From Bacteroidaceae bacterium (GTDB lineage Bacteria > Bacteroidota > Bacteroidia > Bacteroidales > Bacteroidaceae), in the NCBI GenBank assembly GCA_017646665.1, contig JAGCMB010000036.1:26963-90962 (forward strand): a stretch of DNA of 64,000 nt, read 5' to 3'. The notes beneath the pieces are model-generated. The model worked only from the letters and a program-made list of their open reading frames with translations, was not told the origin of the DNA and made no database searches. Position 1 is the first letter of the stretch; the number at the start of each line of letters is the position of its first letter. Below are positions 1 to 64,000 of this stretch, piece after piece. Both the position numbers and the translations under genes were made by a program.

Positions 1-392
1 TGAGTTTCTCTTATAGACGTGGAATACCCGATGATACTTCGGGCAATGGTGGCGGCTTTGTCTTCGACTGCCGTGCAATACATAATCCCGGGCGCTATGA
101 GCCTTACAAAAAACTCACAGGAATGGATGCACCTGTGATTGAATTCCTTGAAAAAGAGAGTAATATAGTCGATTTTCTTGAGAATGCATACGCCTTGGTT
201 GATAATATGGTTGACACTTATAAAAAACGTGGTTTTACTCACGTTCAGGTGTGTTGTGGATGCACAGGCGGTCAACACCGTTCGGTATATAGCGCCGAGC
301 ATATTGCCCGTCACGTTGCCGATAAATTTGGTGTCAGGGTGGTTGTGACACACAAGATGCAGGGCATCAGATATGTTATAGATGCGAAGTGA
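1..392 (+). CDS. rapZ: RapZ-like nucleotide-binding RNase adapter protein, C-terminal part (5' end lies outside the window)
   Basis: The frame is open from base 3. The translation SFSYRRGIPDDTSGNGGGFVFDCRAIHNPGRYEPYKKLTGMD... matches the RapZ/UPF0042 C-terminal pattern (F-x-F-D-x-R-x-x-x-N-P). The listed ORF 123..392 is only its tail. Confidence 0.6.
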   Translation, partial: SFSYRRGIPDDTSGNGGGFVFDCRAIHNPGRYEPYKKLTGMDAPVIEFLEKESNIVDFLENAYALVDNMVDTYKKRGFTHVQVCCGCTGGQHRSVYSAEHIARHVADKFGVRVVVTHKMQGIRYVIDAK

Positions 393-474
393 AGAGCTCT
401 TTCTGTATTAAAACAATAGGGATGTAGGCGTTTATTCTCTGTGTTTATCTTTTTGTTTTTACGGAAAATTTAGG

Positions 475-482
475 TAACTTTG
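475..482 (+). promoter_or_regulatory. Bacteroidetes-type -7 promoter box (TAACTTTG) upstream of ileS
   Basis: Matches the TAnnTTTG consensus and lies 36 nt upstream of the ileS ATG. Confidence 0.45.
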
Positions 483-517
483 CAAAATTGAAAAGAAAAT
501 AAACGTTTATTTATAAA

Positions 518-3500
518 ATGAAGAAATTTCCAGTATATAATCAACTCAATTTGCCTCAAATTAATAAGGAGGTGCTTGCTGAGTGGGAGAAAGAAGACCT
601 GTTCTCAAAAAGTATGACCGAGCGCGAGGGTGCTCCATCGTTTGTCTTTTTTGAAGGACCTCCTTCGGCTAACGGTATGCCCGGTATACACCACGTGATG
701 GCGCGCAGTATAAAGGATACATTCTGCCGTTTCAAGACAATGAAAGGTTTTCAGGTCAAGCGTAAAGCCGGTTGGGATACACACGGCTTGCCTGTGGAAC
801 TTGGTGTAGAGAAGAAGTTGAATATTACTAAAGAAGATATTGGCAAAAAGATTTCAGTCGATGATTATAACCGTAACTGCCGCGAGGAGGTTATGAAGTA
901 CACCCGTGAGTGGACCGACCTTACACGTAAGATGGGTTATTGGGTTGATCTTGAAAATCCATATATCACATACGAGAACAGCTATATCGAGTCTTTGTGG
1001 TGGCTGTTGAAGCAACTCTACAACAAGGATTTACTCTACAAAGGTTATACAATCCAGCCCTATTCTCCAGCTGCAGGTACAGGCTTGAGCTCTCACGAGC
1101 TTAATCAGCCCGGATGTTACCGTGATGTAAAGGACACGACAGCGGTTGCTCAGTTCCGTATGCTTGATCCCAAGCCCGAAATGACAGCTTGGGGTACACC
1201 ATACTTCATTGCTTGGACAACAACACCTTGGACATTGCCATCAAACACGGCGCTCTGCGTTGGTCCAAAGATTGACTATGTTGCAGTACAGACATACAAT
1301 GCCTATAATGGCCAGCCTGTGACATTGGTGCTTGCCAAGGCTCTATTGGCAGCCCACTTCAATCCTGCCGGTGCCGATATGCCGCTCGAAGAGTATAATG
1401 CCGGTGACAAGATTGTGCCTTACAGGGTTATTGCAGAATACAAAGGTGCCGACATTGTCGGTATGCATTACGCACAATTGTTCCCTTGGGTGAAACCCGT
1501 AAGAAAGGATGGCGACAGTTTTGTTGATGCTTCGGCTGAGGCATTTAGAGTAATTCCTGGTGATTATGTAACAACCGAGGATGGTACCGGTATCGTGCAC
1601 ATTGCACCTACTTTTGGCGCCGATGATGCTTTTGTGGCAAAGGCAGCCGGTATTCCTTCACTCTTTATGATAAACAAGAAGGGTGAAACACGTCCAATGG
1701 TCGACTTTACCGGAAAGTTCTGGGCAATGGATGAACTTGACGAGAATTTCGTTGCAGACTATGTGAACACAGACGAGTATGCAAAATTTGCAGCAGCGTA
1801 TGTGAAGAATGCATACGACCCACAATATACTGTTGACGGCCGTTATGACGACAAGGCTGCAGCAAAAGCTGAAACGCTTGATGTTGTGCTCTGCATGGTT
1901 CTGAAACAGGCCGGCTTGGCATTCAAGATAGAGAAGCACGTACACAACTATCCACACTGCTGGCGTACAGACAAACCGGTGCTTTATTATCCGCTCGATA
2001 GCTGGTTCGTTCGTGCATCGCAGATGAAGGAGCGTATGAGCGAACTTAACAAGACTATCACATGGAAACCTGAATCAACGGGTACAGGCCGTTTTGGTAA
2101 GTGGCTCGAGAATTTGAACGACTGGAATTTGAGCCGCAGCCGTTATTGGGGTACTCCGCTGCCTATTTGGACAAGTGAAGATGGCGAGGCTATCTGCATC
2201 GGTTCTGTCGCAGAACTCTATGACGAGATAGAGAAGGCTGTTGCTGCCGGTGTTATGGCAAGCAATCCTTACAAGGAGAAAGGCTTTGTTCCCGGTGATT
2301 ACAGCAAGGCCAACTATGACAAGATAGACCTTCATCGTCCATACGTCGATGATATCAAACTTGTTTCTTCTACCGGCAAGGTTATGACACGTGAACTCGA
2401 CCTCATTGATGTATGGTTTGATTCAGGTGCTATGCCTTACGCACAGATACACTATCCGTTCGAGAACAAAGAGATACTCGACAGCCGTGCGGTATATCCT
2501 GCCGACTTCATTGCCGAGGGTGTCGACCAGACACGTGGTTGGTTCTACACCTTGCACGCAATTGCAACAATGGTGTTCGACAGTGTGGCATACAAGACTG
2601 TAATCTCAAACGGTCTTGTGCTCGACAAGAACGGTGACAAGATGTCAAAACGTCTTGGAAATGCGGTTGACCCATTTGATACAATAGAGAACTATGGTAG
2701 TGACGCATTACGTTGGTATATGATAACCAACTCGGCACCTTGGGACAATCTGCGTTTCAATGAAGAGGGTGTCAAAGAGGTTACACGCTCATTCTTCGGT
2801 AAATTATACCAGACATATAGCTTCTTCACTATGTATGCAAACGTTGACGGTTTTACATATTCAGAACCCGATGTTCCGCTTGCAGAACGTCCTGAACTTG
2901 ACCGTTGGATTCTGTCGGCACTCAATACATTGGTGAAGAATGTCAACAACTGTTTGAACGACTACGAGCCCACAAAGGCAGGTCGTTTGATACAGGATTT
3001 TGTTATTGACAACGTAAGTAACTGGTTCGTACGTCTTAGCCGTAAACGTTTCTGGGGTGCCGGTCAGAGCACGGATAAATTGTCGGCATATCAGACACTG
3101 TATACTTGTCTTGAAACAGTTGCCCGCCTTATGGCGCCAATCGCTCCATTCTATGCAGAGCGTCTGTATCAGGACTTGACATCGGTTACCGGACGTGGTG
3201 ATGCTACATCGGTTCACCTTGCAAAATTCCCCGAGTGCGATGAGCAGAGTGTTGATAGCGAGTTGGAATATCGTATGGTATTGGCGCAGCAGATTTCGTC
3301 AATGGTGCTTGCGCTCCGCAAGAAAGAGGCTCTGATTGTGCGACAGCCATTGCAGAAGATTGCAATCCCTGCGGCTGACGAGGTGATGAAATCCCGTATT
3401 GAGGCTGTAAAACAGCTCATCCTCAACGAGGTGAATGTGAAAGAACTTGTCTTTGTCGAGGGTGACGGTATTCTTGTCAAGAAAATCAAATGTAACTTCC

Positions 3501-3997
3501 GCACTCTTGGAAAGAAGTTCGGTAAGCTTATGAAGAGTGTGAACGTGGCTGTTACCAATATGGCTCAGGAGCAGATTGCTGAACTTGAGAAGAATGGCAA
3601 TATCACTTTGCAGGTTGAGGGTGTAGACGCGCTCATTGAACTTGCCGATGTTGAAATCTTCAGCGAGGATGTTCCTGGTTGGACTGTAGCCAACGAAGGT
3701 GCATTGACTGTTGCACTTGATGTTGAGGTGACAGAGGATTTGCGTCGCGAGGGTGTTGCCCGTGAAATTGTCAAGAAAATTCAGGCAATGCGCAAGGATA
3801 GTGGCTTTGATATTGTTGACCGCATTGTGGTTGAAATAGAGAGCAATGAGGTTACTGATTCTGCCGTTGAACAGTTTAATGGCTATATCTGCAATCAGGT
3901 TCTTGCCGATGAACTGAAAATCAGCAACAACGTAGATGGTGACAATGTTGTAGAATTGGATAACATCGTTGTGAAACTATCTGTAAGAAAACTTTGA
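518..3997 (+). CDS. ileS: Isoleucine--tRNA ligase (long, type-2 form)
   Basis: 1159 aa. Class I motifs are present: PSANGMPGIHHVMAR (HIGH-like) and DKMSKRLGN (KMSKS). Typical IleRS editing and anticodon-binding regions are present. Confidence 0.97.
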   Translation: MKKFPVYNQLNLPQINKEVLAEWEKEDLFSKSMTEREGAPSFVFFEGPPSANGMPGIHHVMARSIKDTFCRFKTMKGFQVKRKAGWDTHGLPVELGVEKKLNITKEDIGKKISVDDYNRNCREEVMKYTREWTDLTRKMGYWVDLENPYITYENSYIESLWWLLKQLYNKDLLYKGYTIQPYSPAAGTGLSSHELNQPGCYRDVKDTTAVAQFRMLDPKPEMTAWGTPYFIAWTTTPWTLPSNTALCVGPKIDYVAVQTYNAYNGQPVTLVLAKALLAAHFNPAGADMPLEEYNAGDKIVPYRVIAEYKGADIVGMHYAQLFPWVKPVRKDGDSFVDASAEAFRVIPGDYVTTEDGTGIVHIAPTFGADDAFVAKAAGIPSLFMINKKGETRPMVDFTGKFWAMDELDENFVADYVNTDEYAKFAAAYVKNAYDPQYTVDGRYDDKAAAKAETLDVVLCMVLKQAGLAFKIEKHVHNYPHCWRTDKPVLYYPLDSWFVRASQMKERMSELNKTITWKPESTGTGRFGKWLENLNDWNLSRSRYWGTPLPIWTSEDGEAICIGSVAELYDEIEKAVAAGVMASNPYKEKGFVPGDYSKANYDKIDLHRPYVDDIKLVSSTGKVMTRELDLIDVWFDSGAMPYAQIHYPFENKEILDSRAVYPADFIAEGVDQTRGWFYTLHAIATMVFDSVAYKTVISNGLVLDKNGDKMSKRLGNAVDPFDTIENYGSDALRWYMITNSAPWDNLRFNEEGVKEVTRSFFGKLYQTYSFFTMYANVDGFTYSEPDVPLAERPELDRWILSALNTLVKNVNNCLNDYEPTKAGRLIQDFVIDNVSNWFVRLSRKRFWGAGQSTDKLSAYQTLYTCLETVARLMAPIAPFYAERLYQDLTSVTGRGDATSVHLAKFPECDEQSVDSELEYRMVLAQQISSMVLALRKKEALIVRQPLQKIAIPAADEVMKSRIEAVKQLILNEVNVKELVFVEGDGILVKKIKCNFRTLGKKFGKLMKSVNVAVTNMAQEQIAELEKNGNITLQVEGVDALIELADVEIFSEDVPGWTVANEGALTVALDVEVTEDLRREGVAREIVKKIQAMRKDSGFDIVDRIVVEIESNEVTDSAVEQFNGYICNQVLADELKISNNVDGDNVVELDNIVVKLSVRKL

Positions 3998-4039
3998 TAA
4001 ACTATATATTGTATTACTAACCATAATAAATTACGAGAT

Positions 4040-4414
4040 ATGTCAGAAAAACTCCGTTATTCAGATGAAGAATTGGAAGAATTCCGCGCTGTGATTATGC
4101 AGAAGTTGGAACTTGCAAAGAGAGATTATGATCAAATTATGAGAGCTTTGCGTCACGAGGATTCAAATGACGTTGCAGATACATCACCTACTTATAAAGG
4201 ACTGGAGGATGGTAGCGATGCAGCCTACCTCGAGGAACAGATGCAGATTGCCAGCCGTCAGGCAAAGTTTATCCAGGGTTTGCAGGCAGCTCTCATCCGC
4301 ATTGAGAACAAGACTTACGGTATTTGTCGTGAAACAGGAAAACTCATTGCTAAAGAGAGATTGATGGCTGTGCCACACGCTACACTCAGCATTGAGGCCA
4401 AGAAGAACAGATAA
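4040..4414 (+). CDS. DksA/TraR-family regulator
   Basis: 124 aa with an acidic coiled-coil N-terminus and a C-terminal ...YGICRETGKLIAKERLMAVPHATL... DksA/TraR-like tail. The position between ileS and lspA is typical for Bacteroidales. Confidence 0.75.
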   Translation: MSEKLRYSDEELEEFRAVIMQKLELAKRDYDQIMRALRHEDSNDVADTSPTYKGLEDGSDAAYLEEQMQIASRQAKFIQGLQAALIRIENKTYGICRETGKLIAKERLMAVPHATLSIEAKKNR

Positions 4415-4420
4415 GCATAT

Positions 4421-5023
4421 ATGGCAGATAACTCGAAAGGTCGTTCCCTTTTTGTTTGGCTATCGGTGTTGCTTGCAATATTTATCGACCAGGTGATAAA
4501 AATTGCAGTAAAGACAAGTATGGCGTTGGGTGACGGCTTTTCTGTTTTTGGAGATTGGTTCCAGATTCGTTTCATTGAGAATAATGGAATGGCGTTTGGT
4601 ATGGAACTTTTTAATAAATTGTTCCTTACCGGTTTCCGTGTGCTTGCCATTGCTTTCCTTATCTACGTGCTTATTAAACTTCTTAAGGACAAGAACTATC
4701 CATTGGGCTTTATCTTTTCGGTGGGAATGATTCTGGCCGGTGCTGCAGGCAATCTGATAGATTGTCTGTTCTATGGCGAGATTTTTTCATCGAGCTATGG
4801 CGAGGTGGCACATTTTGTTCCTTGGGGCGAAGGGTATGCCTCTTTCTTTCAGGGACGCGTCGTGGATATGTTCTATTTCCCACTCTTTGTGTGGCCTGAA
4901 TGGTTGCCGCTTATAGGTGGCGACATATTCTTTAGCCCGGTGTTTAATTTTGCTGATGCCTGTATCAGTTGCAGCGTTGTTGCGATTTTGATATGGTACA
5001 GAAAGTTTGTCTTTAAAGGTTGA
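4421..5023 (+). CDS. lspA: Lipoprotein signal peptidase II
   Basis: 200 aa membrane protein with IENNGMAFG and FNFADACIS motifs, in the classic ileS-lspA linkage. Confidence 0.9.
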   Translation: MADNSKGRSLFVWLSVLLAIFIDQVIKIAVKTSMALGDGFSVFGDWFQIRFIENNGMAFGMELFNKLFLTGFRVLAIAFLIYVLIKLLKDKNYPLGFIFSVGMILAGAAGNLIDCLFYGEIFSSSYGEVAHFVPWGEGYASFFQGRVVDMFYFPLFVWPEWLPLIGGDIFFSPVFNFADACISCSVVAILIWYRKFVFKG

Positions 5024-5032
5024 TGCTTGAAG

Positions 5033-5827
5033 ATGGTGAGGAATGTCGTTAAGTTCGTGACAGGGCTATTGGTGCTGCTACTGGTTTCTTGTAAAGTGGA
5101 GATGCCTGAGAATATTCTGCCACCCGGAAAGATGGAGGATATTCTCTATGACTATCACTTGGCCAATTCTATGTCGTCTACATTTGCATCGGCCGACTAC
5201 AAAGAGAAGCTTATGTATGCCTATGTCTATGACAAGCATAATGTCAGCAAGGAGCATTTCGACTCTTCACTTGCGTGGTACAACCGTTATCCCAAGCACA
5301 TGAAAGGCGTCTACGAGAACCTTGAAAAGCGTTTCCAAGAAGATGTAGATGTTCTGGGTGGCGCAAAGGTGCTGCAAAACGAAGGTGTTGATATTGATGC
5401 AGCCTATTTGGCTTCGGATGTTGCTGAGTTGTGGACTGGATTTCCTGTGAAAGTACTCTCTTCAACGCCACTTAATAATAAAATACTCTTTTCTTTCAAT
5501 ACTCCCGACGACTCGTCGTTTGTTGCCGGAGATAGCCTTGTGTTCTCATTTAATGCAATGTTTGTCTCGGAAAATGAGGCAAATGTCAATCAGGAGGCTT
5601 ATGCTGCCATAACACTTGAGTATAACGACGACTCATATTGTGTTAAGGGTATCAGCATCAAAGAGGCGGGAGATTATACCGTTGCCGCTTCAAGGAATTT
5701 CGGCAGTTCACTGAAGTCAATGTCGGGCTATGTGTACTATTTCGACAACGATACCTCTTATACATCAAGGGTGTTGCTTGACGCATTGTCTGTTAAAAGA
5801 ATTCATCCTACGGCAAATTCAAAATAA
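5033..5827 (+). CDS. Lipoprotein of unknown function (DUF4296-like, by position downstream of lspA)
   Basis: Signal peptide with lipobox LLLVSC. The ORF opens with TTG at 5027, and the first ATG is at 5033. Confidence 0.6.
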   Translation: MVRNVVKFVTGLLVLLLVSCKVEMPENILPPGKMEDILYDYHLANSMSSTFASADYKEKLMYAYVYDKHNVSKEHFDSSLAWYNRYPKHMKGVYENLEKRFQEDVDVLGGAKVLQNEGVDIDAAYLASDVAELWTGFPVKVLSSTPLNNKILFSFNTPDDSSFVAGDSLVFSFNAMFVSENEANVNQEAYAAITLEYNDDSYCVKGISIKEAGDYTVAASRNFGSSLKSMSGYVYYFDNDTSYTSRVLLDALSVKRIHPTANSK

Positions 5828-5838
5828 AAAGATTTTCA

Positions 5839-6036
5839 ATGTTGTATTTGGCTCGCAGATTGTACTTGCCAACAGGTGAAGTGTTGGAGAGATATGTGGT
5901 CAAATCGGGTGGTGATTGCCAGCTCGAATGGTTCCCGTTTGAGAAAGAGAGTCATTCGATGATTCTTGTCAATGAATTGTATATTCAAAAAAGTAGTGAC
6001 GGCGTGTTGACGATAGGTGAGATAGCATCCATTTAA
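5839..6036 (+). CDS. Small hypothetical protein (65 aa), doubtful
   Basis: Open frame only. It overlaps the trmH-like stop by 4 nt in convergent orientation. I recognise no motif. Confidence 0.25.
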   Translation: MLYLARRLYLPTGEVLERYVVKSGGDCQLEWFPFEKESHSMILVNELYIQKSSDGVLTIGEIASI

Positions 6037-6788
6037 CCCCTGCGGCGGAATTCGCTGCATATAATGGCTGTCGCAACCGAAACATTGAGCGATTCCGATG
6101 TTTCACGCCCCGATGGGTAATTGGGGATGAAAAGTCTTTCGGTGATATTCCTGCTGCACTCTTTGCTGATTCCGTTACCTTCGTTTCCCATTATTATCAG
6201 GCCATTGCCTTTAAGTTCTTTGTTGTAGATGTTCTCGCCGTCAAGGAATGTGCCGTATAACGGAGCTTTTTCTTTTATCGACTCAAGGAATTCCGGCAGG
6301 TTGACATAATGTACCTTTATGCGGCCTATGGCGCCCATTGTCGCTTGTATGGTTTTAGGGTTGTAGATGTCGGCTGTTCCCACTGAACAGAAAATATTTT
6401 CTATGCCGAACCAGTCGGCAATTCGTACTATCGTACCCAGATTGCCGGGGTCTTGCACGTTGTCGAGTGCAAGGCATAACTCACGCTCCGGGGTGGTGTA
6501 GTCGGCTTCGTACTGTGGTTGGTGGAAAATTCCCATCACTCCTTGGGGTGCCTGTTGAAAACTGATGCGTCGCATCTCTTCATTGCTTACTTCAATAACT
6601 TCTGTTTCGGGGTCAAGACGGTGCTCTTTTAGCCATTCTGTGGTGGCTATTAGCTTGTCAAGCGCTATCCCTGCTGCCATAAGGTCGAGGACTGTTTTTC
6701 CACCTTCGGCAACAAAAAGACCGCTTTCCTTTCTCTGTTTTTTGTTATCGAGTGCCAATATGCGTTTCTGAAGTGCTTTGCTCAACAT
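6033..6788 (-). CDS. TrmH/SpoU-family RNA 2'-O-methyltransferase
   Basis: 251 aa with SpoU motifs LDNVQDPGNLGTIVR, LIIMGNEGNGIS and SLNVSVATAI. Confidence 0.88.
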   Translation of the reverse strand: MLSKALQKRILALDNKKQRKESGLFVAEGGKTVLDLMAAGIALDKLIATTEWLKEHRLDPETEVIEVSNEEMRRISFQQAPQGVMGIFHQPQYEADYTTPERELCLALDNVQDPGNLGTIVRIADWFGIENIFCSVGTADIYNPKTIQATMGAIGRIKVHYVNLPEFLESIKEKAPLYGTFLDGENIYNKELKGNGLIIMGNEGNGISKECSRNITERLFIPNYPSGRETSESLNVSVATAIICSEFRRRG

Positions 6789-6850
6789 CTTTTTTGCTTT
6801 TTGCGTGATTAAAGTGGTGCAAATCTACCTTAAATCTTTCAAGTTTTTCG

Positions 6851-6858
6851 TATATTTG
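6851..6858 (+). promoter_or_regulatory. -7 promoter box TATATTTG upstream of the BamA/TamA-family gene
   Basis: Perfect TAnnTTTG, about 70 nt upstream of the ATG at 6930. Confidence 0.4.
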
Positions 6859-6929
6859 TAAATTATTTTTAGTATAATCCCGTTATTAGGGGGATTTTTA
6901 GGTTTTGTAATCTATTATTTGAGTTTTTA

Positions 6930-9236
6930 ATGACGTCGTTGAGGAAAATAGTATTTGCGCTCTTGAGCGTGCTTTTGCTGTTCTCGTGCTCGGTGAAGAA
7001 ATTCATTCCCGAGGGCGAGTATCTGCTCAACGATGTCGATATTGTTTCTAATACAAACGCCGCCAATGCGTCAAAGGCCGAAAAATACATTCTACAAAAA
7101 CCTAATGCAAAATGGTTCAGCCTTGTAAAGGTGCCTATGTACACATACGCCCTTTCGGGACGTGATTCTACAAATTGGGGAAACCGTGTATTGCGTCGTC
7201 TTGGTGAAAAACCTGTTGTCTTCAGCAAAAGACTTGCCGAGGCTACAAGATTGAACATTCAACAGATGCTCCTCAATGATGGTTATCTGCACGCGCGTGT
7301 CGACCTCGAAACACTTGTCAACGAAAAGAAACGTCGTGCAAAGGTCATCTACTATCTTCACGAGAAAGAGAGATACTATATATCGGATTTCAAGATGGTG
7401 AGTGAGGATACCGCTCTTGCCAAGATTATATTGGCCGACTCTGCCTCTTCAATGATTAAGGTCGGTATGCCGTTCAATGTCGATGGTATGGAAATGGAGC
7501 GTCGCCGAGTAACCAATCTGCTCAAGAATAATGGATACTATCGTTTCCAGAAAGAGCATATCACCTACACTGCCGATACTGCACATCACTCAAACAAGGT
7601 GAGGCTGACAATGAATATTGCCGGTTTTATCCCATCTGCCAATGCTGAACCGGTTGACCATAAGGTCTATCGTATTGGTAAAATCTACTATGTCGCAAAT
7701 GCGGGTCTTCATCTTGATGATGCTCTTTTGGAACAGTGTGACACCATAGTGCACGATAATTTCACTCTCCTGTACAAGGAGTCTCCGGTGGTCCGTACAA
7801 AGAAATTGCTTGAGAATACCTACATCACTCCGGGCGAGCTGTTCTCGCAGGATAATGTGGACAAGACATATAGCTCTTTCTCACAGCTTTCGGCATTGAA
7901 ATATACAACCGTAAGAATGCAGGAACGCCCCGATACGGCATTGCTCGACTGCTATATTATGTACGAAAAGAGCAAGCGATGCACGGTCGGTTTTGACCTT
8001 GACGGAACCAATACTGCCGGAAATTTCGGTGCATTGGCATCGGTGACAATATCCGATAAGAACCTTTTCAAAGGCTCTGAGCAACTTGCTTTGAGGTTGT
8101 TCTGCGCTTATGAGGCTGTTTCCAACCTCAGGGGATACAATGGTAATAAGTTCTTTGAGTATGGTGCAGAATTGAGTCTGCGCTTTCAGGGTGGTCTTAT
8201 ATCTTCGTTGGTTCCGGCCGGTCAAAGAAAACTTGTGTCATCATCACTGTTCTCGCTCAAGTTTAATTCGCAGGATCGTCCGGAGTTCAACCGTAAGCTC
8301 ATTTCCGGTACCTGGAGTTATATGTGGAGCCGTAAAAAAGAGACACAGCACAAACTCGATGTCATTGACTTGAACTACATCTATGTACCTTGGATTGCCG
8401 AAACATTCAAGAAGGAGTACCTCGACAGTATTTCAAACCGCAACTCGATATTGAAATATAATTACGAGAACCTTTTGATTACAAAATTGGGCTATACATA
8501 CTCCTACAACTCGTCGTTGAACGAAGCGAACCGTTATAAACGATTTGTTTACTCTTTGAGAACAAATGTGGAGTGTTCCGGTAATGTGCTGTATGGAATT
8601 AATTCTCTGTTCAACAGTGCCAAAAACGCCGATGGACAATATACGTTTATGAACATCGCCTATGCCCAATATGTTAAAGGAGATTTGGACTTCACCACAC
8701 GTGTAAGGATTGATGACAGAAATCAGGTGGTTATGCATTTGGGATTTGGTATTGCATACCCCTATGGAAATTCGCGCATCCTTCCTTTTGAGAAACGTTA
8801 TTTCGCCGGTGGTGCAAATGGCCTGCGCGGATGGACTGTGCGCACGCTTGGCCCGGGAAGTTACAAGAATAGCAATAAGAATATTGATTTCATCAACCAG
8901 TCGGGTGATATAAAGCTCGATATGAGTGTTGAGTTCCGTTCACACCTCTTTATGATGGTGCACTCGGCTGTGTTTATTGATGCCGGTAACATCTGGACAA
9001 TTCGTAATTACGAAGAGCAACCAGGCGGACAGTTCAATATTACAACCTTTTATAAAGACATTGCCGTTTCTTATGGTCTTGGATTGAGATTGGAACTTGA
9101 TATGTTCGTGTTCCGTCTTGATGCGGCTATGAAGGCTATAAATCCGGCATATAGCGGCAAGGAGAAATTCCCGATAATAACACCGAATTTCAACCGCGAC
9201 TTTGCCTTGCATTTTGCAATTGGCTACCCCTTCTGA
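6930..9236 (+). CDS. BamA/TamA-family outer-membrane protein (surface antigen D15)
   Basis: 768 aa with a signal peptide and lipobox-like LLFSC. It has a POTRA-like N-terminal half and a C-terminal beta-barrel with RYFAGGANGLRGW and a terminal ...GYPF. Confidence 0.85.
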   Translation: MTSLRKIVFALLSVLLLFSCSVKKFIPEGEYLLNDVDIVSNTNAANASKAEKYILQKPNAKWFSLVKVPMYTYALSGRDSTNWGNRVLRRLGEKPVVFSKRLAEATRLNIQQMLLNDGYLHARVDLETLVNEKKRRAKVIYYLHEKERYYISDFKMVSEDTALAKIILADSASSMIKVGMPFNVDGMEMERRRVTNLLKNNGYYRFQKEHITYTADTAHHSNKVRLTMNIAGFIPSANAEPVDHKVYRIGKIYYVANAGLHLDDALLEQCDTIVHDNFTLLYKESPVVRTKKLLENTYITPGELFSQDNVDKTYSSFSQLSALKYTTVRMQERPDTALLDCYIMYEKSKRCTVGFDLDGTNTAGNFGALASVTISDKNLFKGSEQLALRLFCAYEAVSNLRGYNGNKFFEYGAELSLRFQGGLISSLVPAGQRKLVSSSLFSLKFNSQDRPEFNRKLISGTWSYMWSRKKETQHKLDVIDLNYIYVPWIAETFKKEYLDSISNRNSILKYNYENLLITKLGYTYSYNSSLNEANRYKRFVYSLRTNVECSGNVLYGINSLFNSAKNADGQYTFMNIAYAQYVKGDLDFTTRVRIDDRNQVVMHLGFGIAYPYGNSRILPFEKRYFAGGANGLRGWTVRTLGPGSYKNSNKNIDFINQSGDIKLDMSVEFRSHLFMMVHSAVFIDAGNIWTIRNYEEQPGGQFNITTFYKDIAVSYGLGLRLELDMFVFRLDAAMKAINPAYSGKEKFPIITPNFNRDFALHFAIGYPF

Positions 9237-9277
9237 TGATGAAGGTTTGTTTTGAAGAAGAAGATAATAATATATAT

Positions 9278-10081
9278 ATGGAGATTCGATTTATGAGTAT
9301 TGGCAGCGGTAGCTGCGGAAATTGTTACTACCTTGGGGTGGGTGACTATGGTATTCTCATAGATGCCGGAATACCGTCAAAGACCATCAGGATGGCTTTG
9401 AAAAAGGAAGGAATTGCTTTTGAAAGCATTTGCGCCCTGTTTGTTACACACGACCACGCCGACCACATCAAGTCGGTTGGGGTGATTTCATCAAAGGCAA
9501 ATATTCCTGTATATGCAACCAAAGAGGTGCATAAAGGCATCACGCAAAACTATTGCGTTTCAAAACCCATAGAACCGGCCTATGTGAGGTATGTCCAAAA
9601 AGAGGAGCCACTCACTTTGCGCGATTTTGTTATCACTCCCTTTGAAGTGCCACACGACGGAAGTGATAATGTGGGATATTTCATTGAGGTTGGTGACAAG
9701 AAATTTTGTATAGCAACCGATTTGGGCGAGATTACACCCAACGCATCCTATTACATTGACCAGGCCAACCATCTTGTCATTGAGTCCAACTACGAAGAAC
9801 AGATGCTTGCGATGGGACGCTATCCCGAATTTCTCAAGGTGCGTGTTTCGGGGCCTCGTGGTCATATGAGTAATCAGGCTACGGCAAAATATCTTGCATC
9901 GCATTTCAATGAGCACCTGAAGAATATTTGGCTTTGCCATTTAAGTGAGGAGAACAATCATCCCGAACTTGCATACAAAGCTGTGACAATGGAGTTTGGC
10001 GACTACGGAATTATTGCCGGAAAAGATGTGCAGCTTGTTGTGCTGAAGCGTGCAACACCTTCACAGCTATATCGTTTGTAA
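9278..10081 (+). CDS. MBL-fold metallo-hydrolase
   Basis: HxHxDH motif (THDHADH). The likely start is [12 protein letters not shown] at 9278. The ORF opens at 9236, overlapping the upstream stop. Confidence 0.85.
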
Positions 10082-10115
10082 AATCAAGAAAAGAATTATA
10101 ATAAAATATAACATT

Positions 10116-11411
10116 ATGAATTTTGTACAGGAATTAAAATGGAGAGGAATGATCCAGGATATGACTCCCGGAACAGAAGAACAGTTGCAGAAAGAGTTGA
10201 CAAGTGCCTATTTGGGCATTGACCCGACAGCCGATTCGTTGCATATCGGTCACCTTGTTGGTGTTATGATGCTTCGTCATTTCCAACTTTGTGGTCACAA
10301 GCCCATTGCCCTCATTGGTGGTGCAACAGGTATGATTGGCGACCCATCGGGCAAATCTAAGGAGCGCGTGCTCATTGACGAGGAGAAACTTCGCCACAAC
10401 CAAGAGGCTCTCAAGAAACAGTTGGCCCGTTTCCTTGATTTTGACAGCGATGCGCCTAACGCAGCAGTGCTTGTGAACAACTACGACTGGATGAAAGAGT
10501 TCACATTCCTTGATTTTATCCGTAATATCGGCAAGATGATTACTGTGAACTATATGATGTCTAAGGACTCTGTAAAGCGTCGCTTGTCGGGCGAGGCAGG
10601 CACCGATGGTATGTCTTTTACAGAGTTTACATATCAGCTTCTTCAGGGATATGACTATGTTCACTTGAATGAAACCCACGGCTGTAAGTTGCAGTTGGGT
10701 GGTGCCGACCAGTGGGGTAACATCACAACCGGTACCGAAATGATTCGTAAAATGTCGGGTAACGAGGTGTTTGCTCTCACCTGTCCGCTCATTACAAAGG
10801 CCGATGGCAAGAAGTTCGGAAAGACAGAGCAGGGTAATATCTGGCTCGATAAGCGCTATACATCGCCTTATCGTTTCTATCAGTTCTGGCTCAATGTCAG
10901 TGACGAGGATGCCGAGAAGTATATAAAGATATTTACATCAATCTGCCGCGAGGAGATTGAGGCTCTTGTTGCAGAGCACGCTCAAGCTCCACATTTGCGT
11001 CTGTTGCAGAAACGTCTTGCAATGGAGGTTACTGTGCTTGTTCACGGCGAGGAGGAGTACAACAAGGCTGTCGAAGCTTCTGGTATCCTCTTTGGTAATG
11101 CCTCTACCGATGCGCTCCGCTCACTCGACGAGGATACACTGCTTGCTGTCTTTGACGGTGTTCCACAGTTCGAGGTTTCACGCGAGGCTATTGCCGAGGG
11201 TATTAAGGCTGTCGACCTTACAACTGACCTTGCCGCAATCTTTGCTTCAAAGGGCGAGATGCGTAAACTTGTTCAGGGTGGTGGCGTTTCTGTAAATAAG
11301 GAGAAGCTTGCAGCCTTTGACCAGGTAATCAACAACGAAAATCTGCTCAACGACAAATATATCCTTGTTCAAAAGGGTAAGAAGAACTATTACCTTATCA
11401 TTGTAAAGTGA
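10116..11411 (+). CDS. tyrS: Tyrosine--tRNA ligase
   Basis: [15 protein letters not shown] start, HIGH motif (SLHIGHLV), KFGKT (KMSKS variant) and a C-terminal S4-like domain. The ORF-track start at 10050 is an upstream extension. Confidence 0.95.
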
Positions 11412-11440
11412 TAACAGAGCATAGTTCTCTTTTCAATTTG

Positions 11441-11477
11441 ACACTCACATCCGGAAGGATGTGGGTGTTTTTCTTTC
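11441..11477 (+). terminator. Rho-independent terminator after tyrS
   Basis: ACACTCACATCC-GGAA-GGATGTGGGTGT hairpin followed by TTTTTCTTTC. Confidence 0.7.
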
Positions 11478-11570
11478 TCCTACACCCATAAAAAGCCCGT
11501 TATTTTGAAAAAGTTTTGATATTGTTGTGAAAAAACTTCGTCGTTGTTTGGATAATACCAAAAAAGTTCA

Positions 11571-11578
11571 TACCTTTG
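11571..11578 (+). promoter_or_regulatory. -7 promoter box TACCTTTG for tRNA-His
   Basis: TAnnTTTG, 30 nt upstream of the tRNA 5' end. Confidence 0.45.
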
Positions 11579-11607
11579 CATCGCTTTCGAAAAACAGGAA
11601 GTAATAT

Positions 11608-11682
11608 GGTGGCTGTAGTTCAGCTGGTTAGAGCGTCAGATTGTGGTTCTGAATGTCGTCGGTTCGAATCCGATCAGCCACC
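11608..11682 (+). tRNA. tRNA-His (anticodon GTG) with genome-encoded G-1
   Basis: Hand-folded cloverleaf. G-1 plus acceptor GTGGCTG/CAGCCAC, D-arm GTTC..GAGC, anticodon stem TCAGA/TCTGA with loop TTGTGGT (GTG), T-arm GTCGG-TTCGAAT-CCGAT and discriminator C. No CCA is encoded. Confidence 0.92.
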
Positions 11683-11686
11683 CTTA

Positions 11687-11724
11687 GTTGGAGAACAAAG
11701 AAATTTGTTCTCCAACTTTTTTTT
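11687..11724 (+). terminator. Rho-independent terminator after tRNA-His
   Basis: Perfect 13-bp stem GTTGGAGAACAAA/TTTGTTCTCCAAC followed by T8. Confidence 0.85.
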
Positions 11725-11771
11725 GCTTCGATTTAAAGTGTTATTTTTGTTATTATTAATATTATTGTAAG

Positions 11772-12221
11772 ATGAAACATATAATTCCCTTCTTGCTGCT
11801 GTTTGTGCTGGCTATGGCTCCTGTGTGTAGTTCTTCGGCACAAGATAACCAGGACGAAATTGTTATGCCACAATTTCCCGGTGGCGAAGCCGAACTGCAC
11901 AAGTATATAATTTCGGAGCTTGAATATCCTCTTGAGGCGCGTCTGAACAATGAAAAGGGTGAGGTGCTGGTGGCTTTTTCTGTCGGTATGGATGGTTATA
12001 TAACAGGTGTCAGGGTTGTACGTTCCGTGTCTAAGAGCCTCGATGCCGAAGCCGTGCGTGTGGTAAGTAAGATGCCACCCTGGATACCCGGAAAAAAGAA
12101 TGGCCGTGCGGTAAGAGCCGAAATGTCAATACCCATAAACTTCAAGGTAATCTACGAAAATAAATTCACGAACGAGGAAACGCGTGGCAAGAAAAACAAA
12201 AAGGCAAAATTCAGATATTGA
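11772..12221 (+). CDS. TonB C-terminal-domain protein (secreted or periplasmic)
   Basis: Signal peptide, then PQFPGGEAELHKYI...YPLEARLNNEKGEVLVAFSV...DAEAVRVVSKMPPWIPGKKNGRAVR, the typical TonB_C fold signature. Confidence 0.85.
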   Translation: MKHIIPFLLLFVLAMAPVCSSSAQDNQDEIVMPQFPGGEAELHKYIISELEYPLEARLNNEKGEVLVAFSVGMDGYITGVRVVRSVSKSLDAEAVRVVSKMPPWIPGKKNGRAVRAEMSIPINFKVIYENKFTNEETRGKKNKKAKFRY

Positions 12222-12233
12222 TATATTATTATC

Positions 12234-13391
12234 GTGAAGCTACATCTGTTCAATCCCGAAAATGATCTCGCTCTAGCCGATGGCGGTTTTAGTTATTGTC
12301 CGCCACCGGCAGCAATGCGCATTGCAACAGAGTTGGCTTCGTTGCCGCTATGGTATGCCGGTGCCGAAGATGTCGTTTCGTTGCCCGATGAACACATCCT
12401 GTTCCGCAACGCGATGGCAACTGTTTTTAATTTGCCTAAAATCTACAATCCATCAATGCGGCAAGTGGTGACATCTCTTTCACCGTGGGGATGGAGTGCG
12501 CAGATGCGTCATCGTCTTAAGGCTATGGGATTTGCCAAGGAGTTGTTGCCAAGCGATGCAGAGATAGAACAAATACGTAACCTCTCGAACCGGGTGCTGA
12601 CGATTGATGTTCTTTTGGCTTTGCGTAATTCGGGTGTTGACACGCCACCATTGCCACAATATATTGATAATCTTGACGATGCAGTTTCGTTTGTCAACCG
12701 TTGTGAGCGTTGCGTTGTTAAAGCACCTTGGTCGGGCAGTGGTAAAGGGATAATGTGGGGCATTGGCAGAGCCGAAGAACCTATGGTACATTTCTGTAAA
12801 GGGGTTATCAGGCGTCAAGGCGGTGTGGTATGTGAACATTTCCTGAATGTGAAAACAGAATTTGCTATGGAATTTCTTGCAACGGCAAGCGGTATAGAGT
12901 TCGCTGGATATTCCCTTTTTACGGCCGAGAATGGTGCATACGTGGGTAATATACTCGCTTCAAACGAAGAGGTAGAAAGGCGCATTTCGGAATATATCCC
13001 TTTGGGAAAAATCTCCGAAGTAAAGAAATGTCTATGTGATATAATGCGGAATCTACTGGCCGAGAGTGGCTATCACGGATATTTTGGTGTTGATATGATG
13101 GTGTATGACAACGGTGACGGTTGCCGTCTTAATCCCTGTATGGAGATAAATCTCCGTATGAATATGGGGGTTGTGTCCCGTCTGTTTTATGACCGTTTCG
13201 TGGGCTACGGTTGCAAGGGTATTTATCGGGTAAGTTATTTTAAGGGCAATGGCGAAGCCTATCGCTTGCATCTTGAAATGCAGTCGGAACATCCATTGAA
13301 GATTGTGAACGGCAGGGTAGTCAAGGGCTATATGAACCTTGTACCGGTGACGCCCGATAATAATTATATAGCGTATGCAATAATAGAATAG
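12234..13391 (+). CDS. Conserved hypothetical, possible ATP-grasp-fold protein
   Basis: 385 aa with a GTG start. The VVKAPWSGSGKGI segment resembles the ATP-grasp phosphate-binding loop. Otherwise there is no clear family. Confidence 0.45.
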   Translation: MKLHLFNPENDLALADGGFSYCPPPAAMRIATELASLPLWYAGAEDVVSLPDEHILFRNAMATVFNLPKIYNPSMRQVVTSLSPWGWSAQMRHRLKAMGFAKELLPSDAEIEQIRNLSNRVLTIDVLLALRNSGVDTPPLPQYIDNLDDAVSFVNRCERCVVKAPWSGSGKGIMWGIGRAEEPMVHFCKGVIRRQGGVVCEHFLNVKTEFAMEFLATASGIEFAGYSLFTAENGAYVGNILASNEEVERRISEYIPLGKISEVKKCLCDIMRNLLAESGYHGYFGVDMMVYDNGDGCRLNPCMEINLRMNMGVVSRLFYDRFVGYGCKGIYRVSYFKGNGEAYRLHLEMQSEHPLKIVNGRVVKGYMNLVPVTPDNNYIAYAIIE

Positions 13392-13425
13392 GATTTTTGA
13401 TTTTTAATGACTAATAATTGAATAT

Positions 13426-15210
13426 ATGGATAACAGTACAATACAAAGCAGAGTAGAGAAGTTGCGCGACTTTATGCGTGCCGATAACATTGATGCATTT
13501 ATCGTTGTGAGCAGTGACCCGCACAGCAGTGAATATGTTGCCGATTGTTGGAAATCACGCGAGTGGATTTCGGGCTTCGACGGTTCGGCGGGAACAGCAG
13601 TTATCACTGCTGACAAGGCTCTCTTGTGGACCGATTCGCGTTATTGGCTTGCTGCCGAGAAATCACTTGAGGGAACAGGCTTTGAACTGATGAAAGATGG
13701 CGCAGCCGACACTCCTTCAATTACCGCTTGGCTTTCAGCAAACCTTGCCGAGGGCGCACGTGTGGGTGTTGACGGATGTGTGTGTTCCATTGCCGAGACA
13801 AAGGCTTGGGGCAATGAACTATCTGCTGCCGGCATTGCACTTGAAGCTACAACCGACCCTTTTGCAACAATATGGGAAAACCGTCCCGAATTGCCTATGG
13901 GGCAAGTCTTTCAGTTGCCTTTGGAGTATTGTGGCGAAAGTTCGCGTGATAAATTGGCACGTCTGCGCGAGGCCCTTTCATCGCAGGGCGCCGATGGTGT
14001 TATGCTCACAATGCTCGACGAGGTTGCGTGGGTGACCAATATGCGCGGAACCGATGTTGATTATAATCCTGTTTTTGTGGCATATATGCTTGTAACAGCC
14101 AACACAGCAACGCTATTTATCGAAGGCGAAAAGGTATCTCACGATATGAAAGAGTATCTTGCCGGTGAGGGTATCTCTTTAGCCGGATATGGCGAAGTGT
14201 GGCAGGCACTCCGTGAATTTGAAGGTGCATCGTTGATGATGCAGCCTAACCGTTGCAACAGGGCCGTGCTCGAGAATTTGAATACAGCTTGTTATCCGTT
14301 GCTCAATGATTCGCCTGTGGCTCTGATGAAGGCTGTGAAGAACGATGTGGAGATTGCAGGTTTCAAGAAGGCGATGCTCAGTGAGGGTATTGCAATGGTG
14401 AAATTGCTCAGATGGTTGAAGCCAGCCGTTGAGAATGGTGGCCTAACAGAACTCGATGTAGACAGTATGTTGACCAGGTTGCGAAGCAAGGATGCCGAGT
14501 TCCGCGGCTTGAGTTTTGCTACTATTGCTGCATACGGCGCAAACGCAGCCATTGTGCACTATGAACCTACACCGGCCGAGAATGCCGTGTTGCAACAACG
14601 TGGCTTTTTGTTGCTTGATTGCGGAGGACAGTATCTTGGTGGCACAACCGACGTGACACGTACCATTCCGCTTGGCGAGCTCACCGACGAGGAACGCGAG
14701 GACTATACACGTGTTCTCAAAGGACACATCTCGCTTGCAATGGCAAAATTCCCCAAAGGCACTTGTGGTACACAGCTCGATGTCCTTGCACGTCAATGGC
14801 TATGGCGTGCCGGCGAGAACTATTTGCACGGCACAGGTCACGGAGTGGGGCATTTCCTGAATGTTCACGAAGGTCCGCATCAAATAAGAATGAATAATAT
14901 GCCAACTCATCTGCAGCCCGGAATGACTGTTACAAATGAGCCCGGACTTTATAAAGCCGGTCGTTTTGGTATAAGAATAGAGAACACAATGCTTGTGAAG
15001 CACTATTGTGAAAGCGAATTCAGCACCTTCTATGAACTGGAGCCACTCACATTGTGTCCAATAGATACAACTCCTGTTGTTCCTGAAATTCTTGGCGCCG
15101 ATGCCATTGCCTATCTCAATGCATATAATGCTATGGTTTGTGATGTACTTACACCTCATTTGAATGACGAGGAGAGCCTATTCCTTGCTGAAATTACACG
15201 CCCCATATAA
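13426..15210 (+). CDS. Xaa-Pro aminopeptidase (M24B, long APP1-like form)
   Basis: 594 aa with N-terminal creatinase/prolidase-type domains and an M24 metal-ligand region (LLDCGGQY, HGTGHGVGHFLNVHEGP, NEPGLY, RIEN). Confidence 0.9.
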   Translation: MDNSTIQSRVEKLRDFMRADNIDAFIVVSSDPHSSEYVADCWKSREWISGFDGSAGTAVITADKALLWTDSRYWLAAEKSLEGTGFELMKDGAADTPSITAWLSANLAEGARVGVDGCVCSIAETKAWGNELSAAGIALEATTDPFATIWENRPELPMGQVFQLPLEYCGESSRDKLARLREALSSQGADGVMLTMLDEVAWVTNMRGTDVDYNPVFVAYMLVTANTATLFIEGEKVSHDMKEYLAGEGISLAGYGEVWQALREFEGASLMMQPNRCNRAVLENLNTACYPLLNDSPVALMKAVKNDVEIAGFKKAMLSEGIAMVKLLRWLKPAVENGGLTELDVDSMLTRLRSKDAEFRGLSFATIAAYGANAAIVHYEPTPAENAVLQQRGFLLLDCGGQYLGGTTDVTRTIPLGELTDEEREDYTRVLKGHISLAMAKFPKGTCGTQLDVLARQWLWRAGENYLHGTGHGVGHFLNVHEGPHQIRMNNMPTHLQPGMTVTNEPGLYKAGRFGIRIENTMLVKHYCESEFSTFYELEPLTLCPIDTTPVVPEILGADAIAYLNAYNAMVCDVLTPHLNDEESLFLAEITRPI

Positions 15211-15212
15211 TT

Positions 15213-15968
15213 ATGAAAAGAATATTGCAGCTACTGATGGTGTTTATACTTCTCTCTTGCTCAATGCAGGAGAGAAGCAGTGAAAATCCCTTTGAACTTA
15301 TCGCTCACGCCGGAGGGGTTGTTGACAGCTGTATTTACACAAATTCGCGCGAAGCTCTGGAACAATCCTTTGAAAAGGGGTATAAATATATAGAATTCGA
15401 TTTGCTTTTTACAAGCGACAGTGTGTTGGTAGCTGCACACTCTTGGGATAATTTCAATAAAATGACCGGTTTTGCCCATTGGGGCGACAGTGTGCCTTCG
15501 TACAACGATTTTATAACAAGGAAAATCCTGGGCCGTTACACACCTGTTAGTGCAGCCGAGATAAATGCGTTTTTCGAGTTGCACGACGGCCTGTTTCTTG
15601 TCACCGACAAAATTTCAAATCCCGAAATATTACAACGTAATTTTCCACGCCTTAAGGAGCGTATGGTTGTAGAGGCTTTTTCGTTTCAGGACTATTCTGT
15701 TCTGAAAAATGACGGATATTTTCGTGTCCTATACTCCTGTATGGCGCAAGATTTGAACACGACACTTTTTGGGAGCGGTAATCAATACATTGAATCCATT
15801 GACTGGATTGCTCTGCACACTACTGCTTTCAACAATCCGATGTTCAAATCAATAAAGGATATCAAAAGATTCAACATTGCATTATTCACAGTTGATGACA
15901 CATCTCATATTCCGGCAGAGTATAGGGATGTTGTAAAAATGGTATATACAAATTACATAGAACCATAG
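15213..15968 (+). CDS. Lipoprotein, glycerophosphodiester-phosphodiesterase/PI-PLC-X-like fold
   Basis: Lipobox LLSC. LIAHAGG...NSREALEQSFEKGYKYIEFDL...LVAAHSW resembles the GDPD N-terminal catalytic segment. Confidence 0.5.
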   Translation: MKRILQLLMVFILLSCSMQERSSENPFELIAHAGGVVDSCIYTNSREALEQSFEKGYKYIEFDLLFTSDSVLVAAHSWDNFNKMTGFAHWGDSVPSYNDFITRKILGRYTPVSAAEINAFFELHDGLFLVTDKISNPEILQRNFPRLKERMVVEAFSFQDYSVLKNDGYFRVLYSCMAQDLNTTLFGSGNQYIESIDWIALHTTAFNNPMFKSIKDIKRFNIALFTVDDTSHIPAEYRDVVKMVYTNYIEP

Positions 15969-16020
15969 TATATGGTGTCTTTTCTTTCATTATAACTGCG
16001 GTGTTGTCCTTTTTTGCGGT

Positions 16021-16028
16021 TATATTTG
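16021..16028 (+). promoter_or_regulatory. -7 promoter box TATATTTG for the AraC-family gene
   Basis: Perfect TAnnTTTG, 48 nt upstream of the ATG at 16076. Its position argues against the ORF-track start at 16001. Confidence 0.45.
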
Positions 16029-16075
16029 CGTGTGTCGTTTTGATTTATGTAAATTTGTTTCAAAATCAAAACACA

Positions 16076-16915
16076 ATGAAACGTATAAACGATATAACCC
16101 ACGCACGGTTGCTTAAAATGGACAGTATTACGCTCCCCAACGAACCCTTGCGTTTTAGAAATTTGGTGCTTGTGTTCTGCGATGCAGGCGAACTGACTTT
16201 TGAACTGAATTATACCTCATACACATTAAAGGAGAATGGCTTTCTTATAATAACTCCATTGGATATAGTTACATTCGAGAAATCGAGTGCCGATTACAGC
16301 AGTATTGTCCTTGTACTGCCATCAGAGAGTTTTTCTCCAATATTGAAAGATATAAATCTTTTGAATTTCAAATATATCAAACAATCGCCTGTAATCTATT
16401 TGCATAGTGAGTACCTGGCACTGTACAAACAGATTCTGTCTACTTTGTGGCAACTTAAAGAACTCGTTGGTGAGGATGAATTTGACAAGATTGCAAGCCT
16501 GCAAATATCTTCACTCTCTGTTGTGCAACAGGACTATTATAACAAATACATTGCCAATAACGATAACTCCTACGAGTACATTCCACGCAAGAAAGAGCTC
16601 TTCCGCATCTTTATAAATAAATTGGTTGAAGCTCACACCGTTTCGCGCGAGGTGCTTTTCTATGCCAACGAGCTTGGCGTGAGCAGTGGTTATCTCAATG
16701 AAGTGTGCAACGAGGTATCGGGACATTCGGCAAAGGCAATCATCGACTCTGCAGTGACAGCAAGGCTCAAATATGAGCTCTCCTATACCACAAAAAACAT
16801 ACAGGAACTTGCCGATGATTTCAATTTTCCAAGCCAGTCATATTTTACACGTTACTACAAACGAATGACAGGCCTCACTCCAAGTGAGTTCAGAAAGGAG
16901 AGGGCGATGAAATAA
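16076..16915 (+). CDS. AraC-family transcriptional regulator
   Basis: C-terminal double HTH (...ELGVSSGYLNEVCNEVSGHSAKAIID...FNFPSQSYFTRYYKRMTGLTPSEFRK). Confidence 0.88.
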   Translation: MKRINDITHARLLKMDSITLPNEPLRFRNLVLVFCDAGELTFELNYTSYTLKENGFLIITPLDIVTFEKSSADYSSIVLVLPSESFSPILKDINLLNFKYIKQSPVIYLHSEYLALYKQILSTLWQLKELVGEDEFDKIASLQISSLSVVQQDYYNKYIANNDNSYEYIPRKKELFRIFINKLVEAHTVSREVLFYANELGVSSGYLNEVCNEVSGHSAKAIIDSAVTARLKYELSYTTKNIQELADDFNFPSQSYFTRYYKRMTGLTPSEFRKERAMK

Positions 16916-16920
16916 GATGA

Positions 16921-16960
16921 TTGTTCCCTGCACTTCAAAAGCGCAGGGAACAATTCTTGT
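16921..16960 (+). terminator. Hairpin terminator after the AraC-family gene
   Basis: TTGTTCCCTGC...GCAGGGAACAA 11-bp stem followed by TTCTTGT. Confidence 0.6.
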
Positions 16961-16979
16961 AGGGGCAGCCCGGTGTATC

Positions 16980-17459
16980 TGCCGGCATTGTCTAAACTAT
17001 CACGATTTTATTTTATCAATACCTTTTTGCCGTCAATTATATATAGACCTTCACTTGGAACTTCTATTTTTCTGCCCTGCAAATCGTTTTGTGCGTTTTG
17101 ACAATGCCGTCTGTCCGCAACCCAAACGGTATAACCTACGGCTATACTGCGCTTGACGAGATGCTGCCGGCATTGTCTAAACTATCTACGATTTTATTTT
17201 ATCAATACCTTTTTGCCGTCAATTATATATAGACCTTCACTTGGAACTTCTACTTTTCTGCCTTACAAATCGTTTTGTGCGTTTTGACAATGCCGTCTGT
17301 CCGCAACCCAAGCGGTATAACCTTCGGCTATACTGCGCTTGACGAGATGCTGCCGGCATTGTCTAAACTATCTACGATTTTACTTTATCAATACCTTTTT
17401 GCCGTCAATTATATATAGACCTTCACTTGGAACTTCTATTTTTCTACCTTGTAAATCGT
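16980..17459. repeat. Tandem repeat, unit about 186 bp, about 2.6 copies. Each unit contains a copy of the last 26 codons plus the downstream flank of the LRR gene.
   Basis: TGCCGGCATTGTCTAAACTATC... recurs at 16980, 17165 and 17351. The third copy runs into the real 3' end of CDS 17380..19230. Confidence 0.9.
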
Positions 17460-19230
17460 AGATAGTTTTCACCTTTCCGCTTTCCGCTTTCACCTCTTCA
17501 GGCATCTCGTCAATGCCGGTAAAGTCCATCTCAACGATGTAGAATTTATTCCAAGGAGTAGCTCTTTCGTAGGCAAATTTTCTTCCATTGGGTACATACA
17601 AACAAGCATTGATATAAGCATCGCTACTGAATATATTTTCACTTGCAGTGACAGCTTTCTTTGAGCCTACTCTAATTTCAAAAATATTATTACAACCTGT
17701 AAAGGCATTGTCACCTATAGACTCTATAGTACTGCTTATATATAGAGATTCAATACTGCTACATCCTGCAAAAGTATTGGTACCGATGGTTTTAACACCA
17801 TCAGGAATTTCAATGCTTGTAAGACCGCTGCAATTGTAGAACGCATAATTGCCAATGCTTGTAACGCTATTGGGGATTTCAACGCTTGTAAGCCCGGTGC
17901 AACCTTCGAACGCAGAACCTCCAATGCTTGTAACGCTGTTAGGGATAATTGTTTTTTTACAACCAATAACCAATGTGTTTGTTTCTGTTTCTATTATTGC
18001 ATTGCAATTACTACGGTTATCATATTTTGCATTACCAGCAGCAACCGTTATACTTGTAAGCCCGGTGCAACCAAGGAACGCAGAACTGCCAATGCTTGTT
18101 ACGCTGTTGCCGATGGTAACGCTTGTAAGCCCGGTGCAACCACGGAACGCGCTGTATTCAATGCTTGTAACGCTGTTAGGGATTACAACGCTTGTAAGGC
18201 CGGAGCAACCAGAGAACGCATAATTTCCAATGCTTGTAACGCTATTGGGGATTTCAACGCTTGTAAGCCTGGTGCAACCAACGAACGCAGAACCTCCAAT
18301 GCTTGTAACGCTGTTGCCGATGGTAACGCTTGTAAGCCCGGTGCAACCACGGAACGCATCCCATCCAATGCCTGTAACGCTGTTAGGTATTGTAATGCTT
18401 GTAAGCCCGGAGCATTGACTGAACGCCCGACTTCCAATGCTTGTAACGCTGTTACCGATTGTCACGCTTGTAAGGCCGGAGCAACCATAGAACGCAGAAC
18501 CACCAATGCTTGTTACGCTGTTAGGGATTGTAATGCTTGTAAGGCCGGTGCAACCTTCGAACGCAGAACCTCCAATGCTTGTTACGCTGTTGCCGATGGT
18601 AACGCTTGTAAGCCCGGTGCAATAAGCGAACGCATAACCTCCAATGCTTGTTACGCTGTTAGGTATTACAATGCTTGTAAGACCGCTGCAATTGTAGAAC
18701 GCATAAGCCGGGATGTTTTTTACATTTTCTCCAATTATAACTGTTGACAATGCTGCACAACCGTCAAATACAGGATTATTATAACTTGTATAATTCTCAG
18801 CATTAAATTCAACGCTTGTAAGCCCGGAGCAACCATAGAACGCATAATATCCAATGCTTGTAACGCTGTTAGGGATTACAATGCTTGTAAGGCCGGTGCA
18901 ATCACTGAACACATGATCTCCAATGCTTGTAACGCTGTTAGGTATTGTAATGCTTGTAAGCCCGGAGCAACCATAGAACGCATCATCTCCAATGCTTGTA
19001 ACGCTGTAGGTTGTAGCATTGTATGTAACACTCTCGGGGATTACCACACTGCCGGTGTACTCATTGGAATATTCATCATAATAACTTCCTCGATAAGTAA
19101 CCGCTACTGTTTTGTTTGTGGCATCGGTGATGTTGTAATAAATGCCATTGACATAAAAGTCTTGGGCTGTTGCTGTTCCCACGCAGCACAATAACAGTAG
19201 TACTGTAAATAAATGTTTTAATGTTTTCAT
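17380..19230 (-). CDS. BspA-like leucine-rich-repeat surface protein with a T9SS-type C-terminal sorting domain
   Basis: Signal peptide MKTLKHLFTVLLLLCCVGTATAQ. About 20 units of the 23-aa IPNSVTSIGxxAFxGCxGLTSVxI repeat. C-terminal ...IYDLQGRKIEVPSEGLYIIDGKKVLIK is typical of Por/T9SS CTDs. Confidence 0.9.
   Translation of the reverse strand: MKTLKHLFTVLLLLCCVGTATAQDFYVNGIYYNITDATNKTVAVTYRGSYYDEYSNEYTGSVVIPESVTYNATTYSVTSIGDDAFYGCSGLTSITIPNSVTSIGDHVFSDCTGLTSIVIPNSVTSIGYYAFYGCSGLTSVEFNAENYTSYNNPVFDGCAALSTVIIGENVKNIPAYAFYNCSGLTSIVIPNSVTSIGGYAFAYCTGLTSVTIGNSVTSIGGSAFEGCTGLTSITIPNSVTSIGGSAFYGCSGLTSVTIGNSVTSIGSRAFSQCSGLTSITIPNSVTGIGWDAFRGCTGLTSVTIGNSVTSIGGSAFVGCTRLTSVEIPNSVTSIGNYAFSGCSGLTSVVIPNSVTSIEYSAFRGCTGLTSVTIGNSVTSIGSSAFLGCTGLTSITVAAGNAKYDNRSNCNAIIETETNTLVIGCKKTIIPNSVTSIGGSAFEGCTGLTSVEIPNSVTSIGNYAFYNCSGLTSIEIPDGVKTIGTNTFAGCSSIESLYISSTIESIGDNAFTGCNNIFEIRVGSKKAVTASENIFSSDAYINACLYVPNGRKFAYERATPWNKFYIVEMDFTGIDEMPEEVKAESGKVKTIYDLQGRKIEVPSEGLYIIDGKKVLIK
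17690..19050 (-). repeat. In-frame 69-bp (23-codon) tandem repeats encoding the LRR units
   Basis: Near-identical blocks such as AATGCTTGTAACGCTGTTAGGGAT / GCTTGTAAGCCCGGTGCAACC recur every 69 bp. Confidence 0.9.
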
Positions 19231-19275
19231 ATGAATAGTGATTATGCTTATCAATAGTTTGCCGATTCAATATCG

Positions 19276-19283
19276 CAAATTTA
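19276..19283 (-). promoter_or_regulatory. -7 promoter box (TAAATTTG on the minus strand) for the LRR gene
   Basis: The reverse complement of CAAATTTA is TAAATTTG, 46 nt upstream of the ATG at 19230. Confidence 0.45.
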
Positions 19284-20005
19284 GTTATAATCGTTATTTG
19301 TTGCAAATTGTTGTTCAATTTATTAGACATGTTGTTGAGGGCTTGCCCAAAAATCTCTTTTAAATTATTTTGAGATATCTCCCATGCGGTCGATATGACA
19401 CCAACGAGGAGTTATGTTCTCTTTGCTCCGGAATGGCTTGCAAAAAGAATATGGTGGTTGTTTTTTTGGTTATGTAGAAAAAGTGGGTTATAGTTGAAGT
19501 ATTATTCTTTTTGGATGAAGTACGAAAAACTCGGCACCCTGGCGGTTATTTGCCTTTACAACGATAGTACGATTTCTTTGCGCTTAGGTAATGTCAAAGA
19601 GAAACCGGCACTGTGTGAGCAACAGTCATTGTTAGCGGCAAATGAGGAGAAAGAATGGGTGATGTCTGAGCGGTGCATTATGGAGTTGATGCTTTTGCAT
19701 GAAAAGCGAGTTCTCCCATTCCCGAATTTGCCGCGTTAAGACAATGATGACAAGAAAAAAGTGACCGAGTTATGTTGCACAGCAACTCACGAGCAAAGCT
19801 TTATTCGACTTGAGAACTCTGTGCCGAGCCTTTTGCTCCTTTTGGGCGACAAAAGGAGATGAATGCAAGACTCGAATTTAAAACAAGCGAACGATAAAGG
19901 TTGAGAGCAAACGTATAATATTACTATAAGCGCGTCAATATTCACACTAAATTTCTACTGAGCCTTGTTTTCATTATCCGCACAATCTTTGTATCTTCGC
20001 ATATT

Positions 20006-20941
20006 ATGCGCGAGGATAATTTTTTATATAACGAGTTTGGTACCTATCTGCGTGGCATCTTCGGCTGCAAGGTGCAGAAGATTACCATCGATGCCGGCTT
20101 TACCTGCCCCAACCGCGACGGCAAGGTGGGGCGTGGCGGTTGTACGTTCTGCAATAACCAGACGTTCAACCCTGCCTATTGTCACCGCAATCGTTCCATA
20201 GCAGAGCAGATGAATGAGGGAATATCATTCTTTGCGCATAAATACCCCGAAATGAAATATCTTGCCTATTTTCAGGCATACACCAATACGTATGATTCGC
20301 TCGATGTACTCAAACAACGCTATAACGAGGTTTTAGCCATTGATGGCTGTGTGGGGATAGTCATTGGAACGCGTCCCGATTGTATGCCCGATGAACTGCT
20401 TGAATATTTGGCGGAGCTTGCGAAACGGACATTTGTCCTTGTTGAGTATGGCATTGAGAGTACAAACGATGCGACGCTGAAACGCATAAACCGTGGTCAC
20501 GACTATGCTTGCGCCGTTGATGCGGTAAAGCGCACTGCAGCAGCCGGTATTCCTGTGGGGGCGCATATTATTCTTGGCTTACCGGGCGAGGAGCGCGAGG
20601 ATTTGATGCAACAGGCCGAACTGTTGTCGCGCTTGCCGCTCACTACACTGAAACTGCATCAGTTGCAGGTGGTGCGTGGCACGCGTATGGCCGAGGAGTA
20701 TGCCGAGAAACCGTCGGACTTTCACATTTTTGCGATGCAGGATTATATAGAAACAGTTATTGACTATATTGAGAGGCTTAACCCCAATTTGGTGCTTGAG
20801 CGTTTTGCATCGCAGTCGCCCAAAGAGTTGTTGATTGCTCCGGATTGGGGAATAAAGAATCACGAGCTTGTTGATAAAGTGAAGGCGCGTATGAGGGAGC
20901 GTGGAACGTGGCAGGGCCGATTATATACGGAAAAGAGTTGA
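20006..20941 (+). CDS. Radical SAM protein, TIGR01212 (YhcC-like) family
   Basis: GFTCPNRDGKVGRGGCTFCNN cluster and overall length typical of the family. Confidence 0.88.
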   Translation: MREDNFLYNEFGTYLRGIFGCKVQKITIDAGFTCPNRDGKVGRGGCTFCNNQTFNPAYCHRNRSIAEQMNEGISFFAHKYPEMKYLAYFQAYTNTYDSLDVLKQRYNEVLAIDGCVGIVIGTRPDCMPDELLEYLAELAKRTFVLVEYGIESTNDATLKRINRGHDYACAVDAVKRTAAAGIPVGAHIILGLPGEEREDLMQQAELLSRLPLTTLKLHQLQVVRGTRMAEEYAEKPSDFHIFAMQDYIETVIDYIERLNPNLVLERFASQSPKELLIAPDWGIKNHELVDKVKARMRERGTWQGRLYTEKS

Positions 20942-20944
20942 AGT

Positions 20945-21847
20945 CTAAACTTCAACTCTTTTCCGTATATAATCCAATATACTTTCGATATCATCGGGGT
21001 GGAACCAGGTGATTTCTTCGTCCTTCTGATACCACGTTACCTGTTTGCGGGAATAGATGCGTGTATTCTGCTTAATCTTCTCAATGGCGAAATCGAGCGT
21101 CCATTCGCCGTCGAGATATTTGAAAATCTCTTTGTAACCGACTGTGTTCAGTGAGTTATGCTCTTTTAGGTGAGCGAACTGCTTTACCTCATTGACAAGG
21201 CCTTGCTCTATCATCATATCCACACGGCGGTTGATGCGTTCATAGAGCTCCTCGCGGTCGCGGCGCAGACCAACCTTTATGATATTGAATGGACGTTGTT
21301 TTTTTGTACGTGTGCGGAACGAGCTGTATTTCTTGCCTGTCATATAACAGATTTCCAAAGCGTGCATTACACGCTTTGGATTCTTTATGTCGGCTTCATT
21401 GTAATATTCAGGGTCGAGCAGACGTAGTTCTGCCGCAAGGCTTTCCAATCCCTCTTTGTTGTACTTGTCAATGATGATGGCGCGTGTTTCCTCGTCGACG
21501 GTGGGGATATCGTCTATGCCGTAACAAACAGCATCGATATACATCATTGAACCGCCTGTGAGCAACATCGTGGGGTGGTTGGGAAACTCTTTGTCGAGCA
21601 GATTGAGTACCTCACATTCGTAACGTGCTGCGCTGTAATAGTCACCGGGAGCGAGCTGCCCGACAAAATAATGTTTATGCAGGGCAAGTTCCTCTTTCGT
21701 GGGCATTGCTGTGCCAATCTCCATACCGCGGTACATCTGACGTGAGTCGGCCGAAATTATCGGACAAGCGAAATGTTCGGCAATGGCAAAACTTGTGGCG
21801 GTTTTGCCAACTGCGGTGGGGCCGATAAGCACAACAAGGTTGTTCAT
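20945..21847 (-). CDS. miaA: tRNA dimethylallyltransferase
   Basis: P-loop [22 protein letters not shown], and 300 aa length. Confidence 0.95.
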
Positions 21848-21875
21848 CTTCCTTATTTATTCGTTTGAAGATGAA

Positions 21876-22442
21876 TTAATAGATGTCGTCGATGGAACTG
21901 ATGTCTGAGAGGTCGCCGATTCCGTAGCCTTCGGGGTCAAGGTCATCCTCGTTATAGCTGTCGCTACCGTAGAAATCCTCGTTGATATCGTCCGATGCTT
22001 CTACAATTGGAGCCTTGTTCATCAATTCGTCGAAGTTGAGCATTTGAACAGGTGCATCGCCTACTGATTTTGTGCAGACTGCCTGGTCGATATCCTTGCC
22101 GAACTCTATTTTGCTGAGCTCCATATAGAATACGCGGTCGCCGAGCGGGTCGAACACATACACCAGCTTCTGCTTCTCGTCCTCGATGATGTCGCCTATG
22201 ACAGTGTCTGCCATTACATAGCTTTCGTCCTCGGACATACCACCCATATCCTCGAGTGTTATCTCGACCTCCTTAACCCAACGGTCGTTGCAGATGAAGA
22301 ATGAGGTCATTTGGTCATCGGGGTAACCTACTGAATTGAGAATAGCTGTATGTAGGTCGAAGAAAGTGGCATCGGAGTCAATTTCAATATCTCTCCTGAA
22401 GTTATCCACTTCATCTGATAAAAGTCTGAATTTATATACCAT
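21876..22442 (-). CDS. Conserved hypothetical protein with a very acidic C-terminus (possibly pRiA4b-ORF3-like fold)
   Basis: The N-terminal YKFRLLSDEVDNFRRDIEIDSDATFFDLHTAILNSVGY pattern resembles that family. The tail is D/E-rich. The family call is weak. Confidence 0.4.
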   Translation of the reverse strand: MVYKFRLLSDEVDNFRRDIEIDSDATFFDLHTAILNSVGYPDDQMTSFFICNDRWVKEVEITLEDMGGMSEDESYVMADTVIGDIIEDEKQKLVYVFDPLGDRVFYMELSKIEFGKDIDQAVCTKSVGDAPVQMLNFDELMNKAPIVEASDDINEDFYGSDSYNEDDLDPEGYGIGDLSDISSIDDIY

Positions 22443-22449
22443 AGTTCAA

Positions 22450-23217
22450 TTATTTTCCAATTATACCTCTTTCCGACTTATTCTCCACAAAATCAACAAT
22501 TTGCTGTACTTCGGGAGTCATTGTCATTGTTTCCTTAATCTTTGCGATACCCGTTGTCACCTTTCCTTCGTAGAGTAGACGGTATGCGTTGTGAATGTTC
22601 TTGATGGCATCGTTTGAGAAGCCGCGACGGCGTAATCCAACGATGTTCTCACCACAATAGTGCAATGGGTCGCGCGCAGCAATGACGTAAGGTGGAATAT
22701 CCATACTTACCTTGCTGCCGCCCTGTACCATAATGTGACCACCCAAATGGCAGAACTGGTGTACAAGAACACAGGCACTGAGAATGGCAAAATCATCGAT
22801 ATTCACCTCGCCGGCAATCTTTGTTGAATTGCCGATGATGCAGTTGCTGCCAACTACGCTGTCGTGTCCAATGTGGCAGTTCTCCATAAAAAGGTTGTTG
22901 TTGCCGATTACAGTCTTGCCTTTTGATGCAGTACCGCGATTAAGAGTAACATTTTCGCGTATTGTATTGTTGTCACCAATTTCAAGTGTGGTGTCTTCGC
23001 CAACAAACTTCAGGTCCTGTGGAATACCTCCAACAACAGCACCGTGGAAAACACGGTTGTTGTTGCCCATTCGTGTACCGCTCAAAATGGATGCGTGTGC
23101 CATAATGTGGCAGTTGTCGCCAATGACAACATTGTCGTCAATGTATACAAATGGTTCAATGGTGCAGTTCGCTCCTATTTTTGCACCCGGATGTATGTAT
23201 GATAGTGGATTGCTCAT
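22450..23217 (-). CDS. lpxA: Acyl-ACP--UDP-N-acetylglucosamine O-acyltransferase
   Basis: 255 aa with left-handed beta-helix hexapeptide repeats plus an LpxA C-terminal helical domain, in lpx cluster context. Confidence 0.93.
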   Translation of the reverse strand: MSNPLSYIHPGAKIGANCTIEPFVYIDDNVVIGDNCHIMAHASILSGTRMGNNNRVFHGAVVGGIPQDLKFVGEDTTLEIGDNNTIRENVTLNRGTASKGKTVIGNNNLFMENCHIGHDSVVGSNCIIGNSTKIAGEVNIDDFAILSACVLVHQFCHLGGHIMVQGGSKVSMDIPPYVIAARDPLHYCGENIVGLRRRGFSNDAIKNIHNAYRLLYEGKVTTGIAKIKETMTMTPEVQQIVDFVENKSERGIIGK

Positions 23218-23228
23218 ATCTATTTGTT

Positions 23229-24617
23229 TTATTCTTTGTTTTTAATGATTTGTCCAACGAATGATGCCTCTGCAGCCAGTTTCTCGCCTACAAAAAGGTA
23301 TCCTTTCATAACAGCAAGGCTGTGACGCAATGGCGCGGTCTGTTCAACTTTAATAACAAGTGTATCTCCCGGTACTACTTTCTTGTGGAATACAATCTTG
23401 TCTATTTTAACAAAATATGTAGAGTGCTTTGCTGCATCTTCCAATTGGTTAAGGATGAACAGTGCACCGCATTGTGACATTGCCTCGATAAGCAGCACGC
23501 CCGGCATAATAGGCTCGTCGGGGAAATGGCCTACGAAGAACGGCTCGTTCATTGTGACGTTCTTTACACCTACGATATAGTCTGAACCTATTTCTGTAAT
23601 CTTGTCAATCAAGAGCATAGGACTACGGTGGGGTAGCAGACTCTTTATTCTCTTTGTGTCAATGAGTGGCTCACGATTCGGGTCGTAGATTGGTGCCTGT
23701 ATCTGATGCTCACGTATCACCTTGCGCATTGCGCGTGCAAACTTGTTGTTGATGGTGTGTCCCGGACAAGTTGCAATGATGCGTCCTTGCAATGGCTTGC
23801 CAATGAGGGCGAGGTCACCGATTATGTCGAGCAGTTTGTGACGAGCGGGTTCGTTGTTCCATACAAGTGGCTTGTGGTTCAGATAGCCTAACTTCTTGGC
23901 ATCCATACGTGGCACTCCGAGAATATCGGTCAACTGGTCGTATTTATCCTGTGGCATTTCACGCTCATAGATGACAATGGCATTGTCGAGGTCGCCACCC
24001 TTGATTAATCCAAGGTTCAGCAGTGCTTCGAGCTCGCGGACGAATACAAATGTACGGCTCGATGCAATCTCTTCTTTGAAGTCCTCCATATCCTCCAATG
24101 TGGCATATTGGTTGAAGAGAAGGTCGCTGTCATAGTGTACAAGAACATTGAGGCTGAACTTTTCATCGGGTAGAATGATGATTGAGTTGCCTGTTTTCTC
24201 GTCCTTGATTTCTATTTTTGACTTTATTACAAAGACATCCTTTTCGGCATTCTGCTCCTTGATGCCTACGCGTTCGATATTCTCGACATAGTACTTTGCG
24301 CTACCGTCAAGAATAGGAAACTCGGGGCCGTTGACCTGCATAAGGCAGTTGTCTATTCCAAGTGCAAAAAGTGCGGCCATTGCGTGTTCGACAGTGCTTA
24401 CACGCGCCTCGCCTCTTGTGAGCACTGTGCCACGTGTCGTTTCAGTGACATTCTCGGCTATGGCATCAATAATGGGCTCTCCGGGGAGGTCTATTCGTTG
24501 TATCTTATATCCATAATTCTCCGGTGCTGGATTAAAGGTTACAGTAAGGTGTAAACCGGTGTGCAGACCTTTGCCATAAAGAGAAAAACTTCCGTTAAGT
24601 GTCTTCTGCTTATTCAT
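23229..24617 (-). CDS. lpxC: Bifunctional UDP-3-O-acyl-GlcNAc deacetylase / 3-hydroxyacyl-ACP dehydratase (LpxC-FabZ fusion)
   Basis: 462 aa with an N-terminal LpxC domain (GKGLHTGL..., TVEHAMAAL) and a C-terminal FabZ hot-dog domain (FFVGHFPDEPIMPGVL). Confidence 0.95.
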   Translation of the reverse strand: MNKQKTLNGSFSLYGKGLHTGLHLTVTFNPAPENYGYKIQRIDLPGEPIIDAIAENVTETTRGTVLTRGEARVSTVEHAMAALFALGIDNCLMQVNGPEFPILDGSAKYYVENIERVGIKEQNAEKDVFVIKSKIEIKDEKTGNSIIILPDEKFSLNVLVHYDSDLLFNQYATLEDMEDFKEEIASSRTFVFVRELEALLNLGLIKGGDLDNAIVIYEREMPQDKYDQLTDILGVPRMDAKKLGYLNHKPLVWNNEPARHKLLDIIGDLALIGKPLQGRIIATCPGHTINNKFARAMRKVIREHQIQAPIYDPNREPLIDTKRIKSLLPHRSPMLLIDKITEIGSDYIVGVKNVTMNEPFFVGHFPDEPIMPGVLLIEAMSQCGALFILNQLEDAAKHSTYFVKIDKIVFHKKVVPGDTLVIKVEQTAPLRHSLAVMKGYLFVGEKLAAEASFVGQIIKNKE

Positions 24618-24624
24618 AGAGATT

Positions 24625-25659
24625 TTATTTTTTGTTTTTTAAAGCTTCAAGCTCTTTTGTAAGTTCTTTGACTTTCTTGTCAAGCGCCGGCAGACGTTTC
24701 AAATATGCCGATACGCGTATGAAATCACGGGCGTCCATCGCTGGTGAACCCATCAGTGTGAGTCCGCTTTTCAAATTCCCCAATGTACCGCATTGTGGAC
24801 CAACAGTGGTGCGGTCACCGATTGTGCTGTGACCGGACACTCCGGCCTGACCACCGAAAATACACCACTGACCGACTTTTGTTGAACCGGCAACTCCCAC
24901 CTGTGCGGCCATTGCTGTGTGGCTGCCTATTTCGTCGTTGTGTGCTATCTGTACAAGGTTATCCAATTTGACACCGCTATGTATTGTCGTTGTTCCCATT
25001 GTGGCGCGGTCGATACAGGTGTTTGCACCAATTTCAACATTGTCCTCAATTACTACTATGCCGGTTTGCGGTATCTTGTTGTATCCGTTTGGCGTCGGTG
25101 CAAAACCAAAGCCATCGGCACCGATTACACAACCGCTGTGAAGAATACAGTCGTTGCCGATGCGGCAGTCGTGATACACGGTAACGTGGGCATAAAGCAG
25201 ACAGTTGTTGCCTATCTTTGCTCCATCACCAATGGAAACACCATCGTGAATATAGCAGTTGTCGCCAATTTCACAATCTTCGCCGATGACAACAAATGGT
25301 GCTATATAGCAATTCTCGCCAATCTTTGCTGTTTTGGCTATTGAAGCAAGCGAACTTACTCCTTGCTTCTTTGGCTTGCTTGCCTCATACATCATCATCA
25401 ATGTCGCGAGGCTTTGATATGCATTGTCTACCTTTATTAGTGTAGCTGCAATCTCCCCCTTGGACTCAAAGTCACGGTTGACAAGGACAACGGATGATTG
25501 GGTAGTGTATATATAATCGGTATATTTGGGGTTTGCCAAGAAGGACAATGCTCCCGGAACGCCCTCTTCAATCTTTGCAAATGTATATACCTCGGCGTTT
25601 TCATTGCCTACAACCTCTCCATTTATAAACGAAGCAATCTGTTTTGCCGTAAATTTCAT
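24625..25659 (-). CDS. lpxD: UDP-3-O-acylglucosamine N-acyltransferase
   Basis: 344 aa with hexapeptide repeats, an LpxD N-terminal domain and a coiled-coil C-terminus. Confidence 0.93.
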
Positions 25660-25765
25660 ATCTTGTCTGCGCTTTATGAGTTTGTATTTATGCGAAGATA
25701 ACTATTCTGTGTGAATAACAATATCGTTTTTTGACAAAAAAGTGGTCTGTCAGACGTCGCAACTG

Positions 25766-26596
25766 TTAAATGATGTTTCTCAATTTAAGCTCGTTTTCCA
25801 TTTGCTGCTGATATTCAGCTGCTTTCTCTGCCGCAACGCTTGCGAAGTTCTCGCTGCTATCGGCAAAGATGATGGCGCGACTTGCATTGACGAGCAAGCC
25901 ACAATCGTCGTTCATACCATATTTGCAGACCTCTTCGAGTGAGCCGCCCTGTGCACCGACACCTGGCACGAGCAGGAAGTGTGTGGGGACAATGTTGCGG
26001 ACATTCTCGAAAGATTTGCCTTGTGTGGCACCGACAACATACATCATATTCTCATCGCTTCCCCACTGCTTTGATGTAGCAAGAACCTTCTCGAACAACA
26101 TTGTGCCGTTTTCGTCCTTTGTGAGTTGGAAATCGTGTGAGCCGGGGTTTGATGTGAGTGCAAGCACGATAACCCAGCTACCCTCGTATGCGAGGAATGG
26201 CTTTACGCTGTCTTCGCCCATATATGGAGCAACGGTGATTGAATCGACCTTCATCTCTTCAAAGAATGAGCGTGCGTAGAGCGATGATGTGTTGCCGATA
26301 TCGCCACGCTTTGCATCGGCGATAATGAATATTTCGGGATAGTTCTCCTTGATATAGTTTACAGTCTTCTCAAAACTTATCCAACCCTTGACGCCGCCGG
26401 CCTCATAGAATGCAAGGTTTGGCTTGTAGGCTACGGTGTATGGAGCTGTTGCATCGATAATTGCTTTGTTGAACTCGAATATTGGGTCATCGCAGCCTAG
26501 CAAATGTGCCGGCAACTTCTTGATATCACTGTCAAGACCAACGCACAAGAATGAGCGTTTTGCTTTAATCTGGTTGATAAGTTCTTGTCTGTTCAT
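25766..26596 (-). CDS. pyrF: Orotidine-5'-phosphate decarboxylase (type 2)
   Basis: 276 aa with [10 protein letters not shown] and VPGVGAQGG motifs. Confidence 0.93.
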
Positions 26597-26612
26597 AGCT
26601 TATATGTTTTTG

Positions 26613-27722
26613 TTATAATTCCTGTTCTTTCATTCTCTCGGCATTTTCGGCGATTATAAGGTGGTCTATGCAATCCTGGATGTCGCCGTTGACAAATGCG
26701 TTCAAGTTATATATGGTGTAGTTTATACGGTGGTCGGTTATGCGGCCTTGCGGATAGTTGTAGGTGCGTATTTTTGCCGAGCGGTCACCTGTGGAAACCA
26801 TTGTCTTGCGTTTGTTGGCTATGTCGTCGGCATAGCGTTGGTGCTCGCGGTCATATATGAGTGTGCGCAAGCGTGCAAGCGCGCGTTCCTTATTCTTGGG
26901 TTGGTCGCGTGTTTCTGTACACTCAATGAGGATTTCCTCGATTTGGTTGGTTTCGGGGTTGAGCCAGGGGTAACGTAGGCGCACGCCCGATTCCACTTTG
27001 TTTACATTCTGACCACCGGCACCACTTGAACGGAATGTGTCCCATTTGATGGCACTTTCGGTGATTTCAACATCAAAAGCTTCGGCTTCGGGCAGAACGG
27101 CTACCGATGCTGCCGATGTGTGCACACGACCTTGTGTCTCAGTGGCCGGAACGCGTTGTACACGGTGTACTCCCGATTCATATTTCAATGTACCATATAC
27201 CTTTTCGCCGGTTACTGTGCAGATAATCTCCTTGTAACCTCCCGATGTGCCTTCGCTGCAACTTGAAACTTCCAATCTCCAGCCTTTGCTCTCGCAGTAT
27301 TTTGTGTACATACGGAACAGGTCGCCTGCAAAGATGGCTGCTTCGTCACCTCCTGTTCCGCCACGTATTTCAAGGATTGCATTCTTGTCGTCCTGTGGGT
27401 CGGCCGGAATGAGCAGAAGTTTAATCTCCTCCTCGGTCTTGGGAATCTCCAACTCGCATACTTCAATCTCTTCGCGCGCCATCTCTCGCAATTCAGTGTC
27501 ACTCTCGTTGGCGAGAATGTCCTTTGCATCGCTGAGCGATGTCAGCAACTGAATGTAACGCTTGCGGGCATCGAGTATCTGCTCCAATTCGCGGTATTCC
27601 TTGTTGAGCCTTACGAAACGCTTCATATCGGCAACGACAGAAGGGTCAGTGATAAGTGTCGACACCTCCTGAAATCTTGCTTCAAGGTCGTTGAGCTTGC
27701 TCAGCAGTGAATTATTTTCCAT
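26613..27722 (-). CDS. prfA: Peptide chain release factor 1
   Basis: PAT tripeptide (RF1-type PxT) and GGQ (SGAGGQNVNKVES). The likely start is MENNSLLSKL at 27722. The ORF extends to 27755. Confidence 0.95.
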   Translation of the reverse strand: MENNSLLSKLNDLEARFQEVSTLITDPSVVADMKRFVRLNKEYRELEQILDARKRYIQLLTSLSDAKDILANESDTELREMAREEIEVCELEIPKTEEEIKLLLIPADPQDDKNAILEIRGGTGGDEAAIFAGDLFRMYTKYCESKGWRLEVSSCSEGTSGGYKEIICTVTGEKVYGTLKYESGVHRVQRVPATETQGRVHTSAASVAVLPEAEAFDVEITESAIKWDTFRSSGAGGQNVNKVESGVRLRYPWLNPETNQIEEILIECTETRDQPKNKERALARLRTLIYDREHQRYADDIANKRKTMVSTGDRSAKIRTYNYPQGRITDHRINYTIYNLNAFVNGDIQDCIDHLIIAENAERMKEQEL

Positions 27723-27764
27723 TCTCGTTATAATATATGCCCTGCATTGCTGCAAGGCATAAGA

Positions 27765-28931
27765 TTAGTATCTGAAAGTGCCGTAAGGACTCTCAATTAT
27801 CAACTCGTTGTGGTCACATTCTTCTACACGGCCTACAATCTGTGCATCAACACCAAAGCTCTTGCTTATGGCGATAATCTCCTCGGCGTGTTCCGGTTTT
27901 ACGTAAACCTCTAGGCGGTGTCCCATATTGAAGACTTTGTACATCTCGGCCCAATCGGTTCCACTCTGTTCCTTGATTGCCTTGAAGAGTGGTGGAATGG
28001 GGAAGAGGTTGTCCTTGATGACCTTCTTGTTCTCGACAAAGTGCATAACCTTTGTCTGTGCACCACCTGAACAGTGAACCATTCCGTGGATTTCGGGACG
28101 CAGTGCATCGAGTATCTTCTTTACGATTGGTGCGTATGTTCTTGTTGGTGACAGAACCAATTTGCCTGCATCAAGCGGTGAACCTTCGACCTCGTCGGTC
28201 AACTTGAGTCCGCCTGAATATATCAACTCTTCGGGAACACCCTTGTCATAGCTTTCGGGGTATTTCTCGGCAAGATACTTGCTGAACACATCGTGACGTG
28301 CCGATGTAAGTCCGTTGCTGCCCATACCTCCGTTGTACTCCTTTTCGTATGTTGCCTGACCGTATGATGCCAAACCGACGATTACATCGCCTGCCGCGAT
28401 GTTTGCATTGTCAATGACATCGCTGCGTTTCATTCGGCAGGTAACGGTGCTGTCTACAATGATTGTGCGCACCAAATCGCCTACATCGGCTGTCTCGCCA
28501 CCGGTAGCATATACACCAACGCCCATCTCGCGCAGTTCGGCGAGCAACTCGTCTGTGCCATTGATGATTGCCGAAATTACCTCGCCCGGGATGAGCAACT
28601 TGTTGCGTCCGATTGTCGACGAAACAAGGATATTGTCGGTTGCGCCCACGCAGAGCAGGTCGTCGATGTTCATTATAAGTGCATCTTGAGCTATGCCCTT
28701 CCACACTCCAAGGTCGCCGGTCTCTTTCCAGTACAGATAGGCCAATGACGATTTTGTTCCGGCACCGTCTGCGTGCATAATGTTGCAATACTCGGGGTCG
28801 CCGCCAAGAATGTCGGGGATTATCTTACAGAATGCTTTGGGGTAAAGACCTTTGTCGATGTTCTTTATCGCGTTGTGAACATCCTCTTTAGACGCAGAAA
28901 CTCCGCGCATCATATATCTTTGGTCGCTCAT
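27765..28931 (-). CDS. purM: Phosphoribosylformylglycinamidine cyclo-ligase (AIR synthase family)
   Basis: 388 aa with HADGAGTKS and AIR-synthase N- and C-terminal domains. Confidence 0.85.
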   Translation of the reverse strand: MSDQRYMMRGVSASKEDVHNAIKNIDKGLYPKAFCKIIPDILGGDPEYCNIMHADGAGTKSSLAYLYWKETGDLGVWKGIAQDALIMNIDDLLCVGATDNILVSSTIGRNKLLIPGEVISAIINGTDELLAELREMGVGVYATGGETADVGDLVRTIIVDSTVTCRMKRSDVIDNANIAAGDVIVGLASYGQATYEKEYNGGMGSNGLTSARHDVFSKYLAEKYPESYDKGVPEELIYSGGLKLTDEVEGSPLDAGKLVLSPTRTYAPIVKKILDALRPEIHGMVHCSGGAQTKVMHFVENKKVIKDNLFPIPPLFKAIKEQSGTDWAEMYKVFNMGHRLEVYVKPEHAEEIIAISKSFGVDAQIVGRVEECDHNELIIESPYGTFRY

Positions 28932-28958
28932 TGTTTAATATTTTTTATATTCGTTTTG

Positions 28959-28966
28959 CAAAGATA
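28959..28966 (-). promoter_or_regulatory. -7 promoter box (TATCTTTG on the minus strand) for purM
   Basis: The reverse complement of CAAAGATA, 28 nt upstream of the purM ATG. Confidence 0.45.
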
Positions 28967-29275
28967 ATGTATTGCGCGTGAAAAGACAAATAAAAAATGG
29001 ATATTTCCACACGCCTTGCGCTTGCTTTTTTCAAGTGGGTGTGAGTGCTGTTTTTATTGAAATATTCATTGTGACGATTTTTCTTTGATTGACATTTTGT
29101 CATTTGTAAAAATTTAATCCCGATTTATAATATAGTTATGGCGAATGGCTTTTATATACTTTACATTTGATGCTATGTGTCTTGTTTGTGTTGATAAAAT
29201 GTTTTGTATTTGCATTTGTTTAGCTCTTTTTCAAAAAATGAATGGCTTATTTTTCAATATTTATCGGTTTTTGTC

Positions 29276-29283
29276 TATATTTG
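29276..29283 (+). promoter_or_regulatory. -7 promoter box TATATTTG, candidate promoter of the POT transporter with a leader of about 200 nt
   Basis: Perfect TAnnTTTG. The next start codon on this strand is 29489. Confidence 0.35.
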
Positions 29284-29488
29284 CGGTTGCTTCCGGAAAA
29301 ATGTGCTTGTTTGTCGTATTTGATACGTGACAGATGGGGCTTTTACTTGACAAGTGACAGCCTTTTCGTATAAAGAAGCTGTTTAGGGAACAAAAGTCAG
29401 CCTGCGCTATTCCAAAAGCCGCGCAGTTGTGACAGTGGGGCGGCTTTGCCCTTTGATTGTGAATTTATTAATTTTTAATTTTTTATCT

Positions 29489-31039
29489 ATGTTTAACGGA
29501 CATCCTAAAGGTTTGTGGGCTCTAGCCCTTGCCAACACCGGTGAGCGTTTCGGCTATTACACTATGTTGGCTGTGTTCCTGTTCTTCTTGCAGGACAACT
29601 TCGGTTTCTCTATGGGAACCTCAAGTACAATCCAGGCAACTTTCCTGGGAGTAGTTTATTTTGTACCTCTTTTCGGTGGTATGCTTGCCGACAAGTTCGG
29701 TTTCGGTAAGATGGTAACAACCGGTATCTTCGTAATGTTCTTGGGATACTTGTTGCTTGCATTGCCTCTTGGCGCCGGAAATCTTGCACTTGGTGTAATG
29801 GTGCTTGCATTGTTGTTTGTGTGCATCGGTACCGGTCTTTTCAAGGGTAACCTCCAGGTACTTGTAGGTAACTTGTATGACGATCCAAAATATGCCGCAA
29901 AGCGCGACGAGGGTTTCAGCATCTTCTATATGGCAATCAACATCGGTTCTATGTTTGCTGCTGCTGCCGCACTTGGCATTATGGCTTGGGTGCAGGCCGA
30001 TTACAGCGTAAGCAAGGCTGACTCTTACCACTTTGCATTTGCTGTTGCTTGTATCTCATTGATTGTTTCAATCATCATCTATTATGCATTCCGTGGTACA
30101 TTTGCTCACGCTGACCGTGCCAAGGTTGCTGCAAAGGGCGCTACAAATGTAGCCGAGGAGCAGTTGACTCCTGCACAGACAAAGGAGAGAATCATCTGCC
30201 TTTGCCTTGTGTTTGCCGTGGTTATCTTCTTCTGGATGGCGTTCCACCAGAATGGTATTACAATGAACCAGTTTGCACGTGAGTACACAGCTACTTCTGA
30301 GACTGGTTTCATGAGCCTCTTCCTCAGCAAGTCATTCAGCTTCACCGATATGAGAAGCATCTGGAATCTTGTGGCTGTCATTCTCCTTGTATATGGTATC
30401 CTCAACATCTTCCAGTCTAAGACTGTAAAGGGTAAGGCTATTGCTGCTGCTCTTTTCTTGGCTGCAGGTGGCTTGCTCGTTTACCGTGCTATGAACGTAA
30501 CAGGTTCTGTTGAGGTTGAAGCTCCTATTTTCCAGCAGTTCAACCCTTGCTTTGTTGTTGCGTTGACACCTATCGTGATGCTTGTGTTCAGCTCACTTGC
30601 AAAGAAGGGTAAAGAGCCTTCATCACCAATGAAGATTGGTCTTGGTATGCTTGTTGCTGCTGTGGCATTCGTTATCCTTATGGTGGGCTCTTGGGGTCTT
30701 CCTGTTCAGGCTGAGCAGTTGGCTGCAACAGAGGCTGGTACTGCAACTTTGGTTTCTCCAAACTGGCTCATCAGCACATATCTTGTGTTGACTGTTGCCG
30801 AATTGTTGCTCTCTCCAATCGGTATCTCATTCGTGAGCAAGGTTGCTCCTCCAAAGTACAAGGGTATGATGATGGGTGGCTGGTTTGTGGCTACTGCAAT
30901 TGGTAACTTCCTCATCTCAATCCCAGGTCTTCTTTGGGGTATGGAACTTTACATTGTATGGGGTGTGCTCATTGCTGTATGTCTTGTATCGGCACTCTTT
31001 ATCTTCTCAATCCTCAAGCGTCTTGAGAAGGTTGCATAA
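29489..31039 (+). CDS. Proton-dependent oligopeptide transporter (POT/PTR2, MFS)
   Basis: MFNGHPKGLWALALANTGERFGYY (ExxERFxYY motif) and a multi-TM protein. The ORF-track start at 29429 is an upstream extension. Confidence 0.92.
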   Translation: MFNGHPKGLWALALANTGERFGYYTMLAVFLFFLQDNFGFSMGTSSTIQATFLGVVYFVPLFGGMLADKFGFGKMVTTGIFVMFLGYLLLALPLGAGNLALGVMVLALLFVCIGTGLFKGNLQVLVGNLYDDPKYAAKRDEGFSIFYMAINIGSMFAAAAALGIMAWVQADYSVSKADSYHFAFAVACISLIVSIIIYYAFRGTFAHADRAKVAAKGATNVAEEQLTPAQTKERIICLCLVFAVVIFFWMAFHQNGITMNQFAREYTATSETGFMSLFLSKSFSFTDMRSIWNLVAVILLVYGILNIFQSKTVKGKAIAAALFLAAGGLLVYRAMNVTGSVEVEAPIFQQFNPCFVVALTPIVMLVFSSLAKKGKEPSSPMKIGLGMLVAAVAFVILMVGSWGLPVQAEQLAATEAGTATLVSPNWLISTYLVLTVAELLLSPIGISFVSKVAPPKYKGMMMGGWFVATAIGNFLISIPGLLWGMELYIVWGVLIAVCLVSALFIFSILKRLEKVA

Positions 31040-31065
31040 TCATTGCAATATCAAATGTTTAAATA

Positions 31066-31100
31066 AGAAAGGACAGGCCACGGCCTGTCCTTTCTGTTTA
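31066..31100 (+). terminator. Rho-independent terminator after the POT transporter
   Basis: AGAAAGGACAGGCC-AC-GGCCTGTCCTTTCT 14-bp stem followed by GTTTAT. Confidence 0.75.
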
Positions 31101-31246
31101 TATAAAAACGTAACAGTTTCAAAAAAAATGTTATAGCTGTTGCTTTTAAATTTTAATTTCATAAATTTGCGCTTAAACGCGAATATATACTGTACTTGCT
31201 GTGTGAAATATACAAGTAAACCTGTTATTTCCCGCTCGTTTGTTCC

Positions 31247-31254
31247 TATATTTG
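31247..31254 (+). promoter_or_regulatory. -7 promoter box TATATTTG for the lplA-gcv operon
   Basis: Perfect TAnnTTTG, 33 nt upstream of the ATG at 31287. Confidence 0.5.
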
Positions 31255-31286
31255 CAGAAACTGATGGTGGCTTACATTTATTCCGT

Positions 31287-32258
31287 ATGATTTATGTAGA
31301 ACTTCCAGTTGAAAAAAACCGACGTCTGCCGTTTTATTTGGCAATGGAGGAGTATGTTGCACGAGAATTTCCCGCGCAGGACTATTTTTTCATCTGGCAA
31401 GTAGAGCCCACTGTTATTTTCGGACGTAATCAACTTGTTGATAGTGAAGTTGATGTCGCTTTCTGCCGTGCCAACGGTATTCAATTCTATCGCAGAAAAA
31501 GCGGAGGAGGGTGTGTGTTTGCCGACCGCAGCAATCTGATGCTTTCCTATATCACTCCTGCCACAAACGTGAATTTTACTTTCAACCGTTATATGCTGAT
31601 GGTTGAAGATGCCTTACAGCGTCTTGGAATAGATGCAAAGACGTCGGGACGTAACGACATTCTCATTGATGGCAAAAAGGTCTCGGGCAATGCTTTCTAT
31701 CATCTCCCCGGACGCAGCATTGTACACGGAACAATGCTCTATGATACAAATCTCGATTATATGCTCAATGCCACAACGCCCTCTGCAACAAAATTGCGCA
31801 GCAAGGGAGTGGAGTCGGTGCGCCAACATATCACAACGCTTTGCAACCACATTAATATTACAATCGAAGAGCTTAAAGAGCATCTTCGCAGTGTGCTATG
31901 TGATGGGGCAATAGTGCTTTCTGCAGCAGATGTTACGGCAATAGAACGTCTGGAACAGGAGTATTACGATGACAGCTTCATTTTCGGCAACAATCCGGCA
32001 GCAACACTTGCTAAAGTCCAACGTATTGAGGGGGTGGGCGAGTTCCACGTATCGGTAGATGTAAAGGAGAACAGAATCCGCAAGGTGTCGCTTGCCGGGG
32101 ATTTCTTTATTATAGGAGATTTGAACTCTATGTTGCTCAACAAGTTGAATGGGGTGGAGTATAACCGCGCTGCCATAGAAAAGGTACTTGCTGATGTGGA
32201 TACCGGAGATATAATAATGAATCTGAAAAAGGAAGAACTTATAAACCTATTAATATAA
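31287..32258 (+). CDS. lplA: Lipoate--protein ligase A
   Basis: MIYVELP...RLPFYLAMEEY..., RRKSGGGCVFAD and GKKVSGNAFY (lipoyl-AMP lysine region). The promoter box lies inside the ORF-track extension (31140), which supports the 31287 start. Confidence 0.88.
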   Translation: MIYVELPVEKNRRLPFYLAMEEYVAREFPAQDYFFIWQVEPTVIFGRNQLVDSEVDVAFCRANGIQFYRRKSGGGCVFADRSNLMLSYITPATNVNFTFNRYMLMVEDALQRLGIDAKTSGRNDILIDGKKVSGNAFYHLPGRSIVHGTMLYDTNLDYMLNATTPSATKLRSKGVESVRQHITTLCNHINITIEELKEHLRSVLCDGAIVLSAADVTAIERLEQEYYDDSFIFGNNPAATLAKVQRIEGVGEFHVSVDVKENRIRKVSLAGDFFIIGDLNSMLLNKLNGVEYNRAAIEKVLADVDTGDIIMNLKKEELINLLI

Positions 32259-32265
32259 CTGACCT

Positions 32266-33354
32266 ATGGAAAATAAAAGAACCTGTCTTTATGACAAACA
32301 CGTTGCATTGGGTGCGTTGATAAGCCCGTTCGGAGGTTTTGATATGCCAATTCAGTATAGCAATATTGTTGACGAGCATAATGCGGTTCGCCAGGCTTGT
32401 GGAGTCTTTGACGTGTCGCATATGGGCGAGGTGCTTGTTACCGGTGCCGAAAGCGAAAAGTTCGTGAACCATATTTTTACAAATGATGTCACCGGTGCTC
32501 CGGATGGCAAGATATATTACGGAATGATGTGTCACCCGTCGGGCGGTGTTGTAGACGATTTGCTTGTGTACAAGATGGCGCCACAGCGATATTTCCTTGT
32601 TATCAACGCTTCGAACATCGACAAGGATGTTGCTTGGATAATGGAACACGCCAAGGCGTTCGATGTCGTTGTTGAACACCAGAGCGACAAGTATGGCGAG
32701 GTAGCTGTGCAAGGTCCCAAAACAGAGGAAATCATTGAACGTGTACTTGGTATTCCTTGTAAGGAACTGGCTTTCTACACCTGTAAGGAGTTGGAGTATA
32801 ATGGTGAAACAATAATAATTAGCCGTACCGGTTACACCGGCGAGGATGGCTTTGAGCTTTACGGTTCACACGCCTTTACAAACGAAGTGTGGGATAAGCT
32901 GCTTGCAAGTGGCGAAGTGAAGCCTTGTGGTCTTGGATGTCGTGATACATTGCGCTTTGAGGTAGGCTTGCCGTTGTATGGCGATGAACTCACAGATGAT
33001 ATAACTCCACTTGAAGCCGGTTTGGGAATATTCGTAAAGCTAGAAAAGGATTTTATAGGCAAGGAGGCTCTTGCAGCGCAAAAAAGCGAAGGCTTGAAAC
33101 GTAAGATTGTGGGCATAGAGCTCAAAGACAAAGCTATACCACGTCACGGATATGAGGTTGAGGCCGATGGAAAAGTCGTAGGCGTTGTTACAACCGGATA
33201 CAATTCAATATCAACCGGCAAGAGTGTGTGTATGGCTATGGTAGATATTGAATATGCAAAACTCGACACCGAGGTGGCCGTGCGCATACGCAAGAAGGTG
33301 TTCCCCGGTGTGGTGACAAAGAAACGTTTCTATGACAAGAATTACAAGAAGTAA
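32266..33354 (+). CDS. gcvT: Glycine cleavage system T protein (aminomethyltransferase)
   Basis: 362 aa with GALISPFGGFDMPIQY, FDVSHMGE and ISRTGYTGEDGFEL. Confidence 0.95.
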   Translation: MENKRTCLYDKHVALGALISPFGGFDMPIQYSNIVDEHNAVRQACGVFDVSHMGEVLVTGAESEKFVNHIFTNDVTGAPDGKIYYGMMCHPSGGVVDDLLVYKMAPQRYFLVINASNIDKDVAWIMEHAKAFDVVVEHQSDKYGEVAVQGPKTEEIIERVLGIPCKELAFYTCKELEYNGETIIISRTGYTGEDGFELYGSHAFTNEVWDKLLASGEVKPCGLGCRDTLRFEVGLPLYGDELTDDITPLEAGLGIFVKLEKDFIGKEALAAQKSEGLKRKIVGIELKDKAIPRHGYEVEADGKVVGVVTTGYNSISTGKSVCMAMVDIEYAKLDTEVAVRIRKKVFPGVVTKKRFYDKNYKK

Positions 33355-33402
33355 AAAAACTATAAAACTAAACTTAATAACTAACCAATAAAAAAACTGA
33401 TT

Positions 33403-33783
33403 ATGAGTACAATTCTGGAAGGACTCCGCTATGCCGAGTCACACGAGTATGTAAAGGTAGAGGGTGAATTTGGATATGTCGGTATTACCGATTATGCACA
33501 GCACGAGCTTGGCAATGTCGTATATGTGGATATGCCTGATGTTGATGATGAAGTGACTGCCGGTGAAGATTTTGGTGCCGTAGAGAGCGTGAAGGCTGCA
33601 AGTGACCTCATTTCGCCTGTTAGCGGTGTTGTTGTTGAAGTGAACGAGGCTTTGAATGACAGTCCTGAACTAGTGAACAGCGACCCTTATGCAAACTGGA
33701 TTATCAAGGTAAAACTTTCCGACCCTTCGGAGGCTGACGCTTTGATGGACGCAGCGGCTTACAAGGCGTTCATTAATGAATAA
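33403..33783 (+). CDS. gcvH: Glycine cleavage system H protein
   Basis: 126 aa with the lipoyl-lysine motif ESVKAASD. Confidence 0.95.
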   Translation: MSTILEGLRYAESHEYVKVEGEFGYVGITDYAQHELGNVVYVDMPDVDDEVTAGEDFGAVESVKAASDLISPVSGVVVEVNEALNDSPELVNSDPYANWIIKVKLSDPSEADALMDAAAYKAFINE

Positions 33784-33840
33784 CAAACCAAGAGCAACAG
33801 GCGCGTGACAGTACCTGTTGCTCTATATGTTTTTTTGATT

Positions 33841-35157
33841 ATGAAATATTTTCCTCATACCCAACAGGATATTGAGCAGATGCTTGAGGTTGCCGGATTG
33901 AAGTCTATGGACGACCTCTATGGCGAGATACCGCAGCAACTGCTTTTTGACCGCGAATTCGCACTCCCCGAAGCGATGTCCGAGGTGGAGGTGAGGCGGT
34001 TTTTTGAGCTTCTTGGCAATAAGAATGCAAGGCTTGCCTGCTTTGCAGGTGCCGGAGTCGAGGATCACTATGCACCGTCGGTGATTGCACCGATATTATC
34101 GCGTGGTGAGTTCTTGACTGCATACACCCCCTATCAGCCCGAAATTTCACAAGGTACATTGCAATATATCTTTGAGTATCAGTCGATGATTTGCGAACTG
34201 ACAGGAATGGATGTCACCAACGCTTCGATGTATGATGGAACAACAGCAACAGCCGAGGCTATGATGATGTGCGTTTCCATTGCAAAGAAACGTAATAAAG
34301 TCTTGATATCTGCCACAATGAACCCACGTGTCAGACGTGTAGTGGAAACGTATGCAAAATATCAGGGTGTTGTAATAGAAACCATCGCCGAAAAGGATGG
34401 TGTTACAGACCTTGCCGATTTGCAGACAAGACTGGAGGCTGATGATGTTGCCGGTGTCATTCTTGCACAGCCAAACTTCTATGGTATTGTCGAGGATTAT
34501 ACAGGTGTGGCCGATATGTGCCACTCAAAAAAGGCAATGTTTGTAATGAATTGCAAGCCATCGGGGCTTGCTGTGCTCAAGACACCTGCAGAGTGGGGTG
34601 CGGACATTGCTTGTGGCGATGCACAGTCGCTGGGTATTCCAATGTGCTATGGTGGCCCGTATGTAGGTTTCATAGCTTGTACCAATGCAAATATACGCAA
34701 ACTTCCCGGCCGCATCGTGGGTGCCACAACCGATGTTGACGGCAAGCGCGCATTTGTTCTTACATTGCAGGCGCGTGAACAACATATACGTCGCGAAAAG
34801 GCTAACAGCAACATCTGCTCCAACCAATCGCTGATGGCGCTCTATGTAACTATCTATATGTCCGTTATGGGACACAAGGGACTGAAAGAGGCTTGCGAAC
34901 TCTCATATAGTGGAGCTCATTACCTTGCAGAAAGACTTGTTGCAACAGGTAAATGCACAATGGTATTCGACAAACCGTTTTTCAATGAATTTGCTGTGCG
35001 CACAACAGTGTCAGCAAAGAAGGTGCTGGATGAACTGTGTGCAAACGGAATTCTTGGAGGTGTGCGCATAGCTGATGATGTACTGCTTGTGTGCGTTACA
35101 GAACAGCGTACAAAAGAGGAGTTGGATAAGTTCGTTGAAATAGTGAACAATATTTAA
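33841..35157 (+). CDS. gcvPA: Glycine dehydrogenase (decarboxylating) subunit 1
   Basis: [15 protein letters not shown] start and the [16 protein letters not shown] motif, about 438 aa. Confidence 0.93.
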
Positions 35158-36641
35158 TGTCAGGAGGAAATATTATGATACGCAATTACGATAAATTGAT
35201 TTTCGAGCTCTCAAAAGAGGGCAGAACAGGATATTCCCTTCCAAAAAATGTTTTCAAGGAAAAATATTCTCTTTGCAGTTTGCCGTCAAATCTGAAACGT
35301 GAGTGTGCGCCCGAGCTACCCGAGGTAACAGAATTTGATGTGGTGCGTCATTACACAAACCTGTCAAACAAGAACTTTGGTGTGGATACGGGATTTTATC
35401 CTCTTGGCAGTTGTACAATGAAGTACAACCCGCGTCTGAACGAGGAGATAAGTGCGTTGCCGTCGTTTGCTGCACTGCACCCCGATGCTCCGGTAGAAAC
35501 AGCGCAAGGAGCGTTGGAGGTATATTATAATCTGGCTGCATCGCTTGCCGAAATAAGTGGCCTTGCTGCTTTCACGCTAAACCCTTATGCCGGAGCACAC
35601 GGTGAGCTGACAGGCTTGATGATTATGCGTTCATATCACCAGCAACGTGGCGACACCAAACGTACAAAGGTTATCGTTCCCGATAGCGCCCACGGTACAA
35701 ACCCTGCCAGCGCTGCTGTGTGCGGTCTTGAAATCGTCGAGGTGAAATCAACTGCTGACGGAACAGTTGATGTAGAGGATTTGAAACCGTTGCTTGACGA
35801 CACCATTGCCGGTATTATGATGACTAATCCTAATACACTGGGTATATTTGAAACAGAAATTCCTGAGATTGCACGCCTTGTACACGAGTGTGGCGGCTTG
35901 CTCTACTATGATGGAGCAAACCTAAACGCCGTGCTTGGAAAGTGCCGCCCCGGAGATATGGGCTTTGACATTATGCATATCAACCTTCACAAGACGTTCT
36001 CAACACCACACGGTGGCGGAGGCCCTGGTGATGGTCCGGTGGGTGTGCGTGCAGGCCTCGAGGCGTTGTTACCCAATCCACAGGTGAAAAAGGATGCCAA
36101 TGGAAAATTCTACATCGACACCGATGAAAAATCGGCCGGTTATGTGTCCAATTTCCTTGGAAACTTTGGCGTGCTGTTACGTGCATACACCTATATTCTC
36201 ACTCTCGGTCGCGAGAATGTGAAGATGGTAGGCCCGCTTGCAGTACTGAACGCGAACTATGTGAAGGAGTCGCTTAAGAACGAGTATTATCTGCCTATCG
36301 AGGGTGTTTGCAAGCACGAGTTCGTGTTCGACGGCCTTGCCGACAAATCAACAGGTGTCACAACGCTTGATATTGCCAAGCGTCTGCTTGATTACGGCTA
36401 TCACGCTCCAACAATATACTTCCCTTTGCTATTCCATCAGAGTATAATGATTGAGCCTACTGAAACGGAAAGCAAAGAAACTCTTGACGAATTCATTGCT
36501 GTAATGAAAAAGGTTGCAGCCGAGGCTGTCGAGAACCCCGATGTTGTGAAGAGCGCTCCGCATAGCACACCGGTGCGCCGTCTTGACGAAACGACGGCCG
36601 CGCGCTCACCAAAGACAACATACAGACAACTTGTAGGTTGA
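35157..36641 (+). CDS. gcvPB: Glycine dehydrogenase (decarboxylating) subunit 2
   Basis: PLP-lysine region [16 protein letters not shown]. The ATG overlaps the gcvPA stop (TAATG). An alternative start is at 35175. Confidence 0.93.
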
Positions 36642-36658
36642 TAATAATAATGAATTTT

Positions 36659-36697
36659 GCAAGAGGAGGCAAGGAGAAATCTTTGCCTCTTCTTGTC
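36659..36697 (+). terminator. Hairpin after gcvPB (possible terminator, no clear T-tract)
   Basis: GCAAGAGGAGGCAA...TTGCCTCTTCTTG stem with one G-U pair. Confidence 0.4.
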
Positions 36698-36802
36698 TGC
36701 ATATATAGACAAATGATAATATCTTGCATTGCCGGATGGTATTTACATATTTTTCATTATTTTCGCGCAATATTTTGAAAAAGAATATTAAAAACATAGA
36801 AA

Positions 36803-38791
36803 ATGAAACAGGAAAATGAAAAACAGACGGGATTGCCCGAGAATGCGTTCCGTCCATTGAAAGAGGGCGAGGAGTACAAACCTTTGATGTCGCCCGACAA
36901 AAAATACCCCGAGGTAAATGCTTGGTCCGTGACTTGGGGTGTGCTTATGGCAGTGTTGTTTTCGGCTGCATCGGCATATCTTGGTTTGAAGGTGGGTCAG
37001 GTTTTTGAAGCAGCTATCCCCGTTGCCATCATTGCAGTTGGAATGTCAACACTGGCAAAACGTAAGGGCGCTCTTGGTGAGAATGTTATAATTCAGTCAA
37101 TAGGCGCCTGTTCGGGCGTTATTGTAGCGGGCGCGATATTTACTTTGCCGGCATTGTATATCCTAAAGGCAAAATATCCCGATATGACGGTGACGTTTAT
37201 GCAGATGTTCATCAGTTCATTGCTTGGTGGCGTCTTGGGTATATTGTTCTTGATTCCTTTCCGCAAATATTTTGTAAAGGAGAAACACGGCGAATATCCT
37301 TTCCCCGAGGCTACAGCAAGCACTCAGGTGCTGGTATCGGGCGAGAAGGGCGGCAGTCAGGCGAAACCGTTGTTGATAGCCGGACTTATTGGTGGATTGT
37401 ATGATTTTGTAGTTGCTACGTTTGGTTGGTGGAACGAGAATGTCACAACACGCATTGTAGGCTGGGGTGAGCTGCTTGCAGACAAAGCAAAGGTGGTGCT
37501 GAAAATCAATACCGGTGCTGCTGTACTTGGTCTTGGATGTATCATCGGATTGAAATATGCTGTAATTATTTGTGTGGGTTCTCTCCTTGTGTGGTTGGTG
37601 ATTGTTCCGGGAATGGGGTTGCTGTTTGGTGACGAGGTGTTGAATATGTGGAATCCTGAGATTACAACAGCTGTTGGACAGATGTCACCCGAGGAGATTT
37701 TCAGCAACTATGCAAAGAGTATAGGTATCGGTGGTATCGCAATGGCCGGAATTATCGGTATTCTAAAGTCGTGGGGTATCATTAAAAGTGCCGCGAGTCT
37801 TGCTGCACGCGAAATGGGCAGCAAGAAAAACAGCGGTGAGCAGACACGTACACAAAAAGACCTCTCAATGAAGGTGGTGCTCTTTGGCTCTGTATTTACT
37901 TTGTTGATGGTGTTCGTGTTCTTTTTCTTTGACGTGATGAACGGTTGTATTCTGCAAAGTGTAGTAGCCGTGCTGCTTGTGGCCGTGATTTCTTTCCTCT
38001 TCACCACTGTGGCTGCAAATGCCATTGCGATTGTGGGTTCTAACCCTGTATCCGGTATGACATTGATGACTCTTATCCTTGCTTCAGTCATAATGGTTGC
38101 TGTTGGACTTGAAGGCCCTTCGGGAATGGTCGCTGCACTAATTATGGGTGGTGTGGTATGTACTGCGCTCTCTATGGCTGGTGGTTTCATAACCGACCTT
38201 AAAATAGGCTATTGGCTCGGTTCAACGCCTGCAAAGCAGCAGACCTGGAAGTTCTTGGGAACACTTGTGTCTGCCGCTACTGTGGCCGGTGTGATTATGA
38301 TACTTGACAAGACTTACGGTTTTACAAGCGGTGAACTTGCTGCACCACAGGCCAATGCAATGGCAGCGGTGATTGACCCATTGATGAGTGGTGTTGGTGC
38401 TCCCTGGTTGCTATATGGCATTGGTGCCGCACTCGCTTTGGCGTTGACAATCATCAAGGTGCCTGCATTGCCTTTTGCGCTTGGCATGTTCATTCCACTT
38501 GAACTGAACCTTCCTTTGCTTGTGGGCGGTATTATAAATTGGTATATAACAAGCCGTAGCAAGGATGCTGCGTTGAACGCTGAACGTGGTGAAAAGTGTA
38601 CCCTTCTTGCTTCGGGATTCATTGCCGGCGGTGCGCTTATGGGTGTGCTTAGTGCCGGATTGCGCTTTGGCGGTGTCAACTTGGTCAACAAGGAATGGCT
38701 CGGTAATCCGGGTAGCGAGGTGGTGTCGTTGGTGATGTATACATTGTTGATCGTTTACTTGGTTAAGGCAAGTATGAAGATTAAAAAGTAA
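36803..38791 (+). CDS. OPT-family oligopeptide transporter
   Basis: 662 aa, polytopic and Gly/Ala-rich. The N-terminal NAFRPLKEGEEYKPLMSPD... region and overall architecture are typical of bacterial OPT. Confidence 0.85.
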   Translation: MKQENEKQTGLPENAFRPLKEGEEYKPLMSPDKKYPEVNAWSVTWGVLMAVLFSAASAYLGLKVGQVFEAAIPVAIIAVGMSTLAKRKGALGENVIIQSIGACSGVIVAGAIFTLPALYILKAKYPDMTVTFMQMFISSLLGGVLGILFLIPFRKYFVKEKHGEYPFPEATASTQVLVSGEKGGSQAKPLLIAGLIGGLYDFVVATFGWWNENVTTRIVGWGELLADKAKVVLKINTGAAVLGLGCIIGLKYAVIICVGSLLVWLVIVPGMGLLFGDEVLNMWNPEITTAVGQMSPEEIFSNYAKSIGIGGIAMAGIIGILKSWGIIKSAASLAAREMGSKKNSGEQTRTQKDLSMKVVLFGSVFTLLMVFVFFFFDVMNGCILQSVVAVLLVAVISFLFTTVAANAIAIVGSNPVSGMTLMTLILASVIMVAVGLEGPSGMVAALIMGGVVCTALSMAGGFITDLKIGYWLGSTPAKQQTWKFLGTLVSAATVAGVIMILDKTYGFTSGELAAPQANAMAAVIDPLMSGVGAPWLLYGIGAALALALTIIKVPALPFALGMFIPLELNLPLLVGGIINWYITSRSKDAALNAERGEKCTLLASGFIAGGALMGVLSAGLRFGGVNLVNKEWLGNPGSEVVSLVMYTLLIVYLVKASMKIKK

Positions 38792-38810
38792 ATTACTAAA
38801 AAGCGCATTG

Positions 38811-38889
38811 CTGCGTTACGCTTGCCCTGCAAATCCTCATTTACTTCAAGTAAACTCCGGTTTACAGGTCATCGCAAGCCTGGCACTGC
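38811..38889. repeat. Solo copy of a hairpin-bearing intergenic repeat (same family as 53933..54253)
   Basis: CTGCGTTACGCTT-[imperfect hairpin with inner TCATTTAC..GTAAACTCC]-ATCGCAAGCC. The flanks and loop-proximal core are shared with the other copies. Confidence 0.6.
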
Positions 38890-38918
38890 ATCTTTTTATT
38901 AATTTCCCAAAATGACGA

Positions 38919-38950
38919 GAGGGTGTCCCAAGAGAAAATGGGGCACCCTC
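38919..38950. terminator. Bidirectional hairpin between the convergent OPT and MBL-fold genes
   Basis: GAGGGTGTCCC...GGGGCACCCTC stem followed by CTTTGTT. Confidence 0.6.
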
Positions 38951-38988
38951 CTTTGTTATAAAGATATTTCGAGGCGAAAAGCAACAAT

Positions 38989-39627
38989 TTATCTCAAATA
39001 CATATTGTAGCTCTTTTCAAATGCTATTGTTGTTTCGCGGTCGTGTCCGGGATATACAACGGTTTCTTCGGGTAAGGTGAGTATTTTCTCGCGTATTGTT
39101 GTTATCAAATCGCGATGATTGCTGTCGGGGAAATCGGTACGGCCTATGCTGCCACGAAAGAGTGCGTCGCCACTGAAGAGCATTTTTTCTTCGGGCAGAT
39201 AGTAGGCAAGGCTACCGGGGGAGTGTCCCGGAACGGATATGGCAATTATGCGGCTCCCACCGAACAGTATCTCATCGCCATCATTCAGGACACGGCCAAG
39301 TGGTGGCACATCCTCGTCATATTTTACTCCAAAACGTGCAACACGTTCCTTGATGTTTGCAGCCCAAGGCCAATCGGCATCGTTGGCTTCGGCTTTTACA
39401 CCAAAACTCTCCTCAACAAATGCGTTGCCAAAGATGTGGTCAAAGTGCAGATGTGTGTTCAGATGATGCTTTAATGTCAATCCGTTGTCTTCGACGAATT
39501 TCTTTATCTGCTCTCTTTCCTGTGGAAACCAGGCTCCACAATCAATCAGTACGGCCTCTTTGGTGATATCCCAAAGGAGATAACAGTTTGCCTGTATTGG
39601 ATTTACAATGAATTTCTTGAGTTCCAT
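38989..39627 (-). CDS. MBL-fold hydrolase (glyoxalase II-like)
   Basis: 212 aa with THLHFDH (HxHxDH) and a GHSPGS motif. Confidence 0.85.
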   Translation of the reverse strand: MELKKFIVNPIQANCYLLWDITKEAVLIDCGAWFPQEREQIKKFVEDNGLTLKHHLNTHLHFDHIFGNAFVEESFGVKAEANDADWPWAANIKERVARFGVKYDEDVPPLGRVLNDGDEILFGGSRIIAISVPGHSPGSLAYYLPEEKMLFSGDALFRGSIGRTDFPDSNHRDLITTIREKILTLPEETVVYPGHDRETTIAFEKSYNMYLR

Positions 39628-39635
39628 AATGCGGC

Positions 39636-40256
39636 TTAAATTTGTACGTATACAACCTTCTTGTCCTTGTAATATTCCTCGGTAAAGTAGTTACTGATGT
39701 CGATGATTTCGCGGCAGTTCTTGAACTGCTGTGTTTCGGCTGTCATATCGCCGCCTTTTAGGCAGATGATGCCGTTGGGCAGGGCATTGAACTGCTCTTT
39801 GGCAATGTTCTTGCGACAGATTTTTACAAGGTCGGGCAGCTGCATTACGGCACGGCTCACAACAAAGCTGTACTTGTCTTTTATCTCCTCGGCACGGCTG
39901 TGGCTGGTGCGTACATTTGTAAGTCCGATAGCCTGGGCTATCTCGCTTGCAACACGCACCTTCTTGCCAATGCTGTCTACAAGATGAAAATCGACATCGG
40001 GAAACATTATGGCAAGGGGAATGCCGGGAAATCCACCGCCACAGCCCATATCCATAATTTTTGTTCCGGGTTTGAATGTTATATATTTGGCTATTGCCAA
40101 CGAATGTAGAACGTGATGAAGATAGAGGTTCTCGATGTCCTTGCGTGAGATTACATTTATCTTGCTGTTCCAATCGTAGTAAAGGTCGTAGAGTGCAGCG
40201 AACTGTTCTTTTTGCTTATCGCTGAGGTTGGGGAAATACTTTATTATGCTTTCCAT
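39636..40256 (-). CDS. rsmG: 16S rRNA (guanine527-N7)-methyltransferase
   Basis: 206 aa with SAM motif DMGCGGGFPGIPLAI and GidB family length. Confidence 0.92.
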   Translation of the reverse strand: MESIIKYFPNLSDKQKEQFAALYDLYYDWNSKINVISRKDIENLYLHHVLHSLAIAKYITFKPGTKIMDMGCGGGFPGIPLAIMFPDVDFHLVDSIGKKVRVASEIAQAIGLTNVRTSHSRAEEIKDKYSFVVSRAVMQLPDLVKICRKNIAKEQFNALPNGIICLKGGDMTAETQQFKNCREIIDISNYFTEEYYKDKKVVYVQI

Positions 40257-41077
40257 TATTTCATTATATCTTTTAGTGTGTTATAGTTGAGTGAAATCTC
40301 TATGTCGCCCAAAGCATAAGGTGCAATCTCGTATCTATTGTAGAGGAATGTTATGCTGTCCTTGCCAAGGATGATGTTGTTGGTGATGAAGAAATCAATA
40401 TCAAGGCTGTATCCTCTCTGGCACAGTTCCTCTATTGTCGACACGTTGTTATCCTTTAGGAGTTTGTCGGTGAGTCTTGTGATTAATGTATCCTCATACC
40501 CCTCTTTAAAAATATCCTTGAGGGTGATTTCGGCTCCTGTTGCAGGGTCAAAGCAGGCTATGGTGTTCAAGGTGGTTGGGTGTGCGCCGCCATAATACTC
40601 CTCGCGTGTCATAATGTAGCTGACGTAGCCTTTGTAACCTGTAATTGTCCTACCTTTGATGTTGCAATAGCAATTCATCATACCCGGTGGTATTTCGCCC
40701 TCTTTCAGGTTGTGGTATTCATTGCGTCGTTCATCGAAAAATTCTTTCCGCGCGGTGACATAGAAGTTACAGGCATCCTGCAGTGTTGGAGTGCCGTAAA
40801 AGAACAAGCCCCAAACCAGCGTGCTGTCGAGCTTGGCATTGGCCTGCCCATTGCCGAGGTCAAAACGTGGAAGTACAATGTCTATTGTCAATTTTGGAGC
40901 ATTCTCCTTGTCGTATGCGAAAGAGTATTTCTCGTGTATCTTTATTGTGTCAGTGGCAACGAGTACTTCCTGTGTTGTTGAGGGCTGTGTCTGCACACCC
41001 TCTTCCTTTTTATTTCCGCTACAGGAAAAAAGTAGAAATAATACTGAATAAAATATAATTGTGGCGCACTTTTTCAT
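40256..41077 (-). CDS. DUF3298/DUF4163-type lipoprotein
   Basis: Lipobox LLFSC. EEYYGGAHPTTLNTIACFDPATGAEITLKDIF is the DUF3298 hallmark. Confidence 0.75.
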   Translation of the reverse strand: MKKCATIIFYSVLFLLFSCSGNKKEEGVQTQPSTTQEVLVATDTIKIHEKYSFAYDKENAPKLTIDIVLPRFDLGNGQANAKLDSTLVWGLFFYGTPTLQDACNFYVTARKEFFDERRNEYHNLKEGEIPPGMMNCYCNIKGRTITGYKGYVSYIMTREEYYGGAHPTTLNTIACFDPATGAEITLKDIFKEGYEDTLITRLTDKLLKDNNVSTIEELCQRGYSLDIDFFITNNIILGKDSITFLYNRYEIAPYALGDIEISLNYNTLKDIMK

Positions 41078-41243
41078 ACTTCGGTTGTTTATCTGTTACA
41101 GGAAAATCAAAGGTAGTACTTTTGGTGTAAAACGACAAGAAAGTAACTCTAGTTTTTTGTTTTGATACGATTATTTTCAATGTCATATAAAGCGGAAGTC
41201 TGACTTTTGAACCTGCAAGTGTTAACTGCTAAATTTTGTTCTT

Positions 41244-41450
41244 ATGAAAGTTTGTAATTTTTTAGCCTTTACCGGTGGAATGTTGGCCGGTGGGCTTGTG
41301 ATGATGATGTTCGCCCCAAAGAAGGGTGAAGAGATGCGCAGGGATATCAAGGAGAGGATTGGTGACCTGAAAAGACATTTCGACAATGCAGGTTGTTGTG
41401 GCAAGGATGGATGCGACTGCAAAGTAGAAGAGAAGGTCGTTGAAGAATAA
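41244..41450 (+). CDS. YtxH-domain protein
   Basis: 68 aa with an N-terminal hydrophobic helix followed by APKKGEEMRRDIKERIGDLK. Confidence 0.7.
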   Translation: MKVCNFLAFTGGMLAGGLVMMMFAPKKGEEMRRDIKERIGDLKRHFDNAGCCGKDGCDCKVEEKVVEE

Positions 41451-41476
41451 AATTACATCTTTGAAGGGTTGAATGT

Positions 41477-41836
41477 ATGGGATTTAGAGCCGATATAGAA
41501 GATATATCAAAGGATGCTCTTGAGTATTTAAAAAGGGGCTTGGATGGTTGCAAATTGCATTTGGTGGAATCGCTCTCACTATTGTTCGGTGATGTTGTTT
41601 GCCTGTTTGTACTCTCCTTGCTCCTTTTTGTGGCGTATATTGCCTTGATGGTTGTTGTCGCTATGCTGTTGTTTCCGCTCATAGGGCTTCCTCTTTCCAT
41701 TCTTGCAGTCGCTGTGCTGTTGCTGTTTACGGCTGTTGTCGTATTCCTGTTCAGGGAGCGCCTTTTTGCAGATAGGATAGTAAGGCATTTTGTGAAGATT
41801 TTCTTTGGAGGAAAGGGGTGTGATGATGGATGTTAA
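41477..41836 (+). CDS. Small two-TM membrane protein (Holin-X / phage_holin_3_6-like family)
   Basis: 119 aa with two long hydrophobic helices. It is the standard partner of YtxH genes in Bacteroidales. Confidence 0.55.
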   Translation: MGFRADIEDISKDALEYLKRGLDGCKLHLVESLSLLFGDVVCLFVLSLLLFVAYIALMVVVAMLLFPLIGLPLSILAVAVLLLFTAVVVFLFRERLFADRIVRHFVKIFFGGKGCDDGC

Positions 41837-42041
41837 ATGCAGTGATATAACTTCGCTACGGAAATTACGTGAAGTGGAGCGTAAAAACAGGATTGCGCGT
41901 GGCAAGGCGTATGCACGTGCAAAAGTCAGGCTCGCGGGGATATTCTCGCTCGAAAGGCTCTTTCTTTCGTATGCCGAACAAATTGTACCTCCCGGCATAA
42001 GACGATTTATTGAAATTATATTTCCAAAGAGCAAGGAATAA
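41823..42041 (+). CDS. Small basic hypothetical protein (third member of the YtxH triad)
   Basis: About 72 aa. It overlaps the upstream stop. No motif is recognised. Confidence 0.4.
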   Translation: MMDVKCSDITSLRKLREVERKNRIARGKAYARAKVRLAGIFSLERLFLSYAEQIVPPGIRRFIEIIFPKSKE

Positions 42042-42106
42042 GAGGCTGTTTGTGTTGTAGGCTGAACTTTTTTTTATAGTTTTGTAAGAACTATGAAAAA
42101 AGGAGT

Positions 42107-43438
42107 ATGACTATATTGTTTATAACAGTTGTTGTTCTATTGGTAGCCGGTTTGGCTGCAGTAGCAATATTATATAATCGTGTTTATGGAAAATGTGCGG
42201 CACTCGAAAATGAAAACAGGGTGCTCAATGCCTTGAATGCAAGGTTGAACGAGGATGTCCGCAATGTCGATGCCGAATTGCGTAATATGCAGTCTGTGCG
42301 CGAGGAACAGTTCGTGCGCATTGCTTCGCTTGAAAGTGAAAACAGGTCGTTGAGCCTGTATGCCGAAACACAAAAAGAGCAGTACAAGGCCGCGCTTGAA
42401 CAGATGCGTGTGGAGTTCAAGGCTATGGCCTCCGATGCGTTGGAGAAGAACAGCGAACTGTTCAATAAACAGACACAAGAAAAACTTGCAAATATTCTGT
42501 CCCCGTTCAACAATGACCTGAAACTGTTCCGCGAAAAGGTCGACAGCTATTATGGCGAGGAGAGCAAGCAACGTTTCTCGTTGCAGGAAAATATAAAGAA
42601 TCTTATTGAAGCCAATCAACGTATAAGTCGCGATGCGGTAAATTTGACCAATGCCATTGTGGGAACGAATAATAATAAATTCCAGGGGGATTGGGGAGAA
42701 ACCATTCTGGAACAGATTCTTGAGAATTCAGGACTGATAAAAGGGGAGCAGTGGGAGCTTCAGGTGACATTGCGTGATGAAAAGGGCGCCGCAGTGCTTA
42801 ATGAGGAGAGTGAGCGTCTTATGAAACCGGATGTTATTGTTCATTTCCCAGGAAAACGCGACATAATAATAGATTCAAAGGTGTCCCTGAAGGCATATAT
42901 GGCATATCTTGCGGCCGAGGACGATGCAACACGCGCGCTTTATATGAAAGAGCACGTTGCGAGTGTGCGCCGTCATATCGACGAACTTGCCGGTAAACGA
43001 TACGATAAATATAATGTACACTCTCTTGATTATGTGATGCTCTTTGTTCCCAACGAGCCTTCATATTTTATGGCTATGGAGGCCGACAACAAACTTTGGA
43101 ACTACGCTTACAAGAAGGGCATTGTCCTGATTTCTCCGTCAAATTTGATTTCTACGCTTTTTGTCGTGAATTCGTTGTGGACACGTGAACGCCAGCAACG
43201 CGATGTGCAGAAGATTGTAGATACAGCCAATGCCATATATGACAAATTCGTGAATTTTACGGATAACTTCGGCAAGATAGAAATTGCTCTTGAAAAGGCC
43301 GGAGAAGCCTATCGTGAGGCTTTTAAACAGCTTACAACAGGAAAAGGAAATATAACAAAACGTTTGGGGGAACTCAAGGAACAGGGGTTGCTTACTACGA
43401 CAAAGCAGATTCCCGAAAACTTTTTGGAAAAAGAGTGA
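42107..43438 (+). CDS. rmuC: DNA recombination protein RmuC
   Basis: 443 aa with an N-terminal TM, a long coiled coil, and a C-terminal nuclease-like region (KPDVIVHFPGKRDIIIDSKVSL...). Confidence 0.9.
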   Translation: MTILFITVVVLLVAGLAAVAILYNRVYGKCAALENENRVLNALNARLNEDVRNVDAELRNMQSVREEQFVRIASLESENRSLSLYAETQKEQYKAALEQMRVEFKAMASDALEKNSELFNKQTQEKLANILSPFNNDLKLFREKVDSYYGEESKQRFSLQENIKNLIEANQRISRDAVNLTNAIVGTNNNKFQGDWGETILEQILENSGLIKGEQWELQVTLRDEKGAAVLNEESERLMKPDVIVHFPGKRDIIIDSKVSLKAYMAYLAAEDDATRALYMKEHVASVRRHIDELAGKRYDKYNVHSLDYVMLFVPNEPSYFMAMEADNKLWNYAYKKGIVLISPSNLISTLFVVNSLWTRERQQRDVQKIVDTANAIYDKFVNFTDNFGKIEIALEKAGEAYREAFKQLTTGKGNITKRLGELKEQGLLTTTKQIPENFLEKE

Positions 43439-43452
43439 TTTTGAATCAGACA

Positions 43453-43983
43453 ATGCACATACGCAAAGCAATATATGACGATTTACCGGCGTTGATGCGT
43501 CTTTTTGATAATGCAAAGGGGATTATGCGCGCCTGTGGTAATATGCATCAATGGGGAGAAGGATACCCTTCGGAAGAAGTCGTACTCAACGATATCGAAC
43601 GTGGTGTTTGTTACGTTGTGTGCAATAGTGCAAATGGTGAGATTGAGGCGACAATGGCGTTTATTCCCGGGCCGGATTCTACTTATTCTTACATTGAGAA
43701 AGGCGCGTGGCTGAATGATAACCCTTATCACGTCATTCATCGCATAGCGGTTACAGCACCGGGAAAAGGCTATGCACAAAAGATGTTTGATTGGGCATTG
43801 GGGTTTACGGAAACAATACGTATAGACACTCATAGCGATAATGTGATAATGCATCATATACTTCGTAAATATGGATTTATATATTGTGGCGTAATCTATT
43901 TAGCAAATGGAGATGCCCGTGATGCGTACCAGCTTAGTAAGCTGAAAAGTGAAAGCGGAGAACGGAAAACTACGTGTTGGTGA
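43453..43983 (+). CDS. GNAT-family N-acetyltransferase
   Basis: About 176 aa with the RIAVTAPGKGYAQKMFDWAL acetyl-CoA-binding segment. The ORF opens at GTG 43435, overlapping the rmuC stop. Confidence 0.8.
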   Translation: MHIRKAIYDDLPALMRLFDNAKGIMRACGNMHQWGEGYPSEEVVLNDIERGVCYVVCNSANGEIEATMAFIPGPDSTYSYIEKGAWLNDNPYHVIHRIAVTAPGKGYAQKMFDWALGFTETIRIDTHSDNVIMHHILRKYGFIYCGVIYLANGDARDAYQLSKLKSESGERKTTCW

Positions 43984-44121
43984 CAATCACACGCTTCCAC
44001 CTTTAACCACACTGTCGTGTGCTTTAAACTCGGCCTCACTCGTTGCGTGTGTGAGCAGGCTTCAACCCTCTCGTTTGTACAAGTTTTCACCTTTCACCTT
44101 TCAGTTTTCAGTTTCAATTGT

Positions 44122-44129
44122 TATTTTTG
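44122..44129 (+). promoter_or_regulatory. -7 promoter box TATTTTTG for the MATE gene
   Basis: TAnnTTTG, 25 nt upstream of the ATG. It overlaps the left arm of a 10-bp inverted repeat (44118..44127 / 44142..44151). Confidence 0.4.
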
Positions 44130-44153
44130 CGGTAAATAGCGAAAATAACAATT

Positions 44154-45512
44154 ATGTCAGGCAGGGATGATATAGATTTTGGAACGGCTAAAATTCCTCG
44201 TCTTTTTACTAAGATGTTTATTCCCACACTATTGGGAATGGTGAGCTGGTCGTTGTTGACTGTAGTGGACGGTGTTTTTGTCGGTCAGGGAGTGGGTAGT
44301 AACGGTATTGCTGCCATAAACATCTGTTATCCTATTTTCCTTGTGCTGACCGGTTTTGCGCTGATGGTTGGAATGGGTGCATCGGTTGTGGCATCAATCC
44401 ACTTGTCGCAGAATAATGTAAAGGCTGCACGTATCAATGTTACACAAGCTGTGTGGTTCTCTACGTTTGTTGTGATAATTGCGATGCTTGCGATATTGCT
44501 TGTGCCTGAACAACTGGCGTATATGCTAGGTGCATCGGAAACGCTTATGCCGTTAGTACGCGATTATATGATTTATCTCATCCCGTCGGGCATTATGCAG
44601 ATGTGGTCTGTGGTTGGACTTTTTGTGATTCGTCTTGACGGTGCTCCTAAATATGCGATGTGGTGCAATGTAGTGCCGGCTATGCTCAATTTCTTCTTTG
44701 ACTGGCTTTTTATCTTTCCGCTAGGAATGGGGGTGAAGGGTGCTGCTATTGCTTCGGCTATAAGCACAATGGTTGGTGGAGTGATGGCGTTTGTGTATTT
44801 GGTGAAGTATGCCCGCACGTTGAAAATGAGTGGAGTGAAGATGTCGCCCACAAGCATTACCTTGACGTTGAGAAACATTGTTTACCAGTGCCGCATAGGT
44901 TTTTCGGCTCTGCTCGGCGAGGTGACAATGGCATTTGTGCTGTTTGCCGGAAATTTTGTTTTTATGAAATATTTGGGCGATGCCGGTGTTGGTGCATACG
45001 GAGTGGCTTGTTATTATACTCCTTTTGTTTTTATGTTCGGTAACTCGATAGCGCAGTCGGCTCAGCCTATTATCAGTTATAACTATGGAGCAGGGCGCTG
45101 GGATAGGGTACACAGCACACTCGCAATCTCGGTGCGTGCGGCAGTGCTCGGTTCGCTTCTTTCAATCATTGCGTTCTCTCTTTTCCCGGAGCAACTTGTA
45201 CATCTGTTCATTGCCGACAGTGATCCCGCAGCACAGATTGCCATTGAGGGCTTCCCATATTTTGCTACCGGCTTTCTGTTCTTTATTCTGAATCTTGTTG
45301 CAATAGGCTATATGCAGAGCATTAAAAAGGTTGCCGCTTCAACAATATTAGCCCTGTTGCGCGGTGTTGTCTTTCTGTTCCCAGCCTTTCTGTTGCTGCC
45401 GGAATTCATTGGCGTAAAGGGTATGTGGCTTGCACTGCCTCTGTCAGAGGTGTTGACATTTCTCGTTGTTGTGGTTGGTTATATGTTTTTCAAAAGGTCA
45501 CGTTCACGGTAA
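44154..45512 (+). CDS. MATE-family efflux transporter
   Basis: 452 aa with 12 predicted TM helices and a MatE-type repeat architecture. Confidence 0.88.
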   Translation: MSGRDDIDFGTAKIPRLFTKMFIPTLLGMVSWSLLTVVDGVFVGQGVGSNGIAAINICYPIFLVLTGFALMVGMGASVVASIHLSQNNVKAARINVTQAVWFSTFVVIIAMLAILLVPEQLAYMLGASETLMPLVRDYMIYLIPSGIMQMWSVVGLFVIRLDGAPKYAMWCNVVPAMLNFFFDWLFIFPLGMGVKGAAIASAISTMVGGVMAFVYLVKYARTLKMSGVKMSPTSITLTLRNIVYQCRIGFSALLGEVTMAFVLFAGNFVFMKYLGDAGVGAYGVACYYTPFVFMFGNSIAQSAQPIISYNYGAGRWDRVHSTLAISVRAAVLGSLLSIIAFSLFPEQLVHLFIADSDPAAQIAIEGFPYFATGFLFFILNLVAIGYMQSIKKVAASTILALLRGVVFLFPAFLLLPEFIGVKGMWLALPLSEVLTFLVVVVGYMFFKRSRSR

Positions 45513-45656
45513 TCGTGCGTTGATGATGACTTTTTGAGGCTGTTCGTTGACCCACTTCGGTGTCTCTGTTATGTAGTCATCAATCTGTGCTGATGCTCCT
45601 ATTGGCATCATAATTGCTATTAAAGCAAATAATAAAGTTTGTAGAGTTCTTTTCAT
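45504..45656 (-). CDS. Small secreted peptide candidate (50 aa), below the ORF-track cut-off
   Basis: My own translation is MKRTLQTLLFALIAIMMPIGASAQIDDYITETPKWVNEQPQKVIINARLP*. It has a clean signal peptide with an ASA-Q cleavage site. Its stop overlaps the MATE stop by 9 nt. Confidence 0.35.
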   Translation of the reverse strand: MKRTLQTLLFALIAIMMPIGASAQIDDYITETPKWVNEQPQKVIINARLP

Positions 45657-45829
45657 ATTAAGTCAGTTTTAATTTTTCGATGTCTCAAAAACATACAGAA
45701 TCATTTATTTTTTTACTTTATCGGTACTATTTTTAACAAACTAACTTGTTTTTTGTTTTGTCAACTTTCATTCACTAAAATGGAGGTCATTTGTTTGGTT
45801 AGAATCCCCTGAGCAGTGCGTTATAATGG

Positions 45830-45837
45830 TAAATTTG
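45830..45837 (+). promoter_or_regulatory. -7 promoter box TAAATTTG upstream of eno
   Basis: TAnnTTTG, 75 nt upstream of the eno ATG. Confidence 0.4.
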
Positions 45838-45899
45838 TATTGGAAAGACAACAAATATTATTGCCAATCGTTACTATAGTACTTAAGATTTTATACTAA

Positions 45900-47180
<1,281 letters not shown>

Positions 47181-47233
47181 TGCTTGAACGGTATTTTTTG
47201 ATAGGAACAATTACAAAACAAGTAGGAAACGTT

Positions 47234-47947
47234 CTATCTTTCCCAACCTTCGACACGATAGACCTTTTCCATCAGTTTTTGCTCTTTGCCCGTATTGGCG
47301 TTCTTGTACCACACCTCTATGCGTGCAGCGTAGTAATCGCCCCAATCGCCGGGATAGATTTTGAAGCACTGTTTTTCAACAACCTTTGAAAACGATGTGG
47401 TAGAGGGTGTTGCTACCATGCTTGCGGCCGAAATTCGCTCGGGCGAGAGCGGTATGTTTTCAGTTGCCTCGTAACAACGCAGGTATATCCATCCTTCTTC
47501 AAGTGCAGGGTGGTGGAAATCGTATGTATACATTCCGCCCTGTATATCATTCCAAATCTGCAGCCAGGTGTTGGTTGCTGTGCTGTCGATGGGGTGTGGC
47601 AGTTTTTCGCCCTCTAAAAGCGGAAGGTTATAATCCAGTTGGGCCGGAATGGGATGCTCTTTGCCGAAATTGTCGGGGCCGGGGTTGAAAGCCTGTTCAA
47701 TGGCTGTCATCAGTAAATAGACGAAATAGGTTACTGTAAGTGCTCCCAATATGAACGAAAACAGAAATCTCCACCACTTTTTGAATATGAGCAGAATAAT
47801 CCATGACGTTATCATTGCCACGAAGGTCAAGGGTACTGAAATTACAAAAAATATCGGCCACATTGAATCGAAGTATGCCGAAATCAATAATGATGCAATG
47901 AATGCCAGTGGGAACAGCCACCAGAATCTGTTGATGAAGTTTTTCAT
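47234..47947 (-). CDS. Hypothetical membrane protein (3-4 N-terminal TM helices plus a soluble C-terminal domain)
   Basis: MKNFINRFWWLFPLAFIASLL... No family is recognised. The ORF extends to 47980. Confidence 0.6.
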   Translation of the reverse strand: MKNFINRFWWLFPLAFIASLLISAYFDSMWPIFFVISVPLTFVAMITSWIILLIFKKWWRFLFSFILGALTVTYFVYLLMTAIEQAFNPGPDNFGKEHPIPAQLDYNLPLLEGEKLPHPIDSTATNTWLQIWNDIQGGMYTYDFHHPALEEGWIYLRCYEATENIPLSPERISAASMVATPSTTSFSKVVEKQCFKIYPGDWGDYYAARIEVWYKNANTGKEQKLMEKVYRVEGWER

Positions 47948-48089
47948 TTTTGTTTTGTTTTTTTTGAAAAACGCGCCCATTGTGAGTTTATTGCCATAAA
48001 GGAAGTTAAAGAATATTAATGCGGACGTAAAATATTTAAGTGGTCAAAAGTTTTTTTAAGCTATGCCATTATTTGGCGTAGGTTTGCTG

Positions 48090-48097
48090 TATATTTG
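48090..48097 (+). promoter_or_regulatory. -7 promoter box TATATTTG for the WYL-regulator gene
   Basis: Perfect TAnnTTTG, 45 nt upstream of the ATG at 48142. Confidence 0.45.
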
Positions 48098-48141
48098 CGG
48101 TTAACGGCGGACATATACTATATTCGCGAAAAATTCCAACT

Positions 48142-49080
48142 ATGAACAACGACAAAGGGCAAGGTTTGATGAACAAATATGTGTGGGTAATAGAAACCAT
48201 ACATAGACACAAGAAACTTACGTTCAGGGAACTGAATGGACTGTGGCTCAATGATGATATAAGCATGGGGGTAGAACTTCCTAAACGCACATTCGATAAC
48301 TGGAGATATGCCATCTGGGATATCTTTGGACTTGATATTGTAAACGAGCAAAGGGGAAAGTACCGATATTACATAGAGAACGAAGAGGATATTACCGGTA
48401 ATGGTCTTTCATCGTGGCTTTACAGCACGCTAAGCGTTGCGAATACACTTTCCGGCAGCCAAAGTATAAAAGAACGTATTTTGCTTGAAAATATACCATC
48501 GGGGCAGGAGTATCTGCAACCGATTATCGATGCAATGAAAGCAAACCTACAGCTGAATATCACTTATAGGAGTTATTGGAGTGACGGAGAGTGCTGTTTT
48601 GATGTAAAACCTTATTGCGTAAAGCTCTTCAAACAGCGCTGGTACATGGTTGCACAAAGTACGCATCATTATTATGATAACAAGCCACCGATGATCTACT
48701 CGCTTGACAGGATATTGCAGCTAGCGGTTAAGAAGGATACTTTTGAGATGCCGGCTGATTGGGAACCTCAGGATTTTTTCAATGGTTGTTTTGGCGTTTG
48801 CCGCAGTATCGATATTGAGATTGTAAAATTAAAGCTCTCTGCTTCTCAGGCGAATTACATACGTGACTTGAAGTTGCATGACTCGCAGGAAGAGGTTGAA
48901 CACAACGATAAATATAGCATATTCACATACCGCTTACGCCCGGAATTTGACTTCCAGCAGGAACTGCTGCGTCATGGCGAGGACGTTGAAGTGCTTGAAC
49001 CGCAATGGCTGCGCGAAGAGATAGCCGGGAAAATTGAAAGGATGAGGGATAAGTATGAATGTTTAAATAATGGTAATTGA
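48142..49080 (+). CDS. WYL-domain transcriptional regulator (wHTH-WYL-C-terminal extension, YafY-like)
   Basis: 312 aa with an N-terminal wHTH (KYVWVIETIHRHKKLTFRELN), a WYL core (FDVKPYCVKLFKQRWYMVAQS) and a C-terminal ...GEDVEVLEPQWLREEI tail. Confidence 0.8.
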   Translation: MNNDKGQGLMNKYVWVIETIHRHKKLTFRELNGLWLNDDISMGVELPKRTFDNWRYAIWDIFGLDIVNEQRGKYRYYIENEEDITGNGLSSWLYSTLSVANTLSGSQSIKERILLENIPSGQEYLQPIIDAMKANLQLNITYRSYWSDGECCFDVKPYCVKLFKQRWYMVAQSTHHYYDNKPPMIYSLDRILQLAVKKDTFEMPADWEPQDFFNGCFGVCRSIDIEIVKLKLSASQANYIRDLKLHDSQEEVEHNDKYSIFTYRLRPEFDFQQELLRHGEDVEVLEPQWLREEIAGKIERMRDKYECLNNGN

Positions 49081-49092
49081 AATCTATTGTCT

Positions 49093-50412
49093 ATGAATGA
49101 AGAAATAAAGGAAATATTCTCTTTGTTGGATGATTATGTTTCTTATAAAAGAGAAGTACGGAACAAGTATCCGTATCATGTAAATCCAATAGAGGAGATC
49201 CGAGCTAATGAAAATGCAAACAGCCGCATACTCGGCACTTTGCTCCGTTATGAGCATAATGGAGAATATAAGATTTTGAAGAGTTTTTTGGAAAGAATGC
49301 TGCCGGAATTCAGGATTGAAAAACTCTCTAAACCTGTTATAGAATCAGAGCAATATCGTATAGATTTGTCTGTTCGCGAAGCCGGCAAGTATGCTATTAT
49401 TTTTGAAAATAAGATTCACAATGCTGTACTACAAAAAAATCAATTGGCAAGGTATATTGAAAAACTGCATGATGAAGAACATTTTAGTTATAATCAGATT
49501 TATGTGATTTTTATGCCACCAACAGTTGGATATGAATCAAATGATTGCTGTTGGCATAAATTTGTGGATGGAATATGTGGAAAATGCGATAATGGAGAAT
49601 GCAAACTAAATTATTCCCCTGAATTGCGTAAGATGTTTAAGAATGAAAACCGTTACAAAAAAATCACATTTAGAGACGATTTGTTAAACTGGTTGAAAGA
49701 AGATGTTTTGCCAAACTTAACAGAGAAAGAGGAACTGTTGAAGTCTTCTGTGATTTTGTATATAGACTATTTGGAAGGATTGTTTCAATTAAGAATGAAT
49801 GAAAAAAATATTTATATGGAACTTAGAGATTTTATTGTTAAGAAACTAAAACTTGATGACAAAGTATTGGAGGGTAAAATAGATGTTTTGCAACAAGAAA
49901 AAGAAAAGATAGATTCTTTATGCAAAGAGCTTGAAAATATGAGACTTTTCTATATGTGGGAGCTAATAGAAGAAAAAATGAAACCTATAGTTGAAAATAT
50001 TGCAAAATCCTATGAATTGGAGTGTGATCTAAGGGTTTATAATGATGGAAATCGTACGTTTTCTCTAGGTTTCAAAAGAAAAGATTGGGATTTGAATATA
50101 ATCTTTGCATGTTTTGTAAATTGTGGAATGGATTTATACATAGGTAAGCACAATGCGGAACCTATTAGTGGATATTCAACTTATAAGTGCATAAATGGAT
50201 GGAATGGCGATAGCAGTGATAGAGAAAAATTTCCTCACGGATGTGTGTGGTTGAAAAAATACGAAAATAAAATATTAGATTTGCTCCGTGATGTAACAGT
50301 AGATGATGGTGCTGAATTTAAAAGATTTTTAGAAGACAAATTGTATCATACTCTTAAAGAGATAGAAGGGCATCCTAATGAAATAACTATGAAAATCTCT
50401 AGTTCTCAATAA
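49093..50412 (+). CDS. PD-(D/E)XK-family nuclease (PDDEXK_4-like) with a Cys-cluster insert, a coiled coil and an unknown C-terminal domain
   Basis: EIRANENANSRILGTLL..., YRIDLSVRE...YAIIFENKIHNAVLQKNQLARY (D...E-x-K plus QLxRY), CCWHKFVDGICGKCDNGEC, and coiled coil LEGKIDVLQQEKEKIDSLCKELENM. The first ATG is at 49093 and the ORF opens with TTG at 49087. Confidence 0.65.
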   Translation: MNEEIKEIFSLLDDYVSYKREVRNKYPYHVNPIEEIRANENANSRILGTLLRYEHNGEYKILKSFLERMLPEFRIEKLSKPVIESEQYRIDLSVREAGKYAIIFENKIHNAVLQKNQLARYIEKLHDEEHFSYNQIYVIFMPPTVGYESNDCCWHKFVDGICGKCDNGECKLNYSPELRKMFKNENRYKKITFRDDLLNWLKEDVLPNLTEKEELLKSSVILYIDYLEGLFQLRMNEKNIYMELRDFIVKKLKLDDKVLEGKIDVLQQEKEKIDSLCKELENMRLFYMWELIEEKMKPIVENIAKSYELECDLRVYNDGNRTFSLGFKRKDWDLNIIFACFVNCGMDLYIGKHNAEPISGYSTYKCINGWNGDSSDREKFPHGCVWLKKYENKILDLLRDVTVDDGAEFKRFLEDKLYHTLKEIEGHPNEITMKISSSQ

Positions 50413-50440
50413 TAAAATATCCTTAATATTTATTTCTTCC

Positions 50441-50476
50441 GACCTCTGCCACTAATTGGCAGAGGTCTGTTTTTTC
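50441..50476 (+). terminator. Rho-independent-type hairpin between the nuclease gene and the FtsZ-like gene
   Basis: GACCTCTGCC-ACTAATT-GGCAGAGGTC perfect 10-bp stem followed by TGTTTTTTC. Confidence 0.7.
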
Positions 50477-50497
50477 TTTGCATAGGATTATTAACTT

Positions 50498-51445
50498 ATG
50501 CACATAAAAATTATGAAAATTGATTCTGCTTTTCCGGATGTACTGATTATTGGTGTTGGTGGTGGCGGTTGTAATATCGTTGGAAACAACAGTGTTATAT
50601 TTGGTGTTAATTCTGTTGAGATTGACAATGTAGAACAACCCGATATTGATACATTATTAAACGAGGAAATACGAACAGTATTTATTGTGACTTGTCTTGG
50701 TGGTGAATACGGCTCAGCCGTTGCACCACAGATTGCTGCTGAATGCAGGAAAAGAAAACTAAGGACTATCGGTGTTGCTACATTACCGTTTGAGTTTGAG
50801 GGTGCAGTAAAGACACAACGTGCAAATGCTACAGCAAATGAACTTGCAAAGAATTGTGATTCCCTTAACCTTGTACATAATGAAATAATGTTGAAGGGTA
50901 ACCAGACAATTGCTGTAAATGAGGCATTTAAGGATGTCAATATGCGCATTTGGGAGATAATCACCAAAGAAATATACTCAACCCCTGTCTGGTTTTACGA
51001 TAAGAGTGAATATGTCATCAAGAATAGGTTTAAGAAAAGGTTCGGGTGGTTGCATAAGAATGAAGGGGCTTTGGTTTGTAAATCTTTCATAGATAATGAT
51101 TATAAGATAACCAGGCTATGCATTGACATTGTGGAACGGAAAGCAAAAAGGGTTATGGGAAAAAGGTGGTTCAATAATCTTAGTGAAGACATAAAATTCA
51201 AAGCATTGTTGTATGCTCTTGTTTGTGAATTATGGGATGACGGTGGTCAATACCTGATTTCCTGGGATATTGTGTATGATGTACTGACCATCAGCAGAAA
51301 ATGGCAGATTCAAGGTTGGTTGCTGTCTTATGAAGCAGTAGATTGTCTTGAAGAATGCAAACTTGCAAATAAGCGCAAGGCCAGTGTGGAAATATATAAA
51401 AGACGAAAAGAATTGCTTTCCTCGTTGAACAATGCTACCGAGTAA
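50498..51445 (+). CDS. Truncated, degenerate FtsZ/tubulin-like GTPase-domain protein fused to an uncharacterised C-terminal domain of about 155 aa
   Basis: [13 protein letters not shown] (T1 loop). [42 protein letters not shown] aligns to FtsZ [52 protein letters not shown] aligns to DSLITIPND. The T2/T3 loop region and the whole FtsZ C-terminal (T7) domain are absent. Confidence 0.6.
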   Translation: [315 protein letters not shown]

Positions 51446-51462
51446 CAGAAATTATAAAATAT

Positions 51463-52083
51463 ATGGAAGAACAAACAACAGTCAGGTTTTATGCTTTTAT
51501 ATGCTGCTATTTCAAGGATACGAAATGGGGCAAACACTTGCGACGCAATCTTGAAGGCTATAAAGTTCCTACCACCTTGTACAAGCGGAACGGGTGGAAA
51601 CGTAAGCCAATAAATTCGATATTTCTTTTTTCTATTGAAGAACGCGGTATTGGTGGGTTTCACGGTGGACTGAAGGGGTATCTTGAGAATTCTCGCCACT
51701 TTATTGTCGTGTGTTCGCCACATTCAGCCAAGTCAAGAGTTATGGCTGAAGCAATATCCTATTTCCACAGCATCGGGCGTAGTAAGGATATTCATTTCTT
51801 TATTGTTGATGGAATTCCTGATAGTAGCGACAGAGAAACTGAGTGCTTCAATCCCGTGGTAAAGAAACTCGGCATTACTGTAACATCATGTGTAAACATA
51901 AATGAAAAAAAATATCGTTGGTCTTGGCTCAATAGGCAACGTGCTTACGTGCAACTCATTGCGGCTCTGTTGGGAGTGGAAGCAGACTTGATATTACAAC
52001 ACCATAAAAGACGTGCTATACAAAAGTTTGTAATTGTGCTTGTGGCGTTTATCGCTGTGCTTGTGGCGCTGTTTGCTGTTTGA
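51463..52083 (+). CDS. TIR-domain protein with a C-terminal transmembrane anchor
   Basis: FYAFICCYFKDTKWGKHLRRNLEGYKVP..., SRHFIVVCSPHSAKSRVMAEAISYF and IHFFIVDGIP match the bacterial TIR pattern (FISY..D..W...L...LE.YrVP / lIViCSP.sa.SrWV.eEI..F / lIVDGeP). These are followed by YVQLIAALLGVEADLILQHHKRR and the TM helix FVIVLVAFIAVLVALFAV. Confidence 0.6.
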   Translation: MEEQTTVRFYAFICCYFKDTKWGKHLRRNLEGYKVPTTLYKRNGWKRKPINSIFLFSIEERGIGGFHGGLKGYLENSRHFIVVCSPHSAKSRVMAEAISYFHSIGRSKDIHFFIVDGIPDSSDRETECFNPVVKKLGITVTSCVNINEKKYRWSWLNRQRAYVQLIAALLGVEADLILQHHKRRAIQKFVIVLVAFIAVLVALFAV

Positions 52084-52154
52084 CAACAGGCAAGCATATT
52101 CATCATATAAAAGTCTTTTTTTCTCAACTTTGCCTATCGTTCGTATTTTTTCTG

Positions 52155-52162
52155 TATCTTCG
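52155..52162 (+). promoter_or_regulatory. Near-consensus -7 box TATCTTCG upstream of ettA
   Basis: One mismatch to TAnnTTTG, 47 nt upstream of the ATG. Confidence 0.3.
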
Positions 52163-52208
52163 CAAAGAAATACTAAATTGGGAATAAAATAACAATTAAA
52201 ATAGATTT

Positions 52209-53906
52209 ATGGCAACAGTTGATGACAAGAAAATCATCTTTTCGATGGTGGGCTTGAGCAAGACAATCAAGCAGACAAACAAACAGGTGTTGAAGAATAT
52301 TTACCTTTCGTTCTTCTACGGTGCAAAGATTGGTATCGTGGGTATGAACGGTGCGGGTAAATCTACATTGATGAAGATTATTGCAGGCCTCGACAATGAC
52401 TATCAGGGCAATGTGGTTTGGTCACCGGGCTATTCGGTGGGTTACTTGCCACAGGAACCACACTTGCAGGACGGCAAGACTGTGATGGACTGCGTGAAAG
52501 AGGGTGTGCAGGCAACAGTTGATGCGCTTGCAGAGTATGAGGAGATTAATATGAAGTTCGGCTTGCCCGAGTATTACGAGGATGCCGACAAGATGAACGA
52601 GCTTTTCGCACGTCAGGCCGAGTTGCAGGATATTATTGATGCAACCGATGCGTGGAACCTTGAGAGCAAGCTGGAGCGTGCTATGGCAGCACTCCGTTGT
52701 CCTGCTCCCGATGAACTCGTTGACCACCTATCCGGTGGTGAGCGCCGTCGTGTGGCTCTTTGCCGTCTGCTTCTTTCAAAACCCGACGTGCTCCTTCTCG
52801 ATGAGCCTACCAACCACCTCGATGCCGAGAGTATCGATTGGCTTGAGCAGCACCTGAACCAGTACGAGGGTACTGTAATTGCCGTTACCCACGACCGTTA
52901 CTTCCTTGATGATGTCGCTGGATGGATTCTTGAACTTGACCGTGGCGAGGGAATTCCCTGGCAGGGTAACTACTCGTCTTGGCTCGACCAGAAGACAAAG
53001 CGTATGGAGCAGGAGGAGAAGAGTGCAAGCAAGCGTCGCAAGACTCTTGAGCGCGAGCTCGAGTGGGTGCGTATGTCACCAAAGGCTCGTCAGGCAAAGG
53101 GTAAGGCCCGTTTGAACTCATACGAGCGTATGCTCAACGAAGACCAGAAAGAACGCGAGGAGAAACTCGAAATCTTTATTCCTAACGGCCCCCGTTTGGG
53201 TAATAAGGTTATCAATGCCGAGAATATCGGTAAATCGTTCGGTAGCAAGCACTTGTTCAGCAACTTGAATTTTATGTTGCCTCCTAACGGTATTGTAGGT
53301 GTTATTGGCCCCAACGGTGCAGGTAAGACAACACTCTTCCGTATGATTATGGGACTTGAAACTGCCGACGAGGGTACATTCGAGGTAGGTGAGACAGTGA
53401 AGATTGCATACGTTGACCAGAACCACAAGGATATTGTTGCCGACAAGAGTGTCTACGAGGTTATGAGCCAGGGCAATGAACTTATGCGCTTGGGTGGCAA
53501 GGAAATCAACGTGCGTGCATATCTGTCACGTTTCAACTTCTCAGGTGCCGACCAGGAGAAGAAGTGCGGTGTCCTTTCAGGTGGTGAGCGCAACCGTCTG
53601 CACCTTGCAATGGCACTGAAAGAGGGTGGTAACGTGCTCCTTCTTGATGAGCCTACCAACGATATTGACGTGAACACACTGCGCGCACTTGAGGAGGGTC
53701 TTGAGAATTTCGCAGGTTGTGCTGTTGTTATCAGCCACGACCGTTGGTTCCTTGACCGTATATGTACACACATTATCGCATTCGAGGGTGACGGCAATGT
53801 GTTCAGTTTTGAGGGTTCATACTCTGATTACGAAGAGAACAAGATGCGTCGTCTTGGTATCGAGGAACCGAAGAAGGTGAGGTATCGTAAACTTATGGAA
53901 GACTAA
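52209..53906 (+). CDS. ettA: Energy-dependent translational throttle protein EttA (ABC-F ATPase)
   Basis: 565 aa with two Walker A motifs (GMNGAGKST, GPNGAGKTT), two LSGGE signatures and an arm/linker region. Confidence 0.93.
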   Translation: MATVDDKKIIFSMVGLSKTIKQTNKQVLKNIYLSFFYGAKIGIVGMNGAGKSTLMKIIAGLDNDYQGNVVWSPGYSVGYLPQEPHLQDGKTVMDCVKEGVQATVDALAEYEEINMKFGLPEYYEDADKMNELFARQAELQDIIDATDAWNLESKLERAMAALRCPAPDELVDHLSGGERRRVALCRLLLSKPDVLLLDEPTNHLDAESIDWLEQHLNQYEGTVIAVTHDRYFLDDVAGWILELDRGEGIPWQGNYSSWLDQKTKRMEQEEKSASKRRKTLERELEWVRMSPKARQAKGKARLNSYERMLNEDQKEREEKLEIFIPNGPRLGNKVINAENIGKSFGSKHLFSNLNFMLPPNGIVGVIGPNGAGKTTLFRMIMGLETADEGTFEVGETVKIAYVDQNHKDIVADKSVYEVMSQGNELMRLGGKEINVRAYLSRFNFSGADQEKKCGVLSGGERNRLHLAMALKEGGNVLLLDEPTNDIDVNTLRALEEGLENFAGCAVVISHDRWFLDRICTHIIAFEGDGNVFSFEGSYSDYEENKMRRLGIEEPKKVRYRKLMED

Positions 53907-53932
53907 TACTTTGTTGTCTAAAAGGCCACTGA

Positions 53933-54253
53933 CTGTGTTACGCTTATTTTGGTGGTAGGTCATTTAGGGTTACTAAACTCCCTACCACCAAAATTTCGCA
54001 AGCCTTGTCATTGAACTTTTATACAACAAAGGCGGTAGTTGTTGACAGGGAAAGCCTTGTTATCTCACTTTTTAAACTAATAAAATATTCATGGCTTTGT
54101 TGGCTGCGTTATGCTTATTGCTGTGGCAGGTCTTTTAGGGTTACTAAACTTCCTATCACCACAATCTCGCAGGCCTTGTCATTGAACCTTTTATATAACA
54201 AAGACGCTTCTTGCAATTGACTGCGCAAGCCTTGTTATCTCACTTTTTAAACT
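53933..54253. repeat. Two tandem copies (about 171-175 bp each) of a hairpin-bearing intergenic repeat
   Basis: CTG(T/C)GTTA(C/T)GCTTATT-hairpin-(T/C)TCGCA(A/G)GCCTTGTCATTGAAC...AAGCCTTGTTATCTCACTTTTTAAACT occurs at 53933 and again at 54104. Confidence 0.85.
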
Positions 54254-54323
54254 GATATAATTGCTATCATTTCGACATTGCGAAGCATGGAGAAATCTCA
54301 TAAAGGATTAACATTACTATTAT

Positions 54324-55625
54324 ATGTGTGTAGTATCTCCTGAAATAATCGATTCCATTGTAAAGGAACTTGAGATAGATGACATCCGTTCGGCGTCAAT
54401 CCGTCAGATTGGGGCAGTGGTGCGTGCTGCCGAAACTCGCACAGGCACGGAATTTATCCATTTTGAGATGGGTGTTCCTGGCTTGCCTCCGGCCGAGGTG
54501 GGGGTGCGTGCCGAGTGTGAGGCTCTGCAGCGTGGGGTAGCATCGGTCTATCCGATAATAGATGGAATACCGGAACTGAAGAACGAAGCTTCGCGCTTTG
54601 TTAAGGCATTTGTAAATACCGACATAAGCCCTGACGGCTGTATCCCGACGGTAGGCTCCATGCAGGCTTCGTTTGCGTCGTTGATGTTGGCTTCGCAGCT
54701 TGACAAGAAACGTGATACGGTACTGTATATAGACCCCGGATTTCCGGTGCAGAAGATGCAGGCACAGGTGATTGGCGTCAAGGTCGCATCGTTTGACATT
54801 GCGGAGTATCGTGGTGAGAAACTTGAGGAGAAACTGGAGAGTTGCTTTGCACAGGGTAATATATGTGCGGTGCTTTATTCATCGCCCAACAACCCGACGT
54901 GGATGTGCTTAAAGGATGAGGAACTTGAGATTATTGGTCGTCTTGCAACAAAGCACGATGTTGTGGTGATTGAGGACTTGGCATACATGACAATGGATTT
55001 CCGTCGCGATATGAGCCGTCCGTTTGAGCCACCGTTCCAACCGAGCGTGTCAAAATATACCGACAACTACATTCTGCTAATAAGTGCGTCAAAGATATTC
55101 AGCTATGCAGGACAACGAATAGCTGTAGCCTGCATTTCCAATGCTTTGTATAATAGGGGCTATGATGCTCTCAAACAACGATATGGTATTGCACGTTTTG
55201 GTGCGGCATTTGCATATATATTCCTCTATTCGTTCTCGTCGGGTGTGTCACATTCGGCACAATGTGCGCTTGCTGCGATGTTCAAAGCTGCGTGCGATGG
55301 GGAATATGACTTTGTTGGCGATATAAAGGAGTATGCCGAGCGTACAGCACGCATAAAGGAGATACTGCTGCGCAATGGCTTCAGTATTGTCTATGACAAG
55401 GATGTAGATGAACCCGTGAGCGACGGTTTCTTCTTCACTGTCGGGTACAAGGATATGGATGGAGGGGAATTGCTGAAAGAGTTGCTCTATTATGGCGTGA
55501 GTGGCATTGACCTTGCCACAACAGGTGGCACACGTAAGGGTATCAGGGCCTGTTCGTCAAACATAAAACCTCACCATTATGCATTGCTCGAAGAGAGATT
55601 GCGTAAGTTTAATGAAAATCATTGA
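54324..55625 (+). CDS. PLP-dependent aminotransferase (class I/II fold)
   Basis: 433 aa with SASKIFSYAGQR (PLP-lysine context) and an NPT motif (SSPNNPTW). The start codon is uncertain. Confidence 0.8.
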   Translation: MCVVSPEIIDSIVKELEIDDIRSASIRQIGAVVRAAETRTGTEFIHFEMGVPGLPPAEVGVRAECEALQRGVASVYPIIDGIPELKNEASRFVKAFVNTDISPDGCIPTVGSMQASFASLMLASQLDKKRDTVLYIDPGFPVQKMQAQVIGVKVASFDIAEYRGEKLEEKLESCFAQGNICAVLYSSPNNPTWMCLKDEELEIIGRLATKHDVVVIEDLAYMTMDFRRDMSRPFEPPFQPSVSKYTDNYILLISASKIFSYAGQRIAVACISNALYNRGYDALKQRYGIARFGAAFAYIFLYSFSSGVSHSAQCALAAMFKAACDGEYDFVGDIKEYAERTARIKEILLRNGFSIVYDKDVDEPVSDGFFFTVGYKDMDGGELLKELLYYGVSGIDLATTGGTRKGIRACSSNIKPHHYALLEERLRKFNENH

Positions 55626-55632
55626 TTTATAT

Positions 55633-57309
55633 ATGAAAAAACTGTTATTTGCATTGCTTTGTATCTTCGCGTTTTCATTGAATGCGCAGGAGATTTCCAT
55701 TATCCCTAAACCGGCCGAGATGCATGCTGGTGAAGGACATTTTCTTTTTAGAGGAAAGGTTGTTATTTGTTATCCAGAACAAGCCAGCAAGGATATAAAG
55801 AAGGTGTTGGATGGCTTTGTCAAGGATTTTAAAGAGAGCACCGGAGTCAAGCTCAAGAAATCGACTCCAAAGAAAGAGAAGTTGCAGGATTGGGAAGTGA
55901 CAAAATTCAGCAAGAAAGCCGATGCACATATCGTCATATATATTGACGAATATATGGCCGACGAGGAGTACAAGCTCTCTGTAACTCCTAAAAGAATTGA
56001 TATAACAGCAGCAAAGCCTGCGGGCCTGTTCTATGCATTCCAGACTTTGAAACAGTTGATGCCACGTAATGTCATGGCCGGTGTGCCTGATGATAATATT
56101 CAGGAATGGGCTATTCCTTGTGTCAATATTCTTGATGCACCACGTTTTGGTTGGCGCGGATTCATGCTCGACGAGGGACGTCACTTCTATGGCAAGGAGG
56201 AGATAAAGAAAATCATCGATGTGATGGCGGCCTACAAAATGAACCGTTTTCACTGGCACTTGACCGAGGACCAGGGCTGGCGCATAGAGATAAAGAAATA
56301 TCCTAAACTCACCGAAGTGGGTGCATGGCGCGACAGCAAAGTGTGCGCGTGGGGCGATGTGAAGCCCGACGGAATACGTTATGGTGGCTACTACACACAT
56401 AAGGATATAAAAGAGGTCGTAGAGTATGCAAAGGAACGTTTTGTAGAGATTATTCCCGAGGTTGACATACCGGGACACTCACAGGCGGCTGTTGCCTCGT
56501 ACCCCGAATTTCTTGCCTGTGACCCTGAGAACAGACACGATGTGTGGTTGTGGCAGGGTGTGTCAAGCGATGTTATCAACGTCGCTAATCCACTTGCTGT
56601 GCAGTTTGCAAAGGATGTGATTGATGAACTGACAGAACTGTTCCCGTTTGGTTATATACATCTTGGCGGTGATGAGTGCCCAACGCATAAATGGGAACGC
56701 AACAGTGATTGCCAGGCTCTATTGAAGGAGATTGGTTCTGAGAACTATCGCGATTTGCAGATACATTTCTACAAACAACTGCTTGACCACGTTGCACAAA
56801 AGCCAGCAGACAAGCAGCGTAAACTTGTGTTTTGGAACGAGGTGCTGCACGGTAATACAGAGCCTTTGGGAACAGATATAACAATTATGGCTTGGATTGG
56901 TGCCGACGGTGCTGCAAAAGATGCTGCAATGCGTGGTATGAACACAATCCTCTCGCCGCAGATTCCGTATTATATCAACCGTCGCCAGTCAAAACTTGAA
57001 ACAGAACCGATGTCACAGGGCTATGGCGACGAAACGGTAGAGCGCGTATATAACTACAAGCCGATGAACGGTGTTGCCGAGGAGTTGCAGCGTAAATATC
57101 TTGGCGTTCAGGCGAATTTCTGGACTGAATGGGTTGTTGAACCTTCGGTTGTCCAGTATCTTATGTTGCCTCGTCTGGCAGCTGTAGCCGAGGCTGGATG
57201 GACGCCTGCAGAATTGCGCAATTACGATGATTTTGTCAATCGTTTGCAGGGTGAAGCGAAATATTATAAATTGAAAGGTGTCGACTACGGAAAGCACGTT
57301 TTCAAATGA
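55633..57309 (+). CDS. Beta-N-acetylhexosaminidase (GH20)
   Basis: Signal peptide MKKLLFALLCIFAFSLNAQE, RGFMLDEGRHF, HWHLTEDQGWR and HLGGDEC (catalytic D-E). Confidence 0.92.
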   Translation: MKKLLFALLCIFAFSLNAQEISIIPKPAEMHAGEGHFLFRGKVVICYPEQASKDIKKVLDGFVKDFKESTGVKLKKSTPKKEKLQDWEVTKFSKKADAHIVIYIDEYMADEEYKLSVTPKRIDITAAKPAGLFYAFQTLKQLMPRNVMAGVPDDNIQEWAIPCVNILDAPRFGWRGFMLDEGRHFYGKEEIKKIIDVMAAYKMNRFHWHLTEDQGWRIEIKKYPKLTEVGAWRDSKVCAWGDVKPDGIRYGGYYTHKDIKEVVEYAKERFVEIIPEVDIPGHSQAAVASYPEFLACDPENRHDVWLWQGVSSDVINVANPLAVQFAKDVIDELTELFPFGYIHLGGDECPTHKWERNSDCQALLKEIGSENYRDLQIHFYKQLLDHVAQKPADKQRKLVFWNEVLHGNTEPLGTDITIMAWIGADGAAKDAAMRGMNTILSPQIPYYINRRQSKLETEPMSQGYGDETVERVYNYKPMNGVAEELQRKYLGVQANFWTEWVVEPSVVQYLMLPRLAAVAEAGWTPAELRNYDDFVNRLQGEAKYYKLKGVDYGKHVFK

Positions 57310-57331
57310 TTTTATAATTAAAAATAATTTT

Positions 57332-57376
57332 ACACGGCAACAACAAATAATTTGTTGTTGCCGTGTTTGTTTTTTA
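57332..57376 (+). terminator. Rho-independent terminator after the GH20 gene
   Basis: ACACGGCAACAACAAA-TAA-TTTGTTGTTGCCGTGT 16-bp stem followed by TTGTTTTTT. Confidence 0.85.
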
Positions 57377-57596
57377 TATTAATTAATTGTTTTACAGAAT
57401 ATTTATATTCAGTGTTTAATGTTGTTTGTAGCTCTATGTTTCTTGTGATGCAGATAAAATATATTGGCATATCGGTAGTGTTTTAAGGAATCTGTTTTCC
57501 ATCAGAAGGGAAGTCCTGCAACAATCCGATTTCTTTAAGATGAAAATTTTGCTATTTCTTGTTATTATATATATAATAAAATATCGTTTTTATTTG

Positions 57597-57604
57597 TATC
57601 TTTG
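57597..57604 (+). promoter_or_regulatory. -7 promoter box TATCTTTG for lepA
   Basis: TAnnTTTG, 65 nt upstream of the ATG at 57669. Confidence 0.45.
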
Positions 57605-57668
57605 CAGTTAAAATCGCTGAAAAGTGATTTTTGTGACATACTTTCATTGAAAACAACAATTGACATAT

Positions 57669-59450
57669 ATGGAGAAAATCAGAAATTTTTGCATTATCGC
57701 TCACATCGACCACGGTAAATCGACCTTGGCCGACCGTTTGCTTGAAACGACAAAGACAATAAACATTACAGAGGGACAGATGCTCGACAATATGGACCTC
57801 GAAAAGGAGCGTGGAATCACTATCAAGAGCCACGCGATACAGATGGAGTATATGTACAAGGGCGAGAAGTATATTCTCAATCTAATTGACACTCCGGGAC
57901 ACGTCGACTTCTCTTACGAGGTGTCACGTTCTATTGCAGCCTGTGAAGGTGCCTTACTTGTGGTTGACGCGACACAAGGTGTTCAGGCGCAAACAATCTC
58001 AAACTTGTATATGGCAGTCGACCACGGTCTTGAGATTATTCCCGTGGTGAACAAATGTGATATGATTAACGCCATGCCCGAGGAGGTGAAAGATGAAATT
58101 GTTGACCTTATCGGTTGCGACAGGGATGACATTATTGAGGCTTCGGGAAAGACCGGCTTGGGTGTTGAGGATATCCTTGCTGCTGTCGTTGAACGTATCC
58201 CTGCACCTGTCGGCGACGAAGAGGCTCCATTGCAGGCACTTATCTTTGACTCTGTATTCAATTCTTTCCGCGGTATCATTGCATATTTCAAGATTACCAA
58301 CGGTGTTCTGCGCAAGGGTGACAAAGTAAAATTCTTCAATACAGGAAAAGAGTACGACGCCGACGAAATCGGTGTATTGAAGATGGATCTCTGCCCCCGT
58401 CAGGAGTTGCGTACCGGCGATGTAGGCTACATTATTTCGGGTATCAAGACATCACGCGAGGTTAAGGTCGGTGACACAATCACCCACATTGCACGCCCAT
58501 GTGCTGCAGCCATCGACGGATTCGAGGAGGTAAAGCCAATGGTCTTTGCCGGTGTATATCCAATTGATGCCGAGGATTATGAGGACTTGCGTGCGTCACT
58601 GGAGAAACTGCAACTCAACGATGCTTCGCTGACATTCACGCCCGAGTCTTCGGCCGCACTTGGTTTTGGTTTCCGTTGCGGATTCCTAGGCCTTCTACAC
58701 ATGGAGATTGTCCAGGAACGTCTTGATCGCGAGTTCGACATGAGTGTCATCACTACCGTACCTAACGTTTCGTACATGGTGTATGACAAGCAGGGTGAGG
58801 CAAAGGAGGTGCACAACCCAGGTGGTATGCCCGACCCGACACTCATTGACCACATTGAAGAGCCATATATCAACGCAAGCATAATTACCCGTGCCGAGTA
58901 TATTGGCCCAATTATGACACTCTGTCTTGCAAAGCGCGGAGAGTTGCTCAAACAGGAGTTTATCACCGGTAACCGTGTTGACATCCGCTTCCTGTTGCCA
59001 TTGGGCGAGATTGTCATTGATTTTTATGACAAATTGAAGAGTATCTCTAAGGGATATGCGTCGTTCGACTATCACCCGGCAGGCTTCAGGACATCAAAGC
59101 TCATCAAACTTGATATTCTGCTTAACGGTGAGCCTGTGGATGCTCTTTCTACTTTGACCCACGTCGATAACGCATACGGCCTTGGTCGTCAGATGTGTGA
59201 AAAGCTACGCGACCTGATTCCAAGACAGCAGTTCGATATTGCTCTTCAGGCAGCTATCGGCACAAAGATTATTGCACGTGAAACAATCAAGCAGGTGCGT
59301 AAGGATGTAACTGCAAAATGTTATGGTGGTGACGTGTCGCGTAAGCGCAAATTGCTCGAGAAACAAAAGAAGGGTAAGAAACGTATGAAGCAGATTGGTA
59401 ATGTTGAGGTGCCTCAGAAGGCATTCCTCGCAGTGCTCAAGCTCGATTGA
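57669..59450 (+). CDS. lepA: Elongation factor 4
   Basis: [31 protein letters not shown] and the LepA-specific C-terminal domain. Confidence 0.97.
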
Positions 59451-59514
59451 TTGATGAATGACAACGGGTTGCCGTGCGGCAACGATGATAAAAGATTGAT
59501 AATTTAGGAAGAAT

Positions 59515-60468
59515 ATGGGAATATTCAGTTTTTTTAGTAGAGAGAAAAAAGAGGTTCTTGACCAAGGACTTTCAAAGACAAAGCAAAGTGTTTTCAGCAA
59601 GATTGCACGTGCCATTGCCGGCAAGAGTGAAATCGACGATGAAGTCCTTGACAACCTTGAGGAGGTTCTTGTGACATCGGATGTAGGTGTTGAAACCACG
59701 CTCAAAATCATTGACCGTGTGCAGAAACGTGTAGCACGCGATAAATTTATGAATACAAACGAGCTTAATAAATTGCTGAAGGACGAGATTGCACAGTTGT
59801 TGATGGAGAACAACACCGAGGATGGCGGTACTTTCGACATTCCTACAACACCCGGTAATCCATACGTTATTATGATTGTGGGTGTGAACGGAGTGGGAAA
59901 GACAACAACTATCGGAAAGCTTGCGCACCAATATAAGAAAGCCGGAAAGAAGGTGTATCTTGGAGCAGCCGACACATTCCGTGCTGCAGCTGTTGAGCAG
60001 CTTGTTGAGTGGGGACATCGTGCCGATGTTCCTGTGATAAAGCAGGGAATGGGTTCAGACCCGGCCTCTGTTGCATACGACACTCTTTCGTCTGCTGTTG
60101 CAAACAATGCCGATGTGGTAATAATTGACACAGCGGGTCGTCTGCACAACAAAGTGGGCCTGATGAATGAGCTTACAAAAATCAAGAATGTTATGCAGAA
60201 GGTTGTTCCAGGAGCTCCAAACGATGTTATGCTTGTTCTTGATGGCTCGACAGGACAGAATGCTTTTGAGCAGGCAAAACAGTTTACAAAGGCTACCGAA
60301 GTGACATCGCTCGCTATCACGAAGCTCGACGGTACAGCCAAAGGCGGTGTTGTTATAGGCATCAGTGACCAATTCAAGATACCCGTGAAGTATATTGGCC
60401 TGGGTGAAGGTATTGATCATTTGCAGATTTTCAATCGCGAAGAGTTCGTTGATTCATTATTCGGATAA
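59515..60468 (+). CDS. ftsY: Signal recognition particle receptor FtsY
   Basis: 317 aa with GVNGVGKTTTIGK, DTAGRLHN, TKLDGTAKGG and an NG domain. Confidence 0.95.
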   Translation: MGIFSFFSREKKEVLDQGLSKTKQSVFSKIARAIAGKSEIDDEVLDNLEEVLVTSDVGVETTLKIIDRVQKRVARDKFMNTNELNKLLKDEIAQLLMENNTEDGGTFDIPTTPGNPYVIMIVGVNGVGKTTTIGKLAHQYKKAGKKVYLGAADTFRAAAVEQLVEWGHRADVPVIKQGMGSDPASVAYDTLSSAVANNADVVIIDTAGRLHNKVGLMNELTKIKNVMQKVVPGAPNDVMLVLDGSTGQNAFEQAKQFTKATEVTSLAITKLDGTAKGGVVIGISDQFKIPVKYIGLGEGIDHLQIFNREEFVDSLFG

Positions 60469-60656
60469 GAAACTGTTTGAATTTATTTCCTTGAAATTTT
60501 TATAGAACTTTTTTAGAGTGTTTTTTCATTTTTAAAAGGCGCATAGTGACTATGTAACTGTGAAAAATGGAAAAACAGGCAAAAAAGGGCATAAAAAGAC
60601 AAGCACCTTTTGCGGATAATGTAAATAATATTTTTGAAAGAAATTTAAACAGTTTC
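60469..60656. repeat. 21-bp inverted-repeat pair (19/21 match) bracketing the entire ftsY-rimO intergenic region (146-bp spacer)
   Basis: Left arm GAAACTGTTTGAATTTATTTC (60469..60489). The reverse complement of the right arm (60636..60656) is GAAACTGTTTAAATTTCTTTC. Confidence 0.85.
60629..60636 (+). promoter_or_regulatory. -7 promoter box TATTTTTG for rimO (with TTTG at 60609..60612 as a possible -33)
   Basis: TAnnTTTG, 23 nt upstream of the rimO ATG, located inside the IR-bounded segment. Confidence 0.4.
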
Positions 60657-60658
60657 TA

Positions 60659-61963
60659 ATGATGAAAAAGAACCGTGTAGATGTCATCACGATGGGGTGC
60701 TCAAAGAATCTTGTCGATTCGGAGTATCTTATGCGTCAGCTTCAGGAGTGTGGCTACGAGGTTACCCACGACAGTGAGGAGCCTTGTGGTGAAATTGCTG
60801 TAATAAACACCTGTGGCTTCATAGGTGATGCAAAGCAGGAATCAATAAATATGATTCTTGAATTTTGCCAACGCAAGGAACAAGGCGATTTGAAAAAGCT
60901 CTATGTGATGGGATGTCTTTCTGAACGTTATCTCAATGAATTGCGTGAGGAAATTACTCAGGTAGACAAGTTCTATGGCAAATTCAACTGGACAGAACTG
61001 CTTGCCGACCTAAAGCAGCAGTATCGCACCGAATTGGCGGCAGAGCGTGTACTGACAACTCCTGGGCATTATGCATACGTAAAAATATCCGAGGGCTGCA
61101 ACCGCCGTTGTGCATACTGTGCCATTCCCATTATAACCGGTGCGCACAAGTCGCGTCCGATGGAAGATATTGTAGCCGAGGTGCGCGGTCTGGTGGCAAA
61201 GGGAGTCAAGGAATTCCAGATAATAGCACAGGAACTCACTTTCTACGGCGTTGACCTTTACAAGAAACAGAGCATTGCCGAATTGGTGGAGCGTATATCG
61301 GATATTGAAGGTGTGGAGTGGATACGTCTACACTATGCCTATCCAAGCCATTTCCCTTACGACCTGTTGCGTGTAATGCGTGAAAGAAATAATGTCTGTA
61401 AATATCTTGACATTGCGTTGCAACACGTCAGCACAAAGGTCTTGAAGAAAATGCACCGCAACGTCACCAAAGAGGATACCTATGCTCTTGTGGAGAGAAT
61501 GCGTCAGGAGATTCCGGGGATTTGTTTGCGCACCACAATGATGGTAGGCTTCCCGGGTGAGGGCGAAAAGGAGTTTGAAGAACTTATGGATTTTGTGAAA
61601 TGGGCTAAGTTCGACCGTCTTGGCGCATTTGCCTATTGTGAGGAGGAAGGCACATTTGCTGCTGATAATTATCGCGATAGTATTTCGAAAAAGAAGAAAC
61701 AGGAACGTTTGGATCGTCTGATGGAGGTTCAGCAAAGACTTTCCACACGATTGAACGAGGCCAAGACCGGAAATGTCTATAAAACGATTATAGACAGGGT
61801 AGAGGGCGACTATTACATTGGGCGTACAGAATTTGACTCGCCCGATGTTGACACCGAAGTTCTTATAAACATCAATGATGGAGAACTTGTGATAGGCAAT
61901 TTCTACAATGTACGCATTACGGACGCAACAGAATTCGACTTGATGGGTGTTGTAGAGAATTAA
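60659..61963 (+). CDS. rimO: Ribosomal protein S12 methylthiotransferase
   Basis: 434 aa with an N-terminal UPF0004 Cys triad, radical SAM CNRRCAYC and a C-terminal TRAM domain. Confidence 0.93.
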   Translation: MMKKNRVDVITMGCSKNLVDSEYLMRQLQECGYEVTHDSEEPCGEIAVINTCGFIGDAKQESINMILEFCQRKEQGDLKKLYVMGCLSERYLNELREEITQVDKFYGKFNWTELLADLKQQYRTELAAERVLTTPGHYAYVKISEGCNRRCAYCAIPIITGAHKSRPMEDIVAEVRGLVAKGVKEFQIIAQELTFYGVDLYKKQSIAELVERISDIEGVEWIRLHYAYPSHFPYDLLRVMRERNNVCKYLDIALQHVSTKVLKKMHRNVTKEDTYALVERMRQEIPGICLRTTMMVGFPGEGEKEFEELMDFVKWAKFDRLGAFAYCEEEGTFAADNYRDSISKKKKQERLDRLMEVQQRLSTRLNEAKTGNVYKTIIDRVEGDYYIGRTEFDSPDVDTEVLININDGELVIGNFYNVRITDATEFDLMGVVEN

Positions 61964-61987
61964 AGGCTTTAGATGTAAGACAACAAT

Positions 61988-62260
61988 ATGAATAACAAGG
62001 AATTTATTACTAAATTGGCAAAAAAGTGTGGCATTTCTGTTGCTGAAGCAAACACAAATGTCGATGCACTGGTGGGGCTTATGACCGATTGCCTTAAAGA
62101 GAATGACCAGCTTAATGTTTCCGGCTTCGGTATTCTCGAGGTAAAAATGCGTAATGAAAGACTCTCGGTAAATCCTAAGACAGGACAACGCTTTTTGGTG
62201 CCTCCAAAGATTGTGCCTGCGTTCAAGCCAAGCAACAAACTGAAAGATAAATTCAAATAA
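61988..62260 (+). CDS. HU-family DNA-binding protein
   Basis: 90 aa with MNNKEFITKLAKK... and the arm region RNERLSVNPKTGQRFLVPPKIVPAFKPS. Confidence 0.9.
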   Translation: MNNKEFITKLAKKCGISVAEANTNVDALVGLMTDCLKENDQLNVSGFGILEVKMRNERLSVNPKTGQRFLVPPKIVPAFKPSNKLKDKFK

Positions 62261-62276
62261 TTAAGGAGATAGAGCT

Positions 62277-63554
62277 ATGGATGCAAAATTGAACCAGTCC
62301 GATTTGATATCGCTATTGGCGAAAGGGTGCAATATCTCTGTTGCCAAGGCTGAACTGTTTACCAAGAATTTCTTTGACCTTATTGTCGAAGGTTTGGAAC
62401 AGGATGGCATTGTCAAGATAAACGGCCTTGGAACATTCAAGATAACAGACGTTGCAAGTCGCGGAAGTGTCAATGTGAATACCGGTGAAAAAATTGAGAT
62501 AAAAGGGCATAAGAAACTCACATTCATTCCGGCCGATGCTTTAAAAGATAATGTAAACCAGCCTTTTGCAATGTTTGAGCCTGTTGAGGTTGACGATACA
62601 TATCAACCCGAGTCGGCCAATGAGTCTGAGGCTGATGAAACTATCGAAGTGGATGGCGTGACAGAGGTGGTAATTGAGGATGTACCAACTATTACCGAAC
62701 AGCAAGAAGAAACTTCGGAATTTGATGAAATGGAACCGTCGGTTGAGGAGAAGGAGCCATTTGTAGACGGGGATGATGCTGAAGAAAAAACAGAAAATGA
62801 GGAGAGCGAGGTGGAAATGCCGGCTCTAAACAATGAAGACGTGGAGAGTGCAGAGCCAAAGAACGAACCGGTTGTTGTGCAGGAAAGACCTTCAGAACCA
62901 ATTGTTGTGCCTGTTCCCAAAAAGAACACACAAGCTGAAAAGCAAGCAGCTCCTGTCAAAAAGAAAAAGGCCAAATCAAACTTCTTCATATACTCGATAC
63001 TTGGCTTTATAATAGGTTTTGCCATTGTTTTTATGTTGAGAAGAAATAACTCTTCGGATGTTGAAGCCCACACAGCTGATGTTGATAATGCTCAACAACC
63101 GACAGCACTTGCAGAGGTAAAGACTCAACAGGCTACCGGTGTAGAGGCTGAAACTGTTGCGACAACAACCGATTCGGTAGCAAATGTGGCAGCAGAACCC
63201 GTAACGGAAAATATTGACCACGCCGACGAAACAGAAAACAGTGTTGCGGATATCACGACCGAAGAAGAGGCATCCGGCGTATATGTATTCACTGTTGTCG
63301 AAGAACTTAAAGCTATTCCATTGAAGGATATAACCCTTGCAGATACACTATTGTATGTTGCCAATGGCGAGTATTGTTCACATATAGTTGCTCCCAACGA
63401 AACGTTGACAAAAATCTCGAAAAAATACTTCTTCGACAAGAAATTGTGGCCATACATTGTTAAATATAATAATATGGACAAACCCGATGCGTTGCGTAGC
63501 GGTATGGAAATTAGAATTCCTTGCCTGATACCAAGAAAGACGCTGAAAAAATAA
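62277..63554 (+). CDS. HU-domain / acidic linker / TM helix / LysM-domain fusion protein
   Basis: N-terminal HU fold (LNQSDLISLLAKG...GLGTFKITDVASRGSVNVNTGEKIEIKGHKKLTFIPA). E/D-rich linker. TM helix FFIYSILGFIIGFAIVFML. C-terminal LysM (HIVAPNETLTKISKKYF...GMEIRIP). Confidence 0.8.
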   Translation: MDAKLNQSDLISLLAKGCNISVAKAELFTKNFFDLIVEGLEQDGIVKINGLGTFKITDVASRGSVNVNTGEKIEIKGHKKLTFIPADALKDNVNQPFAMFEPVEVDDTYQPESANESEADETIEVDGVTEVVIEDVPTITEQQEETSEFDEMEPSVEEKEPFVDGDDAEEKTENEESEVEMPALNNEDVESAEPKNEPVVVQERPSEPIVVPVPKKNTQAEKQAAPVKKKKAKSNFFIYSILGFIIGFAIVFMLRRNNSSDVEAHTADVDNAQQPTALAEVKTQQATGVEAETVATTTDSVANVAAEPVTENIDHADETENSVADITTEEEASGVYVFTVVEELKAIPLKDITLADTLLYVANGEYCSHIVAPNETLTKISKKYFFDKKLWPYIVKYNNMDKPDALRSGMEIRIPCLIPRKTLKK

Positions 63555-63682
63555 CACTATTAAGTTAAAGTTTGTTTAACGCTAACAATGCTTAAATCTA
63601 TTTTAATGAATTTAACATAACAATAGCGTTGAAGATTGTAATTTTGTCCAGAAATAAAACTAAAATACACAAAAATATAATT

Positions 63683-64000
63683 ATGAGTGCAACAATTGAC
63701 ATTCGTGAGTTGAATGAGATGATTGAAAGGCAGAGCGCCTTTGTTACCAACCTGCAGACAGGAATGAGTCAGGTAATCGTAGGACAGAAACATTTGGTTG
63801 AGTCCTTGTTGATTGGTTTACTGTCCGATGGACATATATTGCTTGAAGGTCTGCCAGGTTTGGCCAAGACACTTGCCATAAAAACTTTGTCGGAGCTGAT
63901 AGATGCAGATTTCAGCCGTATTCAGTTTACTCCAGACTTGCTCCCTGCCGACGTTGTAGGTACAATGGTGTATAGCCAAAAGAGTGAGGATTTTAAAGTG
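63683..64000 (+). CDS. MoxR-family AAA+ ATPase, N-terminal part (continues beyond the window)
   Basis: My own translation is MSATIDIRELNEMIERQSAFVTNLQTGMSQVIVGQKHLVESLLIGLLSDGHILLEGLPGLAKTLAIKTL...FTPDLLPADVVGT. It contains Walker A GLPGLAKT and is open to base 64000. Confidence 0.88.
   Translation, partial: MSATIDIRELNEMIERQSAFVTNLQTGMSQVIVGQKHLVESLLIGLLSDGHILLEGLPGLAKTLAIKTLSELIDADFSRIQFTPDLLPADVVGTMVYSQKSEDFKV

Follow-up and report, generated by a model that had tools for sequence, protein, structure and literature searches.

An FtsZ-like gene and an accessory TIR cassette in a WYL-framed, defence-type hotspot of Bacteroidaceae

The stretch of gut Bacteroidaceae DNA analysed here (64 kb, hereafter the window) contains a low-GC hotspot (48.06-52.08 kb) flanked by core genes, memb248/enolase on one side and ABC-F on the other. 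All genes of the hotspot described below lie on the + strand. The proximal one (48142..49080) encodes a WYL-WCX transcription regulator (Pfam WYL 9e-10, WCX 2.7e-15; PADLOC WYL 1.2e-29) with a putative N-terminal wHTH; its closest relative of solved structure is DriD (8TP8/7TZV, at an E of about 5e-5). The following slot is variable among loci and here holds a PD-(D/E)XK nuclease-family protein of the PDDEXK_4 type (49087..50412; Pfam 2.4e-14; PADLOC candidate PDC-S26, 1.3e-11). An FtsZ-like gene (50498..51445) and a gene for a TIR-TM protein (51463-52083) come next. The first-pass annotation regarded the region as a defence-type locus, and this agrees with the low GC content, the WYL regulator, the PDC-S26 match in the slot and the presence of AbiEii, UzuA, PDC-S23 and PDC-S48 in syntenic or related loci. 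It also knew of no published system that combines the two last domains. In agreement, neither the FtsZ-like nor the TIR protein matches any PADLOC model, and PADLOC and the literature searched gave no description of such a combination or of a WYL-framed hotspot with an FtsZ-derived gene.

The FtsZ-like gene probably starts at 50513 (MKIDS...), which is also where NCBI protein P0001, 100% identical to its product, begins. Its N-terminal domain (50498..50980, about residues 1-161) carries the T1 loop GVGGGGCN, GGEYGS at the T4 position, PFEFEG in the T5 region and helix H7, and the C-terminal region (50981..51445, about residues 162-315) is Trp-rich, helical and family-specific. The resemblance to the N-terminal GTPase domain of FtsZ, at first an alignment by eye, is now supported by independent comparisons. 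Pfam Tubulin (PF00091) gives 46.6 bits, above its gathering cut-off of 33, with the match confined to profile positions 110-187, and TIGR00065 (ftsZ) gives 59.7 bits over residues 56-153 only, below its cut-off of 295.2. A profile built from the family only finds FtsZ in the PDB at 2.8e-29, profile 16-164 pairing with FtsZ 9-195 across a 38-residue internal gap, and the top-50 Foldseek PDB matches of the AF2 model are all FtsZ. The protein retains the FtsZ nucleotide-binding core through helix H7 and lacks the gamma-phosphate-sensing T2/T3 loops, the canonical T4 and the T7/C-terminal half. The earlier estimate of about 35 missing T2/T3 residues is close to what alignment and profile indicate, namely 38-45 residues or columns comprising S2-H2-T2-S3-T3. 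The degraded tubulin signature is likewise real: in the alignment, T4 changes from GGGTGTG to GGEYG[ST] and this change is conserved across the family. Pfam detects no match to PF12327, the FtsZ C-domain with the T7 loop. With these motif losses, the FtsZ-like protein is not expected to be a polymerising, GTP-hydrolysing FtsZ subunit, and normal GTP binding is probably impossible in its family. The replacing region of about 155 aa, which could not be assigned at first pass, is helical with low pLDDT in the AF2 model, matches nothing in Pfam, PDB or PHROG, and, when 1.84 billion representatives are searched exhaustively, matches only fragments of its own family. An invariant "GWL" segment within the protein was considered as a membrane-targeting amphipathic helix; hydrophobic-moment scans did not support this role.

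We found that FtsZ-like ORFs are intact and of constant length in about 80 clusters and that 23 columns of the family alignment are invariant, the altered T4 motif among them. The dN/dS of the gene is 0.2-0.46, a rate about 20-40 times that of a neighbouring core gene, while its dS is similar to that of adjoining genes. This is a genuine gene under selection, not an ftsZ in decay. The identity of the N-domain to Bacteroidota FtsZ is only about 35%, no higher than to FtsZ from other phyla. We therefore discarded a host-derived FtsZ mimic, and the proposal that the protein acts as a decoy of FtsZ gains nothing from the sequence. Relatives in which the N-domain seemed part of a long "fusion" (P0209, P0215 and others) are tandem FtsZ copies and uninformative. 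Searches of phages, plasmids and viral contigs for relatives returned ordinary ftsZ or nothing, and PHROGs held no match for the FtsZ-like, TIR, HExxH ORF, unk226 or unk264 proteins. Shorter FtsZ-N forms occur elsewhere: six Prevotella loci encode one of 229-254 aa with canonical loops, and an unrelated genome (L012) encodes a divergent one of 186 aa. An output domain is lacking in the short forms (186-229 aa). Nature offers a series that leads from the Prevotella form with intact loops over one of 204 aa without T2/T3 to the form of 315 aa, which has gained a tail and may or may not be accompanied by TIR.

The TIR-TM gene comprises a cytoplasmic TIR domain (51463..52026, + strand) with Glu97 (..SRVMAEAI..) and a conserved juxtamembrane linker (LIAALLGVEADLILQHHKRR), followed by a hydrophobic C-terminal tail anchor (FVIVLVAFIAVLVALFAV) and the stop codon (52027..52083, + strand). 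With Pfam TIR_2 the window protein scores 18.3 bits, under the threshold of 28, and the TIR family profile finds nothing among PDB sequences; fold comparison alone worked. The AF2 model (pLDDT 89) matches in Foldseek mostly the TIRs of RUN1, RPS4, TLR, MyD88 and SPARTA (E 1e-4 to 1e-3, TM up to 0.7 on target), and the TIR fold recognised from sequence hallmarks thus holds despite the sub-threshold Pfam score. Homologues at about 50% identity carry PF13676 and PF08937 (ThsB_TIR). Glu97 is conserved in at least 90% of the family, and the Trp of the consensus SEW motif is Val in the window. The last 18 residues, after HHKRR, are strongly hydrophobic, as expected for the single C-terminal membrane helix that had been predicted. 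The protein lacks the extracytoplasmic, beta-rich domain (about 140 aa) into which full-length TIR-TM relatives extend. Relatives of about 345 aa (P0135, four loci examined) are surrounded by TPR and TIR genes, without a tubulin-like gene in the vicinity. The short TIR-TM form is known only at the position after the FtsZ-like gene.

Our census of 15 distinct Bacteroidaceae FtsZ-like loci displays a constant order of WYL, variable slot, in some cases an HExxH ORF, and FtsZ-like. Besides PDDEXK_4 types (31-78% identical), the slot may contain either a UDG-like protein of 226 aa or an IS-bearing segment of about 6 kb. In the six Prevotella loci the order is WYL, cargo (including UzuA, PDC-S23 and PDC-S48), unk264, PP2C and FtsZ-N, and in L012 it is DUF2779, WYL and FtsZ-N, the last two adjacent and divergently arranged. 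A WYL gene lies upstream in all full loci, and the recurrent neighbour of the FtsZ-N-only relatives of Prevotella and L012 is WYL and not TIR. These comparisons show a frame made of a proximal WYL-WCX gene and a distal FtsZ N-domain-only gene, with swappable cargo between them and a hairpin that closes the slot. WYL is a more robust partner of the FtsZ-like gene than TIR. Since the Bacteroidaceae and Prevotella loci are all syntenic, the linkage of WYL with FtsZ-N is partly inherited, L012 being the sole clearly independent case.

A palindrome, CTATGCCA-TTATT-TGGCGTAG (48061..48081, + strand), sits in the divergent promoter region, immediately before the WYL gene's Bacteroides-type -7 box (TATATTTG), and is a candidate WYL operator. 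All Bacteroidaceae loci have a related element (AAACCTCTGC[C/T]A-N5-...) at the WYL-upstream position, which in L020 is a perfect 13-bp palindrome. Where the variable slot gives way to the FtsZ-like unit, a perfect 11-bp inverted repeat, GACCTCTGCCA-ctaat-TGGCAGAGGTC, is followed by a T-run (50441..50467, + strand). This repeat is unique in the window and forms an intrinsic-terminator-like hairpin (dG -22 kcal/mol, z -6.2) that is kept in every Bacteroidaceae locus, whatever gene lies upstream; among its relatives the loops are variable and one stem change is compensatory. Only three copies of the core TGCCA-N5-TGGC[AG] exist in 64 kb; one precedes the WYL gene and another the FtsZ-like unit. 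The third (TGCCA-N5-TGGCA at 23098) was rejected as an operator, as it falls inside an ORF, probably by chance. Prevotella presents a different shared half-site (GGCACACC) in equal geometry before WYL and FtsZ-N, and L012 contains two CGACA-N5-TGTCG palindromes between both genes. The hairpin may double as an operator, and the WYL regulator would control itself and the FtsZ-like unit through related TGCCA-N5-TGGC palindromes. The WYL-side palindrome is in place where no gene ends. In some loci, however, that copy comes after the MatE stop codon, and 50441-50467 is by itself an excellent intrinsic terminator; the resemblance could thus stem from duplication of a terminator, and the interpretation as operators may be mistaken.

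Indeed, the hairpin could be a plain terminator and the FtsZ-like gene, with the HExxH ORF or TIR where present, an abortive-infection or toxin-like module that has its own promoter and shares the hotspot independently of WYL. We consider this rather unlikely, although several features speak for it. A strong terminator separates the slot gene from the unit, and unrelated systems are often stacked in hotspots, as with AbiEii, which adjoins in L003. Also, the HExxH ORF, conserved at 84-93%, runs about 10 nt past the FtsZ-like start. This ORF looks SprT/DUF45-like by eye, yet has no Pfam or PDB match and forms only six near-identical clusters. It is dispensable, being absent from the window and L001/L002. 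Furthermore, WYL adjacency appears again in a third, unrelated lineage in a divergent regulator-target arrangement, and in each of two genera the upstream regions of both genes share a palindrome core, the motif differing between the genera, which argues against an independent unit.

The two distal genes had first been presented as a two-gene module, and what stands of this is the recurrence of their adjacency. Both ORFs are present on the + strand, 17 nt apart, and a TIR gene follows at that distance in 6 of the 15 loci and is absent from the other 9. The 17-nt spacing is exact in all six FtsZ-like alleles ending in NNATE, one of them IS-disrupted, and the NNATE tail tracks TIR presence perfectly (6/6 vs 0/9). 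Wherever a short TIR-TM allele could be placed (identities of 99, 78-80 and 54-55%), an NNATE-ending FtsZ-like gene ends 17 nt before it, and this placement ruled out that the pairing was unique to the window. TIR-TM is an accessory cassette, found only in NNATE-ending alleles. With no terminator between the two genes, they are presumably co-transcribed. One could explain this by a dedicated two-gene defence system, in which a crippled FtsZ mimic senses, for example, phage FtsZ inhibitors as a sensor or decoy, or acts as a scaffold, and licenses or assembles a membrane TIR NADase, perhaps via the C-terminal tail. The constant same-strand spacing in six distinct alleles with TIRs 54-99% identical, the restriction of the short TIR-TM form to this position, the tail correlation, the conflict-gene-like dN/dS of both genes and the defence-island setting are all in favour. 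Nevertheless, we consider this explanation unlikely. The nine loci without TIR keep an intact, conserved FtsZ-like gene, and in one lineage an IS broke the TIR gene and left the FtsZ-like gene intact. Genomes with only 67-82% identity in their FtsZ-like genes have TIR cassettes that are 99-100% identical, which indicates recombinational exchange across divergent backgrounds. TIR recombines independently of the FtsZ-like gene body, and the recombination block includes the last 15-50 codons or so of that gene. Tails ending in DCSHK, without TIR, are the same up to ...ELLSSL, so an indel breakpoint explains the correlation between NNATE and TIR. All TIR-bearing loci belong to one orthologous site of one Bacteroidaceae lineage, and their co-occurrence is therefore inseparable from common descent. 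The co-occurrence survey thus speaks against a dedicated, obligate pair, as FtsZ-N genes in the Prevotella loci and L012 have no TIR association and the P0135 relatives elsewhere are unpaired. The poor mimicry of host FtsZ described above points in the same direction. Since a TIR gene follows in only about a third of related loci, it looks like an optional add-on of the FtsZ-like gene and not an obligate partner.

It is also conceivable, but quite improbable, that the FtsZ-like protein no longer acts on FtsZ and that its reduced Rossmann-like core, now joined to a novel helical domain for output, binds a nucleotide or second messenger, for example in Thoeris-like reception. The T1 loop and PFEFEG, a ribose/phosphate-contact region, are kept while the polymerisation-specific parts are gone, a family-specific C-terminal domain was gained, and the TIR relatives match ThsB_TIR (PF08937). 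However, the phosphate-binding T4 signature is now GGEYGS, T2/T3 are deleted, the 186-229 aa forms have no output domain and a signal-producing TIR is absent from most loci. The Thoeris-like pairing once suggested is not sustained, as the neighbours (WYL, PDDEXK_4, ABC-F) include no ThsA-like gene, and neither a ThsA-like or other known effector domain nor a PADLOC match was found. Finally, a hitch-hiking relic, that is, a functionless degenerating ftsZ fragment beside an unrelated degenerating TIR fragment, would account for the loss of canonical motifs and half of the protein, the TIR without its extracytoplasmic domain and with Val for the SEW Trp, and the IS disruption in one lineage, but it is already disfavoured and very improbable given constant-length intact ORFs in about 80 clusters, a dN/dS well under 1, 23 invariant columns including the altered T4, and conserved gene order and spacing.

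The reading that we prefer, still tentatively, is that of a WYL-framed defence hotspot whose distal gene is FtsZ-derived, possibly an FtsZ plus-end capper or division brake, and whose TIR-TM gene is an accessory, co-transcribed effector. The inducing signal would be what WYL factors sense elsewhere, such as ssDNA, damage or infection. The FtsZ-like protein may then dock like a subunit on the bottom (plus-end) face of host FtsZ and, having no bottom face of its own, would cap or sequester FtsZ and pause division. The signal, the docking and the capping are the least certain steps. In particular, T2/T3, part of the top interface, are lost and GTP binding is probably abnormal, which makes a subunit-like docking uncertain; an intact top face is kept only in the Prevotella FtsZ-N form. 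Where present, TIR-TM would be a tail-anchored, NAD+-consuming effector, the abortive-infection arm of the induced FtsZ-like unit. How a division brake would protect against phage is not obvious. A broader version, which we regard as rather doubtful, is that FtsZ N-domain-only proteins are unrecognised WYL-controlled effectors in the defence-hotspot frames of Bacteroidales and at least one further lineage, capping host FtsZ as an immune or damage checkpoint or serving as FtsZ decoys, and that one sub-clade recruited a TIR NADase killing arm.

If true, this would be to our knowledge the first case of a bacterium recasting half of its division protein as an accessory gene of an immune island. 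We know of no SulA-like division checkpoint described in Bacteroidales, and the FtsZ-like gene is a concrete candidate for one. Furthermore, the locus makes testable a link between division control and WYL sensors, which govern division inhibitors of DNA-damage pathways and lead defence islands, and the FtsZ-N series (Prevotella, 204-aa and 315-aa forms, with or without TIR) constitutes a ready-made experiment on the function of FtsZ interfaces. It also brings a caution for defence discovery, as a conspicuous pair of closely spaced genes may stem from a cassette inserted in a single lineage, and the conserved partner, here the WYL regulator, becomes visible only on comparing many loci.

Among known systems, FtsZ itself provides the only strong fold and profile match, the homology covering the N-terminal nucleotide-binding domain, T1 loop through helix H7. 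The window protein differs from it in having no T2/T3, T7, C-terminal domain or C-terminal FtsA/ZipA-binding peptide, and its gene lies in a defence island and not in the dcw cluster. The FtsZl-1 family, reportedly described by Makarova and Koonin in 2010, is said to have a GTPase domain related to that of FtsZ, to lack the canonical C-terminal domain and to be encoded in conserved non-division operons. Those operons are said to carry membrane-remodelling genes and not WYL or defence cargo; the family is a lead at most. With Thoeris ThsB, SPARTA TIR-APAZ and other TIR NADases the TIR protein shares the fold and a conserved Glu at the catalytic position; unlike bacterial TIR effectors, it is tail-anchored by a single C-terminal TM helix and is not partnered by ThsA, Argonaute, SAVED or STING. 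WYL regulators of the BrxR type stand at the head of defence islands, and BrxR binds inverted repeats near its own promoter (PMC9122601). Like BrxR and CapW, the WYL regulator of the window, with both WYL and WCX domains, stands at the upstream edge of variable defence genes; its island contains no BREX or CBASS, and a conserved distal FtsZ-like frame gene is not described for BrxR islands in PMC9122601. WYL regulators also turn on division inhibitors, as DriD does with DidA in Caulobacter (PMC10853764, PMC9186387) and DdaA with AciT in Acinetobacter (PMC13010146). In agreement, the window links a WYL-WCX regulator to a small gene plausibly targeting division, with palindromic candidate operators. 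In contrast, DidA and AciT are unrelated to FtsZ, DidA targets FtsN, and the regulator of the window heads a defence-type island, where ssDNA sensing and activation are only putative. SulA, MciZ and MinC all target the bottom/plus face of FtsZ, where capping is highly effective (PMC11938149). The FtsZ-like protein may block the same face as SulA, MciZ and MinC-N, and an induction by a damage-sensing regulator, as for SulA, is what we propose here. There is no sequence or fold relation to these inhibitors, and the candidate inhibitor described here would be derived from FtsZ itself.

The FtsZ-like gene represents an undescribed branch of the FtsZ superfamily located within a WYL-framed defence hotspot. 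As the first-pass annotation had described, this gene (50498-51445, + strand, 315 aa) is followed after 17 nt by the TIR-TM gene (51463-52083, + strand, 206 aa). Both constitute the 3' end of a four-gene same-strand block that begins with a WYL + WCX regulator (48142-49080, + strand; Pfam 9e-10 and 2.7e-15; PADLOC WYL 1.2e-29) and a PDDEXK_4 nuclease-family protein (49087-50412, + strand; Pfam 2.4e-14; PADLOC candidate PDC-S26, 1.3e-11). GC content drops from ~0.45 to 0.32-0.39 across 49-52 kb, and the block is bordered by core genes, being MatE, enolase and a 248-aa membrane protein upstream, and ABC-F, an aminotransferase, GH20 and LepA downstream. The 248-aa membrane protein gene, upstream of WYL in the window (47234-47980, - strand), lies downstream of TIR in comparison locus L014 (1701-2414), which points to local rearrangement around the island.

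The FtsZ-like protein, which has a 100%-identical counterpart at NCBI (a "hypothetical protein" of a Bacteroidaceae MAG), belongs to the tubulin/FtsZ superfamily. It scores 46.6 bits against Pfam Tubulin (cut-off, 33 bits), with the match limited to profile positions 110-187, and 59.7 bits against TIGR00065 ftsZ (cut-off, 295.2). A profile built from members of this family only matched FtsZ structures in the PDB at 2.8e-29 (profile 16-164 to FtsZ 9-195, with a 38-residue gap), and the top 50 PDB fold matches of the AlphaFold model (N-domain pLDDT 75-88) were all FtsZ, so that the initial assignment to the FtsZ N-domain stands. The losses proposed with it were also borne out by alignments: the T1 loop, PFEFEG and H7 are retained, the S2-H2-T2-S3-T3 segment is lacking, T4 takes the form GGEYG[ST], and there is neither a T7 loop nor an FtsZ C-domain. 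Because GGEYG[ST] is conserved across the family, the T4 change is a fixed feature and not decay. With T2/T3 lost, these sequences have probably lost normal GTP binding too. Residues ~162-315 are predicted to be helical with low confidence; no match was found in Pfam, PHROG or PDB, in agreement with the lack of an assignable domain noted at first reading, and, when 1.84 billion representatives were searched exhaustively by profile, only fragments of the same family were retrieved. The N-domain is ~35% identical to Bacteroidota FtsZ and not closer to it than to the FtsZ of other phyla, which marks it as an old diverged branch instead of a recent copy. FtsZ proper was ruled out as an identity for this protein, as none of the three defining features tested was found. 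No genuine ftsZ was found in the 64-kb window.

FtsZ-N-only genes framed by WYL regulators occur in three lineages, an unexpected and broader pattern that is directly testable. In Bacteroidaceae, WYL-WCX is followed by a variable slot, then a conserved hairpin, an HExxH ORF of 134 aa, the FtsZ-like gene, an optional extra and ABC-F. The slot holds PDDEXK_4 (31-78% identical to that of the window), a UDG-like protein of 226 aa or ~6 kb with IS, and the extra is none, TIR-TM, or DUF6922 plus AbiEii. The HExxH ORF (133-136 aa; for example L003:7585-7989 and L052:3741-4142) is 84-93% conserved and in most loci runs ~10 nt past the start of the FtsZ-like gene. It also precedes a 204-aa FtsZ-like form without the tail (L036); the window and L001/L002 lack it. 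This orphan is restricted to the lineage, with six clusters that share at least 83% identity, and has no match in Pfam, PDB or PHROG; its motif, IHEYAHH...SHGYRFW, appears SprT/DUF45-like by eye. In Prevotella the frame consists of WYL (53% identical to the window WYL), cargo, an unannotated protein of ~264 aa (unk264), a PP2C phosphatase and an FtsZ-N-only protein of 229-254 aa that keeps canonical T2/T3/T4 loops; unk264 and PP2C are always 5' of the FtsZ-N-only gene (L027:8090-10417; L037, L038, L041-L043). Among the cargo are UzuA (1.9e-78), PDC-S23 (2e-137; RhuM-Fic), a UDG-like protein and a DEDDh exonuclease with a match to PDC-S48. The third case is L012, from an unrelated genome (GCA_054001795.1, 4761-8561), where a 186-aa FtsZ-N-only gene is divergent from WYL-WCX and the DUF2779 gene that follows it on one strand, at the edge of a conflict-type neighbourhood with nSTAND/AAA, Metallophos, UDG-like, cREC_REC and ParD genes nearby.

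UDG-superfamily proteins recur in the slot in both Bacteroidaceae (L001:7189-7869) and Prevotella (L027:7062-7841), with weak similarity below the Pfam threshold and no PADLOC assignment. The full-length FtsZ-like family was found in only six Bacteroidaceae MAG species in a genome-collection scan, and not in phage, plasmid or viral-contig collections. A separate 222-aa FtsZ-N-only protein with canonical GGGTGTG (P0085, L009-L011) is encoded on an apparent Firmicutes mobile element, together with resolvase, sortase and DUF3846 and away from any WYL gene. The N-only form of FtsZ probably arose more than once.

The slot gene and the FtsZ-like unit are separated by an inverted repeat of 11 bp, perfect and followed by a T-run (50441-50467; dG -22 kcal/mol, z -6.2), which is unique within the window. 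A hairpin occupies the same position in every Bacteroidaceae locus independently of the upstream gene; its loops vary, and its stem shows one compensatory change. Directly 5' of the WYL -7 box lies a related element that shares its left arm and core, AAACCTCTGC(C/T)A-N5-TGGCG... (48061-48081 in the window, within a divergent promoter region in which no gene terminates); this type of element is present there in all loci and is a perfect palindrome in L020. The core TGCCA-N5-TGGC[AG] has three copies in 64 kb, the third within an ORF. Prevotella loci share a different half-site, GGCACACC, before both WYL and unk264 at a similar distance to the -7 box, and L012 has two CGACA-N5-TGTC(G/A) palindromes in its 154-nt divergent intergenic region. 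These sequences are compatible with a WYL operator at both promoters, a role that we infer at about even odds, since the distal element would by itself suffice as a terminator and, in some loci, the proximal one comes after the MatE stop codon.

The TIR-TM protein has a TIR fold, according to a confident model (pLDDT 89) that matches mainly TIR domains from plants, animals, MyD88 and SPARTA. This upholds the earlier TIR assignment, with the window protein itself below the Pfam threshold (TIR_2, 18.3 bits vs 28); about 150 homologous TIR clusters carry PF13676 and PF08937. The S-x-W-x-x-x-E motif keeps its Glu at the catalytic position (Glu97) and has Val in place of Trp. HHKRR precedes a strongly hydrophobic stretch formed by the last 18 residues, in agreement with the C-terminal TM helix proposed before. 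In the usual layout of the family, a conserved linker and a TM helix follow the TIR domain and lead to a beta-rich extracytoplasmic domain of ~140 aa (total ~345 aa); the window protein and a few relatives end directly after the helix. The full-length relative examined (L015-L018, ~6001-7086) shows this receptor-like topology, with a cytoplasmic TIR, and its islands abound in TPR proteins and additional TIR genes, one encoding a TIR-RHS protein. Other TIR proteins, including TIR-WD40 and a 993-aa protein, are encoded a few kb upstream of WYL in some relatives (L003:1356-2645, L004:309-1724, L023:4245-7226), indicating that the neighbourhood repeatedly accumulates TIR genes.

Whether both genes form a dedicated two-gene system, an FtsZ mimic with a membrane TIR, was the main proposal of the first-pass annotation. 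The adjacency is real and recurs: all placeable short TIR-TM alleles (99, 78-80 and 54-55% identical to that of the window) lie exactly 17 nt 3' of an FtsZ-like gene whose product ends in NNATE (LLSTLNNATE being one variant), and P0018 has the NNATE tail followed by the 206-aa gene, as predicted from this rule. The tight spacing without a terminator implies co-transcription. No TIR gene was found in the first eight FtsZ-like neighbourhoods compared; over 15 distinct loci it is present in 6/6 NNATE alleles vs 0/9 DCSHK/DCSRK or GMSSFA alleles. Against an obligate pair, DCSHK and NNATE tails are alike as far as ...ELLSSL, and their correlation with TIR therefore comes down to an indel breakpoint at the gene end. 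When the window is compared with L052, the TIR gene plus the final ~50-150 nt of its FtsZ-like neighbour are 99-100% identical, above the 86-98% of the flanking ABC-F, vs 60-80% for the remaining FtsZ-like gene; the TIR cassette is decoupled from the FtsZ-like gene body. In L019 (10961-11175) a mobile element carrying inverted terminal repeats (GG..TGGACAAAAAGTAGGAT) breaks TIR-TM at ~codon 20, and the opposite junction of the element is found in L049 (1-140) with an apparent 8-bp target duplication, CAAGGATA, at the equivalent of window ~51520. In addition, no tubulin-like gene was found at the four loci of P0135, the full-length TIR-TM relative examined, whose neighbours are TPR and other TIR genes. 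The pair is therefore accessory rather than obligate; it has one origin and occurs at a single orthologous site of one lineage, and the WYL context is the more conserved. The sequence observation was confirmed, its interpretation in the first-pass annotation is partly supported, and the specific claim of an FtsZ mimic plus TIR system is weakened.

At similar dS for all genes (~0.5-1.0), dN/dS was 0.01-0.02 for ABC-F, 0.07-0.14 for WYL, 0.07-0.26 for the HExxH ORF, 0.21-0.46 for both halves of the FtsZ-like gene and 0.42-0.61 for TIR. The last two evolve fast, like conflict genes, yet under purifying selection, and are not pseudogenes.

The WYL regulator would control the FtsZ-like unit. WYL regulators that sense ssDNA turn on division inhibitors, as DriD does with DidA (PMC9186387, PMC10853764) and DdaA with AciT (PMC13010146), and those of the BrxR type head defence islands (PMC9122601). 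DriD is the nearest solved relative of the window regulator, with a weak match (E ~5e-5). Most speculatively, an FtsZ N-domain without its bottom half would offer a surface able to bind the bottom (plus-end) face of FtsZ, the target of SulA, MciZ and MinC, where capping is very effective (PMC11938149). The Prevotella form, with its loops intact, would be the best candidate for such a cap; the window family may bind otherwise or act via its private C-terminal domain. Where present, the tail-anchored TIR would bring NAD+ depletion as a further activity of that induced unit.

Nothing relevant emerged from the literature searched on FtsZ-like proteins in connection with WYL, defence islands, or TIR plus anti-phage activity. 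The modelled TIR fold is common to Thoeris and SPARTA-type systems, but their ThsA and Argonaute partners are missing here; neither is there a SAVED or STING partner at the window locus, nor a PADLOC match for the TIR protein, which places it outside every named TIR system. The FtsZl-1 family, like the window protein, is devoid of the FtsZ C-domain; however, FtsZl-1 is linked to membrane-remodelling operons, whereas the window gene is tied to a WYL/defence hotspot.
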